A stretch of 64,000 bases of DNA from Planctomycetota bacterium (GTDB lineage: Bacteria > Planctomycetota > GCA-002687715 > CAIWVZ01), in the NCBI GenBank assembly GCA_044222185.1, contig JBGANV010000005.1, forward strand, positions 64,001 to 128,000, given 5' to 3'. Shown here in pieces: positions 1-64,000 of this stretch (the first letter of the stretch is position 1; the number at the start of each line of letters is the position of its first letter). The position numbers and the translations under genes are program-made. The notes beneath the pieces were generated by a model. The model had not been told where the DNA came from and did no database searches. It saw only the letters and a list, made by a program, of their open reading frames with translations.

Positions 1-2
1 GT

Positions 3-314
3 CTGAGGCTCATCACTCTCAGTTTCGCCGTCGGTGACGTGTATCAGGCATGGCTCGACGGGACCCCGGTCGAGTCCCCGCGGCGGCGGATCTCCCGAAT
101 CGTGGTGTACCGCCACGGCGACGCCGTCCGCCGCCTCGAGCTCACGCGCGACGCCCGTGAGCTGCTCGTCGGACTCGCGGCAGGGCGCGCGCTCGGCGAC
201 GCGCTCGCCGACGTCGACGTCAGGTCTCAGGACGACCTGGACCCGGGCCGCGTGTTCCGGTGGCTCCGTCAATGGGTCGGCGAAGGCCTGTTCGCCGACA
301 TCGCCGCCGGTTGA
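3..314 (+). CDS. Partial (5'-truncated) DUF2063/HvfC/BufC-like protein, C-terminal part; typical partner of DUF692 MNIO enzymes
   Basis: Frame open from base 3 (LRLITLSFAVGDVYQAW...VVYRHGDAVRRLEL...LAAGRALGDAL...WLRQWVGEGLF), matching the DUF2063-family C-terminal pattern; immediately upstream of DoxX. Confidence 0.65.
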   Translation: MRLITLSFAVGDVYQAWLDGTPVESPRRRISRIVVYRHGDAVRRLELTRDARELLVGLAAGRALGDALADVDVRSQDDLDPGRVFRWLRQWVGEGLFADIAAG

Positions 315-371
315 CGCCGGCGCGATCCGCGCGCGTCCGTAACCCGAGCCGACGGCGCGCATCGAAGGGGC

Positions 372-893
372 ATGAACACCGCAACCGCCAACTCCAACGG
401 CACCATCCAGAATGGAGCCCGCGCGCTCACCACGCGCCTCTCGACGATGGTCGACGGAGCCGTCCGCGTCGCGCGTCCCACCGTGATCGTGCTCACGCGC
501 TTCCTCGTGGGTTACGTCTTCCTCCGCACGGGATTCCTGAAGCTGACGCACTTCTCGAACGTCGTGCAGTTCTTCACGGACCTCGGACTGCCGGTCCCGG
601 GCGCCAACGCCGCGCTCGTCTCGACCCTGGAGTTCGTGGGGGGGCTCGCGATCCTCGCGGGTGCCGGGACGCGGGTCTTCTCGCTTCTCCTCGTTCCGAC
701 CATGGTCGTCGCGTTGCTCACCGCGGACCGCGAGCGATTCCTCGGAGCGTTCAGTTTCTCCGCCGACCATTCGCTGACCGACGTGGCGCCCGTCCCCCTC
801 CTCGCCCTGCTGCTCTGGCTCGCCGCCGGCGGCGCAGGACGCCTCAGCGTCGATGCGTTGCTGGCGAACCGCCGGAGGGCGATGGGCGGGTAG
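372..893 (+). CDS. DoxX family membrane protein
   Basis: Motifs RFLVGYVFLRTGFLKL, LEFVGGLAILAGAGTR, GAGRLSVDALL; several TM segments. Confidence 0.9.
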   Translation: MNTATANSNGTIQNGARALTTRLSTMVDGAVRVARPTVIVLTRFLVGYVFLRTGFLKLTHFSNVVQFFTDLGLPVPGANAALVSTLEFVGGLAILAGAGTRVFSLLLVPTMVVALLTADRERFLGAFSFSADHSLTDVAPVPLLALLLWLAAGGAGRLSVDALLANRRRAMGG

Positions 894-953
894 CGCGCGA
901 GCTCCGGACCGCCGGACTCGCCCGCAGGTTGCCTGCGTGGTAGCCTGCGGCGC

Positions 954-1583
954 ATGCAACCACCCGTGGGAGCAGCGCCCGCGCATCCCGCGCGATCGAG
1001 TGACGACGAGGCCTTCGTCGCCAGGCTCCGGGCCGGCGACGACGCGGCCTTCGAGGAACTCCTGCGCACACACGGGGGCCGCATGCTGATGGCGGCTCGA
1101 CGCATACTCGGAAACGACGCAGACGCCGCCGACGCACTCCAGGACGCCATGTTCTCCGTCTCGAAATCCATAGGAACCTTCACGGAACGGTCGCAGCTCG
1201 CGACGTGGCTTCACCGGATCGCCGTGAACGCGGCCCTCATGCGGCTTCGTTCCCGGCGCTCGAGATCGGAGGAGTCCATCGAGTCGCTGATGCCGGCGTT
1301 CAAGGAGGACGGCCACCACGTCCTCCAGCCGAGCCGGTGGAACATCGGTGAGGAGCCGGACCTCGCGCGGGAGGAATCGCGACGGCTCGTCCGCCGAGCG
1401 ATCGACCAGCTGCCGGAGAGCTTCCGCGTCGTTCTCCTGCTGAGGGACATCGAGGAAGTCGACTCGACGGAGGTCGCCAGGTCGCTCGGGATCACCCCAA
1501 ATGCGGTGAAGGTTCGACTCCACCGAGCGCGACAGGCGCTTCGAACGCTCCTGGATCGCCAGTTCGGAGGGCCCCAATCGTGA
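954..1583 (+). CDS. ECF RNA polymerase sigma-70 factor
   Basis: Region 2 DAADALQDAM...TWLHRIAVN; region 4 LPESFRVVLLLRDIEE...VKVRLHRARQAL. Confidence 0.95.
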   Translation: MQPPVGAAPAHPARSSDDEAFVARLRAGDDAAFEELLRTHGGRMLMAARRILGNDADAADALQDAMFSVSKSIGTFTERSQLATWLHRIAVNAALMRLRSRRSRSEESIESLMPAFKEDGHHVLQPSRWNIGEEPDLAREESRRLVRRAIDQLPESFRVVLLLRDIEEVDSTEVARSLGITPNAVKVRLHRARQALRTLLDRQFGGPQS

Positions 1584-1819
1584 CGTGCCGCGAATTCACC
1601 GAGTTCCTCGCTGCCTATCTGGCGGCCGAGCTCGCGCCCGCCGAGATGGAGACGTTCGAGCGCCACCTGGCGGTATGCGAGGCGTGCACGAACTACCTCG
1701 CGTCGTATCGCACGACGATCGACCTGAGCCGGGCTGCGTTCAAGAAACCCGAATCGCCGGTCCCGGAGGCCGTGCCCGAAGATCTCATCCGGGCCATCCT
1801 CGCCGCGCGCAAGCGCTGA
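1580..1819 (+). CDS. zf-HC2 zinc-binding anti-sigma factor
   Basis: MTCREF...HLAVCEAC (HxxxCxxC); GTGA overlap with the sigma stop codon. Confidence 0.9.
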   Translation: MTCREFTEFLAAYLAAELAPAEMETFERHLAVCEACTNYLASYRTTIDLSRAAFKKPESPVPEAVPEDLIRAILAARKR

Positions 1820-1825
1820 CTCCGC

Positions 1826-2857
1826 TCAGTCGGGCGCGACGGCGCCCACGACTCGCACGCGGCCGTTGCCGGGCTCGATCCGCCCGACCATCACCGTCGG
1901 CTCGTTCCATGCATCGACGTGCCGGCGGAACTGCGACACCTGCTCGGGTGCGACCGCGACGAGCATGCCGATGCCCATGTCGAGGGAGTGCATGAGAGTC
2001 ACCTCGTCGAGCCCACTCGCGCGCCGCAGCACGCCCAGGATGGGGCTGCTCGGCCAGCCATCCGGCGTGATCACCACGTCGAGTCCGGGTCCGCACAGTC
2101 GCTCCGCGGCACGGGCGAGTCCGCCATCGTCCACGTGCGCGACGGCGGAGCACCATCCCTCGCTCAGCGGCGCGAGCATCACGCTGAAGTAGCTCTTGTG
2201 CCGCGTCAGCAGCGCCGCGCGCACCGTGAGGTCCGTTCCCGGGATCTCGTCGTCGAAACCCAGCATGAGCTTGCGCAGCAGGACGTCGGCGCAGAGTCCG
2301 CTGCCGAACGAGTGGATCCCAGCCGATGGCAGACCGATCAGCGCACACCCCGCGGTCGCCGGCGGGCCCGTCCGTCCCATCGTTCGGCCCACCACCGTGA
2401 GCACCACGGAGGCGGCTGCCGACTCGACCAACTCGCAATCGGCCAGCGGGAATCCACCGGCGCGACAGCCTCGTGCGATGCCCGTGACGAGATCGGCCGC
2501 CATCTCGTGCGACAGGTCGCCGAGATCGACCCGGCAGCTGGCGAACAGCGCGATGGAGCCGGTCACGATCAGGTCGTTGACGCATCGCGCGACGAGGCTC
2601 ACGCCGGCGGTCTCGGTCTGGCGGGCCCGGATCGCAACCCCGAGCTTCTCGGCCCCGTCGCGCACGCGCACGACGAGCGTGCTCGGACGGCCGTCGACGA
2701 GCAGTGCCCCGCTCGCCGTCAGGATCACCGACGTCATGGGGACGAACGGCCCACGCGTCAGCCGCACCTCATCCTCCGTCGCGTGCAGGATCCGCTCGAC
2801 ACGCGTCGCGTGGGCAGGCTCCATGGTCGTCACTCGCGTGATCTCGTCCCCGTTCAT
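1826..2857 (-). CDS. PurM/AIR synthase-like protein with degenerate active-site motifs
   Basis: Recognisable PurM segments (ARCVNDL, IGLPSAGIHS, ALLTRHKSY, DMGIGMLVAV) but several canonical motifs are altered. Confidence 0.8.
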   Translation of the reverse strand: MNGDEITRVTTMEPAHATRVERILHATEDEVRLTRGPFVPMTSVILTASGALLVDGRPSTLVVRVRDGAEKLGVAIRARQTETAGVSLVARCVNDLIVTGSIALFASCRVDLGDLSHEMAADLVTGIARGCRAGGFPLADCELVESAAASVVLTVVGRTMGRTGPPATAGCALIGLPSAGIHSFGSGLCADVLLRKLMLGFDDEIPGTDLTVRAALLTRHKSYFSVMLAPLSEGWCSAVAHVDDGGLARAAERLCGPGLDVVITPDGWPSSPILGVLRRASGLDEVTLMHSLDMGIGMLVAVAPEQVSQFRRHVDAWNEPTVMVGRIEPGNGRVRVVGAVAPD

Positions 2858-2947
2858 CGCGGGGCATTCTATTCGGCTTCGTGCAAATGTCGCCTGCCGG
2901 TATGCTCAGGGCCGACTCATCGTTGCGCCTGGATATCGGGGACCTGC

Positions 2948-5014
2948 ATGCTCAACCGCCGTGATCGCCTCACCTTCGTTCCGATCGTGACCGGGTTCGT
3001 CGTTCTCGGGCTCCTGGCCACCTCCGGCTGCGCGACCGGCGACGGCGCTTCCGGCGACGACACGAAAACCTCGGTCTCCGACGGAGCGGCCGACGCGCCG
3101 AACACGCCGGACCCAGCGTTCCGCCACGCGGCGCCCCGGCGTCGCGAGACGATCTTCTCCCCCCTGGAACTTCCGCCCGGGAACCGTGAGCGACTTGCGA
3201 GTGGCATGCCCGGACCCGACTACTGGCAGCAGCGCGCCGACTACGTCATCGAGGCGTCCCTGGACGAGACGGCCCGCACCGTCAGCGGCCGCGCGGAGAT
3301 CACCTACCGCAACGACTCGCCGACCGAGCTTCCATTCCTCTGGCTGCACCTGGAGCAGAACCTCTTCCGACTCGACAGCATCGGAGCCCAGATCCGATCC
3401 GCCGGAACACGCTTCGGCAACTCGTCCGAGTTCGATGGCGGAATCGACGTCACGTCCGTGCGCAGCGGCCGGCGGAAGCTCGAGATGCAGGTCTACGACA
3501 CGCTCGCTCGCATCGACCTGCCGTCGCCCGTCGCCGCGAAGGGCGGGACGTTCACGTTCGAGGTGAGCTGGACGTTCAAGATCCCGCCGAACGGCTCGGA
3601 TCGGATGGGATTCGAGGAGGACGGCCAAGGCACCGTGTTCCAGATCGCGCAGTGGTTCCCGGCGATCGTGGCCTACGACTCGATCCACGGATGGAACACG
3701 CTCCCCTACCTCGGCGAGGGCGAGTTCTACACCGACTTCGGCACGTACGACGTCAAGCTCACGGTGCCGCACGCGCACGTCGTCGCGGCGACGGGCGCGC
3801 TCCAGAACCCCGAGGAGGTCCTCACGCCCGTCCAGATCGAGCGATTGGCGGCGGCAGTCCAGTCGAAGGAGACGGTGACCATCATCGGTGCGGCGGACGT
3901 GGGGCAGCCCACGACGCGGCCGACCGGCACGAGTCCGCTCACCTGGCATTTCCATGCGGAGAACGTCCGCACGTTCGCGTTCGCGTCGTCGAAGGCGTTC
4001 CTTTGGGACGCGGCGGGAGCCAACGGCGTGTTGTGTCAGTCCCTCTATCCGAAGGAGGGCCTGCCGCTGTGGGCAGGGGCGACGGACATGCTGCGATTCT
4101 CCGTCGAGCATTACAGCGAGACATGGTTCCCCTATCCCTACCCGGTGGCGTCCAACGTCAACGGAACCGTCGGCGGGATGGAATACCCCATGGTGATCTT
4201 CTGCGAGGAGCGCAAGGACGAAACGGACCTCTACGAGCTCATCACTCACGAGATCGGACACAACTGGTTCCCCATGACCGTGAACTCGGACGAGCGGCGG
4301 CACGCGTGGATGGATGAGGGCTTCAACACGTTCATCAACTGGTACTCGCTCCAGGCGCGCTACCCGAAGCGCGAGTTCGCGACGCGGTTCCGCGGGTTCC
4401 GCCCCCGCCCGAGTTCGCCCGAGTTCTCCGCGTGGTGCACGCAGACCAACCGGCAGAGCATGGACACGATCCCCGACCAGATCGAGGACGAGCAGCTGGG
4501 CTCACTCGTGTACGACAAGGTCTCCGTGGGTCTCGTCTGCCTTCGCGAGCGCATCCTCGACCCGGTCCGGTTCGACCGCGCGTTCCACGACTACGTCCAC
4601 GCGTGGGCATTCAAGTCGCCCCAACCGGCGGACTTCTTCCGCTGCATGGAGAACGGCGCGGGCGTCGATCTCTCCTGGTTCTGGCGCGGTTGGTTCCTGG
4701 AGACGGGTTTCCTGGATCAGGCCATCACGGCGGTGACGCCGCTCCCGGCAGGCGAGAAGTCCCGCCCGTCCGAAGCCGTCGAGATCACGTTCGAGAACAG
4801 GGGCGAGCTCGTCATGCCGCTCACCTACCAGGTCAATTTCGACGACGGGACGGACGACGTGCGCTCGCTCCCCGTCGAGATCTGGTTCCACTCGAACCGC
4901 TACGTCCTGCGCTTCCCGACCGCGGGAAAGACCGTGAGATCGGTCGTCGTGGACCCGGACAACGGGTTCCCCGACGTGGACCTCACGAACAACGTGTGGG
5001 CCGCGACGCCCTAG
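2948..5014 (+). CDS. M1 family metalloaminopeptidase, probable lipoprotein
   Basis: GGMEYP and HEIGHNWF...WMDEG zinc motifs; lipobox-like LLATSGC; start taken at ATG 2948 within ORF 1919..5014. Confidence 0.9.
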   Translation: MLNRRDRLTFVPIVTGFVVLGLLATSGCATGDGASGDDTKTSVSDGAADAPNTPDPAFRHAAPRRRETIFSPLELPPGNRERLASGMPGPDYWQQRADYVIEASLDETARTVSGRAEITYRNDSPTELPFLWLHLEQNLFRLDSIGAQIRSAGTRFGNSSEFDGGIDVTSVRSGRRKLEMQVYDTLARIDLPSPVAAKGGTFTFEVSWTFKIPPNGSDRMGFEEDGQGTVFQIAQWFPAIVAYDSIHGWNTLPYLGEGEFYTDFGTYDVKLTVPHAHVVAATGALQNPEEVLTPVQIERLAAAVQSKETVTIIGAADVGQPTTRPTGTSPLTWHFHAENVRTFAFASSKAFLWDAAGANGVLCQSLYPKEGLPLWAGATDMLRFSVEHYSETWFPYPYPVASNVNGTVGGMEYPMVIFCEERKDETDLYELITHEIGHNWFPMTVNSDERRHAWMDEGFNTFINWYSLQARYPKREFATRFRGFRPRPSSPEFSAWCTQTNRQSMDTIPDQIEDEQLGSLVYDKVSVGLVCLRERILDPVRFDRAFHDYVHAWAFKSPQPADFFRCMENGAGVDLSWFWRGWFLETGFLDQAITAVTPLPAGEKSRPSEAVEITFENRGELVMPLTYQVNFDDGTDDVRSLPVEIWFHSNRYVLRFPTAGKTVRSVVVDPDNGFPDVDLTNNVWAATP

Positions 5015-5043
5015 TCACCGACGACGACGCCGCGTGCGCGCGT

Positions 5044-6096
5044 TCACCCCATGGCGTCCAGCAGGCGTTGCAACGTCTCGGGGGAGTGGTCGCCCATGTG
5101 ACCGATGCGGAACGTGGCGCCCTTCAACTTGCCGTAGCCGTTGCTCACGACGAAACCCTTCTTGCGGACCGCGCCGAGGAACGCGTCGAGGTCGAGCGTC
5201 CCGGCGCGGATCGTCGAAACCGTCGGCGAACGACAGCCCTCGTCCGGGAACATGGCGAGGCCGCGGCGGGTTGCCCAGTCCTGCGTCATCCGCGCCATCT
5301 GCGCGTGACGCTCGAAGCGCCGCGACAGCCCTTCGGCGCGAATGCAATCGAGCTGAAGATCGAGGGCGAACATGTGAGGAAGCGACGGCGTGGCTGACGT
5401 CTCTCCTGCCTGGAACCCCTTGGCCATTCGAACGAAGTCCATGAGCCAGCCGCGGGCCGGGACCTCGGCCGCGCGCGCGAGGGCCCGGTCGGAAAGCGCG
5501 AACACCGTGAGCCCCGGAGGAAGCGCCAGGCACTTCTGCGTGCCGGCAAACGCCAGATCGAGCCCCAGTTCGTCGAACTCGAGCGGCACGCCAGCGAGCG
5601 AAGTCACGGCGTCGACCATCAGCAGGACGTCCGGATGGCGGCGGACCACGGCCGCAATCTCCCGCAGCGGGTTGATCACGCCCGTCGAGGTTTCGTTGTG
5701 CGTCACGGTCACGACGTCATGTCGACCGGTCGCGAGCGCTGCGGCGACGGCATCCGCGCCGTTGGCCCGTCCCCAATCCACCGCAAGCACGTCGGCTTCC
5801 TTGCCACAGGCGAGCGCAATCTGATGCCAGCGCTCGGAGAACGCGCCGCAAGTCAGCACGAGCGCGCGCTTGCGGGCGAGGTTCCGCATGCCCGCCTCCA
5901 TCAACGCCGTCGCGGGACAAGTCTCGAACAGGACGTGGGCCTGCGTCCCGAACACCGGCCTCAGTTTCTCCCGAAGCCGGAGCACCAGCTCTTTGCACGC
6001 GGCGGAACGATGACCGATCATCGGCCGCGACATGGCGGCGAGGATCTCGGGGCGTACTTCCGTCGGCCCGGGAATGAACAGGACGTCGTGACTCAT
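5044..6096 (-). CDS. Class V PLP aminotransferase (alanine-glyoxylate/serine-pyruvate type), likely acting as phosphoserine aminotransferase
   Basis: FIPGPT, HNETSTG, DAVTS, GTQKCLALPPG, FRIGHMG; overlaps serB. Confidence 0.9.
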   Translation of the reverse strand: MSHDVLFIPGPTEVRPEILAAMSRPMIGHRSAACKELVLRLREKLRPVFGTQAHVLFETCPATALMEAGMRNLARKRALVLTCGAFSERWHQIALACGKEADVLAVDWGRANGADAVAAALATGRHDVVTVTHNETSTGVINPLREIAAVVRRHPDVLLMVDAVTSLAGVPLEFDELGLDLAFAGTQKCLALPPGLTVFALSDRALARAAEVPARGWLMDFVRMAKGFQAGETSATPSLPHMFALDLQLDCIRAEGLSRRFERHAQMARMTQDWATRRGLAMFPDEGCRSPTVSTIRAGTLDLDAFLGAVRKKGFVVSNGYGKLKGATFRIGHMGDHSPETLQRLLDAMG

Positions 6097-6830
6097 GAGA
6101 ACTCGACCTCCCCGGCCGCGAGCGCCGATCGCGCGCGATCGAGCACCGGCCGGAACCGCTCCACGGCTTCGAGAGCCTCACGTTCTTCGTTCGTCAGGAG
6201 AATCGCCAGCAGCGGAGCCAACGTCGGCGACGCGACGAACACGGCCGCCTGACGACGCACGGCAGGGCGGGCGACGACACCTCCGAATCCGACGAACAGA
6301 TCGACGACGGCACGAGTCTCCAGGTCCGTCACCCCGTCTCCCACGAACGCCGTGCGCCGCGCTCCATCGCGAAGCGCGCGCATCACGTCGACCTTGCCGC
6401 CGTTCCGACGAAGCGCCGAGCCGCGGTCGAAGCCGACGTAACGGCCGTCGGCGTCGAACTGAATGCCCACCGCGTGAACGTCCTCGGCGGGGATCCCCAA
6501 GCCGTGTGCCAGCGGAAGCAACGCCGGGCGCAGGCCGCCGCTGACGATCGCGATGCGCTTCTTGCGAGACATCAGGGCCGCGATCACGACGTCGGCATCT
6601 TTCACCATGCGCTGGACGTAGAGCCTCCCGATGCGCTCGACGTCCGAACGGGTCGGGCGGAGAGTCTCGAGGCGAAGCCCATAGACGTCCTCGAGCGGGA
6701 TCTCGCCCGACATCGCGCGGGCGGTCAAGAGGCGGATGTCGTCCCGGCCCGCGGCGAGTTCATCGACGCCCTCCATGGCGGAGAGCGTGGAATCGAAGTC
6801 GAATGCCACGAGATCGAAGGGATCGTTCAC
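6093..6830 (-). CDS. serB: HAD-family phosphoserine phosphatase
   Basis: FDFDSTL, LTARAMSGE, VSGG, VGDGVTD; overlaps serA. Confidence 0.85.
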   Translation of the reverse strand: MNDPFDLVAFDFDSTLSAMEGVDELAAGRDDIRLLTARAMSGEIPLEDVYGLRLETLRPTRSDVERIGRLYVQRMVKDADVVIAALMSRKKRIAIVSGGLRPALLPLAHGLGIPAEDVHAVGIQFDADGRYVGFDRGSALRRNGGKVDVMRALRDGARRTAFVGDGVTDLETRAVVDLFVGFGGVVARPAVRRQAAVFVASPTLAPLLAILLTNEEREALEAVERFRPVLDRARSALAAGEVEFS

Positions 6831-8413
6831 AGGCTGACCGTCGTCACGCCCACGATCCCCGGAACGGCCCGCAGCGCCGCCACCACGGTCTCGGGGACGG
6901 GTGAATCCACGTTCAAGATCCCAAGCGCCTCCGGACGCCCCTCGCGTGCGCGCCCGACCTGCATTCGCGCGATGTTGATTCCAGCGTCGCCGAGCACGGT
7001 TCCGATGTGTCCCATCATCCCAGGCTGATCACGATGCCGCGTGATGATCAGCCACCCCTCGGGGACGGCATCGAGGAGGAACTGGTCGAGTTCGACCATG
7101 CGCAGGTGGCTGCGGCCGATCAGCGTCCCCGACGCGGCGTGACGCGTTCCGTCGATGAGGGCCTCGACGCGGAGGAGATTCACGAAGTCCCGTTTGAGGG
7201 CGGAGCGCTCGGCGAGGACTGCCACGCCACGCGCCCTCGCGACCGCCTCCGCGTTCACCGACGTGACGAGGCGATCGGCGCCGCGGCGGAGTGCCCCAAC
7301 GATCGCCGAGACGAGGACGGGCTGCTGCGACCGCTCACCGATCTCGCCCTCCGTGACGACGCGAAGCTCTTCCACCCGCCCGGGGAACGCCTGTACGAGA
7401 AGATCTCCCAGTCGTTCGGCGAGGATGAGGAATGGCCGCAGGAACTCGGCGTCGCCCGGCGCGACGTGCGGCGTGTTGACGCCGTTGACCACGAGCCCCG
7501 TGCGAAGGCAATCGACCACCTGCCGCGCGACGTCCTCGGCGATCGCGCGCCGAGCCTCGTCGGTCGACGCTCCCAGGTGCGGGGTCAGGATCACGTTCGA
7601 CAGCTGCAGGAGCGGCGAGTCCGTCGGCAGCGGTTCGTGCTCGAAGACGTCCAACGCCGCCCCGGCGATCCGGCCCCGCTTCAGGGCATCGACGAGCGCG
7701 GATTCCTTCACGATCCCCCCGCGCGCGCAGTGCACGAGCCGGCACGTCGATTTCATCTGCGCAAACGCGGCCTCGTCGATCAGGTGGCGCGTCGAACCCG
7801 TGAGCGGCGCGTGGATCGAGATGAAATCGCTTTCGGCGTAGAGCCGCTCGAGCGAGACGAGCGTGACGTCCGGCGGCACGCGATCCGCAGGAAGCATGGG
7901 ATCGTAGGCGATGACGCGCATGGACAGGCCTTGCGCCCTTCCGGCGACGACCCTGCCGATGCGGCCGAGCCCCACGAGTCCCAGCGTCTTTCCCATGATC
8001 TCGACGCCGGTGAGTCGGGTCTTCTCCCAGCGCCCGCCCCGCATGAGGTGGTCGGCTTCCGGGATCTTGCGGGCGAGCGCGAACATCAGGGCGAGTGCGA
8101 GCTCGGCGGTCGTCACCGATCCCGACTCGGGCGTGTTCATCACGACGATCCCGCGACGGGTCGCCGCGTCGACGTCCACGTTGTCCACTCCGACGCCAGC
8201 ACGCCCGATGACGACGAGATTCTCGGCACCCCGCAGCGCCGTCTCGTCGACCTGCGTCGCGGATCTCACGACGAGCGCGTGGAACGGCGGCAGTTCTCGG
8301 GCCAATCGTTCGGGCGTGAGGCCCTTGCGGACCTCGACTTCGCCCGCGGCCTGCAGGATCCTCAAGCCTTCCGGCGACAGATCGTCCGCGACGAGAATCT
8401 TCCAGTCCTTCAC
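6827..8413 (-). CDS. serA: D-3-phosphoglycerate dehydrogenase with C-terminal ACT domain
   Basis: RAGVGVDNVD, GLGRIG, ARGGIV, LDVFEHEP, TPHLGAST, DQPGMMGHIG; start placed at GTG 8413. Confidence 0.95.
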   Translation of the reverse strand: MKDWKILVADDLSPEGLRILQAAGEVEVRKGLTPERLARELPPFHALVVRSATQVDETALRGAENLVVIGRAGVGVDNVDVDAATRRGIVVMNTPESGSVTTAELALALMFALARKIPEADHLMRGGRWEKTRLTGVEIMGKTLGLVGLGRIGRVVAGRAQGLSMRVIAYDPMLPADRVPPDVTLVSLERLYAESDFISIHAPLTGSTRHLIDEAAFAQMKSTCRLVHCARGGIVKESALVDALKRGRIAGAALDVFEHEPLPTDSPLLQLSNVILTPHLGASTDEARRAIAEDVARQVVDCLRTGLVVNGVNTPHVAPGDAEFLRPFLILAERLGDLLVQAFPGRVEELRVVTEGEIGERSQQPVLVSAIVGALRRGADRLVTSVNAEAVARARGVAVLAERSALKRDFVNLLRVEALIDGTRHAASGTLIGRSHLRMVELDQFLLDAVPEGWLIITRHRDQPGMMGHIGTVLGDAGINIARMQVGRAREGRPEALGILNVDSPVPETVVAALRAVPGIVGVTTVSL

Positions 8414-8500
8414 TTCCAGCTCCGGGCGCGCGACTCGGGGTGGGGCGCGGGCGGTTTGAGATTTAGCAGGGCGCCCCGTGACCAACAGGAGCCAGGCGGC

Positions 8501-9676
8501 TCAGGTGAACTCGCGATAGAGCGCCAGGACGTCATCAGCGTGGCGGTCCATCGACACCCGCCGGCGCAGGTCGCCGGCGCGGATCGCCGCGCGCGCCCGC
8601 GCTCGCACGTCCGGATCGCAAAACGAGATGAGTGCCTCACGAAACGACGGAAGGTCGCGCGGATCCCGCAACACGACGCCGGCATCCGTACCCGCGATGA
8701 ATTCTCCCGACCCGTTCCACTGCGTCGTGATGACCGGCAGTCCGACCGCGAGGGCCTCCAGCACGACCCGGCTCGCCGGATCATAGAACGTCGGATGGAC
8801 CAGGACGTCCGTCGCGGCATAGAGCCCACGGATGTCCCCCACCGCTCCGAGCATCCGCACGTTCGACTCCAGATCCACCTTGCGGATGAGCGCCAGGGCC
8901 TTCTTCATTCGACCGCTGCCCGCGATCAGTCCGATGAACGGAAGTTCGGGGCGCGCCGCGCGCAGCGCACCCATCGCGCGAATGAACGGGTAGACGCCCT
9001 TCAAGCGGAAGTTGTGGGCGACCATCGAGAAGAGCGTCGCCTCGGGTGGAACACCGAGAGCCGCCCGTGATGCGCCGCGCTGTTCTTCGATCCCCGATAG
9101 CCGCGAGACGTCGACGCCGTTGCGCACGACCCGGATCCGCGCCGAGACGTCGCCGCAGATCTCCAGCACGCAATCGCGGACGAACTCGGACAGGGCGGCG
9201 ACGACCGGGCCGGCAGGGTCCGCGATGATCGCTCGTTGGCGACGGATCAGTCGTTGGCGCTTGGGATTCACTGCGAGCCCAAGCAAGTGCAGGCGCCGCG
9301 ACAGCTCCGTCTCGCACGACATGGCGCTGTGCGTGAAGATGAAGTGGTAGATGCCCGCCCTCGGCATGTAGATGTGTGCGCCCCGCATGGGAACCATGGA
9401 GTGGATGATCCATTCGTGACGGTGTGCGCGCGCGAGGCGCTCCGCCGCGATCAGGAGCTGGGGATCCTGCTCGGCGCGACGGTGGCGTGTTCCCATGGGC
9501 AGGGGCACGTGCTCGACGCCCGCCGGCAACCGCAGGCCGTCGCCCGGCGCCGCGAGCATCACGCGCACGCCGCGGTTCGCGAGTACCCGCGCGAACTCCA
9601 GGACGGACGTCTCCATGCCGCCTCGCGAAGGGTCGGCGCCGCCAGCGACCAGGAGGACGGGCTTAGCGATTGACAT
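8501..9676 (-). CDS. Glycosyltransferase family 4 (WaaG/RfaG-like)
   Basis: GGMET, VRNGVD, HNFRLKG, HPTFYDPASRVVLEALAVGLPVITT. Confidence 0.9.
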   Translation of the reverse strand: MSIAKPVLLVAGGADPSRGGMETSVLEFARVLANRGVRVMLAAPGDGLRLPAGVEHVPLPMGTRHRRAEQDPQLLIAAERLARAHRHEWIIHSMVPMRGAHIYMPRAGIYHFIFTHSAMSCETELSRRLHLLGLAVNPKRQRLIRRQRAIIADPAGPVVAALSEFVRDCVLEICGDVSARIRVVRNGVDVSRLSGIEEQRGASRAALGVPPEATLFSMVAHNFRLKGVYPFIRAMGALRAARPELPFIGLIAGSGRMKKALALIRKVDLESNVRMLGAVGDIRGLYAATDVLVHPTFYDPASRVVLEALAVGLPVITTQWNGSGEFIAGTDAGVVLRDPRDLPSFREALISFCDPDVRARARAAIRAGDLRRRVSMDRHADDVLALYREFT

Positions 9677-10424
9677 GGAGGTTGGGTTTCCCGCTGGCGA
9701 TCTGCCGCTCGACGTGCCCGCGCATACGCCGAGCCTTCGCGCGGACGAGACGGGCGAAGGCGCGCCACTTCCACCGAGAGACGGGGCCAAGGTAGCGGCG
9801 AAGGAACGCGAGCCGCGCACGGTCCGAGGCCACACGGGCCGGCGTCGAGAAGTCGAGGCCGGCGAGATCCTTGATGCGCGCGAGCCAGCCGAGCCGCCTC
9901 ATGGAGCGTGCGCGCCCGAAGTCGGTCCAATACAGGCGGTCGTCGGCAGCGACGAGCACGTGGCCCAGGTAGCAGTCGCGATGCTGGACACCTGCCGCGT
10001 GCAGGCGCCGCAATCGCTCCGCGAGCTGGCGTCCGAACTGCGCCGTGACCTGTGGTGATGCGGGCTCACCGCCGCACAGCCGGGCCTCGAGCGTGCTCAC
10101 GACGGGCAACGCACGGGTGATCATCGCCGCGAACGCATCGTCGGCACCCACGGCGACGACCTCGGCGACGGGCTCGCCGCACTGGGCCAGTTGCCCCACG
10201 ATGGCCGCTTCGTGTGGAATCTCGTGCGCAGCCGGGCCCGTGATCCGCTTGAGGAAGTACCCGGCGCCACCCGCGGAGAACCGCAAGGTTTCGCGGCCAG
10301 GCACCAACGCCTTCACGACCGCGTCGGGAACGAACGTCCGGCACGCCTCGAGTGACGTCAGGCCGCGCGTCGCCAGGGCGTCCTGGTGTTCGGGCTTGAC
10401 GAAGAACGGGACGCGGCGCGCCAT
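9663..10424 (-). CDS. Lipopolysaccharide kinase (Kdo/WaaP/InaA family)
   Basis: YFLKR, HRDCYLGHVL, TDFGRA, KDLAGLDFS. Confidence 0.85.
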   Translation of the reverse strand: MARRVPFFVKPEHQDALATRGLTSLEACRTFVPDAVVKALVPGRETLRFSAGGAGYFLKRITGPAAHEIPHEAAIVGQLAQCGEPVAEVVAVGADDAFAAMITRALPVVSTLEARLCGGEPASPQVTAQFGRQLAERLRRLHAAGVQHRDCYLGHVLVAADDRLYWTDFGRARSMRRLGWLARIKDLAGLDFSTPARVASDRARLAFLRRYLGPVSRWKWRAFARLVRAKARRMRGHVERQIASGKPNLHVNR

Positions 10425-10470
10425 GGGCTGCGATTGTCTCAGTCCGCATCCGACGGACCAAGCAACCGCA

Positions 10471-11994
10471 TCACCCGCGGGGCGCGCGCGCAAGCGCGCG
10501 GCGCAGAGGCGCTTCACCCGCGGTGGTCGACCAGCCGAAGTACCCGGCGAGAACCTCCTCCACCGCGGCGTCCGAGCCACCGGCGTCGTGACGGATGTCC
10601 CGGATCAGCCGCCCCAGGTTGTGCGCCCGGCGCGCGATTCCCATGACACCGCGGACGCTCACTCCATCCAGATCCACGAGCCAGGGCGTCCCCCGCTCGT
10701 CGACGACGATGTTGTTGGCCTTCAGATCCCGGTGGTCGATGCGGAACGCATGGAGTCTGGCGATCAGCCTGCCGACCTCGCGCAGCAGCCAGCGCGACGC
10801 GCCGGTCGACCGCACGAGTTCGCCCAGGTGACGGGCGCCTCGAACTTCCTCCGCGACCAGGTAGCCGTGGATCACCAGGCCCATCCGCCTCAGCTCGCCA
10901 GCGGCAAATACGCGTGGCGTCCGGATGCCGAGCGCCTCGAGCAGGATCGACATGGAGAACGTGCGGCGGACACGCCCGGGCCTCACACGATCCAGCACGA
11001 CGTTGCGCCGTCGCTTCTGGTCGCTTCGCTTCACCACGAACGGCGGCCAGCGCACGACCACGCCCGTGCGCCCCGATTTGAGGACATCCTTCGCGGCGCG
11101 GATGCACCGCTCCGGATCGGCCAGGACCGCGGCCAAGGGCTCGGACGACGCGTCCTGCCGGAGCATCCACGAGACTCCGCCGCTCGTCTGCGAGCGGACG
11201 CGCCGATCGCCGTGGATCGCTCCTGCCGCCTTCTGCAACCCGCGGCGCAAGAGCGCGGCCTCCCCGTCGCGACGGGCACGCGCCAGGGCCGCCCGCCAGG
11301 GAGGCGTCGCGACGAGGTCCGCTCCATAGGCATCGAGGAAGCGGTGCGCGTCGATCGTCGACACGACCGTCGTCACGGCTGGGATGAGCCGCGCGATCGC
11401 GACGGCTCGAGCGCGGAGGTCGCGCGGATCGAGCTCGTCGACGCGACGCAGATCGACGATCGTGATGTGGTCCCTGGCGTCCACCAGGAAGTTGCCCAGG
11501 TGAGGATCGCCCAGGGCCAACCCCGCGTCGTGCAGCTTGCGGAAGAGTCGCCCCATGGCGGAGATCAACGCACGCCGGCGCTCGGCCGGCCAGGACGGGA
11601 GCTGGCAGACGAGATCACGCATCTCGACGACCTCTCCCAGATCCCGCGACACGAACACATGAGAGACTCGCCCTTGCGATCGCTCGACTCCGGCGGCGAG
11701 CGGTTCGACCGCGGCGACGCCGGCCGCGCGCACGCGGAGTGCGTTGTCGAACTCGACCGCCGCTGGCGATCGCGCGAACGTCCGGCCGACGACTTCCAAT
11801 CCCCGTGCGAGGTAGTGCTTGACGACGACACGCCCGCCGTCGGCGAGGACCACGCGCTCGACCACTCTCGATCGCGTGCGCTTCAGCTCGGAAGTGGAAG
11901 CGACGAGCGTCGGTGGCAGGAAGCGGCCACCGTCGAACAGGCGGCGGTCCCATGTCTCGGCGAGGCGCCAGCGCGGTGAAGGGCGGGAAGTCAC
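10471..11994 (-). CDS. Tandem two-domain LPS kinase (InaA/WaaP-like)
   Basis: Two kinase-like modules: VVKHY...LGDPHLGNFL...VDL and VVKR...HRDLKANNIV...VDLDG. Confidence 0.8.
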   Translation of the reverse strand: MTSRPSPRWRLAETWDRRLFDGGRFLPPTLVASTSELKRTRSRVVERVVLADGGRVVVKHYLARGLEVVGRTFARSPAAVEFDNALRVRAAGVAAVEPLAAGVERSQGRVSHVFVSRDLGEVVEMRDLVCQLPSWPAERRRALISAMGRLFRKLHDAGLALGDPHLGNFLVDARDHITIVDLRRVDELDPRDLRARAVAIARLIPAVTTVVSTIDAHRFLDAYGADLVATPPWRAALARARRDGEAALLRRGLQKAAGAIHGDRRVRSQTSGGVSWMLRQDASSEPLAAVLADPERCIRAAKDVLKSGRTGVVVRWPPFVVKRSDQKRRRNVVLDRVRPGRVRRTFSMSILLEALGIRTPRVFAAGELRRMGLVIHGYLVAEEVRGARHLGELVRSTGASRWLLREVGRLIARLHAFRIDHRDLKANNIVVDERGTPWLVDLDGVSVRGVMGIARRAHNLGRLIRDIRHDAGGSDAAVEEVLAGYFGWSTTAGEAPLRRALARAPRG

Positions 11995-12812
11995 GGGGCG
12001 TGGTTTCGGGGCGGCGCGGTGTCGTCGTCGGTCTGGAAGCCGGACGCCGAGGGGGCCTGCGGGGGACGTTCATCCGCGACATGGCAGGGCGGGAGTCCTG
12101 CCGCCCGGCCAGGTGGAGCCTGGCGCTCCCATTTTTCGAGGTAGATCGGGCGGTTTGCCGACTGCACGGCAGCGGCGTCGAGGGAGTTGGCGCGGAACGT
12201 GGCATGGGCTTCGTGCCACACCCACGAGGATCCGTCGATGACGAGGCGAAACCCCGCGGCGCGGGCGCGGCGACAGAAGTCGTCGTCTTCGAACGTGCCG
12301 ATGCCGAACCGCTCGTCGAGCGTGCCGATGGCATCGAACACCGCGCGCCGGATCATCACGCAGAAGAACGAGAGGTAGTCGACCTCACCGCGGCGCCGGA
12401 ACGGCCGCGGGAACCGATCGAACCACACGCGGTGACGTTGCCGGCCCTTCGCCCGGTTGGTGCACGGTCCGACCATGCCGGCGCCCGAGCGGTCGAGCGT
12501 CCGAAGCAACGACCTCATCCAGCCACGAGTGACGAAAGCGTCCGTGTTGAGAAGCACGATCGGGTCGCCGCTGGCGACCGCGAGACCCGCGTTGTTGCCG
12601 CCGGCGAACCCGCGGTTCTCCGGGAGGAACACCGTCTTCGTCGACGCGTCCTCCAACGATCGCGCCACGTCGACAGATCCGTCCACGCTGCCGTTGTCGA
12701 CGATCACGAGCTCGAACGGTGGCTCGGTGTGTCGTCGCACGTCGGCGACGCACCGCGCCAGCAGTTCGCGCGTGTTCCAGTTCACGACGATGATCGAAGG
12801 TCGCGCCGTCAC
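11991..12812 (-). CDS. Glycosyltransferase family 2
   Basis: SIIVVNWN, VDNGSVDG, NRGFAGGNN, LLNTD, FEDDDFC; GTG start overlaps upstream stop. Confidence 0.9.
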   Translation of the reverse strand: MTARPSIIVVNWNTRELLARCVADVRRHTEPPFELVIVDNGSVDGSVDVARSLEDASTKTVFLPENRGFAGGNNAGLAVASGDPIVLLNTDAFVTRGWMRSLLRTLDRSGAGMVGPCTNRAKGRQRHRVWFDRFPRPFRRRGEVDYLSFFCVMIRRAVFDAIGTLDERFGIGTFEDDDFCRRARAAGFRLVIDGSSWVWHEAHATFRANSLDAAAVQSANRPIYLEKWERQAPPGRAAGLPPCHVADERPPQAPSASGFQTDDDTAPPRNHAP

Positions 12813-13690
12813 GACGTCGCCTTCTTCGCGCGCACCGTGTTGCGCATCCACCACGCGCGCAGGTTCCAGGGCTGGAGCGTTCGCACCCGATCGAAGTGTC
12901 GGGCAGCCTCCCGCGCCATCCCCCATCGCCGGTACGTGCGCGCAGCCGTGAAGTGGACGCGCGCGAGCCTCCGTCGAATGACGTCGGGTGGAAGCACGCG
13001 TCGAGCCCGCGGGTCCTCGCTGAACGCGTCGAGCACGCGACACTTGCACTCGAGGCTCTCCGGGTTCTCCTCGTGTGCGAGCGATTCGGAGTGGACGCGC
13101 CTCACGAACAGCGGCTCGGCGACGAGGAGGAACGGCGTTTCCAGGCTGGCGCGCAGCCACAGGTCGTAGTCCTCGCACACGCGCAGATCCTCGCGGAATC
13201 CGCCAAGCGATTCGAACAGCGCACGGTCGACGAACACGCTCGGCGTGTGGACGAAGACGTGCTCGAAGAGGATCGCCGTGATGCGGCCGCCATGTACGGG
13301 TTTCTGGTGGCCCGCGATGGGCCGACCCTCGCGGTCGACGGCGCGGCTGTCACAGAAGACGAGGCGGGCCGTTCCATCGCGACGCAGCGCCGCGATCTGC
13401 TTCTCGAGTTTCGTGGGTTCCCACAGATCGTCGGAGTCGAGGAACGCGAGCCAATCGCCCGTCGCCGCGCGGACGCCGGCGTTTCGCGCGGCGGCGGCAC
13501 CACCGCGGCGACGGCGCACGAGGCGAACGCGGTCGCCGAGCGCTTCGAGCCGCGCCACGGTGTCGTCAGTCGATCCGTCGTCGACGACGATCACCTCGTC
13601 CGCGGGTCGGGTCTGTGCGAAGACCGAGCCGAGGGCTTCGAGGAGCAAGCCGGCCCGGTTCCAGGTCGGGATGACGACCGACACGCGCAT
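12809..13690 (-). CDS. Glycosyltransferase family 2
   Basis: VSVVIPTWN, VDDGSTD, ARNAG, FLDSDD, EDYDLWLR. Confidence 0.92.
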   Translation of the reverse strand: MRVSVVIPTWNRAGLLLEALGSVFAQTRPADEVIVVDDGSTDDTVARLEALGDRVRLVRRRRGGAAAARNAGVRAATGDWLAFLDSDDLWEPTKLEKQIAALRRDGTARLVFCDSRAVDREGRPIAGHQKPVHGGRITAILFEHVFVHTPSVFVDRALFESLGGFREDLRVCEDYDLWLRASLETPFLLVAEPLFVRRVHSESLAHEENPESLECKCRVLDAFSEDPRARRVLPPDVIRRRLARVHFTAARTYRRWGMAREAARHFDRVRTLQPWNLRAWWMRNTVRAKKATS

Positions 13691-13733
13691 GAGGCGAGGT
13701 TCTACCACGGCGCGTCGGTGCGACGCAGCGGCA

Positions 13734-16154
13734 TCACTCGAACGTCCACTCCAGGATGCCTGACGAGAATTCGGGCCGGCTCGTGACCTCGATCCGGAGC
13801 GCCGTGGTCTTGATCGGCGCGATGGAGATCGTGTTCACGGTGTCTTTCGCGACGCCGAACGTCCCGCCGCCAATCGGTGTCGCGTCCTTCCACGTCGCGC
13901 CATCCTTCCACTGGAGCTTCCACGACGACGGCACGCGGCAACCGCCGCGGGGGCCATCATCGAACCAGTAGACGCCGGCCTTCGCGAGCGTCCGCGGTGC
14001 GTCGAACGCGACGGTCACCCATTCGGTCGTGCCCCGGTGATCCCAGAACGTCAGTCGCGGGATCGAATGATCGCTCGACGACTTGGGAAGCTGCCCGTCG
14101 TGGACGGCCGTGACCGTGTCATTCGGGTAGCAGTGCGACGCCTTCACGCGCACGCCGTTCACGAGCTTCGTCCCGACCTGGTCCGGGCGTTGCGCGACCT
14201 CCGGCGTCTCCGCGATCCAGACCTGCATGGAGCTCTTCCCGCGGTTGTTCCACGCGAAGTAGGGAATGGCGGTCAGCTTGTCGGGCGCAACGTCGAAGCC
14301 GACGGATTCGCCGTGCAGTTCCACGTCCCACCCGCGGCCCATTGCCTGGATCACGATCCCGTTCTCGTGCGCGAGCACCTCGACCTGCTTGAGCCCGGCC
14401 TCGAGGTCGCGCATCGCCGTGAGCTTGGCGTCGCTGGGCAGACTCAAGACCTGCACGTTCCCGCCGCCGTGGTCGACCCCTTCGAGGCAGTACACGAGCG
14501 GACCCCGCATCAGGGCCACGCGACCGCGGTTCGCCTCCACCTCCGGACGGGCGTAGACCCGGCTCGGCACCATGGGCAACGCCAGGCCCACGAGGTCACC
14601 TTCGTTCCACTCGCGGCTGATGGTGACGAAGCCGCGGGCGCGCATCGTCTGCACGGGAGCGCCGTTCACCGTGACTCCAAAAGCGCTCCCGGCCCATTCG
14701 GGGATACGCAGCCGCAGGTCGAACGTCGTCCGCTGCGCCATCTTCAGCGTCAACGCCACCTGGCCCGACCACGGATAGTCCGTGCGTTGTTCGATCGTGA
14801 CCGTCGCCGAATCGAGCGCGACCGTCGCACGGCTCGCGACGTACAGGACGACGTCGAGCTGGTTGCCTCGCCGCGCGTAGATGCGCTCACCGAGCGCGGG
14901 CAGGTAGCGGACGATGTTGGTCGGGCAGCACGAGCAACCGAACCACGGCACGCGCTCGTGTTGCCCCAGGCTCTCGAGCGGGTTGTCGTAGAAGAAGCGA
15001 TCGCCGCTCGTGGAAACGCCCGAGAGCAGCCCGTTGTAGATCTCCCGTTCGAGGACATCGGCATACTTGCCATCGCCCGTGAGCAGGTACATGCGGTGAT
15101 TCCACAACGCCATCCCGATGGCGGCGCAAGTCTCGCAGTACGCCGTGTCGTTCGGCAGATCGAACGCCGTCGTGAAGCCCTCGTTGCTCGCGGACGTTCC
15201 GATTCCGCCCGTGAGGTACATCTTCGTCCCGACGAGGTCCTTCCAGACCGCCTCGAGCGCCTCCATCAGCGAAGCGTCGTTCGTCGCCGCGGCCACGTCG
15301 GCCATGCCGCAGTAGAGGTACATCGCACGTACGGCGTGCCCCACGACCACGGTCTGCTCGCGAACGGGTTTGTGGTCCTGGGCGTACTCGCCGTGAAGCT
15401 CGCGGCCGTTCGCGTGTCCGCGCTGGTCGATGAAGTACTTGGCGAGCGTCAGGTACTTCGCATCACCGGTACGCTTCCACAGCTTGACGAGCGCGAGCTC
15501 GAGTTCTTCGTGGCCTGGGCAGTCGTGCCGCTTGTCGGGTCCGAAGACGGAGTCGATGTGATCGGCGAACCGTCGCGCGACGTCCAACAACTTCGTCTTG
15601 CCCGTCGCCTCCGCATACGCGACGGCAGCCTCGATGAGGTGGCCGGCGCAGTACATCTCGTGGCCGTGGTGGATGTTCGTCCACCGCTGGCCTGGCTTCA
15701 CCACGGTCCAGTAGGTGTTGAGGTAGCCGTCCTTCTGCTGCGCCGCTGCGATCAGATCGATGATCGCGTCGATGCGCTTCTCGAGGTTCCCGTCGCGGGC
15801 GAGGGCGAGCGAGTAGGCCGCGCCTTCGAGCACCTTGTAGACGTCCGAGTCGTTGTAGAGCGCTCCCTCGTGTGGGGCCTTCACGAGCCCGGCGCACACG
15901 GCGAAGTTGCGGATCCGGTTCGTCTCCTCGCACTGCTTCAGGTTCGCTTCCAGCGTCACCGTGCGGTTGGTGCGCAGTCGGGGGAGCCAGAACGTCTCGT
16001 CCGTGATGGTCACGTCGCGAAACGGAACGGCTGAGAGGCGCGGACCCGAGGCCGCGGCGGCGGGGCGCGAGTCCTGCGCCCCCATCGAGCCGACCGCACA
16101 CGCGACGACGACGAAAAAGCGCGCCCATCCGACGGTTCCACGAACACGACCCAT
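13734..16154 (-). CDS. Secreted GH127 beta-L-arabinofuranosidase-like glycoside hydrolase with C-terminal discoidin/CBM-like domain
   Basis: DSDVYK, HEMYCAGH, GHEELELAL, GHAVRA, ETCAAIG, CSCCP, RGPLVYC; signal peptide. Confidence 0.9.
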   Translation of the reverse strand: MGRVRGTVGWARFFVVVACAVGSMGAQDSRPAAAASGPRLSAVPFRDVTITDETFWLPRLRTNRTVTLEANLKQCEETNRIRNFAVCAGLVKAPHEGALYNDSDVYKVLEGAAYSLALARDGNLEKRIDAIIDLIAAAQQKDGYLNTYWTVVKPGQRWTNIHHGHEMYCAGHLIEAAVAYAEATGKTKLLDVARRFADHIDSVFGPDKRHDCPGHEELELALVKLWKRTGDAKYLTLAKYFIDQRGHANGRELHGEYAQDHKPVREQTVVVGHAVRAMYLYCGMADVAAATNDASLMEALEAVWKDLVGTKMYLTGGIGTSASNEGFTTAFDLPNDTAYCETCAAIGMALWNHRMYLLTGDGKYADVLEREIYNGLLSGVSTSGDRFFYDNPLESLGQHERVPWFGCSCCPTNIVRYLPALGERIYARRGNQLDVVLYVASRATVALDSATVTIEQRTDYPWSGQVALTLKMAQRTTFDLRLRIPEWAGSAFGVTVNGAPVQTMRARGFVTISREWNEGDLVGLALPMVPSRVYARPEVEANRGRVALMRGPLVYCLEGVDHGGGNVQVLSLPSDAKLTAMRDLEAGLKQVEVLAHENGIVIQAMGRGWDVELHGESVGFDVAPDKLTAIPYFAWNNRGKSSMQVWIAETPEVAQRPDQVGTKLVNGVRVKASHCYPNDTVTAVHDGQLPKSSSDHSIPRLTFWDHRGTTEWVTVAFDAPRTLAKAGVYWFDDGPRGGCRVPSSWKLQWKDGATWKDATPIGGGTFGVAKDTVNTISIAPIKTTALRIEVTSRPEFSSGILEWTFE

Positions 16155-16333
16155 GGCGAGGACCTCCGGCGGCGAGGTTACCAGTCGGCCTGCGCGTCCG
16201 GCCGCCGGTCCGACTTCCGCTCGCGGGCGACGGCGGTCGATCTTGAGCGTGGGCGCCAGTGCCACCCGGCTTCGGGAAGGGTTCCCGAACACCTCAAACG
16301 GCCTTGTTGACTTTTTGACGCGCGAACTGCACC

Positions 16334-16798
16334 ATGCCGTCCACAAAGCAACAAAAGCCGCTGATGCCCGCCACCTCGACGCCCACCAAGACCAAGTTGG
16401 AACTTCATAAGTCTTCCGTGAAGGCAGGCGGCGTCGTCGTCCGGCAGTCGCACGGCGAACACCAGGTCCTTCTGGTGACCTCCCGCTCGCGTCCGGGCCG
16501 CTGGATCCTCCCCAAGGGAAGCGCCGAACCCGGTGAGACGGCGGAAGATACGGCGACCCGCGAGATCGCTGAGGAAGCCGGCGTGAAGGGAACGATGGTG
16601 CGCCACCTCGGCGTGGTGCGCCGGCCGAGCCAGGAGATCACGTTCTTTCTCTACCGTTTTGCCGATGACGTGACCTGGCTCGAGAACCGGATCCGCGAGC
16701 GCCGCTGGGTGGAACTGCGAAAGGCCGAACGCTATCTCCGGCAGTCCGATCTGCACGACATCGTTCTCGCCGCCCGACGCGCCCTCGGCGTCGCGTGA
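16334..16798 (+). CDS. Nudix hydrolase (DIPP/polyphosphate-type)
   Basis: WILPKG followed by Nudix box GSAEPGETAEDTATREIAEEAG. Confidence 0.9.
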   Translation: MPSTKQQKPLMPATSTPTKTKLELHKSSVKAGGVVVRQSHGEHQVLLVTSRSRPGRWILPKGSAEPGETAEDTATREIAEEAGVKGTMVRHLGVVRRPSQEITFFLYRFADDVTWLENRIRERRWVELRKAERYLRQSDLHDIVLAARRALGVA

Positions 16799-16804
16799 GC
16801 GCCG

Positions 16805-16831
16805 GGGTGACCCGGCGCGCCGGAGTCACCC
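16805..16831 (+). promoter_or_regulatory. Stem-loop covering the ppk1 ribosome-binding site
   Basis: gggtgac-c-ccggcgcgccgg-a-gtcaccc inverted repeat; contains GGAG at 16822-16825 and ends 4 nt before ATG 16835. Confidence 0.5.
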
Positions 16832-16834
16832 GCC

Positions 16835-19018
16835 ATGGCATCGTCCGAGACCCGATACCCGCCCGACGCTTACACCAACCGTGAGCTGAGCTGGCTCGAC
16901 TTCAACGGTCGCGTGCTGGAGGAGGCCCGGGATCCCGTCAACCCGCTGCTCGAACGGGTGAAGTTCCTGGCCATCAGCGCCAGCAACCTGGACGAGTTCT
17001 TCGAGGTGCGCGTCGCGGGCGTGAGCCAGGCGGCGATCGACGACCTGGACCAGGCGGGGCCTGACGGCCTGAACCCGCGGGAGCTTCTCAGCCTCATCTG
17101 CCAACGCGTGAACAAGTTCGTCACGGAGCAGTACCGGGTGTGGAACGAGGAGCTGCGGCCGGCACTCTCCACGGCGGGCCTGGTCGTCGGCGGCAACGAG
17201 AGCATCTGGCAGCAGCACGAGGAGCAGCTCTGGCGGTACGTCACGGAACGGCTGAACCCCGTTCTCACGCCCCTCGCGATCGACCCGGCGCACCCGTTTC
17301 CCCGCATGGAGAACAAGGTGCTGTGCGTCGCCGGGCTGATCCGACGCCCGGGCCAGGTGGGGAACAAGCTCGCGGTCGTGATGATCCCCCGCATCCTCCC
17401 CCGCCTCGTGCCCGTGCGCGACGCCGACGCCCCGACCTTCGTGTTCGTGGGCGAGATCGTGCGCCACTTCTTCGCGCGGCTGTTTCCAGGCTATGAGGTC
17501 CAGGGCACGGCCGAGTTCCGCGTCACGCGCAACAGCAACCTCTACGTGAACGAGGACGAGTCGGACAACCTGCTCGAGGCCATCAGCGAGGAGCTGCGGC
17601 AGCGGCGCCGGGGTGATGCGGTCAGGCTCGAGCTCACGAGCGATGCGCCGCGGGAGCTGGAGCAGAACCTCATTCACGCGCTCGATCTCGCGGACGAGCT
17701 CGTGTTCCGCGTGAACGGGCCCGTGAACCTGCATCGGCTCATGAGCTTCTACGCGGCGGCGCCGCGAGCGGAGCTGAAGTACCCCACGTTCCAGCCCGTG
17801 GAGCCGCCGGCCATCGGTGAGGGAATTCCGTACTTCGAGCGGATCCGTGAACAGGATCAGCTCCTCCACCACCCTTTCGATTCCTTCAACCCGATCGCGG
17901 GCATGCTGCAATCGGCGGCGACCGATCCGCGCGTGCTCGCCATCAAGATCACGCTCTATCGGACGGGTGATGACTCGCCGGTCGTCAACGCGCTTCTCGC
18001 CGCCGCGCGCGCCGGCAAGCAGGTGACGGCGGTCGTCGAGCTGAAGGCGCGGTTCGACGAAGAGACGAACATCCAGTGGGCCCGCAAGATGGAGGAGGCG
18101 GGCGTGCAGGTGGTCTACGGCCTCGTCGGTCTGAAGACGCACTGCAAGATGTGCATCATCGTCCGCGACGATGGCGATCGCCTCCGCCGCTATGCACACC
18201 TGGGCACGGGCAACTACAACCCGTCCACCGCCAAGCTCTACACCGATCTCAGCCTCATCACCGCGCGGGACGACATCACGGACGACATCGCCGAGGTGTT
18301 CAACCTGCTCACGTCCCACAGTCGCCCCGAGCGCTTGAAGAAGCTCGTGGTGGCGCCCGATCACATGCTCGGGACGCTGCTCAAGCTGATCGAGAACGAG
18401 ACGAAGGAGGCCCGCAGTGGCCGGCCGGCCCGCATCGTCGCCAAGACCAACGCCCTCGTCGATCCCGACATCATCAACGCGCTCTACGACGCGTCTCGCG
18501 CCGGAGTCGAGGTCGACCTGATCGTCCGCGGTGTCTGCTGTCTGCGCCCTGCCGTTCCGGGCCTGTCCGATCGCATTCGCGTCCGCTCGATCGTCGGGCG
18601 GTTCCTCGAGCACAGCCGGATCTATTGGTTCCACGCCGCGGGCGCGAGCCGCCTTCTCGTCGGCAGCGCCGACCTTATGCCCCGCAACCTCCGCGGACGC
18701 GTCGAGGTGCTCTTCCCCATCGAAGACCCATCTCTCGCCAAGATCGCCCGCGACGAGATCCTCGCGACCTACCTGGAGAACCGCCCCAAAGTGCGCGTCC
18801 TCGGCGCCGACGGCGTCTACCGCCCGATCCCGCGCGAGCAGTGGACCGACGACCGTGACCCCCACACCGTCTTCATGCAGCGCGTCCAAAAACAGGTCGC
18901 CCAGCACCTGCGCGTCGTCGAAGAAGGCCCGCCGAAGAAGGCCCGCCCCCGCCGCAAGCGCACGATGAAGTCCGACCCGCCCAGCGAGCCGCAGCAGCCG
19001 CGGGATGATGTGGCGTAG
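16835..19018 (+). CDS. ppk1: Polyphosphate kinase 1
   Basis: NRELSWLDFNGRVL, SNLDEFFEVRV, HHPFDSF, ELKARFDEE, KTHCK, GRFLEHSR, SADLMPRN. Confidence 0.97.
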   Translation: MASSETRYPPDAYTNRELSWLDFNGRVLEEARDPVNPLLERVKFLAISASNLDEFFEVRVAGVSQAAIDDLDQAGPDGLNPRELLSLICQRVNKFVTEQYRVWNEELRPALSTAGLVVGGNESIWQQHEEQLWRYVTERLNPVLTPLAIDPAHPFPRMENKVLCVAGLIRRPGQVGNKLAVVMIPRILPRLVPVRDADAPTFVFVGEIVRHFFARLFPGYEVQGTAEFRVTRNSNLYVNEDESDNLLEAISEELRQRRRGDAVRLELTSDAPRELEQNLIHALDLADELVFRVNGPVNLHRLMSFYAAAPRAELKYPTFQPVEPPAIGEGIPYFERIREQDQLLHHPFDSFNPIAGMLQSAATDPRVLAIKITLYRTGDDSPVVNALLAAARAGKQVTAVVELKARFDEETNIQWARKMEEAGVQVVYGLVGLKTHCKMCIIVRDDGDRLRRYAHLGTGNYNPSTAKLYTDLSLITARDDITDDIAEVFNLLTSHSRPERLKKLVVAPDHMLGTLLKLIENETKEARSGRPARIVAKTNALVDPDIINALYDASRAGVEVDLIVRGVCCLRPAVPGLSDRIRVRSIVGRFLEHSRIYWFHAAGASRLLVGSADLMPRNLRGRVEVLFPIEDPSLAKIARDEILATYLENRPKVRVLGADGVYRPIPREQWTDDRDPHTVFMQRVQKQVAQHLRVVEEGPPKKARPRRKRTMKSDPPSEPQQPRDDVA

Positions 19019-19153
19019 CAACCAAGACGCACTCGCCTGCGTGCCAACCAGCGGCGCTTGCGCCGAACCGATCCACATCAGTGCCGCGCTCGTTGACGTC
19101 GGAGCCGAATCGCCCCATGATCCTCGCGCCAAGTACGAGGAGGGCGCAGCGAG

Positions 19154-22024
19154 ATGGACGAGGCAGCGAGCACGAGCACCAGCGGTTCCAAAGGAGGGCT
19201 CAGTCCACGCGAGGCTTTCCTCGTGCAGGCTCTGCTGGATGCGCAGGACGGCACCATCAAGCCGCTCCACCGATACCTCCGCGAGTTCACAGGCGATGTC
19301 TCCGGCGTTGCCGCCGAATACCTCGAGCTGATCGACCTCAACGTCATCCCAGATCAGTCGAGTGGGCCCCCGAACGTCGCGATCGATCCGAACCTTGCGA
19401 TCACGAACTACCGACTACTGAAGGATCTCGGCCATGGCGGGCAGGGGATCGTGTACCTCGCGGAAGATCTGAGGCTCGGCCGAACGGTCGCAGTCAAGGT
19501 CCTCGACCGTTGCAAGGGTCTCAGCGACGTGGCGACCCAGCGATTCCTCCGAGAGGCGACGATCACCTCCCGCCTCGACCATCCCGGAATCTGCCCGGTC
19601 TTCGAAGTCGGAGTGACGAACGGCGCCCCCTTCATCGTGATGAAGTACGTCGCCGGGGAATCGCTGGCCGACTGCATCACGAAGACGCGAGATCGATCGC
19701 CAACGCCGAGTTCTACCGTCGTCGACCTACCCGAGATCCGAGGCACGGTCGCCCACGAAACGCCGCGGCCAGCCCCCCAAACCACGCAGCAATTCGACCC
19801 GCCGAATCGTGCGGCAATCGACCGGGCGATCCGAATGATCGAGGACGCCGCGCGTACGCTCCACGCAGCCCATGAGCGCGGCGTCATACACCGCGACATC
19901 AAGCCTGCCAACATCATGGTCACCCCGGACGGTTACCCGGTCATCCTGGATTTCGGCCTGGCGCGCGACACAGAGAGTGAGCTGCCGACACTGTCCAGGT
20001 CTGACGATCTGTTCGGCACGCCGCCGTACATGTCACCCGAACAGCTGTCGATGGAGCGTATGCGCGTCGACCGACGAACGGACGTCTGGTCCCTCGGCGT
20101 GACGTTGTTCGAGTGCCTCACGCTACAACGCCCATTCGTCGCTCCGACCCAAGAGCGTCTGGCCCACGCGATTCAGTCGGAGCCCTCCCCTGACGTCCGA
20201 CGGTTGAACGAGAACGTTCCACACGACCTGCGCGTCGTTCTTGAGACGGCCCTCGAGAAGGACCGCCACCACCGGTACCAGACCGCCCTCGATTTCGCGG
20301 AGGACCTTCGCCGAGTCCGATGCTCGGAACCGATTCGAGCCCGCCCCGTGGGCGCCGCCACTCGGCTCGCGCGGTGGGCAAAGCGAAACCCGGCCTCGGC
20401 GTCCCTGACCCTGGCGCTCTTCGTGACGCTCGCGACAGCGGCTGGTGTGTTCTGGAGCCAGGCCGCGACACTCACCGACCGGAATGCCCGATTGGAGCAA
20501 TCGACACGGGAGGCAGAACAGGCCCGAGCCGAGGCACTGATGAAAGGCGCCCGACTCGCTCGGAGTCGCGGACTGTGGCAAGTGGTGCTCGACTCGGCGG
20601 ACGGAGCCGCCGCTCACGGTTGGAAGGATGCGACGGAGGTCTCGCTCCTCAAGATCGAGGCCTGGTACGGCCAGCTCGCCTACGACCGTATGCACGCGGA
20701 GCTCGCCCGGCTCGACCCGGACTCATCGCCGACGCACCGTGCCAGCATCCTCCTGGCGCGCGGCGACCTGGGCTCCAGCCCATTGCAGGAGCCGAACGAC
20801 GGGCTGACGTTCATCAAGGCTGCACTCGATTACGGCGGCCTCTCGCCAGACGACGCCGAATACGCCCGCGCCCTCGTCACCGAGGACCTGAACGAATCCG
20901 AGCGCCACCTCAGAGCGGCACTGACGCTCAACGCAACGCATCGGCGCGCGAATGAAACGCTCGCGATCACGCTTGTGGCCCTTGGGAGGCGCGAGCCGTT
21001 CAAGCAACTCGTAACCGTCATGTCCGGCCTCTACCCGGACGATCCGCAGACGTTGGTACTCCAACTGACGGTCGCGCTATTCGAACGCAACCAAGTCGAA
21101 ACCGACTGCCTTACTGCTGACTTGCGGAAGCGCCTGAGCGACCACGCGCTCGAAGCCGTTGATGCGCTCGTTCGCGTGATCCGCATCATCCAGAACATCG
21201 AAGACCATTCCGACCAACTCTGTAACGGCGACCTCCTGTCGTTCAAAGGCGCCGCCCAGGATGTCACGAAGGCGCTGTTCGTGCTCGGGGCGGCCGATCC
21301 GGCATCGGTCCCGCCGTTCATTGGGCGTTTCCCACGCGCGGCGGCTCGATCGTGGAGGACCTTCCTGAACGGACTCGTCTCGCCCAGAGCCCTCGCGCCG
21401 CTGCTGGACGGTCAACCGAAACAGCTCGAGAAGGGTCTGAACAGCTCGATCGAGATCCACCGCGACGGTTTCCTGTTGCTGTGCCGATCACTCGTTCGAA
21501 TGGTCCGTGGCACTTATCCCGAAGCCATGGAGGACGCGATCGAGGCTGCTTCCGCCCCAGCGCTGATCCAGGTGCGTCGCACGGCCCTACGCACGGCGCT
21601 CGCCACGGCATCACAGGTGTACGCCGCGGAAATCGAGAGGACGCCGTCCAAGGCCAACGCGACGAAGGCGCGGATCATCAAGCTCTGGAATTCCCTCCGA
21701 GAACGACCCGACCTCACATCCCAGGACTACTTCTTCGGCTGCAACGTTCTCATGAAGGTCGGCCTGCCGATGAACGCGGCAACTGCGCTGGGGGATTGGG
21801 TCGAGAAGGAACCAGACAACCCCGACGCGGCGGTCGCGCTCGCCAGATTCCACTTGCTGATCGACGACGCGCGGGGCTGCCTGACCCTGGCGACAGAGGT
21901 GCTCAGGCGCCATCCAGGTCACGGGAACGCCCTCAAGTATCAGCGGATGGCACAGGACCAACTTGCCAAGGTCGCCGAGAGCCGCGCGGAAAGTCGGGCT
22001 TCGAGTCGCGGCGAGAGTCGGTAG
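19154..22024 (+). CDS. Membrane Ser/Thr protein kinase with TPR-like helical C-terminal domain (STK1)
   Basis: GHGGQGIVY, VAVK, HRDIKPAN, DFG, GTPPYMSPE; TM segment SLTLALFVTLATAAGVFW; helical C-terminus. Confidence 0.92.
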   Translation: MDEAASTSTSGSKGGLSPREAFLVQALLDAQDGTIKPLHRYLREFTGDVSGVAAEYLELIDLNVIPDQSSGPPNVAIDPNLAITNYRLLKDLGHGGQGIVYLAEDLRLGRTVAVKVLDRCKGLSDVATQRFLREATITSRLDHPGICPVFEVGVTNGAPFIVMKYVAGESLADCITKTRDRSPTPSSTVVDLPEIRGTVAHETPRPAPQTTQQFDPPNRAAIDRAIRMIEDAARTLHAAHERGVIHRDIKPANIMVTPDGYPVILDFGLARDTESELPTLSRSDDLFGTPPYMSPEQLSMERMRVDRRTDVWSLGVTLFECLTLQRPFVAPTQERLAHAIQSEPSPDVRRLNENVPHDLRVVLETALEKDRHHRYQTALDFAEDLRRVRCSEPIRARPVGAATRLARWAKRNPASASLTLALFVTLATAAGVFWSQAATLTDRNARLEQSTREAEQARAEALMKGARLARSRGLWQVVLDSADGAAAHGWKDATEVSLLKIEAWYGQLAYDRMHAELARLDPDSSPTHRASILLARGDLGSSPLQEPNDGLTFIKAALDYGGLSPDDAEYARALVTEDLNESERHLRAALTLNATHRRANETLAITLVALGRREPFKQLVTVMSGLYPDDPQTLVLQLTVALFERNQVETDCLTADLRKRLSDHALEAVDALVRVIRIIQNIEDHSDQLCNGDLLSFKGAAQDVTKALFVLGAADPASVPPFIGRFPRAAARSWRTFLNGLVSPRALAPLLDGQPKQLEKGLNSSIEIHRDGFLLLCRSLVRMVRGTYPEAMEDAIEAASAPALIQVRRTALRTALATASQVYAAEIERTPSKANATKARIIKLWNSLRERPDLTSQDYFFGCNVLMKVGLPMNAATALGDWVEKEPDNPDAAVALARFHLLIDDARGCLTLATEVLRRHPGHGNALKYQRMAQDQLAKVAESRAESRASSRGESR

Positions 22025-22117
22025 GCGCGCGGCGACCTGGCCCGGCGCGCCTCGCGATGAGCCCGACACATGCGCGTCTGGCGACCCGCGACGAGGCCGG
22101 CAGGGGGGCGCCGACAA

Positions 22118-24253
22118 CTACCTGCCACCGGACTCACGCTTGACCCGCAGATACTCCGCCTCCGCTGCCCGGTAGCGATCCGAGATACCCTGGTCGATGG
22201 GCCGCGCGGGCGGGATGTGAGCGCCGATCGCACCTGCCATCCGAGCCATGCGGTCGGCGTAATCACGGTCGCGCACATACCGTCGACTCTCCGCGTCATA
22301 CGCCGCCTTCGCCGCGAGGTAGTCAGCTTCTGCGGCACGAAGCCTGGCGTCCGCTCCGGGGTCGATGGCTCCAGCTGGACGTCCGCCACCAGACGACGAG
22401 GCCATCGGCCCTACCTCGACGAGCTCGACGAAGAAAACCAGCAGGGCATTGGGCGGGATTCGTGGAGGGGCGCCCGCGGCCCCATACCCGAGATTCGCAG
22501 GAATCACGAAGCGTGCCTTCGACCCCGCCTTGAGGAGTTGCAGCCCTTCAGACAGCCCCGAAATCACCTCCCCAAGACCGAACGTCGCCGGCTTGCCACG
22601 CGAATACGAAGAGTCGAACAGCGTCCCATCCTCGAACCAGCCCGAGTAGTTCACGACGACACGATCAGTCTTCGTCGGCGAGGCGCCGGTGCCGTCGGTG
22701 AGAATGACATATCTCAGGCCGCTTTCAGTCGTCCTCAAACTCATGGTGGCGGGCTCGACGAACTGCGTCGGACTGGGCAGCCTCTTCGCCACGACGGCGG
22801 GGCCCAGGTCCATCTGCGGAGTCACGGGTTTCGTGTGAGTCTCGACGAATTGCACACCGGCCGCCACCGCGACGAGCTTGTTGATCTCTGTGCACTCCGC
22901 CGTCGAAACGGCGAATTCAGCCAATGGAACACCCCCGGCCAGGCGCCCTTGCGCGTCGAAGACAACCGCCATCGTCGCCTTGCCGGCGTGGGCCTTCGCC
23001 GATGGAAACATCTCCTCGAATGCCCCCTTCTCGTCGATCGCGATCGACCACGGCCACAGCCCGTACTTGCCTTCGATCCACATGTTCTGGTGGCCGCGCC
23101 CGCGGCTCTCGAACACGCCGACGATTCCGACCCGCGTCCCGTTGACATCGGTGACGATGCCCTTGAGTGATGACACCAGCTGTTCCGACCATGGCTTGTC
23201 GGGATTCGCGTAGGCCTGCGAGTGCGAGATCAGATAGGCGATGATGACCTTTCCGCGACAGTCCTCGGCGTGAGGGATGCTCTGGTCGCCAGCGAATTGG
23301 ACGCGCCTGAGCCACTGCCGGAGGCCTGGGGGAACGGCTGGGTTGTCCACAAAAACACCGGAGAGGTCACGAACGATGCGAAAACCCACGCGCTCGTTCG
23401 GCAACTCGACCGCTGCTCGTTGCCCCGATGTCGCAACCGTTGCCGAGACCCCTCTCACGGCTCGCGCACCAACCGACACGTCGCTCGCGATGCCGCCCGC
23501 GAGAGGGTCAACCACCGGGTAGGCGCTGTACCGCTCGAAGAGATCGAGGCAGACCTCCGAGGCGTTCGCAGCCATGTCGAAGATGCCCCACGGGTTTGGC
23601 TTCTTCATCGCCACGGGCCGGACGTCTGCGTGAACCTCCCCTGCCGCGTCAACCTGCTCGAAATCGGCGGCACGAGCGATCTCGTCGCCCCAGTACCACC
23701 TCGTCGTCGTGCCCGCGCGGCAGGCGTACTCCCACTCGGCCTCCGTTGGCAGGCGATACTGGAACGTCCGTTCTTTCTGATTGACCCACCGAACGAACTT
23801 CTGGATGGCGTCCAGTGAGACCCGCGTCATCGGCGCTTGCTCCCCTGCCTGGAACGCCAGCTCTATGTCGTCCGTGAGCGCGATGCTCTCGTCCTCGCGC
23901 ATGAACTGCTTCCACTGGGCAACCGTCACTTCCGTCACGCCAAACAAGAGTTCGCCGCTGATCGTCACGTCGTGAACAGGGAGCTCGGAATCGTCTGGGG
24001 CTGGCATTCCGCCCGCCGGCGGTGGCGGCGCGGCTTGGCCGAGCGCCTCAGCGCGGCGTTTGCGTTCCAGATACGTTTGGAACTCCGCCGGACTCGGTCC
24101 AGGGGTGCCCATGCGAAACTTGCCGGGCACGACTCGCACGAACCGCATTCCGACGGAATTGGTCACCACATCGGACGGCTTGTCCTGAGAAATCACCGGA
24201 CTTGCCGACAGCAGAAGGCACAAAGCGACACCTTTGACGATTGCGTTGCTCAT
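22118..24253 (-). CDS. Secreted fusion: FGE-sulfatase (SUMF1-like) domain + CxxC-less thioredoxin-like domain + FKBP-type PPIase
   Basis: Signal peptide; TNSVGMRF, FRMG, TEVT, RLPTEAEWEYACRAG, PNPWG, VGFR; RGKVIIAY...WSIAIDEKG...VFDAQGRL; SGLRY, VNYSGW, GTLFDSS, IPANLGYG, IPPNALLVFFVEL. Confidence 0.85.
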   Translation of the reverse strand: MSNAIVKGVALCLLLSASPVISQDKPSDVVTNSVGMRFVRVVPGKFRMGTPGPSPAEFQTYLERKRRAEALGQAAPPPPAGGMPAPDDSELPVHDVTISGELLFGVTEVTVAQWKQFMREDESIALTDDIELAFQAGEQAPMTRVSLDAIQKFVRWVNQKERTFQYRLPTEAEWEYACRAGTTTRWYWGDEIARAADFEQVDAAGEVHADVRPVAMKKPNPWGIFDMAANASEVCLDLFERYSAYPVVDPLAGGIASDVSVGARAVRGVSATVATSGQRAAVELPNERVGFRIVRDLSGVFVDNPAVPPGLRQWLRRVQFAGDQSIPHAEDCRGKVIIAYLISHSQAYANPDKPWSEQLVSSLKGIVTDVNGTRVGIVGVFESRGRGHQNMWIEGKYGLWPWSIAIDEKGAFEEMFPSAKAHAGKATMAVVFDAQGRLAGGVPLAEFAVSTAECTEINKLVAVAAGVQFVETHTKPVTPQMDLGPAVVAKRLPSPTQFVEPATMSLRTTESGLRYVILTDGTGASPTKTDRVVVNYSGWFEDGTLFDSSYSRGKPATFGLGEVISGLSEGLQLLKAGSKARFVIPANLGYGAAGAPPRIPPNALLVFFVELVEVGPMASSSGGGRPAGAIDPGADARLRAAEADYLAAKAAYDAESRRYVRDRDYADRMARMAGAIGAHIPPARPIDQGISDRYRAAEAEYLRVKRESGGR

Positions 24254-24682
24254 CTCGCGCTCCACTGGGTTCGGCTGAGGGGTCGTGAGCCCTGCAACTC
24301 CGCTCTGGTTGCCGCGCTCACGTCTGCCGACCTGCACCGTGCCGATTGACCTGCGACCTGACGGGGGTGGCACGACGCCGGCCCTTCGAGGTCGAACGGG
24401 GCGGATGCGGAGTCCGTCGACATCCACGCACCACCGTCCAAGATCCCAGTGACGTTGGTTGGGCACTTTTTTTGTCCGCCCGAGGAACCCCAACCCTCAG
24501 CCAGGCTCCAACGCGTCCCGGTCCTGCGGTCCTGTACCAGTTGCGCGTCCCAGCTGGCTGCTCGACTCAAAAAGCGAAGCCTCTCGAACCACTGGGGGGT
24601 GTCGATCCCGCCGTGAACCCCTCGCGGCAGGTCGTCGAGCAGGGGATGGATCCCCTGCAAGAAGACAAGAAAGGTCTCAATC

Positions 24683-25453
24683 ATGAAAGCGCTCCGCCTC
24701 CTCCTCTTGACCGTGACGATCGCCGCGCCTGCGCTCTGCCAGGCGAAGGTGATGGGAACCGTACAGTCGTTCGGAAACAGCTGGGCTGGCGTCGACGCCA
24801 TCACCGGGATCAGCTGTGCCGGGTGGCCAACTCGCGTCGACGACAACTGCAATGGCCAGCATCAGGCGCACATCCTGAAGCACGACGTCACACTCGCCAC
24901 GATGGACTTCCCTGCGACGTCGTTCGGCGGCGGGAACGCACACCCGCTCGTGAAGGCCCGCACGACCACCGTCTTCACTGCGTCCTACGGCGCAGCTGGT
25001 GGCCAGATGACCATTCAGCCCACCTACACGGAGTTCAATGGCTGGAATTCCGAGACGATCTCGGTCGGTCCATTCGATGTACAGGCGCACGCCGGCGTCG
25101 GCGTCGGCAGCCAGGGCTGGGGAACCTGGGCATTCGGACAGCAGCCCCGGCGTGCCAATGCCGAGACCCACTTCGCCCAGAATTGCGTGGCGACGGGGCG
25201 TGTCACAGTGTCGCTTCTGTTCGGCGCTGCGAGTGCGAGCGTCACGGCTGACGTCAACCTCCTAAACCGGGCGGCACATCTGTCGACTGGCAACACAGCC
25301 CTCGCCGGGCTGCCGCAAGCCCACGCGAACGTGGTCTTCGACACATGGCAGCTCCTGCTGAAGCTGAAAGTCCAACTCCTGTGGGGACTCATCGATTACA
25401 AGCGGACGTTGGTCAATGAGTCGGGTGGGCACACCGAGATCACGGGATTCTGA
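24683..25453 (+). CDS. Secreted beta-strand-rich hypothetical protein
   Basis: Signal peptide MKALRLLLLTVTIAAPALC; RBS aagaaagg; alternating hydrophobic pattern. Confidence 0.8.
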   Translation: MKALRLLLLTVTIAAPALCQAKVMGTVQSFGNSWAGVDAITGISCAGWPTRVDDNCNGQHQAHILKHDVTLATMDFPATSFGGGNAHPLVKARTTTVFTASYGAAGGQMTIQPTYTEFNGWNSETISVGPFDVQAHAGVGVGSQGWGTWAFGQQPRRANAETHFAQNCVATGRVTVSLLFGAASASVTADVNLLNRAAHLSTGNTALAGLPQAHANVVFDTWQLLLKLKVQLLWGLIDYKRTLVNESGGHTEITGF

Positions 25454-25476
25454 GGAACACCGAGGAAGCTCGTCGT

Positions 25477-25512
25477 GCAAGGCGGCCGCCGCGAAAGCTG
25501 CGGCTGCCTTGC
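25477..25512 (+). terminator. GNRA-loop hairpin (terminator or mRNA stabiliser) after the 24683 gene
   Basis: gcaaggcggccgccgc-gaaa-gctgcggctgccttgc, a 16-bp stem with one mismatch and one G-U pair, then a pyrimidine-rich tract. Confidence 0.6.
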
Positions 25513-25713
25513 TTCGTCTTCAGGCCAGGGAATACCCGACCGAGCGGCACGTGTATCCCGTGCGCCATGCGTCCGCACAGAATGCACGCACAGCTCACGC
25601 CGAGGGGTCAAAAACTCGGGGCTCGAGACCACTGGACCCATGTGGCCGATCACCGCCCGCGACAGACCTCCCATTCCCTGCGGGCCTGCGGACGAGCCGC
25701 TGAGGATCAATCC

Positions 25714-27624
25714 ATGACCAAGTCCAGAATCTCCATCGGCGTCGCCGCCGCGACCGCCGGGCTCATCTGTGCCGTTGCCCTGTTCGACTCCACCCTTGTG
25801 CGTCGTGCTCTCGCAGGGGGCGATCGACCGATGGACCTCTCCATCGTCCCATCGGCGAATGTTCGGGCACCTTCGCTGCTGGCCTCGCCGTTCATCGACC
25901 CACGCGATTCCTGGCACGCCACACCCGGTGACCAATTCGCCTTCCAAACCGATGCGGAGTGTGACGTCGATCTGGACCCCGCGGAATTCGGGGGCCGTGA
26001 GGCGAGCGCAACGAAGCCGTCGACGCAGTCCATGACCCTGAAGCTGGCGGGGTCGATGACCGCCACCGTGATCGACGCCGTCGGGGATCAAGTCGCTGTC
26101 GCAGTATCCATCGAACTCGATGCAACCGTCGGCGGCGAGAACCCTGGATCGCGCCACCTGACGGGAGACTCGATTGTCACGCTCGAGGCCGGGCGAATCC
26201 TCCGTCTCGGGTTCCGCGAGGGCGCGAGCCCGGTCAGCCGCCGGCTGCTGCGTTGGATCCTGGCCGGCACGCACCAGTTCATCGCACCCGGCGAAGATCG
26301 CCCGACTGCGACAACTGATCACCTGGGAGATGAGACCGGCTGGTATCGCGCGGAGTACGCGTGGACTCAACCCGCGGCTACCGAGGATCCGGGGATGACA
26401 CTTGTCCGGACAAAGCTCGCCTACGAGACCGGCACCCCACGCGACCGATCGTCGGAGTTCAAGATCCGATCCAGCCACGGCGAGGCACGCTTCTCGCACG
26501 GATGGATCGACGTCGGTTCCGATTCCACGGAACTCACCTGCGTCGTCGGTGGCGCGATCATGCAGACGCGCATCCACACGATCGCGAACCGCACCGCGAT
26601 GCGACGCGTGGACGTCGCCGAGTTCACGTGGGCTCCGGACGTCTGGGAGGATGCGTTCATTCCCGCAGGGCCAGTTGGCGTCGATGACGATGTCCTGTCC
26701 CCCGCCGACGCCGATGCGCGCGTGTCATCGATCATCGACGCGCTGAAGATTCTCGCGGACAAATCTGCGTTGAGCTCGGATGATGCGCTCAAGCTCGCCA
26801 TGGAGCTGGCGAAGATCCTTGCGACGCATCCAGAGATCGTGGACACCGTTCGCACGGGGCTCGATGCGGGTTCGTACGGAGGCGCGGCGAGCATGGTGGC
26901 GTCGGCTCTCGCGGGCGCCGCAGTCAAGGGCTCAACCGCAGCAGCCGACGCGGTCATCGGTCTCCTTTCCAGCCGCCAGGACCTCCGTCAGCCCATGATG
27001 ATGGCCCTGCACGAGGCGACGGGAACGACGGCAGCACGGTTCGCTCCGGTCGTCCTCGAACTCGCCAGGGCAAACGGCGATCCTGCTGTGACCACGGCTG
27101 CGTCGCTGCTGGCTGCCACGCTGTACTCGCGGCTCTCGGACGAAGCCGCGCGCGCGCCGATCCGGCAACTGATCGACAGCGGCCTGTCGAGTGTCGACGA
27201 CGCGCGGCGAGAGATGTTCTTGTATGCCGTCGGCAACACGAGCGATCCGGTCATGCGGTCACGTGCCTACGCGATGATCGACGACGGAAATCCAGGGATC
27301 CGCCTTGCCGTCGCGGACGTCGCAACCGGAAACGATGACGGCGGCGCCACATTGCTCAAGCTCGTCGATGACGCTGACCCCATGGTCGCAGCACGCGCGA
27401 TTCGCGGCCTCGGAGCGATGCCGAACAACCCGGACGCGGTACGCCGCCTCCTCGACATCGCACTCGATCCGACCGGTCACGCAGACCCGGAGAGGCTCGC
27501 CGCCCTCCAAGGGCTCGTTCGCTCGCGGCGGGAGGCATCGGTCGTCGAGGGGCTGCGGACAGTCGCGGCCGCCGATCCCAATCCCCAACTCAAGGCGCTC
27601 GCAGCCTCACTCGTGACCAAGTGA
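25714..27624 (+). CDS. Exported protein: N-terminal beta domain + HEAT-like helical domain, resembling Vitellogenin_N/MTP large lipid transfer module
   Basis: N-terminal signal/TM; PGDQFAF, GRILRLGF...LLRWILAGTHQF, DETGWYRAEY, LVRTKLAY, LYAVGNTS, then HEAT repeats. Confidence 0.7.
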   Translation: MTKSRISIGVAAATAGLICAVALFDSTLVRRALAGGDRPMDLSIVPSANVRAPSLLASPFIDPRDSWHATPGDQFAFQTDAECDVDLDPAEFGGREASATKPSTQSMTLKLAGSMTATVIDAVGDQVAVAVSIELDATVGGENPGSRHLTGDSIVTLEAGRILRLGFREGASPVSRRLLRWILAGTHQFIAPGEDRPTATTDHLGDETGWYRAEYAWTQPAATEDPGMTLVRTKLAYETGTPRDRSSEFKIRSSHGEARFSHGWIDVGSDSTELTCVVGGAIMQTRIHTIANRTAMRRVDVAEFTWAPDVWEDAFIPAGPVGVDDDVLSPADADARVSSIIDALKILADKSALSSDDALKLAMELAKILATHPEIVDTVRTGLDAGSYGGAASMVASALAGAAVKGSTAAADAVIGLLSSRQDLRQPMMMALHEATGTTAARFAPVVLELARANGDPAVTTAASLLAATLYSRLSDEAARAPIRQLIDSGLSSVDDARREMFLYAVGNTSDPVMRSRAYAMIDDGNPGIRLAVADVATGNDDGGATLLKLVDDADPMVAARAIRGLGAMPNNPDAVRRLLDIALDPTGHADPERLAALQGLVRSRREASVVEGLRTVAAADPNPQLKALAASLVTK

Positions 27625-27674
27625 CAGAATGCAATCGACACGCCAGCCGGCGATCCTCGCTGGCATGTCCGCCC

Positions 27675-28334
27675 TCACTCCTCCGCGAAATCGTCGAACA
27701 CGGCGCCGGGCACCGTGGCGCGGAGACGCTTGATCGCATTTTGAAACCGGCCGTAGACCGTGTCGAGCGGCTTGGAGAACTTGGCACCGATTTCGCGAAA
27801 GGTCAGTCCGTGGAAGGTCCGAAGAAGCACGATGTCCCGGTCTTCCGGCGACAACGTCGCCAGCACCTGGCCGATGCGATCGTCGATCTCGCGGCGGGCG
27901 GCCCGCTCGGGGACAGCCGTCGACGTGTCGAGGATCGCCACGTCCGCCGGGACACTGTCCCCATCATCGCCTTGCACGACAGTCAGCTGCGCTGGTGTCG
28001 CCCGTCGGCGCTCGCTGCTCGCCAGGTAGGTGATGGTCGTGCGGAGCCATCGAACGACGACGGGAGTCCATCGCTTCCGGTCATCCTTGAAGTTGTGCTT
28101 CAGGTTCTCGAACGCCTTCGTGAGGATCAGCATGGCTTCCGAGACGAGGTCCTCGGCCGACGTGCTCCCGTCCTTGACCGCAAACCGGCGCGCCCACTGA
28201 ACGGCGAGCGGGTAGAAATGCTCGTAGATGTAGGCGATCGCGCTGCCATCACCGCGACGAACAGCCTCACGAAGATTCATCGATGTTCGACCGCGTGTGG
28301 TCGAGCCATCACCGGTCGGGCCAGCGGGGTCCAT
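27675..28334 (-). CDS. ECF sigma factor, divergent from STK2, no anti-sigma gene
   Basis: AVRRGDGSA, SAEDLVSE, LSPEDRDIVLLRTFHGLTFREIG; alternative start at 28280. Confidence 0.88.
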   Translation of the reverse strand: MDPAGPTGDGSTTRGRTSMNLREAVRRGDGSAIAYIYEHFYPLAVQWARRFAVKDGSTSAEDLVSEAMLILTKAFENLKHNFKDDRKRWTPVVVRWLRTTITYLASSERRRATPAQLTVVQGDDGDSVPADVAILDTSTAVPERAARREIDDRIGQVLATLSPEDRDIVLLRTFHGLTFREIGAKFSKPLDTVYGRFQNAIKRLRATVPGAVFDDFAEE

Positions 28335-28497
28335 CTGCGGGGCGGGGATCATCGTGCGGCCGCCATGCTACTCGGCCGCGGCGAGCGACACAGTGAAGGC
28401 CCGGGTCGGGCAAACCGCAAGACTCCCGCACGTCGTTGACAGGCTCGCGTTCACCCTCGAGAATCCTCGCACTGAACCAGGGAAGACAGGAAGAACA

Positions 28498-31470
28498 GTG
28501 GACGATCAGGAGGAACAGGACGAACGGGCCGATGCGGACTCGCGGGATCCGAGCGTGCGGGAGGCCTTCCTGCTACGCGTCCTGCTCGACATCCACGATG
28601 GAACGGTCAAGCCGCTCTATCGCTACATGCTGGACTTCCCGGGCGACCCGGCAGGGGTGTTCGAGGAGTATCGCGATCTCCTGAACCAGGGCGCGATCTC
28701 CGAGACGGCCGACACGACTCTCGCCTCCGGGTCGGACCCGGCCGAGCACATTGCAAACTACCGCATCATCCGCGAACTCGGACGCGGCGGTCAGGGGACG
28801 GTCTTCCTCGCCGACGATCTGAGGTTGGGCAAGAAGGTCGCGCTGAAGGTTCTCAACCGAGACCACTGGGTGTCCCCTGCCGCCGCCGAACGGTTCCGGC
28901 GAGAGGCGACGATCGCGTCGAGGCTGGAGCACCCCGGCATCTGCCCGGTCTACAACGTCGGCGTCCACAATGGCGTCTCGTTCATCGCCATGCGCTACAT
29001 CGACGGCGAGCCGCTCTCCCACCGGATCGCAACGACGCGGGAGCGAGCGTCCCCGGAGAGCACGATCGTCCTGGTTGAGCTGGACGAGGTCTACACCCCT
29101 GTGACCGAAGTCGCGGCGAACGAACCCGCTCGCAGAGACCCACCCGCGACTCCAGACGACATCGACCGCGTGCTGCTCTTCATCGAACAGGCGGCCCGAG
29201 CCCTCCATGCCGCACACGAGAGTGGTGTCATCCATCGAGACGTGAAGCCGCGGAACATCATGGTGACGAAGGCGGGACATCCAGTGATTCTCGACTTCGG
29301 GCTCGCGCAGGACGTCGAGGGCGATCTCTCGACGCTCACGCAGTCCGGCGAGTTGTTCGGCACACCGTCCTACATGTCACCAGAGCAGTTGCGCCCGGCA
29401 CCGAACAAACTTGACAGGCGCACCGACATCTGGTCGCTCGGCGTCACCCTGTTTGAGTGTTTGTCGCTCAAGATGCCGTTCGACGCACCGACCCGGGACG
29501 GGATCTACCAAGCCATCCAATCGCAGGATCCTCCGGACCTGCGCAGGCTGAATCGGAACGTCTCGCGCGACCTCCGCATCGTCGTTGCGACGGCCCTCGC
29601 GAGGGACCGCGGCCACCGCTACCAGACCGCCGCGGCACTCGCCGAGGACTTGCGCCGAGTGCGGATGCGCGAGCCGATCCGGGCGAAGCCAGTCAGCCCG
29701 ATCGTCCGGCTGCTCCGATGGGGCCAGCGCAATCCCGCTCTTGCGGCCGCGCTGGCAGGACTCTTCGGTGTGCTCGCGGCCGGACTTGCGACCAGTCTGT
29801 ACTTCCTGCGCGCCGCAAGGGCGGCCCTTAACGACTACGACCGCCTTGGTGCGTTGCCGACCCTACAGCGGCTGACGAAGGAAGCAGAGAGTCTCTGGCC
29901 AGCCGAGCCGAGCATGGTGAAGGCGATGGAGCATTGGATCGACCAGGCGGACGCTTTGGTGAAGCAATTGCCGGAGCTTCGGACTGTACTGACTACGCTT
30001 CAAGGTTCGGAAAACGTCGCGCCGTACACTGACGCCGACCGCGAGGCTGACATAGATGCGAATACCGCACAGCATGAGGAGGAGCTTTCTATCGCCCGTC
30101 AACGGCGGGCGCTGCTTGCCGATGCAATTCGCACCGCTGAGTCCCGATCTGTGGGTCAGCCTGCGCCAATCTCGAGCTCGGCTCCAGCCTCAAGACCAAT
30201 TGCACAGCTGGACCCGGGCAAGATCCCAGGAATGCGCGCCCGCATGGCGGATCTCGACGCCGCCATCGCAGGGCTCGACGCCAAGCGCCATGCACGGCGC
30301 ACGTGGAAGTTCACAGGCGACGCGAAGGGGGCTGACCAATTCCGCCACGACACGCTCGCAGACATCGTGCGCGGGCTGAGCACGTTTGCCGAAGAGGACC
30401 CAACGCATGGTGTACTGGCGAACGTGCGTGATCGACTGACATTCGCGAACAAAGTCCGTCACGCGACGATCGACAGTTACCAAGCCAAGTGGCAACTGGC
30501 GAAGGCCGCCATCGCGGCCGAGCCAAAATACCACCGCCTCGAGATAACGGAGCAGCTTGGCTTGATCCCGATCGGGCCCGACCCGCAATCTGGCCTTTGG
30601 GAGTTCGCTCACCTTCGAACGACGACGCCGGGCGTCGATCCGGTCCCGGAACGCGGAGGAGATGGGCGGCTCATCATCACCGAGGACACAGGCATACTCT
30701 TCGTCCTACTACCCGGTGGCACGTTTCGGATGGGGGCGCGGCGAGTCGACCCGAACGACAAGGGGATGCACTCGACCGATCCAAATGTCGACCCGGAAGC
30801 GGCGGAAGGTGAAGCGCCGATCCGAGATGTAAGGCTCGAGCCCTTCTTCCTCTCAAAATACGAGATGACGCAGGGCCAATGGCTACGCGTCGTCGGGCAC
30901 AATCCAAGCATCAACCAGCCCTACAAGATGCTACTTGGCAGGGTCACAGACTTGCGCAACCCCATCGAACAAGTCAGCTGGGACGAATGCGACGTCTGGA
31001 TGTCACGACTATCCCTTCTGCTCCCAACGGAGGCGCAATGGGAGTACGCTGCACGGGGGGGGACAACGACGCCCCGGTGGACGGGAGCCACGGTCGAAGG
31101 CCTTGCGGCGGCGGCGAACGTTGCCGACATGAGCGTGATTCCTCCGGCCACGAACTGGGCACACGAAACCTGGAACGACGGTTTCGCCATCGACGCCCCT
31201 GTCGGCTCGTTCGCGCCGAATGCGTTCGGGCTCCATGATGTGCTGGGAAACGTCTTCGAGTGGTGCCGGGATTGGTGGGCTGGATACGAGGTGCTCCCTC
31301 GGCCAGGTGACGGACTGCGACAGCCGGTCGATCGGCGTATCCGCGTCGGACGCGGCGGCTGTTTCGCGAGCGGCGCTGCGTGGGCGCGTTCGGCGGCGCG
31401 GCTGGGCGACACGCCTGACCGAAAGAGCGACCTCGTCGGTGTACGACCCGCCAGGAGTGTCTTTCCGTAG
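28498..31470 (+). CDS. Membrane Ser/Thr kinase with C-terminal FGE-sulfatase domain (STK2)
   Basis: GRGGQGTVF, HRDVKPRN, DFG, GTPSYMSPE; TM; SKYEMTQGQW, LPTEAQWEYAARGG, PNAFGLHDVLGNVFEWC, RGG, GVRPAR; GTG start 28498. Confidence 0.93.
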   Translation: MDDQEEQDERADADSRDPSVREAFLLRVLLDIHDGTVKPLYRYMLDFPGDPAGVFEEYRDLLNQGAISETADTTLASGSDPAEHIANYRIIRELGRGGQGTVFLADDLRLGKKVALKVLNRDHWVSPAAAERFRREATIASRLEHPGICPVYNVGVHNGVSFIAMRYIDGEPLSHRIATTRERASPESTIVLVELDEVYTPVTEVAANEPARRDPPATPDDIDRVLLFIEQAARALHAAHESGVIHRDVKPRNIMVTKAGHPVILDFGLAQDVEGDLSTLTQSGELFGTPSYMSPEQLRPAPNKLDRRTDIWSLGVTLFECLSLKMPFDAPTRDGIYQAIQSQDPPDLRRLNRNVSRDLRIVVATALARDRGHRYQTAAALAEDLRRVRMREPIRAKPVSPIVRLLRWGQRNPALAAALAGLFGVLAAGLATSLYFLRAARAALNDYDRLGALPTLQRLTKEAESLWPAEPSMVKAMEHWIDQADALVKQLPELRTVLTTLQGSENVAPYTDADREADIDANTAQHEEELSIARQRRALLADAIRTAESRSVGQPAPISSSAPASRPIAQLDPGKIPGMRARMADLDAAIAGLDAKRHARRTWKFTGDAKGADQFRHDTLADIVRGLSTFAEEDPTHGVLANVRDRLTFANKVRHATIDSYQAKWQLAKAAIAAEPKYHRLEITEQLGLIPIGPDPQSGLWEFAHLRTTTPGVDPVPERGGDGRLIITEDTGILFVLLPGGTFRMGARRVDPNDKGMHSTDPNVDPEAAEGEAPIRDVRLEPFFLSKYEMTQGQWLRVVGHNPSINQPYKMLLGRVTDLRNPIEQVSWDECDVWMSRLSLLLPTEAQWEYAARGGTTTPRWTGATVEGLAAAANVADMSVIPPATNWAHETWNDGFAIDAPVGSFAPNAFGLHDVLGNVFEWCRDWWAGYEVLPRPGDGLRQPVDRRIRVGRGGCFASGAAWARSAARLGDTPDRKSDLVGVRPARSVFP

Positions 31471-31845
31471 CGAGCGAGCCCCGAGCCTATGGGTAGGTTC
31501 CATTCAGGGTGGGTCGTCGAACACGTTGGGCTCGTTCCGTATCAAACCGCCGTTGCGAAGACCCCGTCGGCCCGAAGCGTCGTCACCGACCCCCATCCAA
31601 GAGTCCTTTGGACTCGATGCCGCCGGCACTCGGCGAAGCATCGATGTCGGTCTCGTTCGATGTGACGGACCGTCGATCGCGAGGCGGTCATGCGATTATG
31701 GCGCGCACGGGCTTTCTCCGACTCCTGCCGACCTCACGGCTCGAACATCGCCATTGGCCTCAGCGCCACGGGGTTTGCAGAGTTTCGGAGCCGCGCGTCG
31801 GTGGCAACGGACTATTGAACGTCTCGACACCGGTGTTCCGGTGGG

Positions 31846-33140
31846 TGTCAAGGTAGTTGTCCCCTGAACTGAGTGACTGAGATGGTGTTCGAGGCGGCCC
31901 TTGGTGGCGACGCCGGCGTGGTCGCGATCGCCGAGTTGGTTGGTTCGTGCGCGATTGTGGAAAACCGACGCGATAGGAAGCCCCAGGATCGATCCGGATG
32001 GGTTGCCTCGACCCCCGGGACCCTTGGGACGGCGGACGTGGTAGGTCTGACGGAACCGCGGGTCATGTCACGTGCTCCGCGGTGGTGGCGGCGGGATTGA
32101 GCGCGACCTCCTCGACGGGCGACCAGTTGCGTGTGGATTTCGACCAGCGCTCCGGACGTCGAGCCCGGGCGCGCGCGTAGACGTCTGCACGCCGGGCGAG
32201 AACCTCGCGATCGTGGCCAGCGTGGCGTTCTGGTGGGGTCACGAAGCGAATGTTGCCGTGAAAGTGCTTGGTGTTGTACCAGTGCACGAAGCGCGTGATG
32301 AACGCCTCGGCTTGATCGCGTGACTCGAACGGACGGTCGGGATACTCGGGCCGATACTTGAGCGTCCGAAAGAGGCTCTCGATGAACGGGTTGTCGTCGC
32401 TCACGTGAGGCCGGCTGAACGACATCGCGACACCGAGCAACTCGACGAGAGCCTTGAACGTGCCGCACTTCATCGGCGCACCGTTGTCCTGATGGAGGAC
32501 AACCTGATCGCGCTGCACGCCCTCGCGGCGGCATGCAGCCGTGATGAGCTCCGCTCCGTGCTCGCCAGACTCCTCGTCGTGCACGGCCCAGCCGACGATC
32601 TTCCGGCTATAGACGTCGAGCACGAGATGGAGATAGAAGTAGACGCCCTTCACCAACGAGAGCAGGTAGGTGATGTCCCACGTCCACACCTGGTTCGGCT
32701 TCGTGGCCCGAAGCTCGCGCGGCCGCGCGTGTGCAGCCGGGGACGAGCGCTCGCGGTGGTGCACTTGGCTTTCCGCGCGCAGGACGCGGTAAAAGCTCGA
32801 CTCGGAGGCGACGTAGCGGCCCTCGTCGGCCAGCTTTGGCACGATCTGCTTGGGAGAGAGGTCGCGGTGCTCGGGGAGGTTCGCGATCTCGACGATCTTC
32901 TTCCGCTCTTGCTCCGTGAGCTTGTTCTTTGGCGCCGACTGTGGACCGGTTCGAAGGTCGTCGCCGATTCCCGCCTTCTTCCAACGCTGAAGAGCTCGAG
33001 GGCTGATGTCGAGCTGCTCGCACGCCTTGTCCTGGCGGGCACCGCTCTCGACGGCCTCGTGGACCAGGCCCAAGATCACGTCTCGCTCCGACGCGGAGTG
33101 CTCTCGTCCCCGACCCACCAAAGCAGCTTCTCCGCTTTTC
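31846..33140 (-). mobile_element. IS3-family remnant (OrfB integrase and right end; OrfA mostly missing)
   Basis: DDE transposase within ORF 32063..33397 (WTWDITYL, DVYSRKIVGW, HQDNG, SDDNPFIESLFRTLKY, WYN); TG-starting end tgtcaaggtagttgtc at 31846. Confidence 0.85.
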
Positions 33141-33383
33141 GGGCGGACTTCACAACCCGGAGCTCCCGGCCAGAAGTGACGAGTAGCCGAGGATCTGCGG
33201 AGCACGCGGCGCAATGAGACCCGATCGCGGCGCGACATTCGCGATTCTTGGTGTCCCCTCGAGTAGCGCCACGCCAAGCCCCTTGTGTCGTGACCACTGT
33301 CGGGCGCCAGGCGAAGTCGTCTCGCCCCGATAGACGCGTCTCGGCGGAGGACAGCCGTCCGTCCATCGGCACCGAGGCCCACC

Positions 33384-36317
33384 ATGCCTGGAAACAATCA
33401 AGCACTGTCTGGAGCGATGACAATTGTGCACCGCCTTGCGAATCTGCGCATCGGCGTCCGGACGCAACGGCGACCCCACTCGACGGCACTCGCACTCATG
33501 GTCTCGGGGTTGCTGTTGTCGGCATCTGCCGTGGCGCAGTGCCTGGGATCGACATCGGTACTGACGCTCAATCAGGCTCAGGCCATCAGCCCGGCGTCCA
33601 ACGGTGCGCGGTGTTTCACGCTCCAGGCGTACAGTCCGGGGACATGGAACGCGGTCGCCGTCGTCGCGCAGACCGCAAGCTCGCCAACCACCGACTGGGA
33701 TATCGCCGTCGGCCCAGCCACATCAATCATGGGTGGAAGCGCCTGTGATTACGTAATCAGCAACGGCCACTCGTGTGTCCCGCAGACCGTGGACGGCGTT
33801 CTCAGCCGATTTGCAGGTGCTGCTGGCGGCTATGCGCGTCACGTTCACTCCGGTACGTCGCTGACCCTTGGGATGACCAGCTCGCTCACCTGGAGCGGGC
33901 TGGGATCGGGAGGCTCCGCCGCTGGTCAGACAATCCTGCGACTGTTCGAGTTCGACGTCACCCAGGTCGGTCTGTACACGGTGACGATGGGCTCGACGGC
34001 GCCTCTCCGTTGGAGGTTGCACGTGCCTGCGACGAGTGCAGCATGGCAGAGTCGAGACACCGCACACTCCTCCGGAAGCACGGTTACGAACCCGGTCACG
34101 GTGACTCTGGGAACGCTGGGACGGCACGTGATCGCCGTGTTTCAGGACCGTCCGGCAGCGTCGCAGTCGAATGCGGCCTACACTCTCCGCGTCGACCTCG
34201 CCGGATTCATGCCAACGACAGCCACGGGGGTAACGCCCTCGACGAGCACCGCCGGTGCGCCCGACCAGACAATTGTGGTCGCTGGGACCGGGTTTGTCTC
34301 GGGCACGTACCTCGAGTTCAGCATGGGCTCCGCAAGCCTCACCATCGCCGCGACATGTCTGGACCCGATGCACCTCTTGGCGGTGATTCCGGGATCGTCT
34401 CTCGGGACCGCAGGATATGCACTCATCCGCACCGTGAACCCCGGAACGCAGCCCTCAGCATGGCTGTGGCTCACGATCAACAACCCGCCGCCGGTCTTGG
34501 AGGCGATCACGCCGTCGTCTGTAGCGGTCGGCTTTTCGGCCGTGACAGTTCAGCTCACGGGCACCGGTTTCTTGCCCGGTTCGCTCGTTGCGGTCGACGG
34601 CATGCTGCGGCCGAGCGCCTACGTAAGTCCGACGCGGATCGATGTTGTGGTCCCAGCCGCCGTTCGGACCTACGGGCATGTCGTTCCGATCACCGTTTCC
34701 AACCTGGCGCCAGGCGGGGGCGAGAGCGTGGAACTCGACTTCACCGTCCTGAACGCTGCGCCTCAGATCGCGAGCGCGGTGCCGACATGGCTGGTCGCGG
34801 GCTCGAACGATACCTGGGTAACGTTGTTTGGCTGCGGACTCCTCTACGGATCGTCCGTGACCTGTGACGCATCGCCTCGGACCGCCGACTTCATTTCGCT
34901 GAATCAGATGAGCGTGCTACTCATGGCGGCCGACCTGCAAACTGCCGGCGTCAGGACGCTCGCCATCTCAACCCCGGGACCGGGTGGCGGCTCGGCCACC
35001 ATCAACCTCGAAGTTCGCAACCCGCTCCCGAACCCAACCAGCGTCACCCCCTCCTGCGTCACTGCCACCGGGACCGCGACCACCGTGACCGTCAACGGCG
35101 TGGGTTTCGTGCCGACAACCGCAGTCCGCGTGAATGGCCAGCTCGTCCCTTCGGCGATCACGAGCACCGGCCTCCAAGTCACGCTCCCGGGCGCGATGAC
35201 TGGCACCGTCGGAGCGTTGTGGATCGAAGCGACGAATCCGGGCCCGGGCGGAGGCACGGGGTACGACACGGTGCGCGTGGCGGTCACCGCACAACCCACG
35301 GTTGCGGATGCGTCACCCACGTTTGCAACTGCCGGCGACAACACCGTCGTTGTCATCCTCACCGGCACGAACCTGAGTTTCATGACCGTGGTCGATGCGA
35401 TCGACGCGACGGGTACCCGCCCCCTCTTCACCGAGTATTTGTCTCAGAACACGATCCGAGTCACGATCCCCGGGACGTTGCTCGCCGCAGCGGGTTCGCT
35501 GGGCCTGCAGGCCCGACAGGATTCTCCATTCGATTGCGCGACCTCGCCGTCGAGCCCAATCATGTTCGAGGTCCGGGGGCCGCACATCCTGGCGGTTCAG
35601 CCCGCCGCCCACGTTCCGATTTCGGCAGGCCTCGCACCAGTCGATGTGTACCTGCTTGGCTGGGGCTTCCGTCCGGGCGCCGCCGGGTTCGGCATCGCTC
35701 TCGACAGTACACTCGTCACGACGGCCAACCCCGTTCCGGGGGTCGCGATCATCGATGCCCAGCCGACGTTCGTCCACCTGCTGCTCGATGCGGCGTTCGC
35801 CCGGGCAACGCAGGCCGGCGGGCTCCCGCTCGTCATCCTGAATGGCGCGCTGGCCCCGTCCAACAGCGTTGCAATCGCGCTCGAACCGCAGGGGCTGCAC
35901 TTCAGCAATGGCGGGACCGTCCGAAGCGATCCGGTGGTAGCCCCGGCCGGAGCGACTCGGACCGTCGTGATCGAAGGCGTGCCGCCGGGGCAGCCCTTCA
36001 CGCTCATAGCCCTCGCGAATCCGGCGACAGTCCTCGTCCCCGATCCCCTGAATGCCAGCGCGGCCTTCCAGGTGCGTGCGTTCGGTCCGGCCACCGTGCC
36101 ACTCTGCGACGGACTGGGCGTGTTCGGCCCGCCGACACCGAGTTGCGCTACGACCTCCGGCACCTTCGCGACGCCCCCTGGCGGGGTTTGGATGAGCGCT
36201 GAGATGAGCCTGCCGAATCTACCACCCGGTACCGCGGTCGCGTTCCAGGCGTTGGTTCAGGACCCGCTCGCGCCGCTCGGCGTGCGGCTGACTTGGCCCC
36301 TGGACCTGACCTATTGA
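33384..36317 (+). CDS. Secreted IPT/TIG-repeat protein with C-terminal Pro/Gly-rich domain
   Basis: Signal peptide ending AVAQC; repeated (G)TGF.....V...G / NP.PGGG Ig-like units; true start may be 33417 or 33498. Confidence 0.85.
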   Translation: MPGNNQALSGAMTIVHRLANLRIGVRTQRRPHSTALALMVSGLLLSASAVAQCLGSTSVLTLNQAQAISPASNGARCFTLQAYSPGTWNAVAVVAQTASSPTTDWDIAVGPATSIMGGSACDYVISNGHSCVPQTVDGVLSRFAGAAGGYARHVHSGTSLTLGMTSSLTWSGLGSGGSAAGQTILRLFEFDVTQVGLYTVTMGSTAPLRWRLHVPATSAAWQSRDTAHSSGSTVTNPVTVTLGTLGRHVIAVFQDRPAASQSNAAYTLRVDLAGFMPTTATGVTPSTSTAGAPDQTIVVAGTGFVSGTYLEFSMGSASLTIAATCLDPMHLLAVIPGSSLGTAGYALIRTVNPGTQPSAWLWLTINNPPPVLEAITPSSVAVGFSAVTVQLTGTGFLPGSLVAVDGMLRPSAYVSPTRIDVVVPAAVRTYGHVVPITVSNLAPGGGESVELDFTVLNAAPQIASAVPTWLVAGSNDTWVTLFGCGLLYGSSVTCDASPRTADFISLNQMSVLLMAADLQTAGVRTLAISTPGPGGGSATINLEVRNPLPNPTSVTPSCVTATGTATTVTVNGVGFVPTTAVRVNGQLVPSAITSTGLQVTLPGAMTGTVGALWIEATNPGPGGGTGYDTVRVAVTAQPTVADASPTFATAGDNTVVVILTGTNLSFMTVVDAIDATGTRPLFTEYLSQNTIRVTIPGTLLAAAGSLGLQARQDSPFDCATSPSSPIMFEVRGPHILAVQPAAHVPISAGLAPVDVYLLGWGFRPGAAGFGIALDSTLVTTANPVPGVAIIDAQPTFVHLLLDAAFARATQAGGLPLVILNGALAPSNSVAIALEPQGLHFSNGGTVRSDPVVAPAGATRTVVIEGVPPGQPFTLIALANPATVLVPDPLNASAAFQVRAFGPATVPLCDGLGVFGPPTPSCATTSGTFATPPGGVWMSAEMSLPNLPPGTAVAFQALVQDPLAPLGVRLTWPLDLTY

Positions 36318-36473
36318 TCGACACCTCTGGTCAGACCATGCCGCCGCGGGACATCCCGGCTGCCTACCTCTCCGAAGAGCCGGGCCGCGCCGGCCAGCCT
36401 CTTCCACGCGCCAAGGCCGTCACGGATTATCCGCTGAACCCCTACCGGGCCAGCGACCTTTGAGCCCACCGAC

Positions 36474-37076
36474 ATGCAAGACGACGACGCCATCGCTCAG
36501 CCGCCTAGCTCCGAAACCAACCTCGCCGCCCGAGCGGCGGCAAGCGATCCTTCTCGGTTCGTAGCGCTCTGCTCGCGGGTAACCCCGCGGCTCGCCGTCT
36601 GGGCTGCGCTGCGCACCAAGGGGCTCACGCATTTCACCGCCGACGACCTGGTTCAGGAAGTCTGGTATCGGTGCCTTCAGCTCTTCTCTCGCTGGGACCG
36701 CGAGAGGCCGTTCGTGCCCTGGTTGTTTGGGATTGCGCGCAATGTGCACCTCGAATTGCTGCGTGCCGGCAGGCACCGCGAGTACCGCAGCCTCGAACCC
36801 AGCGACATCGCGCCACAGGTGGTCGCCGAGACCGCGACCAGTCTGGGATCTCGGCTAGCCCGCGACGAGGACCTTCGCCACTTTGCCTCGACGCTCGCTG
36901 AACTGGACCTGGCCGAGGAAGACCGCCGCATTCTTCTCTTCTATCTCGAAGGTCTCGAGGATTCCGAGATCGCCGATCGCATGAACATCAGTAGCGACGC
37001 CGCCAAGAAACGGCGTCAGCGCAACGTGATGCCGCACATCCGCGATGCCGCACGAGGCGTGGATCTGGACCTCTAG
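36474..37076 (+). CDS. ECF sigma factor, no anti-sigma gene; ISL3 lies directly downstream
   Basis: ADDLVQEVW, PFVPWLFGIARN, EEDRRILLFYLEGLEDSEIADRM. Confidence 0.9.
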   Translation: MQDDDAIAQPPSSETNLAARAAASDPSRFVALCSRVTPRLAVWAALRTKGLTHFTADDLVQEVWYRCLQLFSRWDRERPFVPWLFGIARNVHLELLRAGRHREYRSLEPSDIAPQVVAETATSLGSRLARDEDLRHFASTLAELDLAEEDRRILLFYLEGLEDSEIADRMNISSDAAKKRRQRNVMPHIRDAARGVDLDL

Positions 37077-37125
37077 CCAGACTCGACGGCGGCGCGAACC
37101 TGGCGGCATGACCCCAAATTCGTGG

Positions 37126-38484
37126 GGGCATCGCCCTTTCGTGTGGGTAGCGCGTGAATTCGGCTGGCCGCGCGGGTCCCCCGCGGGAGCCAAGGGTGTC
37201 GGCCCCGGCGAGTACTGTTGGAGGCATGCAAGGACGCGACATCTTCAGCCAGATTCTTGGCATCCGCCATCCCTGGATGGTCGTCGACGTGACGACTGAC
37301 CCCTCGAAGCAGGAGGTGACGATCCTCGTCGAACACAAGGAGGACGCCGCTTTCCACTGCATGGCCTGTGGGAAGGAGTGTACGCGCTACGACAGCCGGC
37401 GTCGACGGTGGAGACACCTCGACACGTGCCAGTACAAGACGATCGTGGTCGCCGACGTCCCACGGATCGAGTGCCCTGAGCACGGAGTCCAGCAGGTGCC
37501 GGTTGCCTGGGCCGAGACGAACTCGCGGTTCACGGGCCTCTTCGAGGCGCTCGCGATCAACTGGCTCAAGGAAGGGAGCATCCAGGCGGTCACCCGACTG
37601 ATGCACCTGACCTGGAAGGAAGTCGACGGAATCATGCTGCGCGCCGTCGTCCGGGGACTCGGACGGCGGGAGCTCACAGCCCCCGAGAGAATGGGCGTCG
37701 ACGAGACTTCGTTCCAGAAGCGCCACGAGTACGTCAATGTGGTGACCGACGTCGACGGGTCGAAGGTGCTGTACGTCGCGGACGACCGGAAGGCCGAGAG
37801 CCTGGCTGCTTTCTACAGGCAACTCACGCCGGCGCAGCGAAAGCAGATCTTCGTCGTCGCGATGGACATGCATCAGCCGTACATCTCGGCGACCGAGGAG
37901 GCGATCCCGGACGCGGACCGGAAGATCGCCTTCGACAAGTTCCACGTCGCGAAGCACCTCGGTGACGCCGTGGACAAAGTCCGACGAGAGGAACACGCGA
38001 AGCTCATGGCGGAGGACGACTGGACCCTCAAGCACTCGAAGCACCTGTGGCTCCAGAACCCCGAGAACATGGACGAGACGATGTGGGACTCGACGTTCAA
38101 GATCCTTCGAGAGTCGAGCCTTCAGACATCGCGGGCGTGGGCGATCAAGGAACTCGCGATGTCGCTATGGGGCTACGCGAGCCGAGGCTGGGCGATGAAG
38201 GCGTGGAAGAAGTGGATTGCCTGGGCGAGGCGGTGTCACCTCGAGCCCATGAAGAAGGTGGCAGCGATGGTGCACGACCACCTCAAGGGGATCGTCAACG
38301 CCATCGTCCTCCGCGCCACCAACGCCGCCGCCGAGTCGATCAACTCGAAGATCCAGAAGGTCAAGCGGATGGCCTGCGGCTTCCGCAACCGAGAGCGCTT
38401 CCGCAACGCGATCTACTTCCACCTCGGCGGCCTCGATCTCTACCCTGCCTCAGCCCTGGCTACCCACACGAATGGTTGAAGCCC
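37126..38484 (+). mobile_element. ISL3-family insertion sequence
   Basis: Terminal inverted repeats gggcatcgccctttcgtgtgggtag and ctacccacacgaatggttgaagccc (21/25 match); no flanking target duplication seen. Confidence 0.92.
37226..38479 (+). CDS. ISL3 family transposase
   Basis: Zinc finger CMAC...CPEHG, GVDETS, AMDM, FDKFHV, TNAAAESINSKIQKVKRMACGFRN. Confidence 0.95.
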   Translation: MQGRDIFSQILGIRHPWMVVDVTTDPSKQEVTILVEHKEDAAFHCMACGKECTRYDSRRRRWRHLDTCQYKTIVVADVPRIECPEHGVQQVPVAWAETNSRFTGLFEALAINWLKEGSIQAVTRLMHLTWKEVDGIMLRAVVRGLGRRELTAPERMGVDETSFQKRHEYVNVVTDVDGSKVLYVADDRKAESLAAFYRQLTPAQRKQIFVVAMDMHQPYISATEEAIPDADRKIAFDKFHVAKHLGDAVDKVRREEHAKLMAEDDWTLKHSKHLWLQNPENMDETMWDSTFKILRESSLQTSRAWAIKELAMSLWGYASRGWAMKAWKKWIAWARRCHLEPMKKVAAMVHDHLKGIVNAIVLRATNAAAESINSKIQKVKRMACGFRNRERFRNAIYFHLGGLDLYPASALATHTNG

Positions 38485-38485
38485 C

Positions 38486-39045
38486 TTTTTTTGGATTTCG
38501 ATGATCGCCTCGGCCTGGGCGAGCTTCCTCTTGAGTCGCTCGTTCTCGCGCTGCAGTCGCTCGTTCTCACGATCCGCCGCAGTGATCACTGCGGCCTTTG
38601 GGCCGCGCGGCTTCGGCGTGAGCGCGCCCAGGCTGCCTTGATCTCGAGCCTTTCGCCAGCGTGCCAGGCACGAGCTGTAGAGTCCTTCTCGACGAAGCAA
38701 CGCCCCGATCTCGCCAGGTCCGCACGCATCGATGGCTCGCAGCACGCGCAGCTTCTCCGCTGCCGTCCAGGATCGCCGCCGCCGGGTCACCAACACTTCA
38801 GGATCAGGTCGCGAATGGAAAGACGCTTGAACGAGCCCGGCGCCGGTGGGGTCTCCTCCGCTCCGCTCGCCTTCGCTTCGCTCGGCATCGCTCCGCTCCG
38901 GAGACCCCACCGGCGCCGGGCTCCGCGACCCCACCGGCGCCGGGCTCCGCGTTCGATTCCCTACACGCGTTGTCATGGGCTGGTACCTGCCTCGCCCTCT
39001 ACCTTGATCTTCAGGGGGGGCAGCTGTCTCAGCCACATTGGCACA
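38486..39045 (-). mobile_element. IS3-family remnant (left end and OrfA), truncated by ISL3 at the A7G frameshift motif
   Basis: RRRSWTAAEKLRVL...GEIGALLRREGLYSS...ENERLKRKLAQAEAIIEIQKK; caaaaaaagg abuts the ISL3 end; left end tgtgccaatgtggctgagaca near 39045. Confidence 0.82.
38833..38950. repeat. 24-bp tandem duplication plus inverted copy in the IS3 OrfA 5' region
   Basis: gaccccaccggcgccgggctccgc at 38903-38926 and 38927-38950; inverted copy gagcccggcgccggtggggtctcc at 38833-38856. Confidence 0.9.
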
Positions 39046-39117
39046 GAGGGTAGGTGGCCTGTTCGCGTCGCGTCAACTTAGAGTCCTCCACCATCGACAG
39101 GGCTCGCGCGTCGATCG

Positions 39118-42069
39118 TTACGGGAGGATCATCAGACGGAGACCGTTGCTCTGAGTCAGCCACGCGCCAGGAACCGTGCGGGCAGCTTGGAGGAATAGCT
39201 TCTGACCTGCCAGTCCCGGAATGTTGGGAATCGGGAGCGGCAGGTGAAGCAACGAGCTCGCGCCGACCGGCTGCGCCGCCCCGGCTGGGAACGGTACGAC
39301 GATCGAGTCCTCAGGAGGTACGAGAACGAGTAGTCCTGCCACAGCCTGCTCTGTGGCGCGCGATCCGATCACCAGGTACGTGCTTGCCGGGGCTCCAGGC
39401 CATTTCAGATCGAGATGGAAGTTGGCACTCCCAAGCTTCGCAGGTCCGCCCCCGGCAGTGAGCGTCAGGTTGGACCCTGCGCTCGCGCCGGAAGCTCCCG
39501 CGTAGGAGACCACGGAATGGAAGTGGACGTGGATCGGGATTGTGGCGGTCCCATCGAGCCACGTTGCCGTGACGACGGTGTCTCCTTCCCCGACAGCGCG
39601 GACACGATTGCCTGGAACGATCGTCGCGACGCCCGTGTCCGCCGAGACAAGAGTCACGAGACCCGTCAGGTTGGCCGTCAAGCCGCCGGCCTGCGCACCG
39701 GTCCATGTGGGAATTCGCTCCTCGCCCACGAAGGTCAGATCAAGCGAACCGTGCGGTGAATCCACGTTGCCGCCGGTCGGTGTCGACGGAGTGACCTGAA
39801 CGGTCAGCGGGGGCGTGATCGAGATCATCCCATTCGAAGGGTTTTCCCGGACGCAACGAAGGGTGAGTGGCCCCATCGCGTTCTGTGGCACGGAGTACCA
39901 GAGGGTGGTTCCCAGCATCGTCGGGGAAGTCACGCTTCCGTTCGAATCGATGATCGTACGGACTTCATTTGGCCATGCCGCCGGCGCCACCAATTGCGGG
40001 ATACCGATGAAGTCGCCCGGGTGAATTGGATTCGAAGGAGCGCTGAACACAGTGCCGTCGGCCGTCGTGAACGGAGCCGAAACGGAAGGGAACACGGGTG
40101 GACTCAGAATACCGAGGGCAACTTCCGGCGATGGCAACGAAGATGCGAACAAGTCGTTGGCAGTCCCGGTTCCGACGGGTGCGCGGAGGAGTTGCACGAC
40201 GCGGTCACGCACCAGCAAGTTCTGAGTGATTGCCGTGTGGACCGAATCCAGTCCGGTGAATTCCGTGACATGAGGTGGGGTCAGTCCACCGAGCTGACTC
40301 TCACCCAGGACGATGATGTCATGCGTGTGGCCACGGAAGAGACTGTAAACGTTGATTGAAGACGCGGTCCATTTGACGACCTTTGCGAAGGCCGCCAGTT
40401 CCCCGGCCCCGGTTGCCCAGGCCGATAGGCTCGCGGCGACTGACGTTCCAGTCATCACGGCCCCGCCACCCGTGCCAGCGATTGCGTGACACGGAACGTG
40501 TGTCTCGCCGATCCACGTGAGGGCAACGCTGCCTTCTTGAAGATCCTCGATCGCTCCGTCTCCAATTGACAGCCCCGCCATCCGATAGAGGTCGGCGATG
40601 AGAATCGGAAGTGCCGGGCCCTGAAACGAGGCGAAATACTGGTAAGCCATCAAGAAATTGGCCCAAGGGCTACCGAAGTGCGGTGTGTTGATCGTAATGA
40701 GCTTATGAAAATCTCCGCCCATCATGTTGTCGGGGCGGCGGTAGAAACCGTGAGGTGTCAGCCCATCCTTCGACATGCGGACATACGCTCGTGGCAGAAG
40801 GCCACCCATCGAGTGACCGATCCAGTCGACGCGCGAGCAGGCAATGCCACGCGACCTGGGCCCCCGCTTCGCTTCTTCGATCGCGTCGTATACGACTTCA
40901 ACATTCTGGGCGAGGTGTCTCCCGACCGTTTCGCGGTAATCGACGATGCGCGGATCCGTCGGATATCCCGAGGTGATCCCCCCGTAAGCAGGTGTCCAGG
41001 TTTCGGAGTTGGACCAAAGTCCGTGACACAAAATCCACGGCACTCGCTCGATGACAACGCCCGTGTCCAGGTGCTGCTGTTGAGTCGTTCCGCTCATCGT
41101 GTAATCCGCGTCGAATTGGATCGAGGTACAAAGCACCCTGAGTGGCATGTATTCGATGAAGGGAACGTTGACTTCGAAGTCGACGGGCGCTTCATACCAG
41201 AACGCAGCGACGTGTCCGGCCGGAGTCCATGTGGTTGCTGCCGTGATTGAGGACTGGGGTGTCCCCGAGTCCATTGGGATGAGCCTTCCGGCGGTCGCGC
41301 TTTGTAGCCCAAAGGGCTGCTGGAACCCACCACATTGAGATAGCCAGCCGGGGATGGTCGCTTGGATGGTGCCGGGCACGCGCGAGACGACTCGCATGAG
41401 AAGGCGGCTCGCGCCATCGGCCGCGGTTCCCATTCGGACGTCGCCACCGACCGCCAGCCGGCTGATGTCCTTCGTCAGCGTTGCTCCGTCCCAGTAGGAG
41501 TCGCTGCTGCCGTCGACGATGTCGATGTGAGCATGGCCGTTGGTGTTCGTGTCCTCCCACACAAAGCCGAAGTCGGACGCGCCGGTCTTGGCAGGAGGAC
41601 CACACGCCGTTCCGGCACCGTCCTGTCCCCACGCGCCCGGGCCAGCAGGTGGAACGAACGTCGACGGTACGGCTTGATATCCCCAGTAAACCTGGACGTT
41701 GCGCCACGAGACCGCACGTGGTCCCCCGCCACAGGAGACGCGAATCCACACGCGCGCAGCGTGCCCGACCGTCGAAACTGCCGCGGTTGGGACGCGATAT
41801 TCGATCAGCAATGCAGACTGCGCTTGAGTGGGCGCACAGCCAGAGTCGACCGTCCTGGCTTCCAAATGAACTTCGAAGCCCCATGGCGCGGATTGCGATG
41901 TCGTGACGTGATAGGTCCACCCGGCGCCCGGAGTCAGGAGCACGGTTCCAAACTGTGACCACGGCGACCAGGGCTCCGGATCGCTGAATGGCGCCTGACA
42001 CGAGAGAGGAATCGCGCTGAGGGCGAAAATGGCTGCCGACAGCAATCGTTTCGTCAATCCTGCTTTCAC
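39118..42069 (-). CDS. Secreted alpha/beta hydrolase (PGAP1/lipase-like) with Ig-like (Big_2) and C-terminal Pro/Gly-rich domain
   Basis: RBS aaggag then GTG 42069; signal peptide; HGLWS, GHSMGG, NTPHFGSPWA, HDIIV, H; VSADTGVATI Ig-like segment. Confidence 0.85.
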   Translation of the reverse strand: MKAGLTKRLLSAAIFALSAIPLSCQAPFSDPEPWSPWSQFGTVLLTPGAGWTYHVTTSQSAPWGFEVHLEARTVDSGCAPTQAQSALLIEYRVPTAAVSTVGHAARVWIRVSCGGGPRAVSWRNVQVYWGYQAVPSTFVPPAGPGAWGQDGAGTACGPPAKTGASDFGFVWEDTNTNGHAHIDIVDGSSDSYWDGATLTKDISRLAVGGDVRMGTAADGASRLLMRVVSRVPGTIQATIPGWLSQCGGFQQPFGLQSATAGRLIPMDSGTPQSSITAATTWTPAGHVAAFWYEAPVDFEVNVPFIEYMPLRVLCTSIQFDADYTMSGTTQQQHLDTGVVIERVPWILCHGLWSNSETWTPAYGGITSGYPTDPRIVDYRETVGRHLAQNVEVVYDAIEEAKRGPRSRGIACSRVDWIGHSMGGLLPRAYVRMSKDGLTPHGFYRRPDNMMGGDFHKLITINTPHFGSPWANFLMAYQYFASFQGPALPILIADLYRMAGLSIGDGAIEDLQEGSVALTWIGETHVPCHAIAGTGGGAVMTGTSVAASLSAWATGAGELAAFAKVVKWTASSINVYSLFRGHTHDIIVLGESQLGGLTPPHVTEFTGLDSVHTAITQNLLVRDRVVQLLRAPVGTGTANDLFASSLPSPEVALGILSPPVFPSVSAPFTTADGTVFSAPSNPIHPGDFIGIPQLVAPAAWPNEVRTIIDSNGSVTSPTMLGTTLWYSVPQNAMGPLTLRCVRENPSNGMISITPPLTVQVTPSTPTGGNVDSPHGSLDLTFVGEERIPTWTGAQAGGLTANLTGLVTLVSADTGVATIVPGNRVRAVGEGDTVVTATWLDGTATIPIHVHFHSVVSYAGASGASAGSNLTLTAGGGPAKLGSANFHLDLKWPGAPASTYLVIGSRATEQAVAGLLVLVPPEDSIVVPFPAGAAQPVGASSLLHLPLPIPNIPGLAGQKLFLQAARTVPGAWLTQSNGLRLMILP

Positions 42070-42398
42070 AATTGGTCTCCTTTCGTCGACCCTCTGCGGC
42101 GAGGCGGAGTCGCACTCGTGAGAGTGGACGGCATTCCGCTCAGGGCAGCGCGTGCGTTTAGAGGCGCCTGTCCGACACTCGTCGGGGAACCGCGGCGTCT
42201 CCGCCTGAACATTGAGCCGAGGCTCTCGTGGGGGACACCTGCGGGCGCGTTTTCGGTATCGACTGGTTCGACGCGGCGCATCGCCACCCGCAACGCCATC
42301 TTCACGACAATGGAGTCGTTCAAGCTCATCACCGTGACCCGAGGCGACGCCCGCCAGCAAGGCCCTCAGGAGTGACATCATTACGTGGAGACTACATC

Positions 42399-42872
42399 GG
42401 TGCGGGCGACGCAATCGTGACGGCGAACTGGCTCGGACAGACGGCGACCCGGCCGGTTCATGTCGAGTACGTCACCGTGGCTCAGTTTGCGGGCGCAACG
42501 GGAGCGAGCACCGGTTCCCAGCTCACACTGGCCGCCAGCGGTGGCCAGGCCACTCTTGGCAACGCCACCTTCCGTCTTGAGCTGACGTGGGACGGGCCGC
42601 CGGCCCAGACCTACCTGGTCATGGGTCCGCGCGCCATGGAGCAGCCCACCGCGGGCCTGCTTGTGCTCGTCCCGCCGGAGGAGTCGTTCGTGATCCCGTT
42701 CCCAGCGGCAGCGGCGCAGCCGCTCGGGTCCGGCTCCATCCTTCACATCCCAACGCCAATCCCAAACATCCCTGCTCTTGCCGGGCAGATGGTGTTCCTG
42801 CAAGCGGCACGGATGGTCCCCGGCGCGTTGCTGACGGAGAGCGGCGGTCTTCGCCTGATGATCGTCCCGTAA
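42399..42872 (+). pseudogene. Orphan C-terminal fragment paralogous to the 39118..42069 hydrolase
   Basis: 157 aa align without gaps to the hydrolase C-terminus with about 104 identities (hand count); no signal peptide or catalytic domain. Confidence 0.8.
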
Positions 42873-43222
42873 CCTGACTCGGCAGACCACAGGTCTCGTT
42901 CCGGCCGGCATGCAACCGCGCGCCGCATGCCGCCGCCCGCAGGGCCGTGGTAATGCCGTGAATCTTGAACGGCCGGAGCGCCGTGGCGGTGTCCAGCGCT
43001 CCGGCGTGCGCCGCATCAAGGCTCTCTGTCATCGCCCTCCCCGCGGTTTTCTGGCATGCCCAGAGGGCCCTTCGAGAGTCCCGCTGGCGGCAGGCGATGT
43101 CGAGTTCGTCCGGCGCCGCGATAGCATCTCCCCTGCCGTGGGCGCCGCGGGTCCGCCAGCACCCCGTCGAGCCGGGCATGCGGCACTTCGCGGCGGCCGC
43201 AACACCCCTGGGTCTACCTGCC

Positions 43223-46200
43223 ATGACGGACCACGACCACACCGATGACGTCCGGATCGAGTTCCTCGAACGATTGCGCCGGGACCAAGCAGCGGGCGTA
43301 GTCCGCGATCTTGCCTATTACCACGCCCTCTTTCCGGGGTTCGAGCGAGTCATCGCCCAGGAATGGGAGGGCGGCGACCGCGCACGCGGCGGGTCGACGT
43401 TCGCCGTGTTCGGTGAACCTCGCCTGCCGCCCGTCGCCGCGCAGACTGCGGGCGCGGTCGAGTTCCACGAGCCGACCGGCCGGGTGTCCCAGGATGGCGG
43501 CCGGGGCTTTGGCCCCTACCGCCTGCTCAAACACCTCGGACGCGGCGGGCAGGGTGACGTGTGGCTTGCGACCGACACACGCCTTCCCGGGCGCCACCTG
43601 GCGATCAAGATCCTGAATCGCCGAGACCCGATCCTTCTCGAGCGGTTCCGGCGGGAAGCACTCGCCGCCTCGCTCATTCGCCACCCTGGGATCTGCACGA
43701 TCTACGAGTTCTCCATCGACGGCGAGACCCCCTTCCTCGCCATGGAGTACATCGCTGGCCAGTCCCTCGGCGATCACATCCGAACGGCGCGCATCCACCG
43801 GACGCCTGGCTCGACTACCTCTGGAATCCGGATGGAGGAGGGCCCTCGCCCGTCGCCCGACGCGGCCGAGGCGCGCGCCAAGACCTCCGATCCCGCGCGC
43901 ACGCTGGCGGATCTCGACCGGGTGTTCCGCATCGTGCACCTCATCGAGCAGGTGGCGCGCGCGATCCATGAGGCGCATGAAAAGAATCTCGTTCACCGCG
44001 ACATCAAGCCGGACAACATCCTGGTTCGCGACGGGACCTTCGAGCCCGTGATCGTCGACTTCGGGCTCGCGCATCACGATGAACTGACTGCGCTGACGGA
44101 GGCGGGGCAATTCCTCGGAAGTCTGCCCTACATGAGTCCCGAGCAGCTTACCTGGAACCTGATCAGGCCCGACAGGCGAGCCGATGTCTGGTCGCTGGGA
44201 GTGACTCTTTATGAGTGCTTGACGACCGAGCGACCTTTCGATCGGGCAGACCAGCCGGGGACGGCCCTCGCGATTCAGGCTGAGCCGCCTCCCGATCCGC
44301 GCCAACTGAACCCAACGATCCCACTGCCGCTCCGAGTCGTGATACAGAAGGCGCTCGCGAAGCATCCGGCCCACCGCTACGCCACAGCAGGCGCGCTTGC
44401 CGAGGACCTGCGCCGCGTCCGGGAGCGGGAGCCGATCCTGGCGAAGCCGCCGGGGCCACTCCTGCGGTTGTGGCTGTGGTCGCACCGAAATCCCGCGCTC
44501 GCGGCGGCGTTGTGCGCGGTGTTCGTCGCGCTCGGTCTCACCTCCTACTTCCTGGTGGAATCCGAGATCGTGCGGGGCGAGAAGGAGATCGCACTCACCG
44601 CGAAGGCCGCTGCCCTGACCGACTACGATCGTCTCGGCGACCTCTCGCGCCTCCAGCAACTGACGGCCGCGGCCGACGACCTCTGGCCTGCGGAGCCTTT
44701 GAAGGCGCAGGCGATGGAGGAGTGGCTGAAGCAGGCACGATCCTTGGAAGCCAACCTTCCGGGCCACCGCGGCGCGTTGGCGCGGCTCCGCGAGGCGCCG
44801 GATCTTCTCCCCTGGTCCGATGCCGATCGTGCGAAGGACCTTGCAGCCCATGCCTCGGAACAGGCCGAGATCATGAAGCTGGCCGCGGAGCGCGACGTAA
44901 GAAGGGCCTCACTGGCCGTTGCCGAGTCCCGCGCGACAACCCGACCAGGCGCGAGTCAACCCGCGGCAGAGTCCGCGCCCAAGTGGAAGCCGACCACCCG
45001 CCCGCTCGCCGCCAGCATCACAGACCTGAAGTCCGACCTCGGGAAGGTAGAGGCCCGTATCGCGGAACTGGATGCGCGCGCACACGAACGCCGGACCTAC
45101 CGGTTCGGATCGAACACCGCGTTGCAGTTCAAACATGACACGACGGCGAAGCTGGTCGAAGGCATGACGGCATTCGTGGACCCGAAGAAGGGTCTGCTTG
45201 CGGACGTTGGCGGGCGCCTCGCCTTCGCCGAGTCCGTCAAGCGCGAGACGATCGAGAAGTACAAGGCGAAGTGGGACGCGGCGATCGCCGCGATCAAGGC
45301 CGAGCCGAAATACGGCGGCCTTGAGATCACCGAGCAGCTTGGGCTGATCCCGATCGAGCCGGATCCGGACTCGGGCCTCTGGGAGTTCGCTCATCTTCAG
45401 ACGACGACGCCGGGCGTTGATCCAATCCCGAAGCGGGACGCGCGGAAGCGGCTGATCATCACGAAGGACACGGGACTGATCTTCGTGCTGCTTCCGGGTG
45501 GGACGTTTCGCATGGGGGCGCAGCGCCGCGACCCAACCGACGACACGATGAGCGACAGCGACCCGAATATTGACCCGGAGGCACAGGACACCGAATCGCC
45601 AGTTCACGAGGTCACACTCGACGCGTTCTTCGTGTCGAAATACGAGATGACACAGGGACAGTGGCTGAGGATCGCGGGCCGGAACCCGAGCAGCTACACA
45701 TCCGACACGTGGTCCGATGTGGGCCTCACGAATCCGGTCGAACAGGTGAGCTGGGAGGATTGCGCGGGGTCGTCGGGATGGCTGACACGTCTCGGTCTGC
45801 GGTTGCCGACGGAAGCGCAGTGGGAGTATGCGGCCCGGGGTGGGACGACGACACGCTGGTGGAGCGGGCGCGATCTGGCCGCGGTGGCTTCTGCGGGGAA
45901 CGTTTGCGACCAGGCATTTCGAATTGCTTCGAGTAACCGCGGAGTCGAGACATGGAACGACAGGTTCGTTGTGCACGCGCCGGTGGACAGCTTCGCTCCA
46001 AACCGATTCGGGCTGCACGATGTGATAGGAAACGTGTGGGAGTGGTGCGAAGACGCCTGGCACAACAACTACAGCGGCGCGCCCGTGGATGGCTCTGCCT
46101 GGACGGTACTGGCCCCCCGCTACCGCGTCGGCCGTGGCGGCAGCTTCAACGACGACGCCTCGTTCGCGCGTTCTGCGTGCCGTTGCTACAATACGCCGGA

Positions 46201-46252
46201 GTACCGCGGCGACCAGCTCGGCGTCCGCCCCGCCAGGGGTGTCACGCCGTAG
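43223..46252 (+). CDS. Membrane Ser/Thr kinase with C-terminal FGE-sulfatase domain (STK3), paralog of STK2
   Basis: GRGGQGDVW, HRDIKPDN, DFG, YMSPE; TM; DYDRLG...LWPAEP linker; SKYEMTQGQW, LPTEAQWEYAARGG, GNVWEWC, GVRPAR. Confidence 0.93.
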   Translation: MTDHDHTDDVRIEFLERLRRDQAAGVVRDLAYYHALFPGFERVIAQEWEGGDRARGGSTFAVFGEPRLPPVAAQTAGAVEFHEPTGRVSQDGGRGFGPYRLLKHLGRGGQGDVWLATDTRLPGRHLAIKILNRRDPILLERFRREALAASLIRHPGICTIYEFSIDGETPFLAMEYIAGQSLGDHIRTARIHRTPGSTTSGIRMEEGPRPSPDAAEARAKTSDPARTLADLDRVFRIVHLIEQVARAIHEAHEKNLVHRDIKPDNILVRDGTFEPVIVDFGLAHHDELTALTEAGQFLGSLPYMSPEQLTWNLIRPDRRADVWSLGVTLYECLTTERPFDRADQPGTALAIQAEPPPDPRQLNPTIPLPLRVVIQKALAKHPAHRYATAGALAEDLRRVREREPILAKPPGPLLRLWLWSHRNPALAAALCAVFVALGLTSYFLVESEIVRGEKEIALTAKAAALTDYDRLGDLSRLQQLTAAADDLWPAEPLKAQAMEEWLKQARSLEANLPGHRGALARLREAPDLLPWSDADRAKDLAAHASEQAEIMKLAAERDVRRASLAVAESRATTRPGASQPAAESAPKWKPTTRPLAASITDLKSDLGKVEARIAELDARAHERRTYRFGSNTALQFKHDTTAKLVEGMTAFVDPKKGLLADVGGRLAFAESVKRETIEKYKAKWDAAIAAIKAEPKYGGLEITEQLGLIPIEPDPDSGLWEFAHLQTTTPGVDPIPKRDARKRLIITKDTGLIFVLLPGGTFRMGAQRRDPTDDTMSDSDPNIDPEAQDTESPVHEVTLDAFFVSKYEMTQGQWLRIAGRNPSSYTSDTWSDVGLTNPVEQVSWEDCAGSSGWLTRLGLRLPTEAQWEYAARGGTTTRWWSGRDLAAVASAGNVCDQAFRIASSNRGVETWNDRFVVHAPVDSFAPNRFGLHDVIGNVWEWCEDAWHNNYSGAPVDGSAWTVLAPRYRVGRGGSFNDDASFARSACRCYNTPEYRGDQLGVRPARGVTP

Positions 46253-46869
46253 CGCACACTGCTCCAATTCAGAGTTTAGTCGTAATTCATTTGTTTTCGT
46301 CAAAGAGGCCGCGCTGATCTTTCGGCGATCCCCCCCTTTGGGGACCGCCCTGCTGCTTCGAGCGTGGTGACAAGTTGCTGAACGCGCTCGGAATCGAGCT
46401 CGTTCCTGTGGCGTGATCGGGAGCGAATGATGGCGGTGTAAGTCGAGCGCCCTCCGCCCGCGCGTAGTTGGGCAAACGAACGCGGAGATCGGGACTTCAC
46501 CAGGAGCGTCCTGTGCGTCCAACTTCTAATGGAAGTTCCCGTTACATGGTCGGGTGGTTGGAGGGCCTCGGCCAGCGGGTTGACTCCACGAGCCACGCTT
46601 GGCGCAGCCAGGTTCCACTCCACCGCATCCGCCTGCTCACGCTCCGTCTCAATTCCACGCTTGCCACGCGTCGCGCACTCAGACTCGTCCGCGTGCTCGA
46701 TTCCCGTGTCCGACGAAGAATTTCGCGGCCGCGCACGGTCGACGGCGAACGACCGGGCGATGCCCCGCGTGGTGCAGCCATGGGAGACGGCCAGCGGCTG
46801 GACCGCAGTCCGCACCAGCACGACGAACAGAGTCGCGTCAGCCTCTGATCTTGCGCTACCCTCTCGCCC

Positions 46870-47469
46870 ATGCCCTCCAGCATTACCACCCACTGGGTCG
46901 GCCGCGCGTGTGACGGAGATCAGAGCGCCGTTGCGTGGGTTGTCGAGCGATTCTCGCCGCTCCTGGTCAGCCAGGCGAGCGCGCTCTTGCGGACCGCCGG
47001 GCGGCCGGACCTCGACCCGCACGACATCGTTCAGGAAACGTGGATCGAGACCCTTCCCCAGTTGTCGAAACTCGCCAGGCGTGCGAATCGCATCACGCCC
47101 GTGCTCGTCCGGTTTCTCGGAACGATCCTCCAACGCCGAGTCGCACGGGGGACACGACCGCGGGCCAAGGCGACGGCCGTGGTCCCCTTCTCTCCGGATG
47201 CGTCGGTCTTCGATCGGCTGGCTGTCGGTGAGGGGTCACCCGTCCATACGATCATTCGCAGCGAGTCCGTGGCCCGCGTGCGATCCGCGATCGATCAGCT
47301 CGGCGAGCCCAAGCGGTCGGTCGTCCTGATGCGCGCGGTCGAAGGCCTCGAGCCCGCCGAGGTCGGGGCGCGCCTCAACCTGCCCCGCGCGACCGTGAAC
47401 CTGACGTATCACCGCGCCCTGGAGGACCTGCGCGAAACCCTGCAGGACTCCGTGTTCAACGAACTGTGA
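46870..47469 (+). CDS. ECF sigma factor downstream of STK3, no anti-sigma gene
   Basis: RACDGDQSA, DPHDIVQETW, LGEPKRSVVLMRAVEGLEPAEVG...YHRALEDLR. Confidence 0.88.
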   Translation: MPSSITTHWVGRACDGDQSAVAWVVERFSPLLVSQASALLRTAGRPDLDPHDIVQETWIETLPQLSKLARRANRITPVLVRFLGTILQRRVARGTRPRAKATAVVPFSPDASVFDRLAVGEGSPVHTIIRSESVARVRSAIDQLGEPKRSVVLMRAVEGLEPAEVGARLNLPRATVNLTYHRALEDLRETLQDSVFNEL

Positions 47470-47769
47470 TGCCCGTCCACGTTCTGTGGCCGCGGCGTAC
47501 CGACTTATTGAGAAGGCACTTACGCGCGATCGTCGCTCTCGCCTTCTGACGGCCGGTCGCCTTCCCTGAGAATTTCCTCTCGGCCCTGCAATCGGGCGGC
47601 GCCTCGCGGCATTGCATCCGCGAGAAGGCGACCTGGAGCACACCAATGTCGGCGTGCGGTCGCCAGGAACTGGGACGCCCGAGGTCGGGCGCCCCGAACC
47701 CCGCGCTGTCGTTTTGCACGCTGGCTCGAGACGTCGGAAGACGCCGAGGCGCGTGCGGGAGATCCTGCC

Positions 47770-50595
47770 ATGACCCTCGGACTCGTCACTCGCGCTGCGA
47801 TCGTGACCTCCATTCTCGCGCTGAGCTGCGTGATCAGCTTGAACCAGCGGACGCCGGAGTCGCCTCCGAATGCCACGCCTTCGCGGCGCACGGAGCCTGC
47901 CCTTCCATCCATGACGCCGGAGCGCCTGGACTTGATCAGCCGCCTCCGGGCGATGAGCCCCGCTGAGCGCGCTGGCATCTGCTGCTGTTTCGCGCCCAAC
48001 ACGGATCCATCCGTCGTCGCCATGATCAACGAGATCATCGAGGCGGGAATCGACTTCCGACCGGACATCCGCTGGACCACGACGGCGTCGAACCCCAATG
48101 GCACTGGCCTCCTGAACGAGCCGATCACGATCCGATACAGCGTCGTTCCGGACGGGACTGCCATCTACGGATCTGCCGGTGAGGCCTCTGCACCGAGCAA
48201 CCTGGTGGCAGCGTTCAACGCGCAGTTCGGCTCCCCGGCAGTCTGGATGAACCTCGTTCACCAGGTCATGAACCGGTGGTCGGCGCTGAGCGGCATCACC
48301 TACGTCTACGAGCCCAATGACGACGGCGCCCAGCTCGGAACCGTGCAGGGAGCGGTGGGGATCCGCGGCGACGTGCGCATCAGCGGACACACGATCGACG
48401 GTCCGTTCGGCATCCTCGCCTACAATTTCTTCCCCGAGAACGGCGACATGGTGATCGACACATCCGACGTCGCGCTATTCGGCGATCCGACGTCCAACTT
48501 CCGCTACCTGCGGAACACGCTGGCACACGAGGCCGGCCACGGTCTGGGGCTCCGCCACGTCTGCCCCACCAACAGCACGAAGCTGATGGAGCCGTACATC
48601 ACGACAGCCTTCGATGGTCCCCAGTCCGACGACGTGATGGGCGCCCAGTACCACTACGGCGACGACATGGAGCCGAACCAGACGACGGCGACGGCCCGCG
48701 ATCTGGGCTGGCGCGGAAACGGCGCGTTCTCCGTGAACGACGTTTCCTGTGACGCCTTCGGAGACGTCGACTGCTTCAAGTTCAGCGTCGTCGGTGGAAA
48801 GCGCGCCACCATCTCGGTCCAACCCCAGGGATCCACTTACCTGGAGGGGCCGCAGACCGGTGGAGGCTGCACTCCCGGCACCCTTTTCAACTCGCTGACC
48901 GTCGCAAACCTCGCCATCGACCTCATCGGCCCGAACGGTTCGACCGTCATGGCGACTGCCGACCAGAATCCGGCGGGGCTTGGCGAGGTCCTGACGAACA
49001 TGGCCCTCGGCGCAACGCCCGGAGCCTGGTTCATCCGAGTGCGCACGACCGCGCAGACCGGCCCGCAGGCATACTCGCTCACCGTCTCCATCTCGGACGC
49101 AACAACCCCGCCCACGCCCCCGTGCTTCGTTGGGCCGATCGCGAGGCAGGCGACCGGGACACAGCCTGGAAGTGCCGTGCTCGCGGACGTCAACAACGAC
49201 GGGAAGCTCGACGTGATCTGCTCGAACCGATCGACGGACACGGTGTCGGTCCACCTCGGCAACGGGGCCGGTGGACTGGGGAACGGTACGACGATCCCAG
49301 TCGGGAACTTCCCGCAGGGAATCGCGGTCGCCGACCTCAACGGTGACTCGATCAAGGACATCGTGTGCGTGAACCGCCAGGCCGCTTCGGGTCAGACGAT
49401 CTCGATTCTCCGCGGTCAAGGCTCGAACAGCTTCGGAAACGGAACGTTCATTCCGTGGGGCTCCCGCGACTGCGGGGGCACCTTGCCCCGCGCGGTGGCT
49501 GCTGCCGATCTCGACGGCGACGGCGACCGGGATCTCGTCGTGACCAACGAGGGGACCCACAACATCCAGGTCCGCCGTAATGATGGTGTTGGGACATTCC
49601 TGAACGCGGACACGTTCCTGCTCCCAACGCCTGGCGCGCCAGATCAGGTCGTGATCAAGGACATCGACCACCAGAACGGGGCCGACATCATCGTGTCGAT
49701 CAATTCGGCACCAGGGCAGATCCAGATCTTCCGCAATGCGCACGCGGCGACGCTCTCGGCGTCCTTCCCGACGAGCCTGCGCAGCACGATCCAGATCGGC
49801 TCCAACATCCGGGGCCTTGCGGTCGGCGACGTCAACAACGATGGGAATCAGGACATCGTAGCTGTCAGCTGGGTGCTCCCGGCGGGACAGGTGCACGTGC
49901 TGCTCGGCAATGGTCAAGGAGCGTTCACGCTGGCATCGACGTTCACCATCGGGGCACGACCGCTGGACCTTCAACTGGCGGATTTCAACGTTGACGGGAA
50001 ACTTGACGCTGTGGTCGTCAACGAGAACTCGAACACGATCAGCGTCCTCGAGGGCGACGGGACGGGGCAGTTTGCCCGCGAGTGCTGCCTTGGCACCGGG
50101 CCGGCACCCGTCTCCGTCGCGGTTGGCGACATGAATGGCGACAACCACACGGACATGGCCGTGACTGTGCGCAATGCGAACCAGATCTGGACGTGGGTCA
50201 ATGCCGCCGGCAGCCTCACGGTCCCCCGGACCTACTCCGCGCAAGCATCGCTCCCCCTCGCGTTGCCGATCGTTGCACCCGGCTTGCCCAACCAGCCATA
50301 CGGAGTGCTCCTGAGCGTCAGCCCGCCACACCCGGCGACCACATTTGGAGCTGGGGTCATCGCCCTGACGCCAGACGCCGTGACGGCCGCTGGCATTCAG
50401 TTGGCCATGGCGGATTCGCCGTGGCTGCCCAACGGGATCGGAACGCTTGATTCGACCGGAAACGCGACAGCGTTCTTCGTCCCTCAGGTATCGTTCTCGC
50501 CCACCCTCGTCGGCCTCGTGCTTCGCTTCAACGTGGTCGTTGGGGCCTCGACAGACAAGGCGATAAGCACGGTGCCGATGACGCTCGTACCGTAG
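47770..50595 (+). CDS. Secreted matrixin-like (M10) metalloprotease + PPC-like domain + FG-GAP/VCBS repeats + C-terminal domain
   Basis: HEAGHGLGLRH, Met-turn KLMEP, Cys-rich ICCCFAP; repeated D.N.DG..D motifs. Confidence 0.9.
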   Translation: MTLGLVTRAAIVTSILALSCVISLNQRTPESPPNATPSRRTEPALPSMTPERLDLISRLRAMSPAERAGICCCFAPNTDPSVVAMINEIIEAGIDFRPDIRWTTTASNPNGTGLLNEPITIRYSVVPDGTAIYGSAGEASAPSNLVAAFNAQFGSPAVWMNLVHQVMNRWSALSGITYVYEPNDDGAQLGTVQGAVGIRGDVRISGHTIDGPFGILAYNFFPENGDMVIDTSDVALFGDPTSNFRYLRNTLAHEAGHGLGLRHVCPTNSTKLMEPYITTAFDGPQSDDVMGAQYHYGDDMEPNQTTATARDLGWRGNGAFSVNDVSCDAFGDVDCFKFSVVGGKRATISVQPQGSTYLEGPQTGGGCTPGTLFNSLTVANLAIDLIGPNGSTVMATADQNPAGLGEVLTNMALGATPGAWFIRVRTTAQTGPQAYSLTVSISDATTPPTPPCFVGPIARQATGTQPGSAVLADVNNDGKLDVICSNRSTDTVSVHLGNGAGGLGNGTTIPVGNFPQGIAVADLNGDSIKDIVCVNRQAASGQTISILRGQGSNSFGNGTFIPWGSRDCGGTLPRAVAAADLDGDGDRDLVVTNEGTHNIQVRRNDGVGTFLNADTFLLPTPGAPDQVVIKDIDHQNGADIIVSINSAPGQIQIFRNAHAATLSASFPTSLRSTIQIGSNIRGLAVGDVNNDGNQDIVAVSWVLPAGQVHVLLGNGQGAFTLASTFTIGARPLDLQLADFNVDGKLDAVVVNENSNTISVLEGDGTGQFARECCLGTGPAPVSVAVGDMNGDNHTDMAVTVRNANQIWTWVNAAGSLTVPRTYSAQASLPLALPIVAPGLPNQPYGVLLSVSPPHPATTFGAGVIALTPDAVTAAGIQLAMADSPWLPNGIGTLDSTGNATAFFVPQVSFSPTLVGLVLRFNVVVGASTDKAISTVPMTLVP

Positions 50596-50713
50596 TCGCA
50601 AGTGTGAATGCTCGTCGTGCGCTCGTCCCCACCGACGGCCGCCGATGATCTCGGACTCGACGGCGGTGCAGCCGTCGGGCCGCACGAGTTACCGGTGGTG
50701 CTGGCGACATTGG

Positions 50714-52522
50714 TCACCTCCCCAACACCCCCGCCACGATCAGCAGCGCGACGGCGACGCCCATGAGGCTTTCGCCAGCGATCAGCCCGGAAGCGGCGGG
50801 GGTGACGTAGCGCTCGGCGAACGCGGGCTTCAGGCGGCGGAGGATGAGAGCGAGCAGGCCGCCGATGAACATGGAAACGGAGTTGGATCCGGGCACGACC
50901 ATGGCGAGCCCCAGCCCGGACGGCGACGGGACCCAGGCCTTCACGCGCTTGGGCGCGAACTTCTCGAGGAGCGCGAGGGCGACGCCGAGGACGAGCCCCA
51001 CGAGCACGGCCTGACGCGCCTCGCTGCCGAGCGCGCTGATCCCGTCGGCGAAGACCTTCGACACGTTCGCCCACACGACGCAGGACGGAGCGGGCCAGGC
51101 ATCGGAGCCGAGAACCTCGGGATTGGGGATGAGGAGGTTGAATGCCGGCACGATCACCGCGGCGCCGGCGATCACGCCGAAGAGCTGGGCGAAGAACTGG
51201 GCGCGCGGGCTGCCACCGAGCAGCTTGCCCGTCTTCAACGTCGTGAGGAGATCGGCCGCGTGCAGGCCCACTCCCCCGGTCACGTTGGCACTCATGATGT
51301 TGCCGGCGAGGTTGCCGGGCGTGAGCACGCCGTAGAGAAGCTGGGTCACGGGCCCGAGCGCCTTCGTCGGCGTGACGTCCGTGTCACCGGTCACGCGGGC
51401 TGCGACGAATCCCATGAGGACGGAGAGTGGCGCGGCGATCGCCCCGGCCCATACGGGGATGCCGAACAACGTCGTCATGAGAAACACGACGATCGGCGAG
51501 AGCACGATGAACCCCAGCGCGAACCATGCCGGAGGGACTTCCGTGCGCTCGATCGGCTCGTCGCGGCGCCCGAACGCGCCGGTCATGCCGGAGAACGCCC
51601 GTGCCACGCTCCGCCAGTCGAGCAGGAACGACGTCAGTCCCGAGGCCACGAGGATCGCTGCGCCCGGCCAGACCGACCACCCGACGATGAGTTTGTACGA
51701 CGGGCTGGCGATCACGCCGCGGGCGACGAGGTCCGGCGCGAGCACGCCGTAGGTCAGGACGCCTCCGAGCAGGAGCGACCAGGTTGTGCGGAAGCTCATG
51801 AGCGCGCCCGCGCCGACGAGGACGACCTCCGCTTTGATGGCCAACGTCCAGTCGGTCGCGGCCCGGCCGGCGATCTTCAGGGGAACGGGAAGCACACCGG
51901 GAACGTTGAACGGCATCCACGCCGCCTTCGCATCGCGAAACCACGTGAGGATGGCGGCAGCCGCCGCGGCGATCCCGAGCGCCTTCGACTTGGCGCGACC
52001 GTCGGATGCGGCGACGCTGGCGGCGCCGGCCGAGTCCCCCGCGTGAAGCGATCGGATCGTCTCCGCCGTCGCCGTGCCCGTGGGGAACACGAGCGCCTCC
52101 ACGTCGATGAGCTGGCGCTTGATCGGGATCGCGACGAACACGCCCAGCGCCGCGATCGCCCCGAACCACGCGATCATCGCCGTCGAGTCGGGCCGCGCCG
52201 TCGTCACCATGAGGAGCGCGCCGAACGCCGCCATGTTGCCGCCGCCGGTCATGTAACCCGCGCCGGACGCCACGGTCGTGAGCACGTTGTTCTCGAGCGC
52301 GAGCAACGGGCGCTTCGCGATGCCCGCGGCGCGCAATCCGCCGAACAGCGCGAAGGCCAGGATCGCCGCCGTGATCGTCACGCCCATGGACCACCCCGTC
52401 TTGAAGAAGACGTAGAGGTTCGAGAGGCACATGACGACGCCGAGCAACATGCCGGCGATCACGGCGCGAACGGTGAGTTCGGACGGAGATGAAGACGTCG
52501 GATTCGTTGTGCTCGGATTCAT
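50714..52522 (-). CDS. OPT family oligopeptide transporter
   Basis: ELTVRA, LENNVLTT, FPTGTATA, TGDTDVTP, LKTGKLLG, ASGLIAGESL; many TM segments. Confidence 0.92.
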   Translation of the reverse strand: MNPSTTNPTSSSPSELTVRAVIAGMLLGVVMCLSNLYVFFKTGWSMGVTITAAILAFALFGGLRAAGIAKRPLLALENNVLTTVASGAGYMTGGGNMAAFGALLMVTTARPDSTAMIAWFGAIAALGVFVAIPIKRQLIDVEALVFPTGTATAETIRSLHAGDSAGAASVAASDGRAKSKALGIAAAAAAILTWFRDAKAAWMPFNVPGVLPVPLKIAGRAATDWTLAIKAEVVLVGAGALMSFRTTWSLLLGGVLTYGVLAPDLVARGVIASPSYKLIVGWSVWPGAAILVASGLTSFLLDWRSVARAFSGMTGAFGRRDEPIERTEVPPAWFALGFIVLSPIVVFLMTTLFGIPVWAGAIAAPLSVLMGFVAARVTGDTDVTPTKALGPVTQLLYGVLTPGNLAGNIMSANVTGGVGLHAADLLTTLKTGKLLGGSPRAQFFAQLFGVIAGAAVIVPAFNLLIPNPEVLGSDAWPAPSCVVWANVSKVFADGISALGSEARQAVLVGLVLGVALALLEKFAPKRVKAWVPSPSGLGLAMVVPGSNSVSMFIGGLLALILRRLKPAFAERYVTPAASGLIAGESLMGVAVALLIVAGVLGR

Positions 52523-52965
52523 CGGGGCCCTTGTGGGGCCGGATCTTATCCGGACCGGACCATTCGGTGCCCGAATGCGGGCGGCAGGCACGGTGCCGGT
52601 CTCGTGCTGACCGTCCTGATCTGCGCCGGTGTGGTGGGAGCGCTCGTGATCGCTCCGCTGCGCGCCGCATCATCAGGGGCCGGCGCGGGGAGGCGGGGAC
52701 GCGGAACCGACGAGTTCAAGCCGCACAGCCCTGGCCGAGATGGTTCGGCGGGGCATGTTGCTCCGCCGCGGAAGGGCCGGCCGTGCGCGCCCCATCGGGC
52801 AACGAAGAGATCGGCCCGTCCCGCCGCAGCGGCTGCGACGCGCGTTCAGCGGGCCGGTCCCCCGTCATCGCCCCGGCCTCGGTGTGCGCGTCGCGCCACG
52901 GCGACGATCTCGCGCGGGATCGCGGCGGTGGCCCCGATCCGGAAGGCACTTCGCGTGACGCCTGC

Positions 52966-54294
52966 TCATCGTCGAGGCGACGTCCCGACCCGATAGGGCG
53001 CCAGCGACCTGACGTCCAGCACCCAGCAGAGGAACTCATCGCGGGCCTGGAGCGTGGCGTTCAAGTCGCCCTTGCCCGCCATCTCGGCGATCCGCCGGAT
53101 GCGACCTGTCATCGCGGCAAGGTCACTGCCCGTCGACCTGTCGATGGGTCGACCTTCGCTCACATGCGACACGATCGCCCCGATCTCCTTCGCTTCCACG
53201 GCCGCGCCCTCTGCCAGGGCGGCAAGAGTCATACCCGTGGCGAACGCCGCGCGAAGCACGCCGCCGTTCGCGAGAACGCTGCGCTCGACGGTCGCGCAGT
53301 CCTTCGCCCCCTGCTCCGCGGCGAGCAGTCGCTCCTCGAGGTCGCCGACCTCCTGGATCCCACCATCCCGTTGACGTCGAATCTCCGCGCGCAGCTCCGC
53401 CGCAACCCTCTCACGCATCTCGCGCTCGGCCTGGAGTGAGCTCCACTGCCGCAGAATCGCAAAACGCATTGCCATGCGCAGCGCTTCGACGGGGCGGCCG
53501 GCCGTCATGAGCTCCGCCTCCCTGTTCGCGAGCTCGTTGAGGCATTCGCCGGTGCACGGATATGACGTGAACGAGAGGAGGTCCTTCGCGATCTCCGTGG
53601 AAGGTCCGCTGGAGTCGGGCACGGGCCTCGATTCGAGGGCGGGAATCGCCACCGCCTCCTGCCAGATCGCATCGCACGTGCTCAACGCAGTCGCCTGGTC
53701 GCCCGCATCGAGCGAAGCGACGATCCCCTCGGTCTTCGTCAATAGCGCCATCGCTCGCTCCTTGGATGGCTCGGACAGGGGCCCGCACCGCTCTCCGGAC
53801 GGCCCAGGAACCTGGTCACCATGAGTGATCCAATGCCGGATGCCGTCGGCCGTGGCCTGAAGCTGCGCTCGAATCTCCTTGGGTTCTTGCGTCGCGGCGT
53901 CGCAGAGGAAGCCACCGTGGACGGCGGTGATGAACCGGACGTCCTCGCCGGTCGTATTCGCGATCTGCCAGGCCGCTCGAATCTTGGCGAACTCCGCGAT
54001 CAGCTTCGCGACCTCGACGGTCCCGCGAGGCGTCGCCTGGTGAGCGGCGAAATCGTAGTAGGCACGACGGCACGCAACCGCCGACGCCGCGACCGGGTCG
54101 TGCAATTCCACCCGCAGTTTCGATTCCTCGTCCTGCCACCGTTTCAGGCGGTCGTCGATCGAGGGCTCGCCCTTGCAGAGCGACGGGACGGGGAGTTCCC
54201 GCGGTTCAGCCGTGGCTTTCGGCCGAGAGTCCTGAGCTACGAGGGCCGTGGCCAGAAACGTGACGGAGATGATGAGCGTCGTGGTGAATTGCAT
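52966..54294 (-). CDS. Secreted helical hypothetical protein
   Basis: Signal peptide MQFTTTLIISVTFLATALVA-QDSRP; coiled-coil-like segments; no family recognised. Confidence 0.7.
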   Translation of the reverse strand: MQFTTTLIISVTFLATALVAQDSRPKATAEPRELPVPSLCKGEPSIDDRLKRWQDEESKLRVELHDPVAASAVACRRAYYDFAAHQATPRGTVEVAKLIAEFAKIRAAWQIANTTGEDVRFITAVHGGFLCDAATQEPKEIRAQLQATADGIRHWITHGDQVPGPSGERCGPLSEPSKERAMALLTKTEGIVASLDAGDQATALSTCDAIWQEAVAIPALESRPVPDSSGPSTEIAKDLLSFTSYPCTGECLNELANREAELMTAGRPVEALRMAMRFAILRQWSSLQAEREMRERVAAELRAEIRRQRDGGIQEVGDLEERLLAAEQGAKDCATVERSVLANGGVLRAAFATGMTLAALAEGAAVEAKEIGAIVSHVSEGRPIDRSTGSDLAAMTGRIRRIAEMAGKGDLNATLQARDEFLCWVLDVRSLAPYRVGTSPRR

Positions 54295-54541
54295 GCCTAC
54301 ACCAGCGGAACGGCTCGTTCCCCGTTGCACGGACGATGCGAAATACGGGCGACTCGATCGGGCTCCGGGAGATCGCCGAACGGGGTCCCGCCGCGCCGCC
54401 AACGCCGCCCCGGGGATCGATCGCGGCCCGCGGGTGCACGACTCGATGCGATCGCCGCGGGCGCCGTTCCGCCCCGCGAACGTGATCGCGGGCGCGACGT
54501 CGCGTCGCCCGGGAAACGGCAGTCGGCCTCCTGGCGTCCGG

Positions 54542-55348
54542 TCAGTCGACCCGATGGTCGCGGTCGCCCGCGGCGACGCCTTCGAGCAGCGCCTGCGCGA
54601 CGCAGAGCTGGAGGCTGTCGGACTCGACGGGCACGTCGCAGGTCTGGAACGTCATCTCGACGACTTCCAGGCCGAGCATGCGGCGGAAGAGCTGGAACGC
54701 CTGGTGATGCAGGGCATCCATCACGTCATCGCGGTCCGCGAATTGCCGATCGACGAGGGCGCGACCGAGGCGAACCTTCTCGCGACGACAGCCGTCGACG
54801 ACGCTCTCGAGGTCAGGCCCGGAGATCACCTTCCGGTCGACGAGGATGTCCCCCAGGCGGAGCCCCTTGGGCGTCGCAGTACCGACGGCCGAGGTGATCT
54901 CGCCATTCGACAGCTGGATGTAGAACGTCTCGTTGGGTGTGCGAATCCGAGCCTCGCCGGTCTTCTGGTTCAGCGCCAGGAACTGGAGGATCTCGGCCGG
55001 GGAGAAGTCGCTCGGCGGGAACGTCACCGCAACCCCTGGTTCGCGCTTCACGGCCGGGTTGACGGGCACGGCAGGGCGCGTCGCGGCGGCGCGAGTCAGG
55101 ACGTCCTGGAAGGCCAGGGCCACGGGGCTCGTGCGCGCCGTGCCGTCGCGCGCACCGGCCCGGGCCCGCTTCTCGGCGTATCGGACGATGGCGTCCTCGA
55201 GTGCGGCGAGCAGCGGCCGGATGCGGGCGTACGCGCCGCGCTCCGTGATCGACGTGATCCGGACGTCGTAGTCGCGGACCTTGCGGGACAGCGCCCGGCA
55301 GTCGTCGATGATCTGGTCCAGTTGGCTGTTTCTGGCGGTGGCTGTCAC
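54542..55348 (-). CDS. DUF4388 domain protein with GSPII_N-like segment
   Basis: SDFSPAEILQFLALNQKTGEARI, RLGDILV, RLGRALV. Confidence 0.8.
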   Translation of the reverse strand: MTATARNSQLDQIIDDCRALSRKVRDYDVRITSITERGAYARIRPLLAALEDAIVRYAEKRARAGARDGTARTSPVALAFQDVLTRAAATRPAVPVNPAVKREPGVAVTFPPSDFSPAEILQFLALNQKTGEARIRTPNETFYIQLSNGEITSAVGTATPKGLRLGDILVDRKVISGPDLESVVDGCRREKVRLGRALVDRQFADRDDVMDALHHQAFQLFRRMLGLEVVEMTFQTCDVPVESDSLQLCVAQALLEGVAAGDRDHRVD

Positions 55349-55543
55349 GCACCCTCTCCCGAGGGCACCGAGGGAGCGGCGCCCACTCCGTTCAGATATC
55401 GGCGCCCCTCATCCGGGAAATGAAGCTCCCCGCGTTGGATAGGCGGCCTCGCGTCAGGAGGACGCCATCCGGCGACGTCCCACACCCATGCCGCTCGCTT
55501 GCGTTGACGGCGGGCGCCCCGCATCCTCGTGCGGAGAATTCCC

Positions 55544-56797
55544 ATGATTCGCACGTTGCGACCCCATGTGGTCACCGTGGTGTCCGGGCTGGTCCTCGGC
55601 GTCGTGCTCGCGGGACCGACTCACGGTCAGGACAAGAAGCCGGCGGACCCGAAACCCGTCGCGCCGAAGCCTCTCCAGGGGATGCTCTACTACCGCAAGC
55701 ACATAGCGGATGCGGTTGCACTGGGAGGCGCGACGCCGGAATCCGAACGGATGGTGAGCGCGGGCCTCGACTGGCTGAAGCGCCACCAGGAAGACGACGG
55801 GAGCTGGAGTTGCTCCAACTTCCGACGGCGATGCAAGGAGGTGAACGACAACCCCTACCGCTGCGAGAACAAGGGGAACGCACTTTACGACGTCGGTGTC
55901 AGCGCGCTCGCCGTGCTGGCCTTCCTCGGGGCGGGTCGAACGGACGCCGACGGGCCTGACACGGACACCGTGCAGCGGGGGCTGAGCTGGCTCAAATCGC
56001 AGCAGGACGCCCGCGGTCTCATCGGCTCGACCGAGGACCAGCGGTACATGTACGGCCACGTGATCGCCACGAACGTGATGGTCGAGGCTGCCGCCCTGAA
56101 CCCCGCTGGAGGGTGGCGCGCGTGCGCCGACAAGGCCCTGGACTACCTCCTCAAGATGCAGGCGAAGAAGCAGGGTTGGCGGTACGGCGAGAAGTCACAA
56201 GACAGCGACGTCACCGTGACCGCATGGGCCGTCATGGCCCTGAAGACGGCGGACGTCGCGCACATCCGCTCGGCGACGAGCGTCATCGGCGACGCGTCGA
56301 ACTTCGTGAAGTCGGTCACGGACGAGAAGACGTTCCACGTGGGGTATCTGTCGAAGATGGACGGCCCGTTCCGTCTCGACGAGCAGGGTGAGCGCTTCCC
56401 CAAGTCCGAGTCCGAGTCGACGACCGCATGCGGCATGGTGATCAAGATCCTCGGTGGCGAAGAGCCGCGGATCTCCTCCCTCATCCGGGCGCAGAGCAAG
56501 CGCTGCCTCGACAAGCCGCCGGCGTGGAAGCGCGACGAAGGCGTGATCGACATCTACTACTGGCACTTCGCAACGCTCGCGATGTTCCAGCTCGCCGGCG
56601 AGGAATGGATGACGTGGCGCAACGCGATCTTCGATGCCGCCCAGCGCGCGCAGGTCAGCGAGGGGTGCGCGCGCGGCTCCTTCGACCCGCTCGATCCCTG
56701 GACCCGTTTCGGAGGCCGCATCTACTCCACGGCGATGATGACGCTCACGCTGGAGTCCGGCTATCGCTACGGGAGACTCTTCAAGACGTCGAAGTGA
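55544..56797 (+). CDS. Secreted prenyltransferase/squalene-oxidase repeat protein
   Basis: GLDWLKRHQEDDGSW, LSWLKSQQ, MYGHVIAT, GWRY, YYWHFAT, GGRIYSTA. Confidence 0.85.
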   Translation: MIRTLRPHVVTVVSGLVLGVVLAGPTHGQDKKPADPKPVAPKPLQGMLYYRKHIADAVALGGATPESERMVSAGLDWLKRHQEDDGSWSCSNFRRRCKEVNDNPYRCENKGNALYDVGVSALAVLAFLGAGRTDADGPDTDTVQRGLSWLKSQQDARGLIGSTEDQRYMYGHVIATNVMVEAAALNPAGGWRACADKALDYLLKMQAKKQGWRYGEKSQDSDVTVTAWAVMALKTADVAHIRSATSVIGDASNFVKSVTDEKTFHVGYLSKMDGPFRLDEQGERFPKSESESTTACGMVIKILGGEEPRISSLIRAQSKRCLDKPPAWKRDEGVIDIYYWHFATLAMFQLAGEEWMTWRNAIFDAAQRAQVSEGCARGSFDPLDPWTRFGGRIYSTAMMTLTLESGYRYGRLFKTSK

Positions 56798-56832
56798 CGC
56801 GCACGGCCCCCGGCCGAGGACTCACGAACACC

Positions 56833-57732
56833 ATGCACGATCCCGATCTCCGGCAGGCCCGAACGGAAGCCGCCAACGCCGCGACCCACAACCTCGATCT
56901 GCTTCCGACGCGGGAGATGCTGCTGCGCATCAACGACCAGGACCGACTGGTCGCGGAGGCGGTCCGCAAAGAAGTCGACGTCATCGCACAGGTGGTCGAC
57001 ATGGTCGCGGATGCATTCCGCAGTGGCGGTCGACTGCACCTGTTCGGAGCCGGGACCAGTGGACGCCTCGCCGTGCTGGACGCCTCCGAGTGTCCGCCCA
57101 CGTTCGGTGTCCCGGACGATCTTTTTCAGGGTCACATCGCCGGAGGCCGCCGGGCGGTGACGGACGCCGTCGAGGGTGCGGAGGATGACGCGGACCAGGG
57201 CGAGCGGGACGTCGCGATCGCCGGCGTCACGGCACTGGACGTCGTGATCGCGATCACGGCGAGCGGTCGCACGCCCTATTGCCTGGGCGTCGCACGCGCC
57301 GCGCGCCGCGCGGGAGCGCGAACCGTCGGGCTCGTATGCAACCCCGCAACGCCACTCCACACACTCACGTCACCGACGATCACCACGGTCACCGGTGAGG
57401 AGGTCCTGGCCGGGTCGACGCGCCTCAAGGCCGGTACCGCCCAGAAGCTGGTCCTGAACATGATCTCGACCGGCGCCATGATCCGCGTCGGTCGCACGTA
57501 CGGAAACCTGATGGTGGGCGTGCAGGCGAAGAACGTGAAGCTTCGCGAACGAGCCGCCCGCCTCGTCGCCGAGGTGACGGGCGACGAGGAACGCGCCCGG
57601 CCGGCGCTCGAAGCGTGCCGGTGGGACGTCCGCGTGGCGTGCCTCATGATCCGCCACGGCGTCGATGCAGCTGCCGCGGCGGAACGCCTCGAGCGCTCGC
57701 AGGGATCGCTGCGCCGCGCCCTCGAAGCGTGA
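56833..57732 (+). CDS. murQ: N-acetylmuramic acid 6-phosphate etherase
   Basis: GAGTSGRL, DASECPPTFG, EGAED, ASGRTPY, GSTRLKAGTAQKLVLNMIST. Confidence 0.96.
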   Translation: MHDPDLRQARTEAANAATHNLDLLPTREMLLRINDQDRLVAEAVRKEVDVIAQVVDMVADAFRSGGRLHLFGAGTSGRLAVLDASECPPTFGVPDDLFQGHIAGGRRAVTDAVEGAEDDADQGERDVAIAGVTALDVVIAITASGRTPYCLGVARAARRAGARTVGLVCNPATPLHTLTSPTITTVTGEEVLAGSTRLKAGTAQKLVLNMISTGAMIRVGRTYGNLMVGVQAKNVKLRERAARLVAEVTGDEERARPALEACRWDVRVACLMIRHGVDAAAAAERLERSQGSLRRALEA

Positions 57733-57759
57733 GGACGGCGTTGCGACCGTCGACGCGGC

Positions 57760-58230
57760 TCACATGTAGGGCATCTTCGGGACACGGCCCAGCATGCGCG
57801 CGTACACCGTGAGCGCGCCGCGATGGTGCGCCAGGTGGTCGGTCATCGCCGAGAGGATCGAGCTTCGCGGCTCGCCGGCCATGAGCGTGCCCTTGATCGG
57901 CTTTCGCCACTCTGCCGCCGAGTGGGTCTCGAACGCCTTCGCGGCCTCGCCGATCGCGCGCGCGAGCCAGGCCTTCGCCTTCTTGAGCGACGTGACCTTC
58001 GCGACGATTGCCGCGTCCTCCTCGAAGTTCATCGACATGCCGTCCGGCGAGAACGCGCCAGCGACGAACCAGTCGATCGCCTGCGCCGAGTGAGCCACGT
58101 GTTGCGCGATGGTCATCATCTCGGGCTTGGGGGCGAAGCCCGAATCCGCTTCCGTCAGGCATGCGGTCGAGCGATCGAAGAACTTCTTGAGCTCCTTGAC
58201 TTGTTCACTATTCGTCGGGGCCTTGGCCAT
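57760..58230 (-). CDS. DinB family protein
   Basis: AQHVAH, DHLAHHRG, VYARMLGRVP. Confidence 0.88.
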   Translation of the reverse strand: MAKAPTNSEQVKELKKFFDRSTACLTEADSGFAPKPEMMTIAQHVAHSAQAIDWFVAGAFSPDGMSMNFEEDAAIVAKVTSLKKAKAWLARAIGEAAKAFETHSAAEWRKPIKGTLMAGEPRSSILSAMTDHLAHHRGALTVYARMLGRVPKMPYM

Positions 58231-58365
58231 GGGATCCTCGGTGCAATGGGATTCTGGGAGGGGTCGGACGGGAGGTCGAACCCTATCGCACCGGGGGGAC
58301 GCCGGCGAGTTTCGCCTGGCGCCCGGGGCCGCCGCACCGCGCGGGGCGGTGCGGCAAGAGACGCC

Positions 58366-59544
58366 TCAGAAGCCGAGGCGCAAGCGCTGGGCGTTCGAAA
58401 GAACGAGCCCGAGGGCGCTGTTTTCGTCGAACACGAGCCACTGCGACGCCACGAGGAATCCCTCGAGGGCGGGGACGTTCGGCACCTGGAAGACCAGGTT
58501 CGACGTGCCGAAGGCGGACGTCGTCACCGGAAACGAGATGAACGTCAGCGGGTCGATCCAGGCCTGGCACGGTGACACGACGAACGGCGCCGACAGCGGG
58601 GCGGAGATCAGGAGCGCGGCCGATGCGTTGTGTTTGGCGTTCGCCAGGACGGCTGAGAACGGAGCACCACCGATGATCGGCAGGGCGCCGCCCACGAAGC
58701 ACTGAGGCGTTCCGAACGATCCGGGACACCCACCGCCGAGGTTCGTCACCGCGGCGTGCGTCTTGTAGAAGAACGCATTCGGGAGGGACGCCACCCCCAG
58801 CGAGTTCGAGATCACGGGCGTCGCGAAGCCCGCGGCATGGGGCGGCGTTCGGCACGTGAGCGTCTGATCGTTGATCCGGGTCACGTCCGTCGCCGGAACA
58901 CCGCTGAAGGTCACCGTCGTGCCGGTGATCAGTGACAGCCCGCTGATCGTCACGGTGAGGCCGCCGTCGATGTCGCCTTCGCCGGGCGTGATGCTGAACG
59001 CCGTGACGGGCGGCCCGGACGGACACGCGTACTGGTACGCCGACACAGCCGTCTTCGCCCCGAACAGCGTCGTCACCTGGAGGTCGCACCCGCCCGGCGG
59101 TCCCGGTGGCGTGAGCGCGATCATCTCGGTGTTGCTGACCACGGTCGGGTGGAACGGCGGCGCCGTGCCGATCCGCACCAGGGTCGTCGCGCCGGTCCCG
59201 AACTCGTTGAAGTTGAAGCCCAGGATGCGCACCAGTTCGCCGCCTGCGCACGAGCCGCCCGGCGGCGTCACCGCGATGACCTGCGGACCTGTCGGGGTGG
59301 CAATGCCGTACCCACCGAGCTGGCCGATCTCGGCATGGAACCCCGGACTGGACGCAGATTCGGTCACGGGAAGCACGGCGAGGGCGGCGATGGCCGACGT
59401 CGACGCCGCAGCACCGCCCGAGACGACGGTGTCGATGAGTTCGAATCGGAAGTTCGCGCTCGACGGGTCCTGGGCGATCGCGGAGCTCGCGATCGCGCAG
59501 GCCGCCAGCACGCAAATGAGGTGTCGATGACGCATGGGGATCAC
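58366..59544 (-). CDS. Secreted protein: short SSANF module + 2 IPT/TIG domains + C-terminal Pro/Gly-rich domain
   Basis: Signal peptide; P..G...GG..V.I.G...TPP units; abuts the collagen gene stop; alternative start 59535. Confidence 0.85.
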   Translation of the reverse strand: MIPMRHRHLICVLAACAIASSAIAQDPSSANFRFELIDTVVSGGAAASTSAIAALAVLPVTESASSPGFHAEIGQLGGYGIATPTGPQVIAVTPPGGSCAGGELVRILGFNFNEFGTGATTLVRIGTAPPFHPTVVSNTEMIALTPPGPPGGCDLQVTTLFGAKTAVSAYQYACPSGPPVTAFSITPGEGDIDGGLTVTISGLSLITGTTVTFSGVPATDVTRINDQTLTCRTPPHAAGFATPVISNSLGVASLPNAFFYKTHAAVTNLGGGCPGSFGTPQCFVGGALPIIGGAPFSAVLANAKHNASAALLISAPLSAPFVVSPCQAWIDPLTFISFPVTTSAFGTSNLVFQVPNVPALEGFLVASQWLVFDENSALGLVLSNAQRLRLGF

Positions 59545-59545
59545 C

Positions 59546-61354
59546 TCAGTTCGACACGGTGGACGACGTCAGGACTCCGACCCAGCGGCTCGACGACGTC
59601 CCGCGGTGGATCTTCAGGTGCGACCACTCGCTGCCCGAATCGCTACCGAGGAAGATGTCGAGGGACACCGTGTCGGACGTGCAGACGGTCGTCGTGGTGT
59701 TCGACGACTGGTTGGCATTGCTGTCGACGACTGACGACGTCGTGTTCAGGACGCGGTCGAGCCGCGTGTACGACCACTGCCCGTCGCTCGTGAGCGTCCT
59801 GATCTCGAGCCCGCCCGCGGCGTCGACCTTCAGCTGGAACTGTCCGTTGTCCAGGATCGTCGTGCCGCTGGTCGTCGTGGTCGCCATGAACTCGCGAACG
59901 ATGATGCCCCGCGTCGGCCCGCCGTCCGCGCTGGTGCGCGACGTGTTCGAGCCGACGAGGATCTTGCCGGCGACGTTCAGGCCCGTATCCGTGTCCTCGG
60001 CTGACGTGGACGCCGACCCGTTGGCCGGCCGGATGCGCGTCGACGACGACGCGACGATCAGCGTCGACGCGAGCTTGGAGCCGGCGATGTCCGCGGTCGC
60101 GCTGACGTGAGAGTTGGTGATGGAGCCCGCGGCGATCTTCGGCGCCGTGACGGCGTCGTCCTGGATCTTCTGCGTCGAGACGGCGTCGGCGGCGAGGTCG
60201 ACTGCGGCGAGGGTGCCATCGAGGACGGCGCTCGAGGTGATGACGTCGGGATCGATCGTCGTGTTGATGGTGACGGCGTTGGGGCCTGTCGGGCCGATCG
60301 GGCCGGTGTCGCCCGTGGGACCCGTCGGGCCTGCAGGGCCGGCCGCGCCCGTCGCGCCGGCGGCACCATCAGAGCCGGCGGGGCCCGTTGGACCGGTCGG
60401 ACCCGTTGCGCCGGTCGCGCCCGTGGCACCGTCGGCGCCCGCAGGGCCGGTGGGACCGGTGGGGCCAACCGCGCCGGTCGCACCCGTGGCGCCGGTCGCG
60501 CCATCAGCGCCGGCAGGGCCGGTCGGACCCGTCGGGCCAACTGCACCCGTCGCGCCGGTCGGACCCGTCGCGCCGGTCGCACCGGCCGCGCCATCCGCGC
60601 CGGCAGGGCCGGTCGGACCCGTGGGACCCGTCAAGCCGGTGGACCCGGTCGGGCCCGTCGGGCCGACAGCCCCCGTCGCGCCGGTCGGACCCGTCGCGCC
60701 GGTCGCACCGGCCGCGCCATCCGCGCCGGCAGGGCCAGTCGGACCCGTGGGACCCGTCAAGCCGGTGGCGCCAGCCGGACCGGTCGGGCCAACTGCGCCG
60801 GTCGCACCGGTCGCACCCGTCGGGCCTGTGGCACCGGTCGCGCCAGTGGGACCGGTCGGACCCACGAGGCCGGTCGGACTCCCGACCCAGTGCCCCGTGC
60901 CGTCGATCACGACCAGACCGTTGATGGACAGGGCGCTCGGGTTGATCGCCTCCCCCGTGACGTCGGACGCGTGAGTCGCGAACGATGCGCGAGGGACGGT
61001 GGCGAGTTTCATCCGTGGGGCCATCTCCGGGTCGCCGGCAACGGTCAGCCCGAGCCAGCGATCGCTTCCGCTGGAGAAGAGGTTTGCCGGGAATGGAACG
61101 ATCGTCCCGAGATCCGTCGTGAAGAGCCCGCCGACGACGTTCACCGTGCGCGTCTCCGTCCACAGGAGCGTCGACGGATTCGTCGCGGCGTCGTAGATCT
61201 TGAACGTCGTGGACGTAGGTGCATTCAGCGGCGTACCGCCGCCGTTCGTCAGCCTCCCCTGGATGCGCATGGGCGCCTGGGAAAGGAGTGAACCGCACAG
61301 CCCGATGATGGCTGCCATGACGCCAAGCCGTGAAACGAGGGGATGAGTCCGCAT
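59546..61354 (-). CDS. Secreted collagen-like surface/fibre protein
   Basis: Signal peptide; QGRLT...LWTET...GLFTTDLG...PRMKL N-terminal module; 66 consecutive Gly-X-Y triplets; AVTxxKI spacer repeats. Confidence 0.9.
60278..60871 (-). repeat. Gly-X-Y (mostly GPT/GAT) 9-bp repeat tract
   Basis: 66 uninterrupted triplets from GLV to GPN, with internal near-duplicated blocks. Confidence 0.95.
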
Positions 61355-61456
61355 GTCGAGCTCCTCACGAGCGACGTGGTGATGAAAAAAATCGAGTTGT
61401 TCGAGGGATGTCGAGCTGACGCGACCGGCTCTACGTACTCCGGCCGCGCAGCCTGG

Positions 61457-61477
61457 CGCTGACCCGGCGGGTCAGCG
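61457..61477 (-). terminator. GC-rich hairpin downstream of the ASPIC/UnbV gene
   Basis: cgctgaccc-ggc-gggtcagcg just after the stop at 61483; no U-tract. Confidence 0.35.
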
Positions 61478-61482
61478 AGCGA

Positions 61483-63366
61483 TCACGGAAGAACGATCGT
61501 CCGCGGTCCGATGATCGACGCGACGCCGGAGGGCGCCGTCGCATTGAACGTGACCGCTGCGGAGTGACAGGTGAACCCGGTCAACCCCGTCGGGAACCAG
61601 AACGCACCCATTCGCTGCCCGGCGCCGTCGAGCACGCCGAACGGTTGATTGGAGCCGAGCGTGTTGGCAGGCGAAAGGCAGAAGTCCAGCAGCCAGTCGA
61701 ATGCCAGCGGAACCGTGCGGCCGTCACCGAGCGGGATGCCGGGCGACGTCGCCGTCGACAGGGCGATCACGTAGCTCGCCGTCGGCTCGCTGGGAACCGA
61801 CAGCGTCCACGGGAAGTTGCCGGTCGCTTCCTGCCCTCCCATGACCATCGACGGTTCGGTGATCGTGAGTGACTGATCCACCGAGACGTTGGTCAAGGTC
61901 TGAACGACGCCCGACGGCCACGTGACCTCGAGCGAGTTGATCAGAGTGTTCGTGCCGAGTCCGAAGTGGACGATTGGCTCGCAGCTCACGAGGAACCCCT
62001 GCCCTGACTTCATCCAATTCGTACGCGTCGTGCCGTCCGCCGTCGTGGTGACGCGGACGCGCGCGCCGATACCCAGGCGATTCGACACCGTGCCGACGAG
62101 GTGGATCTTGAGCCAGTGGTTTGCGTTGAACCCCGGGTTGATCATCATGCACGACGCACGCCAGAGTTCAGGCTCGAGGATGTCCAGGCATCCATCGTTG
62201 TTGAAATCGCCGAAGCCAGCCGAGACGTCTGGTCCGGCGTACGTGAAGCCGCATGCCGGCCCCATGTTGACCCAGGGCAGCGTCGGCGTGTTCTTCATGA
62301 GGCCACACGGTCCGCCCATGTGCTTGAAGAACGCGTCCTGACGGCCGTCGTTGTCGTAGTCGATGTAGAAGCACGCCCAGCCGATCTCGGTCTGACGCGT
62401 TCCATAGGGGATCTCGACCGAGTCGAACACCTGGGTCGACGGATTCCACAGGAACATGGCGTGCCCGTCCGTCGTCGGGTTGCCCATCATGTTCCCCATG
62501 GCGATGTTCGTGTTGGAGATGATCACGGCCATGCGGCCGTCGTTGTTCACGTCGGCGAAGTCGACGCCCATGGCCTGCATGTGGCGATCCATGCCGAGGG
62601 CGGGCGCGACGTCCGTGAACGTCCCATCGTGGTTGTTGCGGAACACCTTGTTCGGCAGATACGTCGGGACGAACGCGTTGTCCGCCGTGGAGAGGATGTC
62701 CGGCCATCCATCCGAGTCGTAGTCGAAGCTCGTTGCAGCGAAGGTCAGGGAGCCGTGCGCCGTGCCTGACTCCGTCGTCACGTCGGTGAAGGTGCCGTCG
62801 TGGTTGTTGTGGAACAGGTGGTTGTTCGCCGCGGCCTCCGGCATGGGACGCGTGCAGCTGTAGAGGTCCAGATATCCATCGCGGTCGTAGTCGAGCCACA
62901 GTGCCTGGAAGCTGTCGCCCGAGATGGCGACGCCGGCTTGCGGCGCGACGTCCACGAACGCCATGGGGCCGACTCCGCGGAACAGCTGGTTGGGGGTTCC
63001 CTGGTTGCTGACGTAGATGTCGAGATAGCCGTCGTTGTCGAAGTCGCCGACGACCATCGACTTGGCGTGTGAGCATGTGCCCATGCCCGTCGCCACGATG
63101 GGGACGAACCCAATCCCCGGTCCCAGATTCAGGAACGGCATGTAGGGCGTCCCGGGAGCGCCGGGGATGATCACGTCCACGAGGCCGTCACCGTTGAAGT
63201 CGGCGATGGCGGCACCGCGGCCGAGGTTGGTCGTGCCGACGACTGCCGGCATGGACACGCCCCACGACGTCGCTTGATCGACGAACGCCTGGGCGACGGC
63301 GGCGGCATTCCCGACGAGGACGACGGCTGCAACGAGTCGCAGCCACGACGATCCATGCTGTTTCAT
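61483..63366 (-). CDS. Secreted CRTAC1-like FG-GAP + ASPIC/UnbV protein with C-terminal Pro/Gly-rich domain
   Basis: DFNGDG/DYDRDG repeats; SNRLGIGARV, HFGLG, VTWPSG. Confidence 0.92.
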   Translation of the reverse strand: MKQHGSSWLRLVAAVVLVGNAAAVAQAFVDQATSWGVSMPAVVGTTNLGRGAAIADFNGDGLVDVIIPGAPGTPYMPFLNLGPGIGFVPIVATGMGTCSHAKSMVVGDFDNDGYLDIYVSNQGTPNQLFRGVGPMAFVDVAPQAGVAISGDSFQALWLDYDRDGYLDLYSCTRPMPEAAANNHLFHNNHDGTFTDVTTESGTAHGSLTFAATSFDYDSDGWPDILSTADNAFVPTYLPNKVFRNNHDGTFTDVAPALGMDRHMQAMGVDFADVNNDGRMAVIISNTNIAMGNMMGNPTTDGHAMFLWNPSTQVFDSVEIPYGTRQTEIGWACFYIDYDNDGRQDAFFKHMGGPCGLMKNTPTLPWVNMGPACGFTYAGPDVSAGFGDFNNDGCLDILEPELWRASCMMINPGFNANHWLKIHLVGTVSNRLGIGARVRVTTTADGTTRTNWMKSGQGFLVSCEPIVHFGLGTNTLINSLEVTWPSGVVQTLTNVSVDQSLTITEPSMVMGGQEATGNFPWTLSVPSEPTASYVIALSTATSPGIPLGDGRTVPLAFDWLLDFCLSPANTLGSNQPFGVLDGAGQRMGAFWFPTGLTGFTCHSAAVTFNATAPSGVASIIGPRTIVLP

Positions 63367-63643
63367 GTGAACGACTCTCGACGGGTCGCGACCTGCCAGT
63401 TCGACGCGCGTTCATGCCGCGGCATGCGGACCTGACTGCAACGCTGGATGACCTGGCTCGACGCGGCCGGAACCTGTGGGAAAAAGCCCGCGCAGTATAC
63501 CGGCGCCTCGTCGGGACTCGACACGTTGTCGGAGAAACGAGCCGGCGGCCTCCGAACACCCCGTTTCACCGTCGTCGGGAGTATGGATGCCGTGAACTCC
63601 GCGCTTACACCTTGGCCTGGAACGGTTTATTCGGACCTGCCGC

Positions 63644-64000
63644 TCAGGTCCGGGAGCCGGGCTTCGCCGCGTATTCACCGCTCCCGCGGAAGAGCCGCGT
63701 CGTGACGGAAAGCACGAGCGCGCGCGGAAGGTTCCGGGCCAGCCAGGAAACGAGGCGGTTTCCCAGCCCGGCGACGACGACCCCCGATCCGTCGAGGACG
63801 GCTCGCATTCCGATGTCCGCGACCTCGTCGGCCGACATGGATGGGAACTTCATCAGGTGCCTGCCGAGACGCGCGACGCCGTGAAACTCAGTGTCCGTCA
63901 TGCCAGGGCAGAGACAGATCACGTTCACCGCCGGTGCCAGCTCCACCCGCAGCGCTTCGCTGAAACTCAGCACGAAGGCCTTCGTGGCGGCGTAGGGACC
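63644..64000 (-). CDS. Short-chain dehydrogenase/reductase, partial (5' end outside window)
   Basis: YAATKAFVLSFSEAL (YxxxK), CPGMTDTEF. Confidence 0.9.
   Translation of the reverse strand, partial: GPYAATKAFVLSFSEALRVELAPAVNVICLCPGMTDTEFHGVARLGRHLMKFPSMSADEVADIGMRAVLDGSGVVVAGLGNRLVSWLARNLPRALVLSVTTRLFRGSGEYAAKPGSRT

Follow-up and report, generated by a model that had tools for sequence, protein, structure and literature searches.

The reading we favor, and consider somewhat probable, is that two neighboring genes in the window (the whole 64,000-nucleotide stretch of Planctomycetota DNA analyzed) code for a pair of exported subunits related to the lipid-binding module of the animal large lipid transfer proteins (LLTPs). 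The larger product, P0003, is, as judged from its sequence, a strongly diverged representative of a bacterial family whose homology is to the N-terminal half of the animal proteins vitellogenin, lipovitellin, MTP, and ApoB. The half that is shared consists of an N-sheet barrel enclosing a central helix and, after it, a helical arc, and P0003 stops where the animal C- and A-sheets begin. The smaller product, P0001, is predicted to dock onto this arc.

Both open reading frames, which the earlier note had read as genes, were present at the coordinates in Table 1 and resembled coding sequence. GC content at codon positions 1/2/3 was 0.61/0.50/0.80 for 24683-25453 and 0.69/0.53/0.77 for 25714-27624, similar to that of the neighboring kinase and sigma genes, and differences from a related strain recovered from other metagenomes were mostly silent (19 of 25 synonymous in the first frame and 6 of 8 in the second, in both cases among the changes listed; 43 further differences lie outside those lists). 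The P0001 gene lies upstream of the P0003 gene on the same strand, with a gap of 260 nt between them. The start at 25714 was preferred over that of a longer frame from 25567, given that GC3 of 25567-25713 was just 0.65, that GAGGA is located 8 nt upstream of 25714, and that the alignment of the homologues begins at the same Met. An antisense frame at 25396-26577 was ruled out by codon-position GC. A promoter scan found no sigma-70-type promoter before either module gene.

The strong hairpin that had been described between the two genes proved real and consists of a 13-bp stem and an inner stem of 2 bp topped by a GAAA loop (-32.3 kcal/mol, z of -4.63, matched by 0 of 200 shuffles). In the related strain, the only hairpin change among those listed was 25480 A>G, which keeps the pair as G-U (at most 3 further contig differences), and the adjoining 25454-25476 carried 6 substitutions and 2 indels among the changes listed. 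A terminator scan made no call at the hairpin because the T tract falls short of what the pattern requires, and Rfam held no family for the intergenic region.

Table 1. Features of the module and its downstream neighbors in the window
Feature	Coordinates	Strand	Basis or remark
Partner gene, 256-aa secreted protein P0001	24683..25453	+	Coding signature and family HMM
Signal peptide of P0001, MKALRLLLLTVTIAAPALCQA, likely cut after CQA	24683..24745	+	Read from sequence; cleavage site inferred
GC-rich hairpin, GAAA loop, then TTCGTCTTC	25477..25512	+	Possible terminator, attenuator, or stabilizer
Vitellogenin_N-like gene, 636-aa protein P0003	25714..27624	+	Coding signature, homologues, AF2 model, profiles
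N-terminal hydrophobic segment of P0003, residues ~6-24, AVA at 19-21	25714..25800	+	Read from sequence
Beta domain of P0003, residues 67-313, ~11-12 strands, inner helix 173-187	25912..26652	+	Counterpart of LLTP N-sheet
Helical repeat arc of P0003, residues 330-636, HEAT_2 at 521-601	26701..27621	+	LLTP helical subdomain counterpart; predicted partner docking face
ECF-type sigma factor gene, convergent with module	27675..28352	-	Pfam Sigma70_r2, Sigma70_r4, Sigma70_ECF
Ser/Thr kinase gene with C-terminal FGE-sulfatase domain; true start probably later	28297..31470	+	Pfam Pkinase 155-449, FGE-sulfatase 802-1053

The earlier note had proposed that the 25714 product is LLTP-like, and profile and structure comparisons bear this out at the level of the family. 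P0003 itself had no match to PF01347 Vitellogenin_N, even at E<=10 (the gathering score is 24 bits), and its membership in the Vitellogenin_N homology is thus best taken as transitive, via its relatives. A PF01347 scan of the whole genome that carries it returned only one unrelated weak match, elsewhere. Exhaustive HMMER searches recovered full-length relatives of P0003 at 24 to 28% identity, including P0004 (E = 2.2e-21) and P0020, and P0020 matched PF01347 at 42.8 bits (cut-off of 24) in a single stretch over profile positions 84-554. When 19 family ORFs were compared with PF01347, 14 matched at E<=0.01 and 12 scored above the cut-off, with L012 reaching 85.3 bits over profile positions 27-526 and L017 reaching 74.1 bits over 76-579; at the profile level, the homology spans the barrel and the helical part. 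The family profile A4 matched lipovitellin (1lsh_A; E = 3.5e-21, profile 161-564 on chain residues 82-507) and MTP (6i7s_G; E = 4.8e-15, profile 82-563 on chain residues 24-502), each in one stretch that spans barrel and helices. With a profile of the beta domain only (A5), lipovitellin was the sole match in the whole PDB at E<=10 (E = 2.8e-4). A beta-domain HMM built from 20 other genomes, without P0003, had a single match among the 35,901 ORFs of the genome that carries the window, and that match was P0003 (61.2 bits, E = 2.3e-16). Foldseek ranks 1 to 9 for the AF2 model of P0003 were likewise all LLTPs (E of 6.8e-14 to 3.6e-08). Whole-model TM-scores to LLTPs were low (0.25-0.39, with an rmsd of ~17-25 A), which reflects a different placement of the domains and a pTM of only 0.49 for the model (pLDDT of 78). 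Many plain helical-repeat proteins equal the LLTPs in Z score against the model, but over residues 325-636 only.

We considered that P0003 could instead be a generic HEAT-repeat protein joined to an unrelated beta domain, with an unrelated gene as its upstream neighbor. HEAT_2 is the only direct Pfam match of P0003 (PF13646, 35.8 bits against a gathering cut-off of 27.7) and is confined to residues 521-601 of the C-terminal arc, the sequence and VIA-align lists consist largely of helical-repeat proteins, and PF01347 also matches in the control genomes Synechococcus and Methanosarcina, where we took the matches to be helical-repeat ones. This explanation is contradicted by the family, beta-domain, and partner profile matches, and we regard it as highly improbable: profiles of the beta domain alone recover P0003 and the lipovitellin N-sheet, the single-stretch matches to PF01347, lipovitellin, and MTP extend across barrel and helices, and the neighbor belongs to a family whose position is conserved.

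Word-indexed protein searches could not reach so divergent a family and returned either the query or generic HEAT proteins and nothing else; exhaustive HMMER searches and whole-genome profile scans were therefore required. Searched against the PDB by sequence, P0003 recovered designed helical repeats only, and a 9-sequence beta-domain profile (A2) gave nothing relevant. Single queries with P0003 and P0001 in 40 relatives yielded HEAT-level matches or nothing, and in NCBIfam the two families had no matches other than sub-threshold HEAT-type rows. Profile A2 was later seen to miss divergent copies; it placed the vitellogenin-like family in at least 29 of the 401 genomes sampled from one bacterial phylum. 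Within the taxonomic family and order of the window, A2, with this limitation, detected the vitellogenin-like family in none of the other 22 genomes, and the P0003 copy thus appears isolated. Several paralogous modules occur in some genomes, with 4 matches in G061 and 3 in G225.

In its AF2 model, P0003 has strands within residues 73-313 (a beta domain of ~245 residues), a helix at 173-187, and then helices from 330 to 635, and it is in this predicted model only that the protein has the N-sheet-around-helix and helical-arc layout of the LLTP module. The model ends in helical repeats at residue 636, which upholds the suggestion that the C-terminal lipid-cavity sheets are lacking; the chain contains neither the C-sheet nor the A-sheet of LLTPs, and members of the vitellogenin-like family are always without the cavity sheets. 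Structural alignments that cover residues 68-636 of the model stop at residue 589 of lipovitellin and residue 619 of MTP. The motifs that had been quoted as resembling the Vitellogenin_N order are real and fall on conserved family columns. PGDQFAF aligns to the family pattern xYxYxxGDxLxY, GRILRLGF...VSRRLLRWILAGTHQF to GxIxxxxFPxxxxPxxRNxxKxLLxxxQVxLP, DETGWYRAEY to ExDxTGxYxAxY, LVRTKLAY to IxKTKxxY, and LYAVGNTS to LxxLGNxGxP, and profile A5 aligns the conserved motif block of the family to residues 77-163 of lipovitellin. The hydrophobic segment at the N terminus of P0003 would be either a signal peptide or a signal anchor; residues 2-23 form a low-confidence helix in the AF2 model, and the homologues likewise begin with a hydrophobic segment.

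P0001 is a divergent member of an unnamed secreted family whose members likewise start with a hydrophobic leader and share the motif F.VGP.PV.V...G.G, which here reads ISVGPFDVQAHAGVGVG. Built on 40 partner segments that all came from other genomes and not from the window, an HMM matched P0001 at 35.1 bits (E = 1.8e-8) over positions 34-278 of its 288, and the runner-up among the 35,901 ORFs of its own genome scored just 14.3 bits. Smaller, earlier partner models had given P0001 7.5 bits (among 190 neighbor ORFs) and 15.2 bits (among the 35,901 own-genome ORFs). P0001 had no Pfam match at E<=10 and no NCBIfam family. Pfam assigned no family at E<=0.1 to 9 of 10 partners, the tenth having only sub-threshold matches to unrelated families. 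In the PDB, partner profile A3 matched no chain, LLTP sheets included, and profile A7 matched only an unrelated methyltransferase at E = 0.61. A search of the ESM Atlas with a partner relative gave unnamed clusters only. The partner does not appear to be a thioredoxin-fold protein disulfide isomerase of the MTP-PDI type, again with no Pfam match at E<=10. P0001 ends in Phe, and we rejected it as an outer-membrane barrel on the basis that its relatives have no common aromatic C terminus.

The profile matches indicate that the partner family is encoded beside vitellogenin-like genes across the phylum, and the idea that the two genes co-occur outside the window was borne out. The partner and the vitellogenin-like gene were adjacent in 29 of the 34 loci found via the latter; two of the other five loci were cut by contig ends and three had no partner at E<=1e-3, which leaves 29 of 32 assessable loci. 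When loci were found via the partner instead (17 loci), the beta domain was adjacent in 10 and a helical-only family match in 2, with two of the remaining five cut by contig ends and three without a neighbor match. The partner gene lies upstream, and this counts against simple fission of an LLTP gene, which would leave the partner downstream.

The proposal that the two products form a complex passed its controls. Prediction of P0001 together with P0003 gave ipSAE values of 0.88, 0.61, and 0.62 (median of 0.62), compared to 0.00 for the best of three controls. The pLDDT of the partner in the three runs was 64, 48, and 55, and the runs agreed in at least 30% of contacts. Among 80 solved complexes, 58 attained this mark, as did 2 among 110 mismatched pairs, a rough calibration since own alignments were used. 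The earlier note had called P0001 beta-rich, which has only indirect support: the single-sequence AF2 model of P0001 alone was poor (pLDDT of 40), and the alternating contacts in the complex model fit beta strands. The interface of P0003 in that model comprises residues 348-636. The contact face of P0001 is polar, with a mean Kyte-Doolittle value of -1.37 (-1.81 for the family columns), and the opposite face is hydrophobic (+0.84 for P0001 and +1.17 for the family columns). According to the complex model, the partner would place the polar face of its beta sheet against the concave side of the P0003 helical arc, a site that would correspond to the one at which, in animal LLTPs, the cavity sheets are wrapped by the arc, and the hydrophobic face of the partner would point away from the arc. 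In the model, a beta-sandwich core would account for this hydrophobic face as well as a lipid pocket would.

We hypothesized that the pair forms a hydrophobic pocket that could bind or shuttle lipid or another hydrophobic molecule in the periplasm, and from the sequence relationships we infer that it may transfer lipid. In its most specific form, which we find possible but somewhat unlikely, the module would be a split bacterial version of the lipoprotein lipid-binding module, with an exported barrel-plus-arc subunit and a separately encoded sheet subunit, whose pocket would carry lipid across the large periplasm of Planctomycetota. The pair could also act as an envelope-binding or defense-type factor that recognizes lipopolysaccharide or surface glycolipids, its own or those of competitors, rather than shuttling membrane lipid. 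Both proteins carry export signals, titles cited in PMC12214520 describe the binding of lipopolysaccharide and lipoteichoic acid by vitellogenin, and some genomes, such as G061 and G225, have several paralogous modules, a pattern often seen in diversifying recognition systems. Across the 21 loci clustered, the module has no conserved neighbors of the secretion-system, toxin, or immunity type, and we consider this role quite improbable.

Another possibility is that the large subunit is homologous to LLTPs and has no part in lipid handling, serving instead as a periplasmic sensor or scaffold, with barrel and arc recognizing a protein or an envelope polymer, that feeds a kinase or ECF sigma pathway. 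Kinase genes were found within 8 kb in 13 of 21 loci. In L029, a kinase gene lies between the partner and the large gene, and in L032, L038, and L047, a kinase follows the module on the same strand. Downstream of the module, L038 has the same Ser/Thr kinase and FGE-sulfatase architecture that is seen in the window. In a single other locus, L030, a sigma-70-type gene (Sigma70_r2) stands between module and kinase, and an FHA protein and a kinase lie upstream in L033 and L034. The genomes of L029 (G212) and L038 (G100) have just 47 and 54 kinase matches. However, the count of 13 is not clearly above chance, and the other 8 loci had no kinase nearby. Kinase adjacency is weak evidence because kinases are so dense in these genomes, with 148 matches in the 7.08 Mb of the window's own genome and at least 120 to 139 in G175, G111, and G087, such that a kinase within 16 kb would be expected by chance in roughly a quarter to a half of loci. 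The sigma gene in the window is not cotranscribed with the module, given that the two are convergent. We regard the sensor or scaffold role as unlikely.

Several known systems can be set beside the putative two-subunit module. Lipovitellin and vitellogenin (1lsh; honey-bee Vg 9enr and 9ens) have, like P0003, an N-sheet-like beta domain around one helix and then a helical arc, and they share G.I...P....N.v.g.L..Q, E..G.c..Y, KTK, and LGN.G.P with the bacterial family (Foldseek E = 1.8e-12). Unlike vitellogenin, P0003 is bacterial, begins with an N-terminal export segment, and lacks the C-sheet, A-sheet, vWD, and phosvitin parts, and a separately encoded partner is predicted where the sheets sit. 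The MTP large subunit with PDI (6i7s, 8eoj) was the best Foldseek match of P0003 (E = 6.8e-14), and MTP works as a heterodimer with a separately encoded second protein, like the proposed pair. However, the large subunit of MTP retains C-terminal lipid-binding sheets of its own and pairs with a thioredoxin-fold protein, whereas P0001 belongs to a different, unnamed family. The beta-alpha-1 region of ApoB100 (9bd1, 9bd8, 9ea7) is also comparable, but ApoB has thousands more residues of lipid-wrapping sheets and P0003 has none. The membrane-coat-like proteins of Planctomycetes combine a beta-propeller with an alpha-solenoid, are eukaryote-like, and come from what is probably the phylum of the module as well. 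They resemble P0003 in having a beta domain followed by a helical solenoid, with a beta-propeller instead of the LLTP N-sheet.

In passages of PMC12214520, the LLTP N-sheet is described as antiparallel and as wrapping around a central helix, with the A- and C-sheets in turn wrapped by the helical subdomain. Passages of PMC12214520 and PMC13540394 present LLTPs (vitellogenin, ApoB, MTP, and apolipophorin) as animal proteins and tie their emergence to multicellularity. Our literature search found no paper on a bacterial equivalent. The bacterial lipid-transfer proteins listed in PMC6791001 are TULIP-like (P47, OrfX2, and YceB) or carry Chorein-N (TamB and AsmA), and by the search count, the word "vitellogenin" occurs 0 times in that paper. 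Like the module described here, TULIP-like and Chorein-N proteins are envelope proteins with remote homology to eukaryotic lipid-transfer folds, although the folds differ.

In summary, the N-terminal half of a supposedly animal module occurs as a bacterial family, nearly always beside one unnamed secreted partner family. The large-protein family is publicly annotated as "HEAT repeat protein," and the partner family has no Pfam or NCBIfam name. If the split-module reading is true, the fold of vitellogenin, ApoB, and MTP predates animals or was exchanged with them, rather than being born with multicellularity. The module offers a testable system for the origin of the LLTP fold and for asking whether a lipid pocket can be made from two polypeptides, and it suggests a lipid-handling route in the envelope that would be new to bacteria. 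Even if its function is unrelated to lipid, the family would still be a clear case of an "animal" fold in bacteria.

The two open reading frames of the module and the features around them were confirmed in the sequence (table). Both ORFs lie on the same strand in a region of 65% GC, and their third-position GC (0.80 for the gene of the secreted partner, P0001, and 0.77 for that of the vitellogenin-like protein, P0003) compares with 0.79 in the sigma gene and 0.76 in the kinase gene. Among the changes listed against a related strain, represented by metagenome contigs, 19 of 25 in the P0001 ORF are synonymous (20 of 25 at third positions), as are 6 of 8 in the P0003 ORF; a further 43 differences lie outside these counts. 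Given that the differences fall mostly at silent sites, both ORFs are real genes under constraint. The ATG at 25714 has GAGGA 8 nt upstream, and the alignment of homologues to P0003 begins at this Met. An antisense ORF (25396-26577) and a 5' extension of the large ORF from 25567 were rejected, as both lack the codon-position GC pattern of the neighbouring genes. As read from the sequence, P0001 begins with a classic signal peptide, and the hydrophobic N-terminal segment of P0003, with AVA at residues 19-21, could be a signal peptide or an anchor.

Features of the module and its neighbourhood in the window
Feature	Position	Strand	Remark	Evidence
791-aa ORF: FGE-sulfatase (164-375), C-terminal FKBP-type prolyl isomerase (605-692)	22118-24493	-	divergent from partner gene	Pfam
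P0001 ORF, 256 aa	24683-25453	+		codon-position GC like surrounding genes
Hairpin	25477-25512		13-bp stem, 2-bp inner stem, GAAA loop	folding
P0003 ORF, 636 aa	25714-27624	+		codon-position GC like surrounding genes
ECF-type sigma gene	27675-28352		downstream, convergent with module	Pfam
Kinase with FGE-sulfatase domain	28297-31470	+	downstream of module	Pfam

Against Pfam, P0003 matched only HEAT_2 (35.8 bits, residues 521-601), with no match to Vitellogenin_N (PF01347) even at E<=10; no NCBIfam family was matched, and a word-indexed search of 5.8 billion proteins returned only the query itself. An exhaustive HMMER search of 1.84 billion representatives gave 18 proteins at E<=0.001, of which eight are full-length or long relatives at 24-28% identity. 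P0020, among these relatives, matches PF01347 with 42.8 bits (cut-off, 24 bits) in one stretch, profile positions 84-554 of 590, that takes in both barrel and helices. A2, a profile of the beta domain alone, detected members in 29 of the 401 genomes sampled from the window's phylum (24 of 288 genera); the 22 further genomes that share the taxonomic family and order of the window gave no match. Among the ORFs found with A2, 14 of 19 match PF01347 at E<=0.01, 12 of 19 exceed the cut-off, and 5 of 19 have no match; the matches of four include barrel positions of the model (L011, L012 with 85.3 bits over profile 27-526, L013, and L017 with 74.1 bits over 76-579). The 28-sequence full-length profile, A4, aligned with lipovitellin (E 3.5e-21) and MTP (E 4.8e-15), each in a single stretch running from barrel into helices. 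By beta-domain matches, paralogous modules number four in genome G061, three in G225, and two in G111. Family members are annotated publicly as HEAT repeat proteins, and one has PF01347 among its precomputed domains.

The beta domain was also searched without the HEAT repeats. When an HMM limited to this domain, built from sequences of 20 other genomes, was run on the 35,901 stop-to-stop ORFs (100 aa or longer) of the window's genome, P0003 was the single match (residues 67-286, 61.2 bits, E 2.3e-16). The beta-domain-only alignment A5 (20 sequences) had one PDB match at E<=10, lipovitellin 1lsh_A (E 2.8e-4), with profile 84-173 aligned to chain residues 77-163. The motifs from which the earlier note had read a Vitellogenin_N/LPD_N order lie inside this alignment.

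An AF2 model of P0003 from a 10-sequence alignment (pLDDT 78, pTM 0.49) has strands at 73-313 with an inner helix at 173-187, followed by helices at 330-635. It ends in helices with no C-terminal sheets, in agreement with the earlier claim that the lipid-cavity beta sheets are lacking, and its fold is as described for the N-sheet and helical subdomain of large lipid transfer proteins (LLTPs) in PMC12214520. In a Foldseek search of the PDB, ranks 1-9 were all LLTPs, including the two proposed relatives, MTP (6i7s, top, E 6.8e-14) and lipovitellin (1.8e-12), as well as honey-bee vitellogenin, ApoB100, and MTP 8eoj; their alignments span 618-725 columns, and helical-repeat proteins rank below them, from E 1e-6. 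The TM-scores to LLTPs are low (0.25-0.39; rmsd about 17-25 Å), which we attribute to a different domain orientation in a model of pTM 0.49. As its chain has no cavity sheets, P0003 is best classed not as a complete LLTP but as a bacterial counterpart, by homology, of the module's N-terminal half.

The neighbours of the large gene were called and clustered 8 kb to each side in 20 family loci. Nine have a secreted protein of 300-380 aa directly upstream on the same strand, and an HMM of this cluster recovers upstream proteins of other sizes elsewhere (E 6e-17 to 3e-7). P0001 was the next match in the first round (7.5 bits), the only match at E<=10 among the own-genome ORFs in the second (15.2 bits), and scored 35.1 bits (E 1.8e-8, model positions 34-278 of 288; runner-up, 14.3 bits) in the third, whose 40 segments include none from the window. 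In P0001, the motif of this family, F.VGP.PV.V...G.G, takes the form ISVGPFDVQAHAGVGVG. For the partner family, neither Pfam nor NCBIfam offers a model, sequence searches of the PDB gave no relative, and Atlas has no named cluster. Longer forms of 580-940 aa occur in L030 (4868-6610, -), L032 (4152-5942, +), and L046 (2186-4996, -), and their extra N- or C-terminal regions match no Pfam family.

The two genes do co-occur elsewhere, as the split-system proposal expected. All 34 A2 matches outside the window's own genome were examined in six frames: the partner is adjacent in 29 (in L028 as a partial match on the opposite strand), two loci are cut by a contig end (L047, L060), and three have none at E<=1e-3 (L053, L057, L062), with weak upstream matches in L053 (E 0.45) and L057 (E 1.3). 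From the partner side, the large gene is adjacent in 10 of 17 loci, a helical-only match in two (L068, L074), two are cut by a contig end (L071, L078), and three have none (L063, L066, L079). The partner profile is positive in 38 of the same 401 genomes; 26 genomes have both genes, 3 the large gene only, and 12 the partner only. L074 (4824-9670) encodes a 1271-aa ORF with a C-terminal partner domain and then a 428-aa protein matching the helical half only, and in L068 (7914-10798) the partner and helical matches overlap in different frames; both are variant architectures of the module.

A complex was predicted from P0003 residues 60-636 (with A4) and P0001 residues 22-256 (with the partner profile A3). 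The ipSAE values were 0.88, 0.61, and 0.62 (median 0.62), and the highest of three controls was 0.00; the pLDDT of the partner was 64, 48, and 55, and contact agreement between runs was at least 30%. Of 80 solved complexes, 58 reach the same mark, as do 2 of 110 mismatched pairs; these counts are only rough because custom alignments were used. The prediction supports P0001-P0003 binding but does not show it. Confident contacts on P0003 follow one face along the whole helical arc (348-636), and those on P0001 fall at alternate residues of 38-46, 53-61, 68-70, 75-81, and 85-89, plus 92-101 and 109-120, the predicted pattern being what a beta sheet set into the arc would give. The A- and C-sheets that form the cavity of animal LLTPs are wrapped by the helical subdomain (PMC12214520), a position that the predicted placement parallels. 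In P0001 and in the family columns, the residues of the contacting face are polar and those on the other side hydrophobic, a distribution that a sandwich core would also produce.

The GNRA hairpin described between the two genes folds as claimed (-32.3 kcal/mol, z -4.63; none of 200 shuffled sequences did as well) and is followed by TTCGTCTTC. It belongs to no Rfam family and was not called by a simple terminator scan. The related strain has six substitutions and two indels in the 23 nt 5' of the hairpin, and 25480 A>G, which keeps a G-U pair, is the sole change listed within it, with up to three more differences on that contig outside these counts; the differences hint at constraint on the hairpin. 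The related-strain contig (run X5) matches the window to 25514, just past the hairpin, and then runs on for 170 nt with a different sequence; the spacer that precedes the large gene therefore varies between strains.

Upstream of the module lie the FGE-sulfatase and FKBP protein, a second kinase, and polyphosphate kinase. At 28297-28480, the listed kinase ORF downstream overlaps at its start the 5' end of the sigma gene, which is divergent from it; its kinase domain begins only at residue 155, and the + strand has a sigma-70-like promoter match (TTGACA-17-GAGAAT) at 28436-28464. On these grounds, the true start is probably later than 28297. In a 977-aa ORF (33384-36317, +), the 'choice-of-anchor Z' PGGG repeat of NCBIfam (NF058597, E 1.1e-61) occurs five times; Pfam gives no match. 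Kinase genes lie within 8 kb of the module in 13 of 21 loci, inside the module operon in L029, and with the window's kinase architecture in L038. In L033 (4213-6162, -) and L034 (4317-6247, -), both from low-GC genomes, a kinase and an FHA + DUF4388 protein are encoded divergently upstream of the module. The kinase richness of the window's genome and the FGE-sulfatase domains in the window are as expected for Planctomycetota. The linkage is only suggestive because these genomes are kinase-dense, with 47 to >139 matches in each examined; the window's own genome is unusually kinase-rich (148 Pkinase matches in 7.08 Mb).

The literature searched by full text, as far as its accessible parts go, yielded no description of a bacterial member of the LLTP superfamily; PMC1403754 was set aside, as it concerns a vitellogenin-receptor-like repeat and not an LLTP. 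For the proposed split lipid-transfer system, the homology of P0003 to LLTPs and the standing of P0001 as a conserved partner are well supported, and structure prediction argues for the docking of the two. The module may handle lipid and may be under ECF sigma or kinase control; both are inferred.
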